Source of the DNA: Rhodobacter capsulatus SB 1003 | Lineage (GTDB): Bacteria > Pseudomonadota > Alphaproteobacteria > Rhodobacterales > Rhodobacteraceae | Length of the DNA stretch: 32,000 nucleotides | Direction: 5' to 3' | NCBI RefSeq assembly: GCF_000021865.1 | Contig: NC_014034.1 | Location: 3,330,001-3,362,000 of the forward strand | Shown: positions 1 through 32,000 of the stretch, one piece after another | Layout: each line of letters opens with the position of its first letter | How positions within the stretch are numbered: the stretch's first letter is position 1 | Program-made: the position numbers and the translations under genes | The notes under the pieces: model-generated | The model's input: only the letters and a program-made list of their open reading frames with translations | Told to the model about the DNA's origin: nothing | Database searches by the model: none

Positions 1-715
1 TCACATCCGGCGTGACGCCCGCCCATTCATGCGCGAACAGCTTGCCGGTCCGCGCGACGCCGCATTGCACCTCGTCAAAGACCAGAAGCGTGCCGGTTTC
101 GTCGCAGATTTCGCGCAGCGCGCGCAGGAAGCCCTCGGGCGCGGGGCGGATGCCGCCTTCGCCCTGAATGGGTTCGATCAGGATCGCCGCCGTGGTTTCG
201 GTGACGGCGGCTTTCACCGCGTCAAGGTCGCCCCAGGGCAGATGGACGAAGCCGGGCAGCAGCGGGCCGAAGCCCTTGACCATCTTTTCCGTCCCCGCCG
301 CGGCGATCGCGGCCGAAGACCGGCCGTGGAAGGCGCCCGAGAAGGTCAGGATCTCGGTCCGCTCCGGCTGGCCCTTGTCGTAGAAATGCTTGCGCACCAT
401 CTTCACCGCGAGTTCGCAGGCCTCGGTCCCCGAATTGGTGAAGAAGACGGTATCGGCGAAGGTCTTGGCCACCAGCATGTCGGCCAGCCGTTCCTGTTCC
501 GGGATCCGGTAAAGGTTCGAGACATGCCAGAGCTTGCCCGCCTGTTCGGTCAGCGTCGCCACAAGGTCGGGCGCGGCATGGCCCAGCGCATTGACCGCGA
601 TCCCGGCGCCCAGATCCAGATATCGGCTGCCATCCGCGGTCCAAAGCCAGGAGCCCTCGCCGCGCACGAAGGCGAGGGGGGCACGGGTGTAGGTCGGCAG
701 CACGGAAGCGATCAT
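1..715 (-). CDS. argD: acetylornithine aminotransferase (class-III PLP aminotransferase); N-terminal 238 codons, 3' end off-window
   Basis: Absent from the ORF track because it runs off the left edge. Hand translation of the minus strand from ATG 715-713 gives [58 protein letters not shown]...[19 protein letters not shown], typical of ArgD. SD AGGAG (722-726) lies 6 nt upstream. Confidence 0.85.
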
Positions 716-967
716 TTGCGGCTCCTGAAAAAGGAAGGCCAAGGCGTGCAACAGGCGCAGGGCGGCTGTCAACGGTCCGGGACCTTCGGGGGCGGTTTTG
801 TGGAAAGGGTGTGGCGAGAAGCCACGGCAGATCAGGCGTCAGGCGCAGGTGCGGCGACGTCGGGGACGGGCAAGAGGGGCGGTCCGGGTGATCATTTCCC
901 CCGCTTAGCCGCCGCCTGACGCAAAGTCAAAGGAAATGACCGTTTCACGCTTTTGCGAAAGATGCGC

Positions 968-985
968 GGCAGATGCGCATCTGCC
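968..985. promoter_or_regulatory. 18-bp perfect palindrome GGCAGATGCGCATCTGCC in the argD/ccmF divergent intergenic region (candidate operator)
   Basis: Read directly from the sequence. The centre lies about 63 nt upstream of the ccmF ATG (1040). No ORF covers it. Confidence 0.3.
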
Positions 986-1039
986 TTGGCCCCGGGGGGC
1001 TCCGTCTCTATGATGCACGCGACTTGAGGAGGACCCCGC

Positions 1040-3001
1040 ATGATCGTCGAGACCGGCCATTTCGCCCTGATCCTGGCCCTGTGCGTGGCGCTGGTGCAGG
1101 CGGTCATTCCCCTGGTGGGCGCGCAAAAGGGCTGGTCGGGCTGGATGGCCGTTGCCACCCCCGCGGCGCTGGCGCAGTTCGGGCTGATCGCCATCGCCTT
1201 TGCCGCGCTGACCTATGCCTTTGTGACGTCTGACTTTTCGCTGAAGCTCGTCTACGAAAACTCGCATACCGACAAGCCGATGCTCTACAAGGTCACCGGG
1301 GTCTGGGGCAACCATGAGGGCTCGATGCTGCTTTGGGTGCTGATCCTCGCCATGTTCGGCGCGGCGGCCGCGGCCTTTGGCGGTGCCTTGCCGGAGCGGC
1401 TGCGGGCGCGGGTGCTGGCGGTGCAGGGCACCATCGGGGTCGCGTTTCTGGTCTTTGTGCTTTTCACCTCGAACCCGTTCCTGCGGCTGGAAGAAGCGCC
1501 GTTCAACGGCCGCGACATGAACCCGCTGCTGCAGGACCCGGGTCTCGCCTTCCATCCGCCGTTCCTGTACCTTGGCTATGTCGGGCTTTCGATGGCCTTC
1601 AGCTTCGCCGTCGCCGCGCTGATCGAGGGGCGGGTCGATGCCGCCTGGGCGCGCTGGGTCCGGCCCTGGACCTTGGCCGCCTGGATCTTCCTGACCATCG
1701 GCATCGCGCTGGGATCGTGGTGGGCCTATTACGAGCTCGGCTGGGGCGGCTTCTGGTTCTGGGACCCGGTGGAAAACGCCTCGCTGATGCCCTGGCTGCT
1801 GGCGGCGGCGCTGTTGCATTCCGCCATCGTCGTCGAAAAGCGCGAGGCGCTGAAAAGCTGGACGATCCTGCTCGCCATCATGGCCTTCGGCTTTTCGCTG
1901 ATCGGCACGTTCCTGGTGCGGTCCGGGGTGATTTCCTCGGTGCACAGTTTCGCCAATGACCCCGAGCGCGGGGTGTTCATCCTGTTCATCCTTGCCTTCT
2001 TCACCGGCGGGGCGCTGACGCTTTATGCCGCGCGGGCCTCGGAGATGCAGGCGAAGGGGCTGTTTTCCATGGTCAGCCGCGAATCGGCGCTGGTGATGAA
2101 CAACGTGCTTTTGGCGGTGGCGGCGCTGGTGGTGTTCACCGGCACGGTCTGGCCGCTGATCGCGGAGCTGTTCTGGGACCGCAAGCTCTCGGTGGGGGCG
2201 CCGTTCTTCGAAAAGGCCTTTACCCCCTTCATGGTCGGGCTGGCGCTGCTGTTGCCGCTGGGATCGATGATGCCGTGGAAACGCGCGAGCCTCGGCAAGC
2301 TGGTGCGGCCGCTGTTGCCCGCGCTTGTGCTGACGCTGGCGGTGCTGGCGCTGGTCTGGGTGATGGCGACGGGGCGGCCGATGCTGGCGCTTGGCGCGGC
2401 GGGGCTGGGCGCCTGGATCCTTTTTGGCGCCCTGGCCGAGATCTGGCAACGCGCCGGGCGGACGCCGGGACGCATCCTGCGGCTGCCGCGGGCGGATTGG
2501 GGCAAGGCCTTCGCGCATGGCGGGCTGGGCATCGTCTTTGCGGGCGTCGGCCTCTTGATGGCCGGGCAGGTCGAGGATATCCGCGTGGCGAAGGCGGGCG
2601 ACAGTTTCGAGGTGGCAGGTTACACGATCACGCTGGTGTCGGTCGAGGATGTGCCGGGGCCGAACTTCACCGCCAAGACCGCGACGATGGAGGTGCGGCA
2701 GGGCGGCAAGCTGGTGGCGACCCTGCATCCCGAAAAGCGCATCTATCCGGTGCAGGCGATGCCGACGACCGAGGCCGATATCGACAACGGCTTCTGGCGC
2801 GATGTCTATCTGGTGATCGGCGACCCGCAGGAGGGCGGCGGCTGGGCGGTGCGGACCTATGTCAAGCCTTTCGCGAACTGGATCTGGGCGGGCTGTCTGC
2901 TGATGGCCTTTGGCGGCGGGCTGAGCCTGACCGACCGGCGTTATCGCAGCGCCGCCGGGGCGCGGCGGGCGACGGTGGCCGATGCTGTTGCGGCGGAGTG
3001 A
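1040..3001 (+). CDS. ccmF: cytochrome c-type biogenesis protein CcmF (Ccl1), heme lyase component
   Basis: 653-aa polytopic membrane protein with the Trp-rich heme-handling motif WGGFWFWDPVENASLMPWL. N-terminus MIVETGHFALILAL is typical of CcmF. SD GAGGAGG lies upstream of the ATG. Confidence 0.95.
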   Translation: MIVETGHFALILALCVALVQAVIPLVGAQKGWSGWMAVATPAALAQFGLIAIAFAALTYAFVTSDFSLKLVYENSHTDKPMLYKVTGVWGNHEGSMLLWVLILAMFGAAAAAFGGALPERLRARVLAVQGTIGVAFLVFVLFTSNPFLRLEEAPFNGRDMNPLLQDPGLAFHPPFLYLGYVGLSMAFSFAVAALIEGRVDAAWARWVRPWTLAAWIFLTIGIALGSWWAYYELGWGGFWFWDPVENASLMPWLLAAALLHSAIVVEKREALKSWTILLAIMAFGFSLIGTFLVRSGVISSVHSFANDPERGVFILFILAFFTGGALTLYAARASEMQAKGLFSMVSRESALVMNNVLLAVAALVVFTGTVWPLIAELFWDRKLSVGAPFFEKAFTPFMVGLALLLPLGSMMPWKRASLGKLVRPLLPALVLTLAVLALVWVMATGRPMLALGAAGLGAWILFGALAEIWQRAGRTPGRILRLPRADWGKAFAHGGLGIVFAGVGLLMAGQVEDIRVAKAGDSFEVAGYTITLVSVEDVPGPNFTAKTATMEVRQGGKLVATLHPEKRIYPVQAMPTTEADIDNGFWRDVYLVIGDPQEGGGWAVRTYVKPFANWIWAGCLLMAFGGGLSLTDRRYRSAAGARRATVADAVAAE

Positions 3002-3004
3002 GCG

Positions 3005-3454
3005 ATGCTGAAACGACTTCTGCTTTTGCTGGTGCTGGCCACGCCCGTTCATGCGGTGCAGCCCGACGAGGTTCTGTCCGATCCGGGGCTTGAAGCCCGG
3101 GCGCGGCAGATTTCGCAGGTGCTGCGCTGCCCGGTCTGTCAGGGCGAGAATATCGACGAATCGAATGCCGGGGTGTCGCGCGATCTGCGGCTTGCGGTGC
3201 GCGAGCGGCTGGTGGCGGGCGACAGCGACGCGCAGGTGATCGACTATATCAAGGACCGTTTCGGGGAATATGTGCTGTTCGAGCCCGAGCGGCGCGGGGC
3301 GAACCTGATCCTGTACTGGATCGGGCCTGCGGTGCTGGTGGTGGCCCTGGGCGGCATCTTCCTGTGGCTGCGCGGGCGGCGGCGCGAGGAAGAGCCGGTG
3401 CCGGTGCTCTCGGCCGAGGAAGAGGCGCGGCTGAAAGACCTGCTGAAGGACTAG
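3005..3454 (+). CDS. ccmH: cytochrome c-type biogenesis protein CcmH (Ccl2)
   Basis: 149 aa with a signal peptide, the LRCPVCQGENIDESNA CXXC motif and one C-terminal TM segment. The ATG is 4 nt after the ccmF stop, suggesting translational coupling. Confidence 0.9.
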   Translation: MLKRLLLLLVLATPVHAVQPDEVLSDPGLEARARQISQVLRCPVCQGENIDESNAGVSRDLRLAVRERLVAGDSDAQVIDYIKDRFGEYVLFEPERRGANLILYWIGPAVLVVALGGIFLWLRGRRREEEPVPVLSAEEEARLKDLLKD

Positions 3455-3459
3455 GGATT

Positions 3460-3485
3460 TCGCCCGGGGCTTGCGCCCCGGGCGA
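3460..3485 (+). terminator. GC-rich perfect hairpin after ccmH (TCGCCCGGGGC-TTGC-GCCCCGGGCGA), no U-tract
   Basis: An 11-bp perfect stem with a 4-nt loop starts 6 nt after the ccmH stop. No T-run follows, so it may be a transcript-stabilising hairpin rather than a canonical intrinsic terminator. Confidence 0.35.
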
Positions 3486-3619
3486 CCCGCGGGCGGCTCC
3501 GCCCCCCGCACCCCCCGGGCGTATTTTGCCAAGGAAAAGCGGGGGTCTGGTCGTGACGTTTGGTTTCGCTTTGCCTTTCGGCGCCCGCGCGGCAAGCTGG
3601 GGCAAAGAGGAGGCAGGCC

Positions 3620-4393
3620 ATGAGCTATCACACGATCCGCTACGAGATCTCCGAAGGGCTGGCGGTGATCACGCTCGATCGCCCCGAGGTGATGAATGCG
3701 CTGAACGCGGCGATGCGGCACGAATTGACCGCGGCGCTGCACCGCGCGCGGGGCGAGGCGCGGGCGATCGTGCTGACCGGATCGGGGCGGGCCTTTTGCT
3801 CTGGGCAGGATCTGGGCGATGGCGCGGCCGAGGGGCTGAACCTGGAAACCGTGCTGCGCGAGGAATACGAGCCGCTTTTGCAGGCGATTTACAGCTGTCC
3901 GCTGCCGGTTCTGGCGGCGGTGAACGGCGCGGCGGCGGGGGCGGGGGCCAATCTGGCTCTGGCGGCCGATGTGGTGATCGCGGCGCAATCTGCGGCCTTC
4001 ATGCAGGCTTTCACCCGGATCGGGCTGATGCCGGATGCGGGCGGGACCTGGTGGCTGCCGCGGCAGGTCGGCATGGCCCGCGCCATGGGGATGGCCCTGT
4101 TCGCCGAGAAGATCGGCGCCGAAGAGGCCGCGCGCATGGGGCTGATCTGGGAAGCCGTGCCCGATGTCGATTTCGAGCATCACTGGCGGGCCCGGGCGGC
4201 GCATCTGGCGCGGGGCCCTTCGGCGGCCTTTGCGGCGGTGAAGAAGGCCTTTCATGCCGGTCTGAGCAATCCCCTGCCCGCGCAGCTGGCGCTGGAAGCC
4301 CGGTTGCAGGGCGAACTGGGCCAGAGCGCGGATTTCCGCGAGGGCGTGCAGGCCTTTCTGGAAAAGCGCCCGCCGCATTTCACCGGGCGCTAG
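3620..4393 (+). CDS. enoyl-CoA hydratase/isomerase family protein (crotonase fold, PaaG-like)
   Basis: MSYHTIRYEISEGLAVITLDRPEVMNALN...FCSGQDL...AAVNGAAAGAGANLALAADV is typical crotonase sequence. I chose the start at ATG 3620 (SD GAGGAGG) rather than the track's 3560. Confidence 0.85.
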   Translation: MSYHTIRYEISEGLAVITLDRPEVMNALNAAMRHELTAALHRARGEARAIVLTGSGRAFCSGQDLGDGAAEGLNLETVLREEYEPLLQAIYSCPLPVLAAVNGAAAGAGANLALAADVVIAAQSAAFMQAFTRIGLMPDAGGTWWLPRQVGMARAMGMALFAEKIGAEEAARMGLIWEAVPDVDFEHHWRARAAHLARGPSAAFAAVKKAFHAGLSNPLPAQLALEARLQGELGQSADFREGVQAFLEKRPPHFTGR

Positions 4394-4435
4394 GCCCTTG
4401 CCCCGCCCGCTTGCCCGCGCTACCCAAGGCGGGCT

Positions 4436-4521
4436 GCGGGCGTGGCGAAATGGTAGACGCATGGGACTTAAACTCCCTCGGAGGGACCTCCATGCCGGTT
4501 CGAGTCCGGTCGCCCGCACCA
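4436..4521 (+). tRNA. tRNA-Leu (anticodon UAA), class II with long variable arm, CCA encoded
   Basis: Acceptor stem GCGGGCG/CGCCCGC followed by A and CCA. Anticodon loop is CTTAAAC (UAA). Long variable arm GGAGG-GAC-CTCC. T-arm is GCCGGTTCGAGTCCGGT. Confidence 0.9.
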
Positions 4522-4594
4522 GCCTGCCTGCCGGGATGAACCTTGCTGTCGGGCGCATTCGGCCCTAGATCGGTCGAAACCGAAGGGAGAGCCG

Positions 4595-6382
4595 ATGGCC
4601 CGCAGACCCGCCACCCCGCTGGAAGACCGCCCGAAACCGAAACGTGTGGGCGCGATCCGGGGTCTTGCCCCCTTCATCGCCCCCTATCGGCGTCTGGCGC
4701 TGGCCACCGCCGCGGCGCTGGTGCTGACCGCCATGGTGACGCTGATCCTGCCGATCGCCGCGCGCCGCGTGGTGGACGGGTTCCAGCAGGGTGGCGAGAT
4801 GCTCGACAGCTATTTCCTGGCCGCCCATGTCATCGCCGCGGCCCTGGCGCTGGGCACCGGGCTGCGCTACTGGCTGGTCACCCGCTTTGGCGAGCGCGTC
4901 GTGGCCGACATCCGCAAGGCGGTCTTCGGCCGGGTGATCGAGCTGTCCCCCGCCTTTTACGAAAAGATCCTGACCGGCGAGATCATCTCGCGCATCACCA
5001 CCGACACCACGCTGATCCTGTCGCTGCTGGGCTCCTCGATCTCGGTGGCGGCGCGCAACATCCTGATCCTGCTGGGCGGGTTGACCATGCTTCTGGTCAC
5101 CTCGGCGAAGCTGACCGGGCTGGTGCTTTTGATCGTGCCGCTGGTCATCGTGCCGATCGTCGTCATGGGCCGCCGCCTGCGCCGGCTGAGCCGCGAAAAT
5201 CAGGACTGGATCGCCTCTTCCTCGGGCTCGGCCTCCGAGGCGCTGAGTTCCGTGCAGACGGTGCAGGCCTTCACCCACGAGGCGCTGACCCGCAAGGCCT
5301 TTTCCGAGGTCACCGAAAAGGCCCTTGCTTCCGCCAATGACCGCATCACCACCCGCGCGATCATGACGATGATCGTGATTTTCCTGGTCTTTGCCGGGAT
5401 TGTCGGCGTCCTTTGGATCGGCGCGCGCGACGTGCAGGCGGGGCTGATGACGGTGGGCCAGCTGGTGCAATTCGTCATCTATGCGATCATGGTTTCGGCC
5501 GCGGTCGGCGCGCTGACCGAAATCTGGGGCGAGGTGCAGCGCGCCGCGGGCGCGACCGAACGGCTGGTGGAGCTGCTGCATGCGGGCGACACGGTCACCG
5601 ATCCGGCGCGGCCGCTGGCGCTGCCCAGCCCGGTGAAAGGCGCCATCGCCTTTGAGGACGTCACCTTCCATTACCCGTCGCGGCCCGAGACTTCGGCCCT
5701 GAACGCGGTCAGCCTGCAGGTTGCGCCGGGCGAGACGGTGGCGCTGGTCGGCCCTTCGGGGGCAGGGAAAACCACGATCATCCAGCTGATCGAGCGGTTT
5801 TATGACCCCGAACAGGGGCGGATCACGCTCGATGGCATCGACCTGCGCGATCTGGCCCGGGCCGAATATCGCCGCGCGCTGGCGCTTGTGCCGCAGGACC
5901 CGGTGATCTTTGCCGCCAGCGCCCGTGAAAACATCCGCTTCGGCCGCCCGGACGCCAGCGATGCCGAGGTCGAGGCCGCCGCCCGCGCGGCCTATGCCCA
6001 TGATTTCCTGACCGCGCTGCCGCAGGGCTTTGATACCTATGTGGGGGAACGCGGCATCATGCTCTCGGGCGGGCAGAAGCAGCGCATCGCCATTGCCCGG
6101 GCGATCCTGCGCGATGCGCCGGTGCTGCTGCTCGACGAGGCGACCTCGGCGCTGGATGCGGCCTCCGAGCGCGCGGTGCAGGCGGCGGTCGATGATCTGC
6201 GCGCCACCCGCACCACCCTCATCGTCGCGCATCGGCTGGCCACGGTGAAAAAGGCCGACCGGATCGTCGTCTTCGATCAGGGCCGGATCGTGGCGCAGGG
6301 CACCCACGAAGCCTTGGTGGCCGAGGGCGGGCTTTACGCCGAACTGGCGCGGCTGCAGTTCACCGACGGGGCCGCGAGCTGA
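4595..6382 (+). CDS. ABC transporter, fused permease/ATPase (MsbA/ABCB-type exporter)
   Basis: 595 aa with an N-terminal 6-TM domain. Walker A GPSGAGKTT, signature LSGGQKQRIAIARA, Walker B VLLLDEATSALD. SD GGGAGAG lies before the ATG. Confidence 0.9.
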   Translation: MARRPATPLEDRPKPKRVGAIRGLAPFIAPYRRLALATAAALVLTAMVTLILPIAARRVVDGFQQGGEMLDSYFLAAHVIAAALALGTGLRYWLVTRFGERVVADIRKAVFGRVIELSPAFYEKILTGEIISRITTDTTLILSLLGSSISVAARNILILLGGLTMLLVTSAKLTGLVLLIVPLVIVPIVVMGRRLRRLSRENQDWIASSSGSASEALSSVQTVQAFTHEALTRKAFSEVTEKALASANDRITTRAIMTMIVIFLVFAGIVGVLWIGARDVQAGLMTVGQLVQFVIYAIMVSAAVGALTEIWGEVQRAAGATERLVELLHAGDTVTDPARPLALPSPVKGAIAFEDVTFHYPSRPETSALNAVSLQVAPGETVALVGPSGAGKTTIIQLIERFYDPEQGRITLDGIDLRDLARAEYRRALALVPQDPVIFAASARENIRFGRPDASDAEVEAAARAAYAHDFLTALPQGFDTYVGERGIMLSGGQKQRIAIARAILRDAPVLLLDEATSALDAASERAVQAAVDDLRATRTTLIVAHRLATVKKADRIVVFDQGRIVAQGTHEALVAEGGLYAELARLQFTDGAAS

Positions 6383-6509
6383 GGCCCCTGTCCTTGCGTC
6401 ATGCCCGTTATGACGTGACGTTTGCGGCAATCCCGCCCTTGCCCGGATGCCGCTTTATGACGCATTCTCAGACCAAGGCCCGCGGAGGAACGGGCCGGGG
6501 GAGGACCTG

Positions 6510-8402
6510 ATGACCGAGACCTATGCGACCGTGGCCGACCGCGACCGCGTCGAAGGGCAGATGCCCTGGGAAGACCGTGACCGTGCGGTGACGATATATG
6601 ATTTCCTGTCCCGCGTGGCGGCAAAACACGGCTCCCGTCCGGCGCTGACGTTTCAGATCACCTCCGGGCCGAAGGATCATTCCCTGACCATGACCTGGGC
6701 CGAAGTGCTGGCCCGGGTGACGCAGGCGGCGAACCTGCTGCGCCGGATGGGCGTGGGGGAAAAGGACACGGTGGCCTATCTGCTGCCCAACAGCCTGGAA
6801 ACCGCGGTGGTGCTTCTGGGTGGGGCGACGGCGGGGATCGTCAATCCGATCAACCCTTTGCTGGAGCCCGAGCAGATTTCCGCGATCCTGCGCGAGACCA
6901 AAGCCAAGGTGCTGGTGACGCTGAAAAGCTTCCCGAAATCCGACATCGCGCAAAAGGCGGCCGAGGCGGTCAAGCACGCGCCGAATGTCAAGACGATCCT
7001 GGAAGTCGATCTGAACCGCTACCTGACCGCGCCGAAAAGCTGGATCGTGCCCTTTGTCCGGCCGAAAACGCATTTCCGCCATCACGCCGATGTCTATGAT
7101 TTCAACACCGCCTGCGACGGCCAGCCCGCCGACAAGCTGGTGTTTGCCGATGCGACCGCCGACCGCGTCGCCGCCTATTTCCATACCGGCGGCACCACCG
7201 GCATGCCGAAAGTGGCGCAGCACAAGTATTCGGGCATGGTCTACAACGGCTGGCTTGGCGGCACGCTTCTGTTCCGCCACACCGACGTGATGATCTGCCC
7301 GCTGCCGCTTTTCCACGTCTTTGCCGCCTATCCGATCCTGATGTCGGCCATCCATTCCGGCGCCCATGTCGTCTTCCCCACCCCCGCGGGCTATCGCGGC
7401 GAGGGGGTCTTCGACAATTTCTGGAAGCTGGTCGAACGCTGGCAGGTGACCTTCCTGATCACCGTGCCCACCGCCATCGCCGCGCTGATGCAGCGCAAGG
7501 TCGATGCCGATATCTCGTCGCTGCGCACGGCAATCTCGGGCTCCGCCCCCCTGCCGGTCGAGCTTTACAACCGCTTCAAGGACGCGACCGGGGTCGAGAT
7601 CTGCGAGGGCTACGGGCTGACCGAAGCCACCTGCCTTGTCTCGATCAACCCGGTCGACGGGCTGAAAAAGGTCGGCTCGGTCGGCATCCCCCTGCCCTAT
7701 TCGCACGTCCGGATCCTGCGCAAGACCGAGGCCGGGTTCGTCGAATGCGCCGCCGACGAGGTGGGCGAGATCTGCGTCGCCAACCCGGGCGTGTTCGACG
7801 GCTCGACCTATACCGAAGTGGACAAGAACCACGACCTCTTTGCCGAGGAACGTTTCCTGCGCACCGGCGATCTGGGCCGGATCGACCCGGACGGATACCT
7901 CTGGATCACCGGCCGCGCCAAGGATCTGATCATCCGCGGCGGTCACAACATCGACCCGGCCGAGATCGAGGAGGCGCTGCTGTCGCATCCCTCCATCGCC
8001 TTTGCCGGTGCGATCGGCCAGCCCGACGCCTTTGCGGGCGAATTGCCCTGCGCCTATGTCGAGCTGATCAAGGAGGCCACGATCACGCCCGAAGAGCTGA
8101 TGGCGCATGCCAAACGCCACATCCACGAACGCGCCGCCGTGCCCAAGCACATCGAGGTGCTGGACGAGCTGCCGAAGACCGCGGTGGGCAAGATCTTCAA
8201 GCCCGACCTGCGCAAGCGCGCGATCACCCGGGTTCTGGATGCGGCGCTGGCCGAGGCCGGGGTGCCGGTGCAGGTCGTCGCGGTGGTCGAGGACAAGAAA
8301 CGCGGTCTGGTGGCGCAGCTGGCCAGCAGCGGCGAGGTCGATCAGGAGAAGATGGCGCATGTGCTGGGGCAGTTCACCGTGCCCTGGGCCTGGGCCGAGT
8401 GA
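6510..8402 (+). CDS. AMP-forming acyl-CoA synthetase / acid-CoA ligase
   Basis: AMP-binding motifs YFHTGGTTGMPKVAQH, GYGLTEA and TGDLGRIDPDGYLWITGRAKDLIIRGGHNI. I chose the start at ATG 6510 (SD GGAGGA), 21 codons inside the track ORF. Confidence 0.85.
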   Translation: MTETYATVADRDRVEGQMPWEDRDRAVTIYDFLSRVAAKHGSRPALTFQITSGPKDHSLTMTWAEVLARVTQAANLLRRMGVGEKDTVAYLLPNSLETAVVLLGGATAGIVNPINPLLEPEQISAILRETKAKVLVTLKSFPKSDIAQKAAEAVKHAPNVKTILEVDLNRYLTAPKSWIVPFVRPKTHFRHHADVYDFNTACDGQPADKLVFADATADRVAAYFHTGGTTGMPKVAQHKYSGMVYNGWLGGTLLFRHTDVMICPLPLFHVFAAYPILMSAIHSGAHVVFPTPAGYRGEGVFDNFWKLVERWQVTFLITVPTAIAALMQRKVDADISSLRTAISGSAPLPVELYNRFKDATGVEICEGYGLTEATCLVSINPVDGLKKVGSVGIPLPYSHVRILRKTEAGFVECAADEVGEICVANPGVFDGSTYTEVDKNHDLFAEERFLRTGDLGRIDPDGYLWITGRAKDLIIRGGHNIDPAEIEEALLSHPSIAFAGAIGQPDAFAGELPCAYVELIKEATITPEELMAHAKRHIHERAAVPKHIEVLDELPKTAVGKIFKPDLRKRAITRVLDAALAEAGVPVQVVAVVEDKKRGLVAQLASSGEVDQEKMAHVLGQFTVPWAWAE

Positions 8403-8480
8403 CCGGCGGCGACTGGGCGCCTTCGGGCCGGAAAGACCTCTGCGGATGACAGGCTGACCGGATCCGCCGGGCGGCGCAAG

Positions 8481-8512
8481 GGGCGGTTCCTTCGGGGACC
8501 GCCCTTTTCATT
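8481..8512 (+). terminator. intrinsic terminator after the acyl-CoA synthetase gene
   Basis: Stem GGGCGGTTCC, loop TTCG, stem GGGACCGCCC, followed by TTTTCATT. Confidence 0.6.
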
Positions 8513-8531
8513 CCGGCAGTTCCCTCTGGCC

Positions 8532-8560
8532 AAATGAAAAGCGGCCCCCAAAGGAGCCGC
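8532..8560 (-). terminator. intrinsic terminator after cspA
   Basis: On the minus strand: GCGGCTCC-TTTG-GGGGCCGC followed by TTTTCATTT, 26 nt after the csp stop. Confidence 0.6.
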
Positions 8561-8585
8561 TTTCCGAAATCCCGTGCGCACAGGC

Positions 8586-8792
8586 TCAGGCGATGGCGAG
8601 GTTGATCGCCGATTCGCGGCCATCGCGGCCTTTTTCCAGATCGTAGTTGATCGCTTGGCCGTCATTCAGGCCACGCAGACCGGCACGTTCCACGGCCGAG
8701 ATGTGGACGAACACGTCCTTGCCGCCCGATTCCGGCGCGATGAAGCCGAAGCCTTTGGTTTGGTTGAACCATTTCACGGTGCCCTTGGCCAT
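8586..8792 (-). CDS. cspA: cold-shock protein, CspA family
   Basis: 68 aa: MAKGTVKWFNQTKGFGFIAPESGGKDVFVHISAV, containing the RNP1/RNP2 motifs. SD AGGAGA. Confidence 0.95.
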   Translation of the reverse strand: MAKGTVKWFNQTKGFGFIAPESGGKDVFVHISAVERAGLRGLNDGQAINYDLEKGRDGRESAINLAIA

Positions 8793-8913
8793 CCGTTGTC
8801 TCCTTCTGTATGCCGCCCGCAGGATTGCGGCGGCCCGGCTCAGTCACGTCACGATCGAGAACTGTAGCCGCAAAGGGAGCAGGTCGTCGAAAAGGCGCGG
8901 TGCGCAGGGCTAG

Positions 8914-8942
8914 GATATGAGGCCTTCGCCCCCACATTGCAA
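8914..8942 (-). promoter_or_regulatory. candidate sigma70-type promoter of cspA (TTGCAA-N17-CATATC), implying a 5' UTR of about 110 nt
   Basis: Minus strand reads AATTTTC-TTGCAA-tgtgggggcgaaggcct-CATATC. Long structured 5' UTRs are usual for csp genes. Based on the sequence pattern only. Confidence 0.3.
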
Positions 8943-8976
8943 GAAAATTGCGCGTGGGGGTGGCGCGGCAAAAAGC

Positions 8977-10371
8977 CTATTGCACACGCCCCCAAAGGTC
9001 GTAATCCGACGCTTCCTCGACTTCGACCGTCACCATGTCGCCCGGCGACAGGTCTTCGAATCCCTCGTCGATGAACAGATTGCCGTCGATTTCGGGCGCA
9101 TCGGCGCGGGTGCGGCAGGTCGCCCCCTCGTCATCCACCGCATCGACCAGCACCTGTTGCACGGTGCCGACCTTGGCCGCCAGCTTCGCCTCGGAAATCG
9201 CCTGCGCGGCCTCCATGAAGCGTTCCCAGCGTTCCTGCTTCACTTCCGCAGGCACATGGTCGGGCAAATCGTTCGACCGCGCGCCCTTGACGTTTTCATA
9301 CTGGAAGCAGCCGACACGATCGAGCTGCGCCTCGGCCATCCAGTCGAGCAGATACTGGAATTCCGCCTCGGTCTCGCCGGGATAGCCGACGATGAAGGTC
9401 GAACGCAGCACGATCTCGGGGCAATCGGCACGCCAGGCGGCGATTTCATCCAGCGTCTTCGCAGAAGCCGCGGGCCGGGCCATGCGCTTGAGCGTTTCCG
9501 GATGGGCATGCTGGAACGGGATGTCGAGGTAAGGCAGCACAAGCCCATCCGCCATCAGGGGAATCAGCTCGCGCACATGCGGATAGGGATAGACGTAATG
9601 CAGCCGCACCCAGGCGCCCGAGGGCTGGGCAAGCTTGCCCAGCTCGCGCGTCAGATCCGTGATATGCGCGCGGACCTCGGCGCCTTTCCAGGCCGTCGCC
9701 TCGTGCCGCCGATCCAGCCCATAAGCCGAGGTGTCCTGGCTGATCACCAGCAGCTCCCGCACCCCCGCCTCGAGCAGCTTTTCCGCCTCGCGCAGCACCG
9801 CATGGGCCGGGCGGCTGACCAGTTTGCCGCGCATGTCGGGGATGATGCAGAACTTGCAGGCGTGATTGCAGCCCTCGGAGATCTTCAGATAGCTGAAATG
9901 CCGCGGCGTCAGCTTGATGCCGGTCGCGGGCAGCAGATCGACAAAGGGATCGGGTTTCGGCGGCACCGCCCCATGCACCGCATCGAGCACCTGTTCGTAT
10001 TGCTCGGGCCCGGTGACGGCCAGCACCTTGGGATGCACGCCGGTGATGAACTCGGGCTCGGCGCCCAGACAGCCGGTGACGATCACCTTGCCATTCTCGC
10101 TCAGCGCCTCGCCGATGGCTTCCAGGCTTTCGGCCTTGGCACTGTCCAGAAAGCCGCAGGTGTTCACGATCACCGCATCGGCGCCCTGATAGCTGGGCGA
10201 GATCGCATAGCCCTCGGCCCGCAGCCGGGTCAGGATGCGTTCGCTGTCCACCAGCGCCTTGGGGCAGCCCAGCGAGACCATGCCGATCGTCGGCTGGCCC
10301 GGGCGGGGGGTGTCGGTGACAAGCGCTTTCGGCGCAAGATCGGGGCGGAGGTTGGGCGGGTTCTGGCTCAT
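8977..10371 (-). CDS. rimO: ribosomal protein S12 methylthiotransferase RimO (radical SAM, MiaB family)
   Basis: [24 protein letters not shown] (UPF0004 domain), radical-SAM [12 protein letters not shown]-terminal TRAM domain. I chose the start at ATG 10371 (MSQNPPNL). Confidence 0.9.
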
Positions 10372-10464
10372 GGGGGCGATATACACCGCCTTGGGGGGCC
10401 GCGGGAAGCGCCTTGCGCGACAGGGGAGGGTTGCGCAGGATGGCGGGGTATTGGAGGTGCCGGG

Positions 10465-12207
10465 ATGGCCGACGGGGATTTGAGCGAAGCGTTTGCGTGG
10501 GCGGAGGAGCGGCTAAGGCGAGAGCTTTGGCCGCGGGAAAAGCAGTTTATTGCGACGGGCGGATATGCCTGGCCTGATGGTTTCAAACACTCGAACCGGG
10601 AACGTCCGAAGACCGACGACGATAGCAATAGGTTCGATGCAAGGCTGATCCGCTGGCTGCTGACACAGGAAATCCCCGGCATCGTCTGTCGTCCCGAAGG
10701 GGTGACGGTCATGGGGCTCTGGATCGAAGAAACCCTGAGCCTCGGCTTCGTGGATTGCGAGCGGGCAATCAACGCGAGCAACTGCACCTTTCAGGAAGCT
10801 CCTGTCCTGCGAAACGCACAGCTGAACGGGCTCTATCTGACCGGCACGGCCCTGCCCGGCTTCAATGCCGTCAGGCTGACCTGCAACGGACCGATTCACC
10901 TGGACACAGGCTTCACGGCAAATGCTTGCGTTCAGCTGGGCGGAAGCAGAATCACCGGGCACGTTTATTGCAGAGGCGGCCACTTCGCGTCGAAGAAGGG
11001 CCCTGCCCTCAACCTCAGTTCCGCCGAGATCGGCGCAGATGTATTCTTGAACGATGGTTTTACCGCGCATGGCGCAGTGAAGCTCGTGCGTGTCCAGATC
11101 GTGGGGCAACTCACCTGCGATGACGGCAAGTTCGAAGCGACAGACGGCCTCTCCTTGAATTGCAACGCCGCCGTGATCGGCGCGGATGTGTTCTTGCGGA
11201 ACAAGTTCAATGCGACGGGAAGAGTGGACTTCGCCCGCGCGCAAGTGACGGGAAATCTGCGGTGCCAATCGGCCCATTTCAACGGCGCATTCAACGCAGA
11301 GGGCGCCAAGATCGAGGGGGGCTTCTTCTGGGAGAATGTCTCCGGCAAGGTCGTCGTTCTCGATCTGACCGAAACCAGCGTTGAAAGATTGAATGACGAT
11401 TCCGGCTCCTGGGCAAAAGTGAAAACGCCCAAACTCTCCGGCTTTCGCTTCGACTCCATTCAAAGCGACATGACGGTGCAGGATCGCCTGAACCTTCTGG
11501 GGCGGAAATCGGAGCGGACAATCTCCTGCCCATTCCAGATGACCCGAAGACGCAACGATTTCGACCCGCAACCCTACAGCCAGCTGGCCAAGGTCTATGA
11601 CGCCATGGGCCATCGCAGGGATGCGGCCAAGGTGCGTTACGCGCGGGATGAACGGCTCATGTGGGCTACATTTTTCCGGGCGTTGGCGCCGCCGAAACCG
11701 GATACGTTCGGGCAAGGCCTGGCGTTTGTCTCATTGGTTTGGGGATGTGGTTACCGCGTCACCTTCGGTTACGGCCATGCCCCGTTCAAGGCGCTGCGCA
11801 CAGCGCTGTTGATCCTTGCTGCTACCGTGTGGCTGGCCAATGCCACCTATCAGCGCGGGGAAATGGCCCCGGCCAATGTCGATATCCTCCTGTCCGACGA
11901 CTGGAAAGACGCGATCAAGAACGGATGCCCCTCCATCCAGACGGCCAGTTGCACGATGCCGCTGCGGCTGTGGGAGAATACACCCGCCGGACAGGACTAC
12001 GAGGCTTTCTCCCCCTGCATCTATGCGCTCGATCTGTTCCTGCCGCTCGGCACACTCGCCCAGAAGGATTCGTGGGCGCCCTCGAAAGACCGCGGCGCAT
12101 TCGGCTGGACGCTGCACTATTGCCGCTGGATCATTCAGCTTTCCGGCTGGTTGCTCATTGCCACCGCCGCAGCCGTGTTCTCGGGGGTTCTGGGGAAGAA
12201 GGACTGA
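10465..12207 (+). CDS. uncharacterised repeat protein: N-terminal soluble domain, about 9 degenerate 23-24-aa beta-helix/pentapeptide-like repeats, C-terminal 3-4-TM domain
   Basis: This is the real part of track ORF 8917..12207; the upstream part is antisense to rimO. ATG 10465 has SD GGAGG 7 nt upstream. There is a clear internal duplication: [43 protein letters not shown] versus [44 protein letters not shown]. Hydrophobic helices at the C-terminus. GC is about 53-57 % in four hand-counted 60-nt samples, against about 66 % in the flanks. Confidence 0.75.
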
Positions 12208-12214
12208 AACGAAA

Positions 12215-12234
12215 AGGGCGCCCGCAGGCGCCCT
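12215..12234. terminator. bidirectional hairpin terminator between convergent genes
   Basis: AGGGCGCC-CGCA-GGCGCCCT. It is followed by TTTTCGTTT on the minus strand and by GTTTCAT on the plus strand. Confidence 0.6.
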
Positions 12235-12256
12235 GTTTCATCCCCTGTTCCGGCCT

Positions 12257-12556
12257 TCAGCGCCGCCGATCCCGGCGCGCCGACATCGGCTGGAAGGCCA
12301 CCGAGACATGCGCCTCGCAATAGGGTTTTCCGGCCGAGCTCGGCAGGCCGCAGAAATAGAAATTCTCGGTCGCCGGATCGCCGATCGGCCATTTGCAGGT
12401 CCGCTCGGTCAGCTCCATCAGCGAGATCTTGCGCGAGCGCTTTTCGACCTCGCGGACCGAGGCCAGCGTCTCGGGGCTGATCTCGTTCAGCGAGGGTTGC
12501 GGCGGCAGCGGCTGGCCCGCGGGCACCAGCGCGGGCTTGCGCACGACACCCAGCAC
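12257..12556 (-). CDS. GcrA-family protein fragment: Pro/Ala linker plus conserved C-terminal domain only (N-terminal DNA-binding domain absent); possibly a remnant
   Basis: LTERTCKWPIGDPATENFYFCGLPSSAGKPYCEAHVSVAFQP matches the conserved GcrA C-terminal motif (CKWPIGDP...F.FCG...PYC..H...A.QP). It has a GTG start, and the frame is open from 12622. It overlaps the 3' end of the Lrp ORF. Confidence 0.55.
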   Translation of the reverse strand: MLGVVRKPALVPAGQPLPPQPSLNEISPETLASVREVEKRSRKISLMELTERTCKWPIGDPATENFYFCGLPSSAGKPYCEAHVSVAFQPMSARRDRRR

Positions 12557-13026
12557 CGGGGCAGCCGCGGCCGCGGGTTGCGGCAGGACAGCTGCAGATT
12601 GGTTTCCGTCCGCCCCACGCCCTCAAGGCGGCGGATCGACAGGATCGTCTCGTCCAGCTCTTCCAGCGAGCGGGCGCCGATTTCCGCGATCAGATCCCAC
12701 TGCCCGTTCGTCGTATGCACCGCCTGCACCGGCGGCAGGCCGAGCAGGCGGGCGATCACCTTTTCGGTCGCCCGCCCGTCGATGTTCAGCATCATCATCC
12801 CCCGCACCGGCGCGGCAGAGACATCGGCGCGCGTCATCACGGTAAAGCCCGAGATTTCGCCGCGCGCCACCAGCCGCTCGATCCGCGCGCGCACGGTGGC
12901 ACGCGACAGACCAAGCTGCACCGCCAGATCCGACACCGCGGCCCGGCCGTCGCGGCGAAGCGCCGCGATCAGCCGTTGGTCGGTGTCATCCAGACGCTCT
13001 GCCCCGCGGGCGGGTTCGCCCCACAT
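12487..13026 (-). CDS. Lrp/AsnC-family transcriptional regulator (with an atypical 32-aa Arg/Cys/Pro-rich tail)
   Basis: LDDTDQRLIAALRRDGRAAVSDLAVQLGLSRATVRARIERLVARGEI is the HTH, followed by a RAM domain ending ...RRLEGVGRTETNLQLS. ATG 13026 lies 4 nt after the gabT stop. The tail CRNPRPRLPRCWVSCASPRWCPRASRCRRNPR looks like out-of-frame read-through. Confidence 0.8.
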   Translation of the reverse strand: MWGEPARGAERLDDTDQRLIAALRRDGRAAVSDLAVQLGLSRATVRARIERLVARGEISGFTVMTRADVSAAPVRGMMMLNIDGRATEKVIARLLGLPPVQAVHTTNGQWDLIAEIGARSLEELDETILSIRRLEGVGRTETNLQLSCRNPRPRLPRCWVSCASPRWCPRASRCRRNPR

Positions 13027-13030
13027 GGCC

Positions 13031-14314
13031 TCAGCCCTTCGCGGCGAGGATCGAGGCTTCGAGGATGTCCAGCGCCTCGTCAAAGACCGCGTCCTGGATG
13101 GTCAGCGGGGCGAGGAAACGGATGACGTTGCCGTAAACGCCGCAGGTGAGCAGGATCAGACCGCGCTTCAGCGCCTCTTCGCGGACGCGGTTGGTCATCT
13201 CCGGGTTCGGCGTGTCACTGCCCGCGACGTTGAACTCGACCGCGTTCATGAAGCCCGGGCCGCGGATGTCGATGATCTCCGGCACGCTGTCCTGCAGCGC
13301 CGCCAGACGCTGTTTCAGCCGCGCGCCCAGACGCTCGGCACGGGCGCAGAGCTGCTCGTCCTCGATCACGTCAAGAACGGCATGCGCCGCGGCCACGGCA
13401 ATCGGCGCCCCGGCATAGGTGCCGCCAAGGCCGCCCGGGTTCGGGCTGTCCATGATGTCGGCGCGGCCGGTCACCGCCGAGATCGGGAAGCCGCCGCCCA
13501 GCCCCTTGGCCATGGTGGTGATATCGGCGGCAACCCCGTGATGTTCCATCGCAAAGAGCTTGCCGGTGCGGGCAAAGCCGGTCTGCACCTCGTCGGCGAT
13601 CAGGACGATGCCGTTCTTGTCGGCGATCTCGCGCAGTTTGCGCATGAAGCCCTCGGGCACCGGGTAGAAGCCGCCCTCGCCCTGCACCGGCTCGACGATG
13701 ATCGCGGCGACGCGGGCGGGTTCGATATCGGCCTTGAACAGACGCTCCAGCGCCGCCACGGCGTCCTCGCCCGTCACGCCATGCAGCGGGCAGGGGAAGG
13801 GCAGGTGCCAGACGTCGTTCATCATCGGGCCGAAGCCGGCCTTGTAGGGCTGCACCTTGCCGGTCAGCGTCATGCCCATGAAGGTGCGGCCGTGGAAACC
13901 GCCCGCAAAGGCGACGATCCCGGCGCGGCCGGTGTAGTGGCGGGCAATCTTGATCGCGTTTTCAACGGCTTCGGCGCCGGTGGTGGCGAAGATCGTCTTC
14001 TTCGCAAAGTCACCGGGCACGGCGGCGTTCAGACGCTCGGCCAGGATGACGTAGTTTTCGTAAGGCACGACCTGATGGCAGGTGTGGGTGAAGGCATCGA
14101 GCTGCGCCTTGACCGCCTCGATCACCCGCGGGTGACGGTGGCCGGTGTTCACCACGGCGATGCCCGCGGCGAAGTCGATGTAACGGGTGCCGTTCTTGTC
14201 CCAGATTTCCGCGTTCTCGGCGCGTTCGGCATAGATCTGCGTCGTCACGCCAACGCCCTTGGCGATGGCGGCGGCACGGCGGGCGGACAGGTCGGGCGAG
14301 GTTTGCACGGTCAT
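13031..14314 (-). CDS. gabT: 4-aminobutyrate--2-oxoglutarate aminotransferase
   Basis: 427 aa, collinear by eye with E. coli GabT: [67 protein letters not shown]. Confidence 0.9.
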   Translation of the reverse strand: MTVQTSPDLSARRAAAIAKGVGVTTQIYAERAENAEIWDKNGTRYIDFAAGIAVVNTGHRHPRVIEAVKAQLDAFTHTCHQVVPYENYVILAERLNAAVPGDFAKKTIFATTGAEAVENAIKIARHYTGRAGIVAFAGGFHGRTFMGMTLTGKVQPYKAGFGPMMNDVWHLPFPCPLHGVTGEDAVAALERLFKADIEPARVAAIIVEPVQGEGGFYPVPEGFMRKLREIADKNGIVLIADEVQTGFARTGKLFAMEHHGVAADITTMAKGLGGGFPISAVTGRADIMDSPNPGGLGGTYAGAPIAVAAAHAVLDVIEDEQLCARAERLGARLKQRLAALQDSVPEIIDIRGPGFMNAVEFNVAGSDTPNPEMTNRVREEALKRGLILLTCGVYGNVIRFLAPLTIQDAVFDEALDILEASILAAKG

Positions 14315-14425
14315 GAAGGGGCTCCGATTCGAGATATCTCATCCTCTCACTTTACATTTTTTCTGCAAGAAAATTCTTGGCAAGATCGGTGACAAAGGCC
14401 ATCCTGCGCCTGTAAGGCAGGGAAA

Positions 14426-15247
14426 ATGACCGAGTCGCATGCAGATACGCCCGAGGAAGAACCGCTGTTTCGGGTGACCGAGGCCGCGCGGGCGGCGGGC
14501 GTGGCCTCCTCCACGCTGCGGCTGTGGGAGACGCAGGGGCTGATTGCACCGCAACGCCGGGCCTCGGGGCAGCGGCTGTATTCGGCGGCCGATGTGGCGC
14601 GGCTGCAGCGCATCGCCTATCTGCGCCGCGAGGCCGGGCTGAACCCCGCCGCGATCCGCGCGACGCTGGAAGCCGAAAGCGACGCCCCCGCGCCCCCCGC
14701 GATCACCAACGAACCGCTGGGCATGGCGCTGCGGGCGCTGCGGCAAAACCGCGGCGAGACGCTGGAGACGGTGGCGCAGGCGCTGGGGGTCTCTGCCTCG
14801 GCGCTCTCGACGCTGGAACGCACCGGGGCGGGGGTCAGCTTCAAGACGCTGGCGGATCTGGCGCAATATTACGGCACCACCGTGTCGCGGCTTTCCGGGC
14901 AGGAGGAGGTCGGCCAACCCGTGGTGCGCGCGGGCGCGGCGCGGGTCTGGCCGATGCCGGTCGAGGGCGTGCGGGTCGAGGTTCTGGCCGAGGGGCGGCG
15001 GCAGATGGATTGCCACCGCTTCATCCTTGCCCCCGGCGCGGCGTCGGAGGGCGGCTATGGCCACGAGGGCGAGGAATTCATCACCGTGCTGGAGGGTCGT
15101 TTTCGTCTGACGCTGGACGGCACCGAGCTGCACGAATTGGGCGTCGGCGACAGCATCTATTTCGAAAGCCGCCGCCCGCATGCCTGGGCCAATGCCGCCG
15201 ACGGGCGCACCGTGGTGATCTGGGTCAACACGCCGCCGACCTTCTGA
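14426..15247 (+). CDS. transcriptional regulator with MerR-type HTH + XRE-type HTH + C-terminal cupin domain
   Basis: Residues ~13-80, FRVTEAARAAGVASSTLRLWETQGLIAPQRRASGQRLYSAADVARLQRI, are MerR-like. Residues ~98-155, LGMALRALRQNRGETLETVAQALGVSASALSTLERTGAGVSFKTLADLAQYYG, are XRE-like. HEGEEFITVLEG...GDSIYFESRRPHAWAN is a cupin. The gene is divergent from gabT. Confidence 0.8.
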   Translation: MTESHADTPEEEPLFRVTEAARAAGVASSTLRLWETQGLIAPQRRASGQRLYSAADVARLQRIAYLRREAGLNPAAIRATLEAESDAPAPPAITNEPLGMALRALRQNRGETLETVAQALGVSASALSTLERTGAGVSFKTLADLAQYYGTTVSRLSGQEEVGQPVVRAGAARVWPMPVEGVRVEVLAEGRRQMDCHRFILAPGAASEGGYGHEGEEFITVLEGRFRLTLDGTELHELGVGDSIYFESRRPHAWANAADGRTVVIWVNTPPTF

Positions 15248-15265
15248 CACCCGACCTTCTGACAC
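15236..15265 (+). repeat. perfect 2 x 15-bp tandem duplication CCGACCTTCTGACAC spanning the regulator stop codon
   Basis: Read directly: copy 1 at 15236-15250 (contains TGA 15245-15247) and copy 2 at 15251-15265. Confidence 0.9.
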
Positions 15266-15345
15266 CGCCGAAAGCCACACCTTTGCGTGATGCCCTTGCG
15301 GGGATCGCGCGCCGCGGTCACTCTGACCGAAACACCGGAGGTCCC

Positions 15346-15759
15346 ATGCGCGTCGCCGTTCTTGCCCTTGCCCTGATCGCCCTTGCCGCCTGCAAGGAGG
15401 ACGCGACCGCCCCGGCCGATCCGCTGGCCCTGATCGGCACCGGAACCGAATGGACCGTCACCGAAATCGCGGGCACCGCCGTGCCCGCCGCAGTCAAGGT
15501 CACCCTGCTGTCCCCCGAGCCGGGGATGCTCGCGGGCACCTCCGGCTGCAACCGCTATGCGGGCCGCATCGAGACCCGCGAGGGCGCGTTGCATGTGGGC
15601 GCCCTGGCCGGAACCCGGATGATGTGCCCCCCCGACCAGATGCAGGTGGAACAGGCCTTCCATTCGACCATCGGCACGGTGACGGCCTTGCGGCAGGCCG
15701 GTCCGGCGCTGGACTTCACCGATGCGACGGGCAAGGTCGTTCTGCGCGCCACCCGCTAG
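15346..15759 (+). CDS. META-domain (HslJ-like) lipoprotein
   Basis: MRVAVLALALIALAAC has a lipobox. GCNRYAGRIE...AGTRMMCPPDQMQVEQAF is a typical META domain. SD GGAGG lies before ATG 15346. The upstream part of track ORF 14524.. is discarded. Confidence 0.75.
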   Translation: MRVAVLALALIALAACKEDATAPADPLALIGTGTEWTVTEIAGTAVPAAVKVTLLSPEPGMLAGTSGCNRYAGRIETREGALHVGALAGTRMMCPPDQMQVEQAFHSTIGTVTALRQAGPALDFTDATGKVVLRATR

Positions 15760-15798
15760 AGGCTTGACGCAATCCCCGTCTTCGGGAAGGCTGGGCCG

Positions 15799-16524
15799 AT
15801 GTTCCCGATCCGCGACCATAACCCCTCGACCCGCACCCCCTGGGTGGTGCGCGGGCTGATCGTGCTGAATGTGCTGATCTATGTGCTGACGGCCGACTGG
15901 GGCGGGCGGATGTTCGGGCTGTGGCAATGGGGCGCGCTTTACCCCGGGGCGATCAGCCACGGCGTCTGGCTGCACGGGCTTCTCACCCACATGTTCCTGC
16001 ATGCCGGGATCATGCACATCCTTGGCAACATGTTGTTTTTATGGGTCTTTGGCGACAATCTGGAAGATCAGCTCGGCCATCTCGGCTTTCTCGTCTTCTA
16101 CCTGCTGGGCGGGCTCGCGGCGGCGGGCGCACAGATCGCGGGCGATCCGTTCAGCGATGTGCCGATGGTCGGTGCCTCGGGCGCGATCGCCGCGGTGATG
16201 GGCGGCTATCTGCTGCTTTTCCCGAAGGCGCGGGTCGACATCCTGTTCATTTTCTTCATCGTCTACAAGATCTTCACCATCCGCGCCTGGATCGTGCTGG
16301 GCTTCTGGTTCGCGGTGCAGCTGTTGAATTCGCTCGGCGGCTCGGCCGATGGCGTCGCCTATTGGGCGCATGCGGGCGGCTTCATCGCCGGGCTGGTGCT
16401 GATGGCGCCGCATTTCCTGCGCCTCGGCGGGCCGCTCTTCTGGCGCGCGCACGGCGGGCTGCCGCCGAACCCTTCGATCGACTATGTGACCAGCCGCGTG
16501 CCAGTGGTGAAACGGCGCCGCTAG
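15799..16524 (+). CDS. rhomboid-family intramembrane serine protease
   Basis: 6-TM protein with the HMFLHAGIMHILGNM motif, catalytic GASGAIAAVMGGY and a downstream HAGGFIAG. Confidence 0.85.
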   Translation: MFPIRDHNPSTRTPWVVRGLIVLNVLIYVLTADWGGRMFGLWQWGALYPGAISHGVWLHGLLTHMFLHAGIMHILGNMLFLWVFGDNLEDQLGHLGFLVFYLLGGLAAAGAQIAGDPFSDVPMVGASGAIAAVMGGYLLLFPKARVDILFIFFIVYKIFTIRAWIVLGFWFAVQLLNSLGGSADGVAYWAHAGGFIAGLVLMAPHFLRLGGPLFWRAHGGLPPNPSIDYVTSRVPVVKRRR

Positions 16525-18122
16525 CGCCCCCGGATCATCGCAGCCGCGCGTTCGGCGATCATGATGGTGGGCGCATTGGTGTTGCCGCCAATGAGGCTGG
16601 GCATGACCGAGGCATCTACGACCCGCAGCCCCTCGATCCCGCGCACCCGAAGTTGCGGATCCACCACCGCTATCGCATCGGTGCCCATGCGGCAGGTGCC
16701 GACCGGGTGATAGATCGTGTCGGCGCGCGCGCGGATATCGGCCATCAGCCCGGCCTCTGACCCGTCATGCGGATAAAGCCTGTCGCCCCGCCAGGGCGCC
16801 AGGGCCGCCGCGCCCACGATCTCTTCCAGCATCCGCGCCGCCCGCAGCATCAGGGCTTCGTCGCGCGGATCGGCCAGAAAGGCCGGGTCGATCAAGGGCG
16901 CCTTGCGCGGGTTCTTCGACGCCAGCCGCACCGTCCCCCGCGATTGCGGCCGCAGCACGCAGATATGCGCCGACCAGCCGTCCGCGACATGCAGCTTGCG
17001 CATGTGGGCATCGACAATGCCGACGACGAAATGGATCTGCAGATCGGGCACCGTGACCCCGGGCGCAGAGCGCAAAAACGCCCCCCCCTCGGCCATGGGC
17101 GAGGCGAAGAGCCCCTCGCCATGCCGCATCCAGCCGCCCGCGGCCCTGGCCAGCCGCCACAGCCCGCGCGGATTGAGCCCCACGACATCGCGGCGGGGCG
17201 AAAAATGCGAAATCGTGTAATCCAGATGGTCCTGCAGGTTTGCCCCCACCCCGGGCAGATCCTGCACGACATCAATGCCCAGATCGCGCAGATGCGCCCC
17301 CGGCCCGATACCCGAGAGCATCAGAAGCTGCGGCGAGCCGAAAGCGCCTGCCGAGAGGATCACCTCCCGCGCCGCCTCCAGCCGCAGCCGGTGCCGCCCC
17401 TGCCGCACCAGCGCCCCGGTGGCGCGCCCCTCGGAAATCAAGACCTTTTCCGCCCGTGCCCCGGTCAGCACGGTCAGATTGGGCCGGTCCATCACCGGAT
17501 GCAGATAGGCCGCCGCGGCGGAACAGCGCTCGCCCTTTTTCGGACCATCCCAGAATTGCGTGACCTGAAAGGGCGCGGCCCCCTCCTGACACGCGCCGTT
17601 GAAGTCGTCGGTTTCCGGGCAGTCCACCGCGCCGCAGGCCTGCACGAAAGCGCGGGTGATCGGCCGCGGGCGGCGCTGATCGCCCACCTGCAACGGGCCA
17701 TCGGCCCCATGATGCGCGGACGCCCCGCGCATGTTGCGTTCGGATTTCAGAAACCACGGCTGACAGGCGGCCCAGTCCCAGCCCACAGCCCCCTCGGCCG
17801 CCCAACGGTCGTAATCCGAGGGATGACCGCGCACATACAGCATCGCATTGATCGCGGACGAGCCGCCCAGCCCCCTGCCCCGCGGCTGAAACCCCCGCCG
17901 CCCGTTCAGCCCGGGCTGCGGAACGGTGTGCAGCGCCCAGTTGTGGGCGTAAAGATACCCGGGCACCAGCGCCGCGACCAAGGCAGGCGCCCGCACCAGA
18001 ATATCCCGCGCCGCATCGCCCGCCTCGACCAGACAGACGCGCGTGGCCGGATTCTCGCTCAGCCGCGCCGCCAGCACCGACCCGGCCGAGCCGCCGCCGA
18101 GAATGACATAGTCGAAATGCAT
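16521..18122 (-). CDS. GMC-family FAD oxidoreductase (choline/alcohol dehydrogenase-like)
   Basis: [21 protein letters not shown] (GxGxxG), [14 protein letters not shown], and C-terminal [12 protein letters not shown]...[29 protein letters not shown]. Its stop overlaps the rhomboid stop within CTAG (16521-16524). Confidence 0.9.
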
Positions 18123-18185
18123 CAGGCTCCCCCGTTTCCGAGAGAGCCTAACCGGTTTTTCACATCCGCAAAGCGTGACTTCAGG

Positions 18186-20606
18186 TCACTTCCGCTGCAC
18201 GCCGCCGGTGGCCTTGGTGACCTTTTCGACGACCTTGGCCGAAACCGCCTCGATCTCGGCATCGGTCAGGGTCTTGTCGCGCGGCTGCAGCCGAACGCTC
18301 AGCGCGATCGACTTCTTGCCCGCGCCCATCTGCTCCTCGGCCTTGGCGCCGGTGAACTGGTCAAAGACCGAAACCGCCTCGATCAGCGCCTTGTCGGCGC
18401 CGTAAGCCGCGTTCACCGCCGTCAGCGCCTCGACACCCGCATCGACGACAAAGGCGAAATCGCGCTCGACCGCCTGCAGATCCGACAGCGCCAGCGCAGG
18501 CCGGGTCGGGGTCTTGGCTTTCGGGAAGGGCACGGCTTCGATCCAGACGGTGAAGGCGACCGCTGGCCCCTTCACCCCCATCTCGCGCAGCACCTTGGGG
18601 TGAACCTCGCCAAAGCTGGCCAGCGCATTCGGCCCCAGCGCGATGGTGCCCGAGCGGCCCGGATGGAACCAGCCCGCCACCTTGCGGTTGATCTGCACCC
18701 GCGCGGGGGCGCCGATGGCGGCCAGCACGGCCTCGACATCGGCCTTGGCGTCATAAAGATCGACCGGACGGCGCGAGGCCCAGGGGTCGCGCGGCGCCGA
18801 AGCGCCCACGAGCAGCCCCGCCGCCTGCAATGCCTGATCCCCCGGCTCGCCGCCGCTGAAAGCCGGACCAACCTCGAAGAGCGCCAGATCCGCAAAGCCG
18901 CGCGCCTGATTGCGCGCCGCCGCCTGCAGAAGCCCCGGCAGCAGATCCGGGCGCAGATGCGTCATCTCCGACGAGATCGGGTTTTCGATCCGCGTCGCCT
19001 CAAGCCCGCCACCGAAGAGCGCCGCCGACTTGGCGTCGATGAAGCTGTAGGTCACGCATTCATTGTAGCCCAGCGCCGCAATCGTGCGCCGCGCGGTGCG
19101 TTCGCGGGTCTGGATCGGCGTCAGCACCGGACCGGGAACGCCCGTGGTTTCGCGCGCCATCGGACGGCCGACGAGCTTCGTCAAGGACGCAATCCGCGCC
19201 ACCTCCTCGACCAGATCGGCCTCGCCCAGCACATCGGGCCGCCAGCTGGGCGGGCAGGCCATGTCGCCCTCGAAGGTGAAACCGAGCGCCGTCAGGGTTT
19301 CGCGTTGCGTCGCCTCGGGGATCTCCATCCCGACAAGGCTGATGACCCGGGCGGGGTCGAGCTTGTAGGCGCGTTTGGTATCGGGAACGGCGCCGTCCAT
19401 CACCACATTGGATGCCTCGCCGCCGCAGAGGTCGAGCACCATCTGCGTCGCCAGTTCCAGCCCCGGCAGGGTGAACTCCGGGTCCACGCCACGCTCGAAC
19501 CGATAGCGCGCATCCGAGTTGATCTTCAGCGCGCGGCCGGTGGTGGCAATGGTGATCGGGTCCCAATAGGCGCTTTCAAGGAAGACATCGACCGTCTCCT
19601 CGGTGCAGCCCGAAAGCTCGCCGCCCATGATCCCGGCAAGGCTTTCCGGCTGCGCATCGTCGCAAATCACCATCTGACCGGGGCGCAGGGTGTAGGTCTT
19701 GCCATCGAGCGCCAGCAGTTCCTCGCCGCCCTTGGCAGGGACAATCCGCAGGTTCCCCGCCACCTTCGCCGCATCAAACACGTGCAGCGGGCGGTTCAGG
19801 TCATAGGTGAAGAAGTTGGTGATATCGACGAGCGCCGAGATCGGCCGCAGCCCGATCGCCCGCAGCCGCGCTTGCAGCCAGTCGGGGCTCGGCCCGTTCT
19901 TGACGCCACGGATCAGACGGCCAGCAAAGAGCGGGCAGCCCTTTTCCTTCAGGGTGGCGTCAATCTCCACCTTGATCGGGCTTTCAAACCCGCCCGGCAC
20001 GGCCTCGATTTCGAGCGGCTTCAACCGACCCAGACCGCGCGCGGCCAGATCACGGGCCACACCGCGCACGCCCAAAGCGTCGGGGCGGTTCGGGGTGATC
20101 TTGATGTGGATCATCGGATCGACGGCCTCGGGGCGGTTTTCCGCCAGCCAGTCGATGAATTTGCAGCCGACCTCGGAATTCAGGCTGTCCTCGGGCAGTT
20201 CGATGATGCCGTTATGCTCGTCGGACAGCTCCAGCTCGCGTTCCGAGCACATCATGCCGTGGCTTTCAATGCCGCGGATCTTGCCGATGCCAAGCGTGGT
20301 GTCGATGCCCGGCACATAATCGCCCGGTTTCGCCAGCACGACGGTGATCCCCGCCCGCGCATTCGGCGCACCGCAAACGATGACCTTTTCGCCCTCGTCG
20401 GTCAGCACGCGGCAGACCCGCAGCTTGTCGGCATCGGGGTGCTTTTCGGCGTGCAGCACCTTGGCGATGGTGAAGGGGGCGAGTTTCGCGCCCGGGTTCA
20501 CCACCTCCTCGACCTCAAGGCCAAGGTCGGTGAGCGCATCGGCGATCTCGGTGACCGAGGCCTCGGTCTCGAGATGGTCTTTCAGCCAGGAGAGGGTGAA
20601 TTTCAT
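18186..20606 (-). CDS. pheT: phenylalanine--tRNA ligase beta subunit
   Basis: 806 aa: MKFTLSWLKDHLET..., tRNA-binding domain, B3/4, B5 and FDX-ACB domains in the usual order. Own SD GGGAG at 20614-20618. Confidence 0.95.
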   Translation of the reverse strand: MKFTLSWLKDHLETEASVTEIADALTDLGLEVEEVVNPGAKLAPFTIAKVLHAEKHPDADKLRVCRVLTDEGEKVIVCGAPNARAGITVVLAKPGDYVPGIDTTLGIGKIRGIESHGMMCSERELELSDEHNGIIELPEDSLNSEVGCKFIDWLAENRPEAVDPMIHIKITPNRPDALGVRGVARDLAARGLGRLKPLEIEAVPGGFESPIKVEIDATLKEKGCPLFAGRLIRGVKNGPSPDWLQARLRAIGLRPISALVDITNFFTYDLNRPLHVFDAAKVAGNLRIVPAKGGEELLALDGKTYTLRPGQMVICDDAQPESLAGIMGGELSGCTEETVDVFLESAYWDPITIATTGRALKINSDARYRFERGVDPEFTLPGLELATQMVLDLCGGEASNVVMDGAVPDTKRAYKLDPARVISLVGMEIPEATQRETLTALGFTFEGDMACPPSWRPDVLGEADLVEEVARIASLTKLVGRPMARETTGVPGPVLTPIQTRERTARRTIAALGYNECVTYSFIDAKSAALFGGGLEATRIENPISSEMTHLRPDLLPGLLQAAARNQARGFADLALFEVGPAFSGGEPGDQALQAAGLLVGASAPRDPWASRRPVDLYDAKADVEAVLAAIGAPARVQINRKVAGWFHPGRSGTIALGPNALASFGEVHPKVLREMGVKGPAVAFTVWIEAVPFPKAKTPTRPALALSDLQAVERDFAFVVDAGVEALTAVNAAYGADKALIEAVSVFDQFTGAKAEEQMGAGKKSIALSVRLQPRDKTLTDAEIEAVSAKVVEKVTKATGGVQRK

Positions 20607-20625
20607 AGGAGTGCTCCCGATTTCA

Positions 20626-21425
20626 TCGCAAGATTAACAAGCCCAACACACGACACAACGATCAAATTTAATTATCTCCGCAGACCACTTTGTTGTTCGC
20701 AGTTAAAAAGACGAAAATCCTTCGAACCCGGCAGCCAAAGGCAGCCCCTTTTGACTTCGAAAAAGACAAGGTACCCGTCGAAGCAAAATAATAGAAAATC
20801 GAGAACGCAATCGTCAAATAGTATACATAGTTTCTCCAGTCATCCGGCAGATCAGCGGCAGCACCGGGCGCCATTAACTCAAAGAAATCGCACCAAAGGA
20901 CACCCGATGACAAAAACGTTGCAACCACAAACAAAAATCTGGCAGCATCGAAAACGGCCCTTCTCTTCTCAACCCGAAGAGCATGACTTTCTAGCAAGCG
21001 CGCAGACCACTCCTGATCAGATAAAACTCTTGACCCGAATTTAAAACTATTATCCGGCGTCATCGATGCTATAAATTCAGCTATCGAGGCGCAAATTAAG
21101 AATATTAATAAAACCTGAATTACATAACCGTAATGCTGAAAAAAGAAAAACAATGATGGGAGGTAAATTTTCAGACTACTCGCATGCTGAAGCCACGCCA
21201 CAATTCCTGATGCGCCGAATGCCCCCGCCACCCACGAAAATACTTTTCTTGCCGCACCTTTATTCTCACTCTGAAAATTGCTATAAAGTTTGAAGTAAAC
21301 ATAGTGCGTAACGCTTGCTTCATCGGCGAGCCATTCAGCTAGGTTCTTAGTTCTCTGCATCGAATTCGACTTAGTGTCACTCATTTTCCCTCCAAAAAAC
21401 TCTTGATACAGCCACAATAAGTAAC
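20626..21425. other. AT-rich compositional island (about 32-45 % GC) inserted between pheS and pheT
   Basis: Hand counts give 27/60 GC for 20641-20700 and 19/60 for 21061-21120, against about 66 % in the pheS and pheT bodies. Boundaries coincide with the pheS stop (21426) and the pheT SD region. Confidence 0.85.
20668..21384 (-). CDS. hypothetical 4-TM membrane protein (orphan, foreign composition)
   Basis: A 238-codon ORF from ATG 21384 with SD GGAGGG (21388-21393). The track's 253-aa version starts at GTG 21429, overlapping the pheS stop. An open frame this long in AT-rich DNA is unlikely by chance. Hydrophobic segments lie at about residues 47-65, 73-106, 146-166 and 185-203. Confidence 0.7.
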   Translation of the reverse strand: MSDTKSNSMQRTKNLAEWLADEASVTHYVYFKLYSNFQSENKGAARKVFSWVAGAFGASGIVAWLQHASSLKIYLPSLFFFFQHYGYVIQVLLIFLICASIAEFIASMTPDNSFKFGSRVLSDQEWSARLLESHALRVEKRRAVFDAARFLFVVATFLSSGVLWCDFFELMAPGAAADLPDDWRNYVYYLTIAFSIFYYFASTGTLSFSKSKGAAFGCRVRRIFVFLTANNKVVCGDN

Positions 21426-22508
21426 TCACTTACTCAACCCCCCGAACACCGTCGGCAGGTCCAAGGCCGCGAAACCGTAGTGTTTCAGCCAGCGCAGGTC
21501 GCTCTCGAAGAACGCCCGCAGATCCGGGATGCCGTATTTCAGCATCGCGATCCGGTCGATGCCGACGCCGAAGGCGAAGCCCTGATATTCGGTCGGATCG
21601 ATCCCGCCCGCCGCCAGAACCTTGGGGTGCACCATGCCCGAGCCGAGGATTTCCAGCCAGGAATTGCCCTCGCCGATCTTCAGCTGGCCGCCTTCCCAGG
21701 AACAGCGGATATCCACCTCGGCCGAGGGTTCGGTGAAGGGGAAGTGGCTGGCGCGGAAACGGAGTTCGACCGAGGGCACCTCGAAGAAGGTCTTGCAGAA
21801 TTCCTCCAGCACCCATTTCAGGTTCGCCATCGAAATGTCGCGGCCGATCGCCAGACCCTCGACCTGATGGAACATCGGCGCGTGGGTCTGGTCCATGTCC
21901 ATGCGGTAGACGCGGCCCGGCGCGATCACGCGGATCGGCGCGCCCTTGGCCTGCATGGCGCGGATCTGCACCGGCGAGGTATGGGTGCGCAGCACATGCG
22001 GCGGGCGCGGGTCGGCAGCGTCGCGGGCCATGAAGAACGTGTCATGCTCCTGCCGCGCCGGGTGTTCCGGCGCGATGTTGAGCGCGTCGAAATTGTACCA
22101 GTCGCTTTCCACCTGCGGGCCTTCGGCGACGGCAAAGCCCATATCGGCGAAAATCGCGGTGACTTCGTCCATGACCTGGCTGACCGGGTGGATCGTGCCC
22201 GCCCGGCGCGGACGGCCGGGCAGCGTCACATCAAGCCATTCCGATTTCAGCCGGGCATCCAGCGCCGCATCGGCCAAAGCCTCTTTCTTCGCGCGCAAAG
22301 CGGCGTCGATCTCGTCCTTCAGCCGGTTCAAGGCCGCGCCGGTGGTGGTGCGTTCCTCGGGCGTCATTTGCCCCAGTTCACGCATCTTCAGGCTGATCTC
22401 GCCCTTCTTGCCAAGGGCAGCCAGACGCAGCTCCTCAAGGCTCGCCTCATCCGCGGCGGCCGCGATGCCTTCGAGATATTTCGCCTTGAGCACATCGAGC
22501 GTGGTCAT
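21426..22508 (-). CDS. pheS: phenylalanine--tRNA ligase alpha subunit
   Basis: 360 aa with class II aaRS motifs: [68 protein letters not shown]. Confidence 0.95.
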
Positions 22509-22571
22509 GAGGTCTCTCCTGCAAGTGGGTGCGTCTTGCTAGCCGCCCCCCGGGGTGATTTCAAGCGCCCG

Positions 22572-22611
22572 AACGCAAAACCCCCGCGACGGCGGCTGCC
22601 GCGCGGGGGTT
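22572..22611 (-). terminator. terminator/attenuator-like hairpin in the rplT-pheS spacer
   Basis: Minus strand reads AACCCCCGCG-(13-nt loop)-CGCGGGGGTT followed by TTGCGTT. It lies 22 nt after the rplT stop and about 64 nt before the pheS ATG. Confidence 0.5.
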
Positions 22612-22632
22612 CCGTTTCCCGTGAGTGGGGAA

Positions 22633-22998
22633 TTACGCGGCCGCGGCGGCTTTGGCCTGGGCAACGATGGCCGCAAAGGCCTCGGGCTCGTGGACGGCCA
22701 GATCGGCCAGAACCTTGCGGTCCACCTCGATCCCGGCAAGCGCCAGACCGTTGATGAAACGCGAATAGGTCATTTCCAGATCAATCGCGCGCACGGCGGC
22801 GTTGATGCGCTGGATCCACAGCGCGCGGAAGTTGCGCTTGCGCTGCTGGCGGTCGCGCGTGGCGTATTGCATCGCCTTGTCGACAGCCTGGGTGGCGGTG
22901 CGGAAGTTGCGCGAACGGGCCGAGTAGTAGCCTTTCGCCTTCTTCAGGACTTTCTTGTGCGAGGCGTGAGTGACCTTGCCGGATTTGACGCGGGACAT
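22633..22998 (-). CDS. rplT: 50S ribosomal protein L20
   Basis: [42 protein letters not shown]... is canonical L20. Confidence 0.95.
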
Positions 22999-23014
22999 TG
23001 TTCAGGCCTCCAGA

Positions 23015-23215
23015 TCAGCGGTTGTAGGGCATGTATTTCTTGACGATCTTCGCGTCCGCATCGGACAGGATCATCGTGCCCGCGCTGTCGCGGATGAACT
23101 TGGTCGAACGCTTGATCATGCCGTGGCGTTTGCCGGCCGGACCCGCGATGACCTTGCCGGTCGCCGTGAATTTGAACCGCTTCTTCGCAGCGGATTTGGT
23201 CTTCATCTTGGGCAT
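23015..23215 (-). CDS. rpmI: 50S ribosomal protein L35
   Basis: [37 protein letters not shown] is canonical L35. I chose ATG 23215 with SD GGAGA; the 13 extra N-terminal codons in the track are discarded. Confidence 0.9.
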
Positions 23216-23289
23216 TTTCATCTCCTTTTCGAGAGTGAACGCACGACTCGGCATGCCACTGTTGGCCGGCCGTGCGGGATAGATGCGGG

Positions 23290-23318
23290 CAGATAGCCGC
23301 GGCGGGGGCGATTGGCAA
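23290..23318 (-). promoter_or_regulatory. candidate sigma70-type promoter for rpmI-rplT (TTGCCA-N17-TATCTG)
   Basis: Minus strand reads CTTGCCA-atcgcccccgccgcggc-TATCTG, about 75 nt upstream of the rpmI ATG. Based on the sequence pattern only. Confidence 0.3.
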
Positions 23319-23329
23319 GCGAAAAGCGG

Positions 23330-23560
23330 CTAGCGGGCCAGGAAACGCGCGATGATCCGGGCGAAGGTTTCGGGGATCTGGCCGGGCGTGTAGCCGCCCG
23401 GCTTCGTCGCCATCGCAAACAGGATCAGCCCGCCGCCGATCATCACCGCCAGGGCCGCCGCCCGCGGCGGACGGCTGTCGGCAAAGGCCGAGATCACCGC
23501 GGGAACCGCAAAGGCCGAAACAAGGATCCCCAGCACGAGAAACAGATCGCTGTCGAGCAT
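23330..23560 (-). CDS. small hypothetical membrane protein (2 TM, 76 aa)
   Basis: MLDSDLFLVLGILVSAFAVPAVISAF...AALAVMIGGGLILFAMA gives two hydrophobic helices. It lies between pyk and rpmI on the same strand. No family recognised. Confidence 0.5.
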   Translation of the reverse strand: MLDSDLFLVLGILVSAFAVPAVISAFADSRPPRAAALAVMIGGGLILFAMATKPGGYTPGQIPETFARIIARFLAR

Positions 23561-23589
23561 GGCCCCCCCCGGCAAACCTTTGACGAAGG

Positions 23590-25035
23590 TTACTCCGGGT
23601 CGGTGCGGTAGATCAATCTTTCGTCGCAGGGCGCCACGCGCAGGATGTTCGTCGTCCCCTGCACGTTGAAGGGCACCCCGGCGATGACGATGATCTGATG
23701 ACTTTCATCGGCGAAACCATAGTCGCGCGCGGCGCGGGCGGCATTGACCACGGCTTCCTTGAAGCGGCTGACCTCGTCGCAGCGCACCGCATGCACGCCC
23801 CAGTTCAGGCAAAGCTTGCGCAGGGTCTGGGTGATCGGCGAAAGCGCGATCACCGGCACGCGGGGCCGTTCGCGGCAGACCAGCGCGACGGTTTTCCCCG
23901 ATTGCGTGTAGCAGCAGATGGCGGAGACATCGGTGGTTTCGGCGATCTCGCGCGCGGCGGCGACGATGCCATCGGCCACGGTCTGCCGCTTGGCCGAGCG
24001 CGACGCCTCGATGATGTCGCGATAGGTGGGATCGCTTTCGACCGAGCGGGCGACGGCGTTCATCGTCTGCACTGCCTCGACCGGATAGCGCCCGGCGGCG
24101 GATTCGGCCGAGAGCATGATCGCATCGGCGCCCTCGTAGATCGCGGTGGCGACGTCGGAGATTTCGGCCCGCGTCGGCATCGGGCTTTCGATCATGCTTT
24201 CCAGCATCTGCGTTGCCACGATGACGGGCTTGGCGGCGGCCCGGCACTTGCGGATCAGCCGCTTCTGGATCGGCGGCACGGATTCGACCGGCAGCTCCAC
24301 CCCCAGATCGCCGCGGGCGACCATGATCCCGTCCGAGACCTTGAGGATCTCGTCAAAGGCGCGTTCGGCCTGCGGCTTCTCGATCTTCGAGAGCACCTGC
24401 GCGCGGCCGCGGGCCAGGGCCTTGGCCTCGATCACGTCCTCGGGGCGCTGCACGAAGCTCAGCGCCAGCCAGTCGGCGCCCAGATCGCAGGCGAATTCCA
24501 GATCGTCGCGGTCCTTGGCCGAAAGCGCGGCAAGCGGCAGCACCACATCGGGCACGTTCACGCCCTTGCGGTTCGAAATCGTGCCGCCGACGGTGACGAT
24601 GCAATCGGCGAAATCCGGGCCGCAGGCGGTGACGCGCAGGCGGATCTTGCCGTCATTGACCAGCAGGCGGGCGCCAACTTCCAGCGCGGCGAAAATCTCG
24701 GGATGCGGCAGGCAGACCCGGTGGCCGTCGCCCTCGGTCGGGTCGAGATCGAAGCGGAAGGGCTCGCCCTCTTCCAGATCGGCGGCGCCGGCGGCAAAGG
24801 TGCCGACGCGCAGCTTCGGGCCCTGCAGATCGGCCAGCACCGCGACCGGACGGCCGGTGTCGGCCTCGATCTGGCGGATGATGTCGTAGCGGACCTTGTG
24901 TTCGGCATGGGTGCCGTGGCTCATGTTCAGGCGGAACACGTCGGCACCGGCCTCGAACAGGGCGCGGATGGTCTTGTAATCGGAAGATGCGGGGCCAAGC
25001 GTAGCCACGATCTTGACATTGCGAAGGCGTCTCAT
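23590..25035 (-). CDS. pyk: pyruvate kinase
   Basis: MRRLRNVKIVATLGPASSDYKTIRALFEAGADVFRLNMSHG..., KIEKPQA, MVARGDLGVE, ATQMLESM. I chose the start at ATG 25035; the 45 upstream codons in the track are discarded. Confidence 0.9.
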   Translation of the reverse strand: MRRLRNVKIVATLGPASSDYKTIRALFEAGADVFRLNMSHGTHAEHKVRYDIIRQIEADTGRPVAVLADLQGPKLRVGTFAAGAADLEEGEPFRFDLDPTEGDGHRVCLPHPEIFAALEVGARLLVNDGKIRLRVTACGPDFADCIVTVGGTISNRKGVNVPDVVLPLAALSAKDRDDLEFACDLGADWLALSFVQRPEDVIEAKALARGRAQVLSKIEKPQAERAFDEILKVSDGIMVARGDLGVELPVESVPPIQKRLIRKCRAAAKPVIVATQMLESMIESPMPTRAEISDVATAIYEGADAIMLSAESAAGRYPVEAVQTMNAVARSVESDPTYRDIIEASRSAKRQTVADGIVAAAREIAETTDVSAICCYTQSGKTVALVCRERPRVPVIALSPITQTLRKLCLNWGVHAVRCDEVSRFKEAVVNAARAARDYGFADESHQIIVIAGVPFNVQGTTNILRVAPCDERLIYRTDPE

Positions 25036-25144
25036 GCGTCCTCGGGCGTTGGTGTTGCAGTCATTTCGTGGGCCGATCCCAGCTATGGCGCAAAATGTCG
25101 CGCAGGGCAACTGGAACACCGGGCCCCGCTGACGTAAATCTGTT

Positions 25145-25915
25145 GTGAGCGACAAAGGCAAAGAAAGCATGACCGAAGCCTGTCACATTCATGGCGAAAC
25201 CCGCCCCGGCCGCTGGCTGGTCACCGTCGATCACGCCACCAACCGGGTGCCCGACTGGGTGGGGGGCGGCAGTCTCGGCATTACCCCCGAGGACATGGCC
25301 CGCCACATCGCCTGGGACCCGGGCGCGCTGGAGGTGGCCCGGCATCTGGCAGAGGCGCTCGAGAGCCCGCTGATCTGGTCGGATTTCTCGCGGCTCGTCA
25401 TCGACCCGAACCGCGGCGAGGATGACCCGACGCTGGTGATGCAGCTTTACGACGGCACGATCATTCCGGCCAACCGCCACCTTTCGCCCCCCGCACTGGC
25501 GGAGCGGCTGGACCGGCTGCACCGGCCCTATCACGCGGCGCTGGCGCGGCTGGCGGCGCGGCGCGACGATACGGTGATCTGCGCCATCCATTCCTTTACC
25601 CCCTGCCTGCGCGGGCGGCCCCCCCGGCCCTGGCAGGTGGGCGTGCTGCACGCGCCCTGCGACACGAGGCTGGCGCTGCCGCTGATTTCGGGCCTGCGCG
25701 CCGCGGGGCTTTGCGTCGGCGACAACGAACCCTATTCCGGCCATCTGCGCGGCGACAGCATCGACCGGCATGCGCTGCAGACCGGGCGGCCCAACGTGCT
25801 GATCGAGCTGCGCAACGACCTGATCGCAAACGAATCAGGACAGGCGCATTGGGCCGGGGTGCTGGCACCGATCCTGCGGGACGCCCTGAGGGCGGCCGAA
25901 ACAGTCGCTCCCTGA
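25145..25915 (+). CDS. N-formylglutamate amidohydrolase family protein
   Basis: WLVTVDHATNRVPDW...SDFSRLVIDPNRG...YHAALARL...AIHSFTP...GDNEPYSG...LIELRNDLI matches the FGase-family pattern. The start is uncertain: GTG 25145 or ATG 25169. Confidence 0.75.
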   Translation: MSDKGKESMTEACHIHGETRPGRWLVTVDHATNRVPDWVGGGSLGITPEDMARHIAWDPGALEVARHLAEALESPLIWSDFSRLVIDPNRGEDDPTLVMQLYDGTIIPANRHLSPPALAERLDRLHRPYHAALARLAARRDDTVICAIHSFTPCLRGRPPRPWQVGVLHAPCDTRLALPLISGLRAAGLCVGDNEPYSGHLRGDSIDRHALQTGRPNVLIELRNDLIANESGQAHWAGVLAPILRDALRAAETVAP

Positions 25916-26038
25916 TCGCACCATTGTTGCCGCCGAAAGCGACAATTCCCCGCGGCTTTGCCACTTTCGTTGCCCCTCCCGGGTGGCGGTGTTAGCCGTT
26001 CGTTTACGGATTTTCAAAACCAGATCAGGAGCGCAGTC

Positions 26039-28231
26039 TTGGGCAGCCTCATTCTTCTTTCGCTTTTCCCGGTCCTTCTTGTGGGGCTGGCCATCAACGG
26101 GCAGGATGACGACGAGGACGGAGCCGCCGCCCCCGCGCACAAGATCTTCGGCGACGACGACGCCAACGAGATCGAGGGCACCGACGGCCGGGACTTCATC
26201 GACGGCGGTCATGGCCATGACACGATCGATGGCGGGCTGGGCAACGACACGCTGCGCGGCAATCTGGGCGCCGACGAGCTGACCGATTTCTTCGGCGCGA
26301 ACACGCTGCACGGCGGCTACGGCTATGACCATCTGACCGCGCTGGATGCCAAGGGCGGGGCCTCCGACCTGCTCGACGGCGGCGGCAACAATGACACGCT
26401 TCTGGGCGATGACGGCGACACGCTGCTGGGTGGCGACGGCACCGATTACTTCCGCGCCTACTGGACGCCGGGCAGCACCGCCCTGACGCTGAGCGACTTC
26501 GATCCGGCCGGCGGCGAGCGTTTCTCGATCGAGATCGATGACGCCGTGACCGAGGAGACGGACTTCCACCTCGAGGCCATCGAAGGCGGGGTGAACCTGA
26601 TCCTCGACGGCGAGACCGTCGCCTGGTTCGAGGGCGGCGACATCGCGGCGCTGGCCCCCGCGGTGACGCTGACCCAGACCGACAGCGACAGCAGCCTGCA
26701 CCCGACGATCCCGGGCGAGGACGAGACCGGCACCGAGAATGCGGACGATCTGCAGGGCACGGAGGCCGATGACAGCATCGACGGTCTGGCCGGGAACGAC
26801 ACGCTGGACGGTCTGGCGGGGGCCGACACGCTGTCGGGCGGGGCGGATGACGACAGTCTGGACGGCGGCGCCGACAATGACGCGCTGGCGGGCGATGACG
26901 GGGCCGACACGCTCGCGGGCGGCGCGGGTGACGACACGCTGGCGGGCGGGGCAGGCAATGACGCGCTGGCGGGCGATGACGGGACCGACAGCCTTGCGGG
27001 CGGCGCGGGCGATGACACGCTGGACGGCGGGGCGGGCAATGACGCGCTGGCGGGCGATGACGGGACCGACAGCCTTGCGGGCAGTGCGGGCAATGACACG
27101 CTCGACGGCGGCGCCGGGAATGACGCCCTGACCGGCGGCGACGGAACCGACAGCCTTGCGGGCGGCGCGGGCAATGACACGCTCGACGGCGGCGCCGGGG
27201 AAGACAGCCTTGACGGCGGCGCAGGCGACGATGCGCTCGCGGCGGGGTCCGGCGACGTGATGACCGGCGGCGCGGGGCGCGATTCCTACGACATCACCTG
27301 GAGCCCGGGCGACGCGCCGCTGACGCTCACCGATTACGGCGACCTCACCGGCGCGGCGGCGGGAAGCTTCGAGACGGTGCTGATCCGCGACGAGGCTTTC
27401 ACCGCCGACATGGAATTCCGGCTCGACACCGTCGAGGGCGGCGTGGTGGCGATCGTCGATGGCGAGACCGTGGCCCTGTTCCGGGGCGCCGATCTTGCGA
27501 CCCTGTCCGAACACCTGACGCTGCAGGATGCCGCCGACAACAGCTACACGCCGGATCTGCCCACGCCCACGATCCACGGCACCGATGATCCCGACACCCT
27601 GACCGGCACCGAGGCCGACGAGGCGATCTATGCCCATCTGGGCGCCGATACGGTGGTGGCGGGCGCGGGCAATGACACCGTCTCGGGCGGCTATGGCGCC
27701 GACAGTCTCAACGGTCAGGACGGCAATGACAGCCTCTTGGGCGGGGCGCAGAATGACAGCCTTGACGGCGGGGCGGGCAACGATTCGCTGCTGGGCGAAG
27801 ACGGCGACGACCGGCTGAGCGACCTGAGCGGCGCGGATCTGCTGGATGGCGGCGCGGGCGACGATCTTGTGATCGCCACCGACGACCCGACCTCGACGGC
27901 GGCCGACACGCTGCTGGGCGGCGCGGGCAATGACACGCTGGTCGGCGACCTGCTCGACACGATGACCGGCGGCGCGGGCACGGATGTCTTCACCACCGGC
28001 TTCACCGCGACCGAGACCCCCTCGCCCGAGGTCGTCGTGGTGACCGATTTCACCGTCGGCACCGACCGTCTGGTGCTGGAGGACGTGCCCGCGGATGCGG
28101 TGATCAGCATCATCGATCGCGACCTGGGGGCCGTGGTCCGGGTCAATGGCGAAGATGCCTTCCGGCTGCACGGCGTTGCCGCCGCCGACATCACGCTCGA
28201 CATGATCACCGTCAACACCGCCGCGGCCTGA
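26039..28231 (+). CDS. RTX-type Ca2+-binding repeat protein with N-terminal TM anchor (three repeat-block + beta-module units)
   Basis: Many GGxGxDxUx nonapeptides ([27 protein letters not shown]...). There is no in-frame ATG near the 5' end, so I chose TTG 26039, 7 nt after SD AGGAG (26027-26031). The track starts at TTG 25958. N-terminus [18 protein letters not shown] is hydrophobic. The C-terminal part resembles a T1SS-target-type module ([13 protein letters not shown]). Confidence 0.85.
26876..27199 (+). repeat. 4 tandem copies of an 81-bp unit (27 aa = 3 RTX nonapeptides) inside the RTX gene
   Basis: Copies start at 26876, 26957, 27038 and 27119. Copies 2 and 3 share an identical 45-nt stretch: aatgacgcgctggcgggcgatgacgggaccgacagccttgcgggc. 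Confidence 0.9.
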
Positions 28232-28253
28232 ACGGCCGACCGGGACATGGCGC

Positions 28254-28284
28254 AAGGCCCCGCTCCGGCGGGGCCTTTTCGCTT
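28254..28284 (+). terminator. intrinsic terminator after the RTX gene
   Basis: AAGGCCCCGC-TCCG-GCGGGGCCTT followed by TTCGCTTTCG. Confidence 0.6.
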
Positions 28285-28426
28285 TCGTGACGGCACCGGC
28301 GCCAATCCCCGTCCTAGCGGCGCATGGTTACCAAAGCGTTGACAGTGCCATGCCGATGCCGCGGCGAATCCCTTGCCGACCCCCGGCCGCGCCGTCATGG
28401 TTCCGACAGGAACGGAGGATTTCCCG

Positions 28427-28780
28427 ATGCTGGCGCTGTTCATCGCCGTCTCTGCCGCACTGGCGCTTGTGGTCTGGGCCGAATGGCGCGACCCATCCCT
28501 GCCGCGCGCGCAAACCGCCGGACGGCCCGCCACCGCAGGGTCCCCCGTCCCGGCGGCCTTCGCCGGGGATCTGCCCCGGATCATCGGCTTCCGCCCGGGC
28601 GACGTGATCGAGCTGGAAATCGAGGGCCCCCTGCCCCGCCCCGAAGAGCTGCACTTCGACCAGATCGGACAGGATGCGCGGCTGGTCCTCGACGGCCTGC
28701 CCGCGCTGATCTTCGAAGGCGTTCCGGCCCGCACCCTGCGGCCCGCACAGATCCGTTTCCGCAGTCCGCAGGCGGCCTGA
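28427..28780 (+). CDS. small membrane-anchored protein (117 aa) carrying one copy of the non-RTX module found in the upstream RTX protein
   Basis: ATG 28427 has SD GGAGG (28414-28418). N-terminal TM is MLALFIAVSAALALVVWAEW. The C-terminal IIGFRPGDVIELEIEG...LHFDQIGQDARLVLDGLPALIFEGV resembles [17 protein letters not shown]...[25 protein letters not shown] in the RTX protein. Confidence 0.6.
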   Translation: MLALFIAVSAALALVVWAEWRDPSLPRAQTAGRPATAGSPVPAAFAGDLPRIIGFRPGDVIELEIEGPLPRPEELHFDQIGQDARLVLDGLPALIFEGVPARTLRPAQIRFRSPQAA

Positions 28781-28795
28781 CCGGCCCGGCGGACG

Positions 28796-28835
28796 AAAAA
28801 GCCCCGGGCAGGGCTGGCCCGGGGCTTTTTATTTT
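28796..28835. terminator. bidirectional intrinsic terminator between convergent genes
   Basis: AAAAA-GCCCCGGGC-AGGGCTG-GCCCGGGGC-TTTTTATTTT. Confidence 0.65.
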
Positions 28836-28851
28836 CCGGCGTGCCGGCGGA

Positions 28852-29712
28852 TCAGATCGCCGCCTTGCGCCCTTCTTCCAGATAGATTTCCCGCAGCCGC
28901 TTGGCCACCGGGCCGACGGCACCGCCGTTCAGCGCCACGCCATCCACCTCGACGACCGGCATCACGAAGGCCGAAGCCGAGGTGAAGAACGCCTCGTCGG
29001 CGGCCTGGGCTTCGGCGATGGTGAAGGGGCGTTCCTCGATCTCCATCTGCGCCTCGGCGGCGTATTTCAAAAGCGAGGCCCGGGTGATGCCGTGCAGGAT
29101 GTCGTTCGACAGCTCGCGGGTGATGATCTTGCCACCCTTGACGATATAGGTGTTGTTCGACGAGCCCTCGGTCACGAACCCGTCCTCGACGAACCAGGCG
29201 TCATGCTTGCCCGCGGCTTCGGCGGCCATCTTCGCCATCGACGGGTAAAGCAGCTGCACCGTCTTGATGTCGCGGCGATGCCAGCGCAGATCCGGGATCG
29301 AGACGACCTTGATGCCGGTCTTCGCCTTCGGATCCTCGGCCAGACCCGGCTTCGACTGGGTGTAAAGCACGATCGTCGGCGGCGTCCCCGCGGGCGGGAA
29401 GTGGAAATCGCGGTCGCCCGCATTGCCGCGGCTGACCTGCAGATAGATCATGCCATCGACCAGATTGTTGCGCGCGATCAGCTGGCGGTGGATCTCCAGC
29501 CACTCTTCGCGGCTCAGGTTGCCGGTCATCTGCAGCTCCGCCATCGAGCGGGCCAGACGGGCCAGATGGCCTTCGAATTCCAGGATCTTGCCCTCAAGAA
29601 CCGAGGTCACTTCGTAGACGGCATCGCCCATCACGAAGCCACGGTCAAAGATCGAGACCTTGGCCTCTTCCTCGGGCAGATACTCGCCATTCAGGTAAAC
29701 GGTGCGGCTCAT
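28852..29712 (-). CDS. dat: D-amino-acid aminotransferase (class IV PLP aminotransferase)
   Basis: MSRTVYLNGEYLPEEEAKVSIFDRGFVMGDAVYEV...EGSSNNTYIVKGGKIITRE is typical fold-type IV. SD GAGGAGG overlaps the stop of the upstream gene. Confidence 0.8.
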   Translation of the reverse strand: MSRTVYLNGEYLPEEEAKVSIFDRGFVMGDAVYEVTSVLEGKILEFEGHLARLARSMAELQMTGNLSREEWLEIHRQLIARNNLVDGMIYLQVSRGNAGDRDFHFPPAGTPPTIVLYTQSKPGLAEDPKAKTGIKVVSIPDLRWHRRDIKTVQLLYPSMAKMAAEAAGKHDAWFVEDGFVTEGSSNNTYIVKGGKIITRELSNDILHGITRASLLKYAAEAQMEIEERPFTIAEAQAADEAFFTSASAFVMPVVEVDGVALNGGAVGPVAKRLREIYLEEGRKAAI

Positions 29713-29724
29713 GCGCGTTCCTCC

Positions 29725-30687
29725 TCAGCCCCAGAGCCCCGGCTCGGGGGGACAAATCCTTCCGTCCGCATAGCGCAGCGGGCTTTCGCGGTCTTGGGCC
29801 AGAAGCAGGGGCCCGTCAAGATCGACATAGGCCGCACCCTGCGCCACAAGGGTCGCGGGCGCCATCGCCAGCGACGATCCGACCATGCAGCCGACCATCA
29901 CGCCATAGCCTTCGGCCAAGGCCGCTTGGCGCAGGGCCAGCGCCTCGGTCAGCCCGCCGGTCTTGTCGAGCTTGATGTTCACAAGATCGTATTTGCCCTG
30001 CAGATGCGACAACGACTTGCGGTCATGGCAGCTTTCATCGGCACAGACCGGCACCGGCCGGGCCAGACCGATCAGCGCCTCGTCATCGATCGCGGGCAAG
30101 GGCTGCTCGACCATGGCGACGCCCAGCCGCACCAGATGCGGCGCCAGATCGGCGTAAACCTCCGCCGACCAGCCCTCGTTCGCATCGACGACGATCACCG
30201 ATTTCGGCGCCCCCGCCCGCACAGCCTCAAGCCGCGGCATGTCATCGGGGGTGCCCAGCTTGATCTTCAGGATCGGCCGATGCGCATTCTTCGCGGCCGC
30301 GGCCCGCATCTGCTCGGGCTCGGCCAAGGAGAGCGTGTAACAGGTGACTTCCGGCCCGGGCGCGGAAAGCCCCGCCAGTTCCCAGACCCGTTTCCCCGCG
30401 GCTTTCGCCTCCAGATCCCAGAGCGCGCAATCCACCGCATTGCGCGCCGCCCCGGGCGGCAGGGCATCGTAAAGCGCCGCGCGGGTGATCCCCTCGGGCA
30501 GGCCCTCGATCTGTGCCGTCACGCTGTCCAGGCTTTCGCCATAGCGCGCGTAGGGCACGCATTCGCCCCAGCCGGTCACGCCCCCGCGCGTGATCCGCAC
30601 CGTCAGCACCTTCGCCTCGGTCCGCGAGCCGCGCGAGATGGTGAACACCTCGGCCAGCCGGAACGTGTCGGCCGTTACGGAAATCAT
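29725..30687 (-). CDS. enolase-superfamily dipeptide-epimerase-like protein (L-Ala-D/L-Glu epimerase family; possibly N-acetyl-D-glutamate racemase DgcA)
   Basis: 320 aa from ATG 30687: MISVTADTFRLAEVFTISRGSRTEAKVLTVRITRGGVTGWGECVPYARYGES...KIKLG...VDANEGW...VEQPL...ADES...NIKLDKTGG carries the MR/MLE-type metal-ligand pattern. The upstream 122 codons of the track ORF are discarded. Confidence 0.8.
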   Translation of the reverse strand: MISVTADTFRLAEVFTISRGSRTEAKVLTVRITRGGVTGWGECVPYARYGESLDSVTAQIEGLPEGITRAALYDALPPGAARNAVDCALWDLEAKAAGKRVWELAGLSAPGPEVTCYTLSLAEPEQMRAAAAKNAHRPILKIKLGTPDDMPRLEAVRAGAPKSVIVVDANEGWSAEVYADLAPHLVRLGVAMVEQPLPAIDDEALIGLARPVPVCADESCHDRKSLSHLQGKYDLVNIKLDKTGGLTEALALRQAALAEGYGVMVGCMVGSSLAMAPATLVAQGAAYVDLDGPLLLAQDRESPLRYADGRICPPEPGLWG

Positions 30688-30757
30688 CTTCCGCCCCTTT
30701 ATCTTGCCCCAAATATCCTCGCCGGAGGCTCCGCCCCCGGCAGGCAGCGCCAAGCTC

Positions 30758-31765
30758 TCAGATCGCGGCGAGCGCGTCCACCAGCTTCTCGGCGCCGAAG
30801 CGGAAGGGATCGGTGGTGGGCAGGCCCATCTCGGCCTCGACCTTGGCCAGATAGGCGCGGGCCTCGGCCTCGGGCATGTTCTGGGTGTTGATCGAGATGC
30901 CCACGACCTTGCAGGCCGGGTTCGCCACCTTCGCCACCTGCAGCGCCAGATCGCGCAGCGCGTCAAGGCCCGGCAGCTGATAGCCCGGCAGGCCGCGCAT
31001 ATGGGCCCGGGTCGGTTCGTGGCACAGCACCAGCGCATCGGGTTGCCCGCCATGCACCAAAGCCATCGTCACGCCGGAATAGCTGACGTGGAAGAGGCTC
31101 CCCTGCCCCTCGATCAGATCCCAGTGATCGGCGTCATTGTCGGGCGTCAGCCATTCCACGGCCCCCGCCATGAAGTCCGCAATCACCGCATCAAGCGGCA
31201 CGCCGTCGCCGGTGATCAGGATCCCGGTCTGCCCGGTGGCCCGGAACGTCGCCTTCATCCCGCGCGCGCGCATCTCTTTTTCCATGCAAAGCGCGGTATA
31301 CATCTTGCCGACCGAGCAATCGGTGCCCACGGCCAGCATCCGCTTGCCGGTCCGCTTCACGCCGTTGGCGATCGGATAGTCCACCGTCGGCACCCGCACG
31401 TCATGCAGCTGCCGCCCGCAGGCCTTCGCCACGGCGACCAGATCTTCCTCGTCACGAAGCAGGTTGTGCAGCCCCGAAGCCAGATCGAAGCCCTCTTCCA
31501 GCGCCATGATCAGCACCTTTTTCCAGGCCTGCGAGATCACGCCGCCGCGGTTTGCCACGCCGATCACCAGCGTCTTGCAGCCCGCGGCCTTGGCGGTGGC
31601 CAGGTTCATCTCGGGCAGGCCCAGATCGGCCTTGCAGCCCTCCATCCGGTATTGGCCGACGGCATATTCCGGCCGCCAGTCCTTGATGCCCTGCGCGACT
31701 TTCGCGGCCAGCTGGTCGGGCGCATCACCCAGGAACAGCAGATAGGGGGTTTCGATCAGCGACAT
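30758..31765 (-). CDS. DUF1611-family protein (possibly D-glutamate N-acetyltransferase DgcN)
   Basis: 335 aa from ATG 31765: MSLIETPYLLFLGDAPDQLAAKVAQGIKDWRPE...LVIGVANRGG...AVGTDCSVGKMYTAL is a P-loop-like DUF1611 pattern. It lies immediately upstream of the epimerase-like gene, a pairing recalled as recurrent. Confidence 0.7.
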   Translation of the reverse strand: MSLIETPYLLFLGDAPDQLAAKVAQGIKDWRPEYAVGQYRMEGCKADLGLPEMNLATAKAAGCKTLVIGVANRGGVISQAWKKVLIMALEEGFDLASGLHNLLRDEEDLVAVAKACGRQLHDVRVPTVDYPIANGVKRTGKRMLAVGTDCSVGKMYTALCMEKEMRARGMKATFRATGQTGILITGDGVPLDAVIADFMAGAVEWLTPDNDADHWDLIEGQGSLFHVSYSGVTMALVHGGQPDALVLCHEPTRAHMRGLPGYQLPGLDALRDLALQVAKVANPACKVVGISINTQNMPEAEARAYLAKVEAEMGLPTTDPFRFGAEKLVDALAAI

Positions 31766-32000
31766 GGGAACCTCGGCAGGTTGGAAAGGGTTTCGCAAGG
31801 TATGACGCGAGCAGCGCCGGATTTTCTTGGAAAGATAGCGCAGAACCGACAGAACTCGACACATTTCTTGCGCGACTTGCCGATTTCATCGCAGCTTCTT
31901 CCAAGTTTTCCGCGCGCTGCAAAATTCATCACCCTTTTGCCCCGATGCTGCAGGCGCAGAAATTCCTTGCACGCCGCAGCGCAACAATATATCGCAAACG

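Follow-up and report, generated by a model that had tools for sequence, protein, structure and literature searches.

The AT-rich segment that parts pheS from pheT in Rhodobacter capsulatus SB 1003 is very probably one cassette of a hypervariable single-gene slot that lies between the stop codon of pheS and the start codon of pheT. The pheS-pheT junction is apparently an undescribed hypervariable socket in an essential operon, and the literature search returned nothing on the gene in the segment, referred to here as orfX, or on variation at this junction. A genome is assumed to be at its most conservative in essential operons whose two subunit genes are tightly coupled. The junction described here is among the most variable single-gene positions across a bacterial order. 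A fuller explanation, in which the slot is combined with turnover of its cassettes by recombination and with a function at the cell envelope, is favoured with less assurance. The window referred to below is the whole 32,000-nt stretch of R. capsulatus DNA that was analysed.

Spacer length and GC content were measured at pheS-pheT junctions drawn from the 80 best PheS matches and a few additional look-ups, a sample whose statistics ignore kinship, and 65 Rhodobacterales junctions were classed. Low-GC DNA occupied 39 junctions and DNA of host-like GC another 17, giving 56 occupied slots, which spanned the Paracoccaceae and genera of the Roseobacter group; the remaining 9 were empty or short. The 49 slot ORFs fell into 8 multi-member clusters and 21 singletons, that is, approximately 29 unrelated families. 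The typical occupant was a small single ORF of 90-250 codons with low GC (GC3 ~0.5). Host-GC occupants included a cupin, a hydrolase and a toxin-antitoxin pair. The sequence-only reading had taken the segment for one foreign gene inserted into the operon. A real, foreign-looking coding gene is indeed present; however, with 56 of 65 junctions occupied by so many families, its insertion is not a singular event. Furthermore, a metagenome scan with the 21-mer of the left junction retrieved 4 contigs, two of which carried new exact-fit cassettes, and no further relative of orfX was found on these contigs.

The breakpoints coincided exactly with the stop codon of pheS and the ATG of pheT; the left junction was precise to the nucleotide and the right junctions varied between loci. 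Empty sites showed the overlap pheS...AAATGAAATTC...pheT, and in E. coli, which has the ordinary arrangement, the gap between the genes is 14 nt. The 3' end of pheS supplies an SD-like G-run (21443..21438 in the window) and a GTG that overlaps the pheS stop. Of the 56 occupied junctions, 31 had an ORF, 80 aa or longer, that started at such an overlapping codon (GTGA), and 13 of these 31 loci also overlapped the pheT ATG (as ATGA). At least one TM segment was present in 22 of the 31 overlap-start ORFs. The GTGA terminus went together with low-GC cassette occupancy (31/38 vs. 5/27 loci; Fisher p = 6e-7, kinship ignored). The cassettes were co-oriented with the operon and had no terminators, and these features, with the GTGA and ATGA overlaps, indicate that they are plugged into the transcription and the translational coupling of the operon.

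Pfam matches among the slot ORFs were limited to YrhK (five), DUF2513 (five) and one each of DUF4760, cupin, PemK/MazF and DEDDh exonuclease. PADLOC gave a single match among the 49 ORFs, to a generic DEDDh exonuclease, and in defence, Abi and phage libraries orfX and nearly all cassettes had no match. No surface-polysaccharide or pilus genes were present in the slot. Position 1 of the DUF2513 Pfam model corresponds to residue 2 of the ORFs translated from the overlapping GTG. Outside the slot, DUF2513 adjoins a tyrosine integrase and a ParE-type toxin-antitoxin pair, and it is also encoded by a Pasteurella phage. Confinement to the slot was checked for two families, that of orfX and another designated family A. 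Family A had 12 relatives in 5.8 billion proteins, all of them in Rhodobacterales and in the slot in 4 of the 4 cases checked, and no match in phages. Its predicted structure was confident (pLDDT 83). An assignment of function to family A by fold was rejected; only generic four-helix-bundle matches were obtained, the best at E 0.046 (PDB) and 0.006 (viral), with TM-scores <0.5.

The features of the window are collected in Table 1. The boundaries of pheS, pheT and orfX that had been read from the DNA, the alternative GTG start and the SDs of orfX and pheT were all confirmed. The in-frame GTG (21429..21427) overlaps the pheS stop as GTGA, and a protein starting there would have 253 aa. Direct repeats 45 nt apart delimit the leader: GTGAGT lies at the stop of pheS and ATGAGT where orfX begins. 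The cassette of the window has its own SD and a trailer, and overlaps neither pheS nor pheT, so translational coupling is not universal.

Table 1. Features of the pheS-pheT region, in window positions
Feature	Position	Strand	Remarks
pheS-pheT insert	20607-21425		819 nt, one co-oriented ORF
orfX	20668..21384	-	238 aa; slot cassette of R. capsulatus sensu stricto
Leader, pheS stop to orfX ATG	21385..21425	-	41 nt; in frame with the GTG at 21429
orfX SD (GGAGGG)	21393..21388	-	inside the 41-nt leader
Trailer, orfX stop to pheT ATG	20607..20667	-	61 nt, unstructured, without terminator
pheT SD (GGGAG)	20618..20614	-	inside the 61-nt trailer
pheS (PheRS alpha subunit)	21426..22508	-	360 aa; final codons ...GGGGGGTTGAGTAAGTGA bound the slot on the left
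pheT (PheRS beta subunit)	18186..20606	-	806 aa; its ATG bounds the slot on the right
First 191 nt of pheT	20416..20606	-	100% identical in four R. capsulatus-complex lineages with four different cassettes
rplT	22633..22998	-	upstream, co-oriented, in the rpmI-rplT-pheS-pheT string
rpmI	23015..23254	-	upstream, co-oriented, in the rpmI-rplT-pheS-pheT string

The sharp fall in GC noted earlier was reproduced. The insert has a GC of 0.436, compared with a mean of 0.667 (sd 0.036) in the other DNA of the window; since the latter never falls below 0.56 in 300-nt windows, the insert is the only GC dip. The GC1/2/3 values of orfX are 0.44/0.42/0.46, and the GC3 of pheS and pheT is 0.84. A frame of 238 open codons is improbable at the base composition of orfX (P ~7e-7), as had been argued; none of 2000 shuffles reached this length (longest 191), and the remaining five frames across orfX hold 6-19 stops. 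As for composition in general, a stable GC3 of ~0.5 is not accounted for if the cassettes have long resided in high-GC hosts.

No terminator-like hairpin was found between orfX and pheT, in agreement with the sequence-only reading, and the trailer was less structured than its shuffles (z = +2.35). Promoter-like sites showed no significant excess at the insert. Transcription must read through the co-oriented orfX to reach pheT. The context for such transcription is the conserved gene string rpmI-rplT-pheS-pheT. The earlier statement that the insert has no obvious flanking repeats also held; no meaningful ones were found in the interval checked (20500-21550). A 13-nt repeat, CTGGCTGAAA[C/G]AC, shared by pheS and pheT was set aside as a common W-L-K coding motif, probably due to chance.

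Comparison of close relatives indicated that the content of the slot is exchanged. The window and the lineages SP18, SP108 and SP36 have PheS proteins that are 99% identical and flanks that are 92-100% identical in nucleotides, and they carry four unrelated cassettes. The insert is thus specific to its lineage, as the sequence-only reading had supposed. Two Ruegeria loci (L087 and L095) likewise have the same flanks and different cassettes. Because close relatives hold different cassettes between near-identical flanks, the content is replaced and does not diverge in place. In addition, the cassettes of L032 and L070 have a dS of 0.10, far below the value of 0.55 for the adjacent pheS, which points to recent transfer of the cassette between genera.

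At some loci the cargo was stacked, and each stacked cassette was preceded by its own remnant of the pheS 3' end. The remnants measured 44, 32 and 21 codons in L093/L094, L098 and L044, respectively, and the newer unit adjoined pheS, on the promoter-proximal side. The duplicated 3' end was absent from the window and from most single-cassette loci. Stacking of this kind could arise from a site-specific mobile system, in which minimal cassettes enter an attB in the 3' end of pheS by means of a recombinase encoded elsewhere. The duplicated ends that flank the cargo, the promoter-proximal position of new units, as at integron attI, and the nucleotide-precise left junction are consistent with such a system, as is the tyrosine integrase beside the non-slot DUF2513 gene. 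However, the remnants differ in length, hence there is no fixed core site, and the right junctions vary. Moreover, no recombinase domain was found in the slot cargo; integrase, transposase and tRNA genes were absent within ±5 kb of the insert, as had been reported before, and the Phage_integrase domain was absent within ±5 kb at three R. capsulatus loci. The window insert has no detectable pheS 3' remnant, and no attC-like inverted repeat or hairpin was found at the end of its cassette in the interval 20500-21550. A site-specific system is consequently considered unlikely.

All pairs of cassettes that were similar enough for measurement gave a dN/dS of 0.08-0.30, and these substitution ratios indicate that the cassette proteins are under purifying selection. 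Cassette motifs and TM layouts were furthermore conserved at 26% identity. Both results argue against a second alternative, namely that the ORFs are functionless spacers, with frames kept open only to let ribosomes pass on from the stop of pheS to the start of pheT, for translational coupling, while the amino acids drift. Spacers would account for the exact overlaps at both ends of 13 loci, for the absence of codon adaptation and for the many products without a family. Drift would also explain orphan status and the GC3 of ~0.5, and GC could fall at unconstrained sites through AT-biased mutation. However, DUF2513 is a recognised domain that was grafted in full, and the model of family A suggests a confident fold. 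The pheT of the window carries an SD of its own and lies 61 nt past the orfX stop, so that an open frame is not needed there. Finally, drift is unable to give four unrelated genes between flanks that are 99% identical. Functionless spacers therefore receive a low probability.

The product of orfX has about four predicted TM helices (roughly aa 46-66, 76-106, 145-165 and 184-204) in a predicted N-in/C-in topology, and its N-terminal helix, predicted to be cytoplasmic, carries the conserved motif AEWLADExSxTH[YF]xYF[KR]L. The four hydrophobic segments described earlier stood in part. Only two segments passed a strict hydropathy cut-off, and four helices are suggested once the homolog P0005 and the AlphaFold helix layout are counted. 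Among 1.84 billion representative proteins, P0005 was the single one distantly homologous to orfX. In a different Rhodobacterales genus it occupies the same slot, where it follows pheS directly through a GTGA overlap, and it shares the motif and the TM layout of orfX. P0005 has no 41-nt leader; its ORF begins at the GTG of the overlap, and in the alignment of the two proteins MSETRQ pairs with MSDTKS. The weak two-fold architecture proposed from the sequence was not borne out by alignment of one half of the orfX product with the other (z = -0.07 vs. shuffles). The AlphaFold2 model of orfX, computed from a two-sequence alignment, had a pLDDT of 48.9, too poor for a fold search. Kinship of orfX with the other 4-TM slot family (L023/L025/L091) was rejected at an hhalign probability of 0.1%.

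Profile searches upheld the orphan status of orfX. Pfam-A scans of orfX and P0005 at E<=10 and E<=1 returned 0 families, and scans of orfX against PADLOC-DB 2.0 (PADLOC, E<=10) and PHROGs also returned 0; NCBIfam gave noise only (E = 0.24) and PDB sequence profiles gave no match. SLATT_1-6 and DUF4231 profiles were unmatched by both proteins, and the DUF2513, YrhK and DUF4760 profiles by orfX, so that the earlier suggestions of a SLATT/DUF4231 or an Abi protein found no support in the scans. By tblastn, orfX matched nothing at E<=1 in 50,697 phage records and nothing in plasmids, and no relative was found in IMG/VR. The neighbours of orfX are rpmI, rplT, pheS, pheT, a GMC oxidoreductase and a rhomboid protease, and they include none of the nucleotide-signalling or conflict partners (SMODS, SLOG, TIR and similar).

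The foreign appearance of orfX (GC 0.436, GC3 0.46), its lack of a family and its absence from sister lineages would all fit a one-off acquisition, in which a single gene from a low-GC donor landed once and was kept since its deletion would harm pheT expression. This explanation is very improbable and is largely refuted. Other low-GC genes fill the same junction in most genera of the order, and no donor, phage or plasmid relative was found. The sole homolog occupies the same slot in another genus, so orfX belongs to a pool associated with the slot and is not the outside cargo it had been taken for. That the gene is parked where loss is impossible and expression constant is still a reasonable inference; however, since close relatives often replace their cassettes, the content is not locked in and is anything but fixed. 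Strict pheS/pheT linkage and translational coupling might suggest a role of the cassette proteins in PheRS itself, for example as membrane tethers or as regulators of the PheS:PheT ratio. Such a role is hardly credible, because the proteins belong to about 29 unrelated families, several genomes have empty sites, unrelated host-GC genes (cupin, hydrolase, toxin-antitoxin pair) take the same place and no cassette resembles a known aaRS-associated domain.

In the favoured explanation, a hypervariable slot, the cassettes would turn over through recombination that uses the highly conserved pheS, and pheT, as anchors and involves no dedicated recombinase. A double crossover would swap one cassette for another, and a crossover anchored in pheS with an illegitimate right-hand join would add a cassette on the pheS-proximal side. 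Homology-facilitated illegitimate recombination, which combines a one-sided homologous anchor with an illegitimate join, was reportedly demonstrated experimentally in natural transformation by de Vries and Wackernagel in 2002. Such a process could explain both the additive insertion beside pheS and the anchor duplications of variable length; to our knowledge, it has not been described as the routine loader of a natural hypervariable locus. The pheS-cassette-pheT unit measures ~4.3 kb, roughly the payload size of a gene transfer agent (GTA), which makes transfer by GTA plausible. Size and taxonomy together make GTAs plausible candidate carriers of the cassettes.

The slot resembles several known systems in part. 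As in replacement flexible genomic islands, close relatives hold non-homologous genes at the same position, the products are mostly envelope-directed, and exchange may proceed by homologous recombination in conserved flanks, to judge from the dS of L032/L070, the four cassettes between 92-100% identical flanks and the raised SNP density at the end of pheS. Those islands are multi-gene regions of tens of kb (O-antigen, glycosylation, pili) that lie between operons, and phage pressure is the presumed driver of their diversity (Lopez-Perez, Martin-Cuadrado & Rodriguez-Valera 2014, PMC4033161). In contrast, the slot holds one ORF within an essential operon of two genes, joined from stop to start with nucleotide precision, and its low-GC pool seems largely confined to this one slot. 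With integron arrays the slot shares very diverse, largely orphan single-ORF cassettes that are putatively promoterless and expressed from upstream, apparent promoter-proximal addition, and stacking (L098, L093). Unlike integrons, it has no IntI, attI, attC (the last checked in the window) or fixed recombination core, and it is bordered by the translation signals of essential genes, not by sites of recombination.

P2/P4 hotspots are core defence hotspots, with variable cargo between conserved core genes, and the slot is like these and cDHS1 in that respect. In P. aeruginosa, cDHS1 adjoins pheT, ihfA and tRNA-Pro, lies downstream of the operon and contains recognisable multi-gene defence systems (Johnson et al. 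2023, PMC10250203). The shared operon neighbourhood is a coincidence; the slot splits pheS from pheT, unlike cDHS1, and almost none of its cargo matches a defence model. Elements that integrate at the 3' ends of tRNA or tmRNA genes and restore them offer a further possible parallel to the stacked loci, in that the incoming DNA may bring a replacement 3' end while the old end persists as a remnant. However, the target in the slot is protein-coding, the cargo has no integrase and the length of the duplication is not fixed.

Under the slot explanation, orfX would be a constitutively co-expressed inner-membrane protein and one allele of a polymorphism that frequency-dependent selection may keep diverse. 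Conflict at the cell envelope, through exclusion of phages, GTAs or toxins, is put forward tentatively as the putative function of the cassettes. More speculative is the complete picture of integrase-free cassette exchange with ORF-level precision, drawing on a socket-confined pool of low-GC envelope proteins that may be GTA-borne and form a frequency-dependent repertoire of immunity or exclusion; we regard this combination as rather doubtful. If this combination is true, the junction would exemplify a hypervariable locus of a new class and offer GTAs a natural substrate for exchange. Confirmation at the scale of the pangenome would provide a natural model of gene insertion and expression in core operons without a dedicated recombinase. 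It would also bring to light small membrane proteins by the dozen, all uncharacterised and with a turnover suggestive of conflict or immunity, a directly testable candidate for the benefit of GTAs in Rhodobacterales, and a convenient locus, already validated by nature, from which single genes could be expressed constitutively in R. capsulatus and related bacteria.

The invariant tract at the start of pheT is not predicted by the model of a slot with replacement. Beyond these 191 nt, pheT differs at approximately 1 site in 9 among the same four lineages, and the tract could reflect recombinational homogenisation or a constraint at the nucleotide level. Only the R. capsulatus complex shows the tract; an order-wide peculiarity of the pheT start was discarded, conservation there being only mild (third-position identity 0.83 in nt 1-30 vs. 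a baseline of ~0.65), as at an ordinary gene start. On the other side of the slot, the density of SNPs in the R. capsulatus-complex comparison was about twofold higher in the final 60 nt of pheS.

The pheS-pheT junction was found to be a hypervariable slot across the Rhodobacterales. The 80 closest pheS loci were taken from species-representative genomes and pheT was then located in each, giving 65 resolved junctions (64 loci with pheT inside the fetched flank and L001, the R. capsulatus locus of the window). The content was low in GC at 39 loci and of host GC at 17, and nine junctions were empty or shorter than 200 nt. At the empty sites pheS and pheT overlap as ...AAATGAAATTC...; for comparison, the gap in E. 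coli is 14 nt. An ORF of at least 80 codons whose start codon lies within the pheS stop overlap (GTGA) was present at 31 of the 56 occupied junctions. Thirteen of these 31 ORFs also have a stop overlapping the pheT ATG (ATGA), and 22 have at least one predicted TM segment. The GTGA terminus of pheS tracks low-GC occupancy (31/38 vs. 5/27, p = 6e-7, phylogeny not corrected for). A metagenome scan yielded two additional new cassettes, as the ORFs occupying the slot are called here, which fit it exactly.

The occupants are mutually unrelated; 49 slot ORFs fell into 8 small clusters and 21 singletons. Pfam matches were limited to YrhK (5), DUF2513 (5) and one each for DUF4760, a cupin, a PemK/MazF toxin and a DEDDh exonuclease, the last being the only defence-library match that remains. 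Of the two divergent families that recur, family A combines an N-terminal TM helix with a helical bundle and family B a DUF2513-like winged helix with a C-terminal TM helix. When the ORFs are read with the overlapping GTG as start, position 1 of the DUF2513 Pfam model falls on their residue 2; a recognised family has therefore been grafted with start-codon precision. The PemK/MazF-type gene, in a Rhodobacterales MAG (L047), directly follows the pheS stop with no antitoxin upstream and lies ~230 nt from pheT. Host-GC, multi-gene content separates pheS from pheT by 2-4 kb or by more than 5 kb in many Paracoccus genomes and some others (L042, L043, L052, L055, L056, L061, L063 and L083; further, e.g., L053 from Paracoccus denitrificans, L020 and L075), so that the operon is completely split. 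At L002 (GCA_052362925.1, CP198942.1) a C-run at nt 1824 of pheT lacks 1 nt, owing to which only a 131-aa C-terminal fragment was called. Because pheT is essential, this is almost certainly a homopolymer assembly error.

The content of the slot is replaced and not merely diverging. Three lineages of the R. capsulatus complex (SP18, SP108 and SP36, labelled R. capsulatus) have PheS 99% identical and flanks 92-100% nucleotide-identical to the window, and carry at the same position a 154-aa orphan, a 229-aa family A protein and a 135-aa DUF2513 protein, respectively. Two Ruegeria-like genomes have the same flanks and, adjoining pheT, the same resident hydrolase-like gene; right after pheS, the cassette is of family A in one and of family B in the other. 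Between Albidovulum litorale and Defluviimonas denitrificans, the dS of the cassettes is 0.10, whereas that of the adjacent pheS is 0.55, which points to recent intergeneric transfer, the crossover lying near the cassette. The dN/dS of this cassette pair is 0.30 and that of conserved slot residents 0.08-0.13; by this measure the slot proteins are constrained.

A partial second pheS 3' end, or remnant, was found within the slot at three independent loci (L093/L094, L098 and L044). At L093/L094, a complete pheS whose terminus is of host type (...CTCAGTCGCTGA) is followed in order by a 424-aa orphan without a Pfam match, a HigB/HigA-like pair, the remnant, a DUF2513 cassette and pheT. The remnant consists of 44 codons with a cassette-type terminus (...GGGGGGTTGAGCGGGTGA) and is overlapped by the DUF2513 cassette. 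At L098 a remnant of 32 codons lies behind a first cassette and precedes a second one, of DUF2513 type, then YrhK and pheT; the remnant at L044 is 21 codons long. Thus, each incoming unit appears to bring its own pheS 3' end and to enter on the pheS-proximal side. No remnant was detectable in the insert of the window.

The possibility was considered that a site-specific system loads the slot. However, the remnants differ in length and no recombinase domain was found in any slot cargo or nearby, which favours recombination that uses pheS homology as its anchor. Were a second crossover to follow in pheT, the cassette would be replaced; an illegitimate right-hand join would add one. RcGTA packages ~4 kb and GTA-like elements are widespread in the Rhodobacterales. 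Since the pheS-cassette-pheT unit of ~4.3 kb is near this payload, a GTA is an attractive candidate vehicle for its exchange. SNP density in the final 60 nt of pheS is about twice the average in the R. capsulatus complex. By contrast, the first 191 nt of pheT are 100% identical in four lineages of the complex (chance ~4e-10), whereas the remaining pheT differs at about 1 site in 9. No such invariant tract was found on the pheS side or in other genus-level pairs. A 13-nt direct repeat (12/13 identical, CTGGCTGAAA[G/C]AC), both copies of which encode W-L-K, brackets the slot in the window, probably by coincidence.

In the window itself, coordinates and GC content confirmed that an AT-rich segment with one co-oriented ORF, orfX (238 aa), separates pheS and pheT. 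The GC content of this 819-nt interval is 0.436; that of the remaining window is 0.667 ± 0.036 and at least 0.56 in all 300-nt windows. GC1/2/3 of orfX are 0.44/0.42/0.46, and GC3 is 0.84 in both pheS and pheT. An open frame of 238 codons has a chance of ~7e-7 at the composition of orfX, and none of 2000 shuffles gave one as long. The product is identical to WP_131618327.1 and, except for the annotated start, to ADE86876.1 of strain SB 1003 ('membrane protein, putative'). The Shine-Dalgarno sequences named in the sequence-only reading are present, and its statements that no integrase, transposase or tRNA lies near orfX, that no terminator separates it from pheT and that no convincing repeats flank the insert were borne out. 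The trailer between orfX and pheT is unstructured (z = +2.35). The internal two-fold repeat proposed for the protein had no statistical support (z = -0.07).

Positions of features (nt of the window, or of the locus where a locus is named)
Feature	Position	Strand	Remark
pheS	21426..22508	minus
pheT	18186..20606	minus
orfX	20668..21384	minus	sole ORF of the interval
orfX alternative start	21429	minus	in-frame GTG overlapping pheS stop as GTGA
Invariant pheT tract	20416-20606
13-nt repeat, copy in pheT	20577-20589	coding	17-29 nt inside pheT
13-nt repeat, copy in pheS	21480-21492	coding	52-64 nt before pheS stop
Sigma-70-like match	20788-20817	minus	TTGACG-18-TATTAT, 10/12
Antisense open frame	16767-21044	plus	1425 codons
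tRNA-Leu (anticodon TAA)	4436-4521	plus
Insert between complete pheS and older remnant	L093:1449-3366 (and L094)		host-like GC; 424-aa orphan, HigB(Gp49)/HigA(HI1420)-like pair
PemK/MazF-type toxin gene	L047:6085-6474
pheT with 1-nt deletion	L002:5779-8199
YrhK gene	L009:6485-6823
YrhK gene	L011:6115-6390
YrhK gene	L017:6115-6390
YrhK gene	L065:6829-7119
YrhK gene	L071:6814-7104
YrhK gene	L098:5132-5458
YrhK gene, probable	L084:6715-6903

The sigma-70-like match in the 3' part of orfX faces pheT and could provide it with an independent promoter; the count of such matches is not above shuffle expectation and may simply reflect AT-richness. The long frame antisense to pheT and a GMC oxidoreductase gene is the usual artefact of high-GC DNA poor in stop codons, and its termination within the AT-rich cassette illustrates the switch in composition. 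The sole Rfam/ARAGORN match in the window, a tRNA-Leu, is far from the slot and unrelated to it.

Pfam, PADLOC and PHROGs gave no matches to orfX at E<=10, and NCBIfam gave only noise. A word-indexed search of 5.8 billion proteins returned its own cluster alone (on 188 contigs that share one R. capsulatus context), and no relatives were found in 50,697 phage records, 72,556 plasmids or IMG/VR. Exhaustive phmmer against 1.84 billion representatives identified one further relative, P0005 (235 aa, 27% identity, E = 3e-4; pairwise BLASTP E = 4e-9), of equal length and with hydrophobic segments in the same order. Both proteins have the N-terminal motif AEWLADExSxTH[YF]xYF[KR]L. P0005 is from a metagenomic contig of a different Rhodobacterales organism, with PheS 86% identical to that of the window, and lies in the same slot. 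Its start is a GTG overlapping the pheS stop, and its GC content is 0.417 vs. 0.634 for pheS. By these searches, orfX is a genuine orphan whose sole relative lies where orfX itself does. Because the N-terminus of P0005, MSETRQ, aligns with MSDTKS at the ATG at 21384, this is likely the native start of orfX; the repeats GTGAGT and ATGAGT mark the ends of the 45-nt offset in R. capsulatus.

orfX is a real gene, conserved in kind, with about four predicted TM helices; the four claimed earlier did not follow from the orfX sequence alone, but held once P0005 was considered. The AlphaFold model is all-helical and unreliable (pLDDT 49). The gene is co-oriented with the operon, has its own strong Shine-Dalgarno sequence and has no terminator on either side. 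It would be constitutively co-transcribed with rpmI-rplT-pheS-pheT. From the positive-inside rule, the predicted topology is that of an inner-membrane protein whose two termini and basic central loop face the cytoplasm. Four features (small envelope proteins unrelated to one another, their replacement between close relatives, exchange by horizontal transfer, and purifying selection within each type) suggest that frequency-dependent selection acts at the cell envelope, as has been proposed for replacement flexible genomic islands (PMC4033161). Tentatively, orfX might exclude phage or GTA particles or confer immunity to membrane-targeting toxins; these are the leading candidate functions.

These islands are the closest concept, having position-specific, non-homologous content exchanged by recombination; however, the slot differs in its single-ORF scale, intra-operon location and codon-precise coupling. 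The cassettes may resemble those of integron arrays in being promoterless and in stacking at the promoter-proximal side, but no integrase was found in the cargo or nearby and no att site in the window. The P. aeruginosa cDHS1, which adjoins pheT, ihfA and tRNA-Pro and holds recognisable defence systems (PMC10250203), lies beside pheT and not between pheS and pheT. No publication on orfX or a variable pheS-pheT junction was found among open-access papers and preprints. Taken singly, orfX is an ordinary orphan; the slot it revealed would surprise specialists in genome evolution.

Searching 5.8 billion proteins for family A gave just 12 relatives, every one of them from Rhodobacterales. The four from other genera that were located (Leisingera, Phaeobacter and two Ruegeria) are all sited between pheS and pheT. 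Two families, orfX/P0005 and family A, were thus found nowhere but in the slot, suggesting that the gene pool is largely slot-bound. Outside the slot, one DUF2513 relative, on an unrelated contig, has a tyrosine integrase and a toxin-antitoxin pair of ParE type as neighbours, and another is in a Pasteurella phage; some cassettes have therefore been recruited from mobile elements. GC3 of the variable cassettes is near 0.5 in every genus, and that of conserved residents (YrhK; multi-TM genes of Cereibacter and Thioclava) follows the host. The YrhK-family small membrane protein adjoins pheT in several genera, downstream of the variable cassette. With 55-90% identity, near-host GC3 and a dN/dS of ~0.08, it appears to be a stable resident of the pheS-pheT intergenic space.
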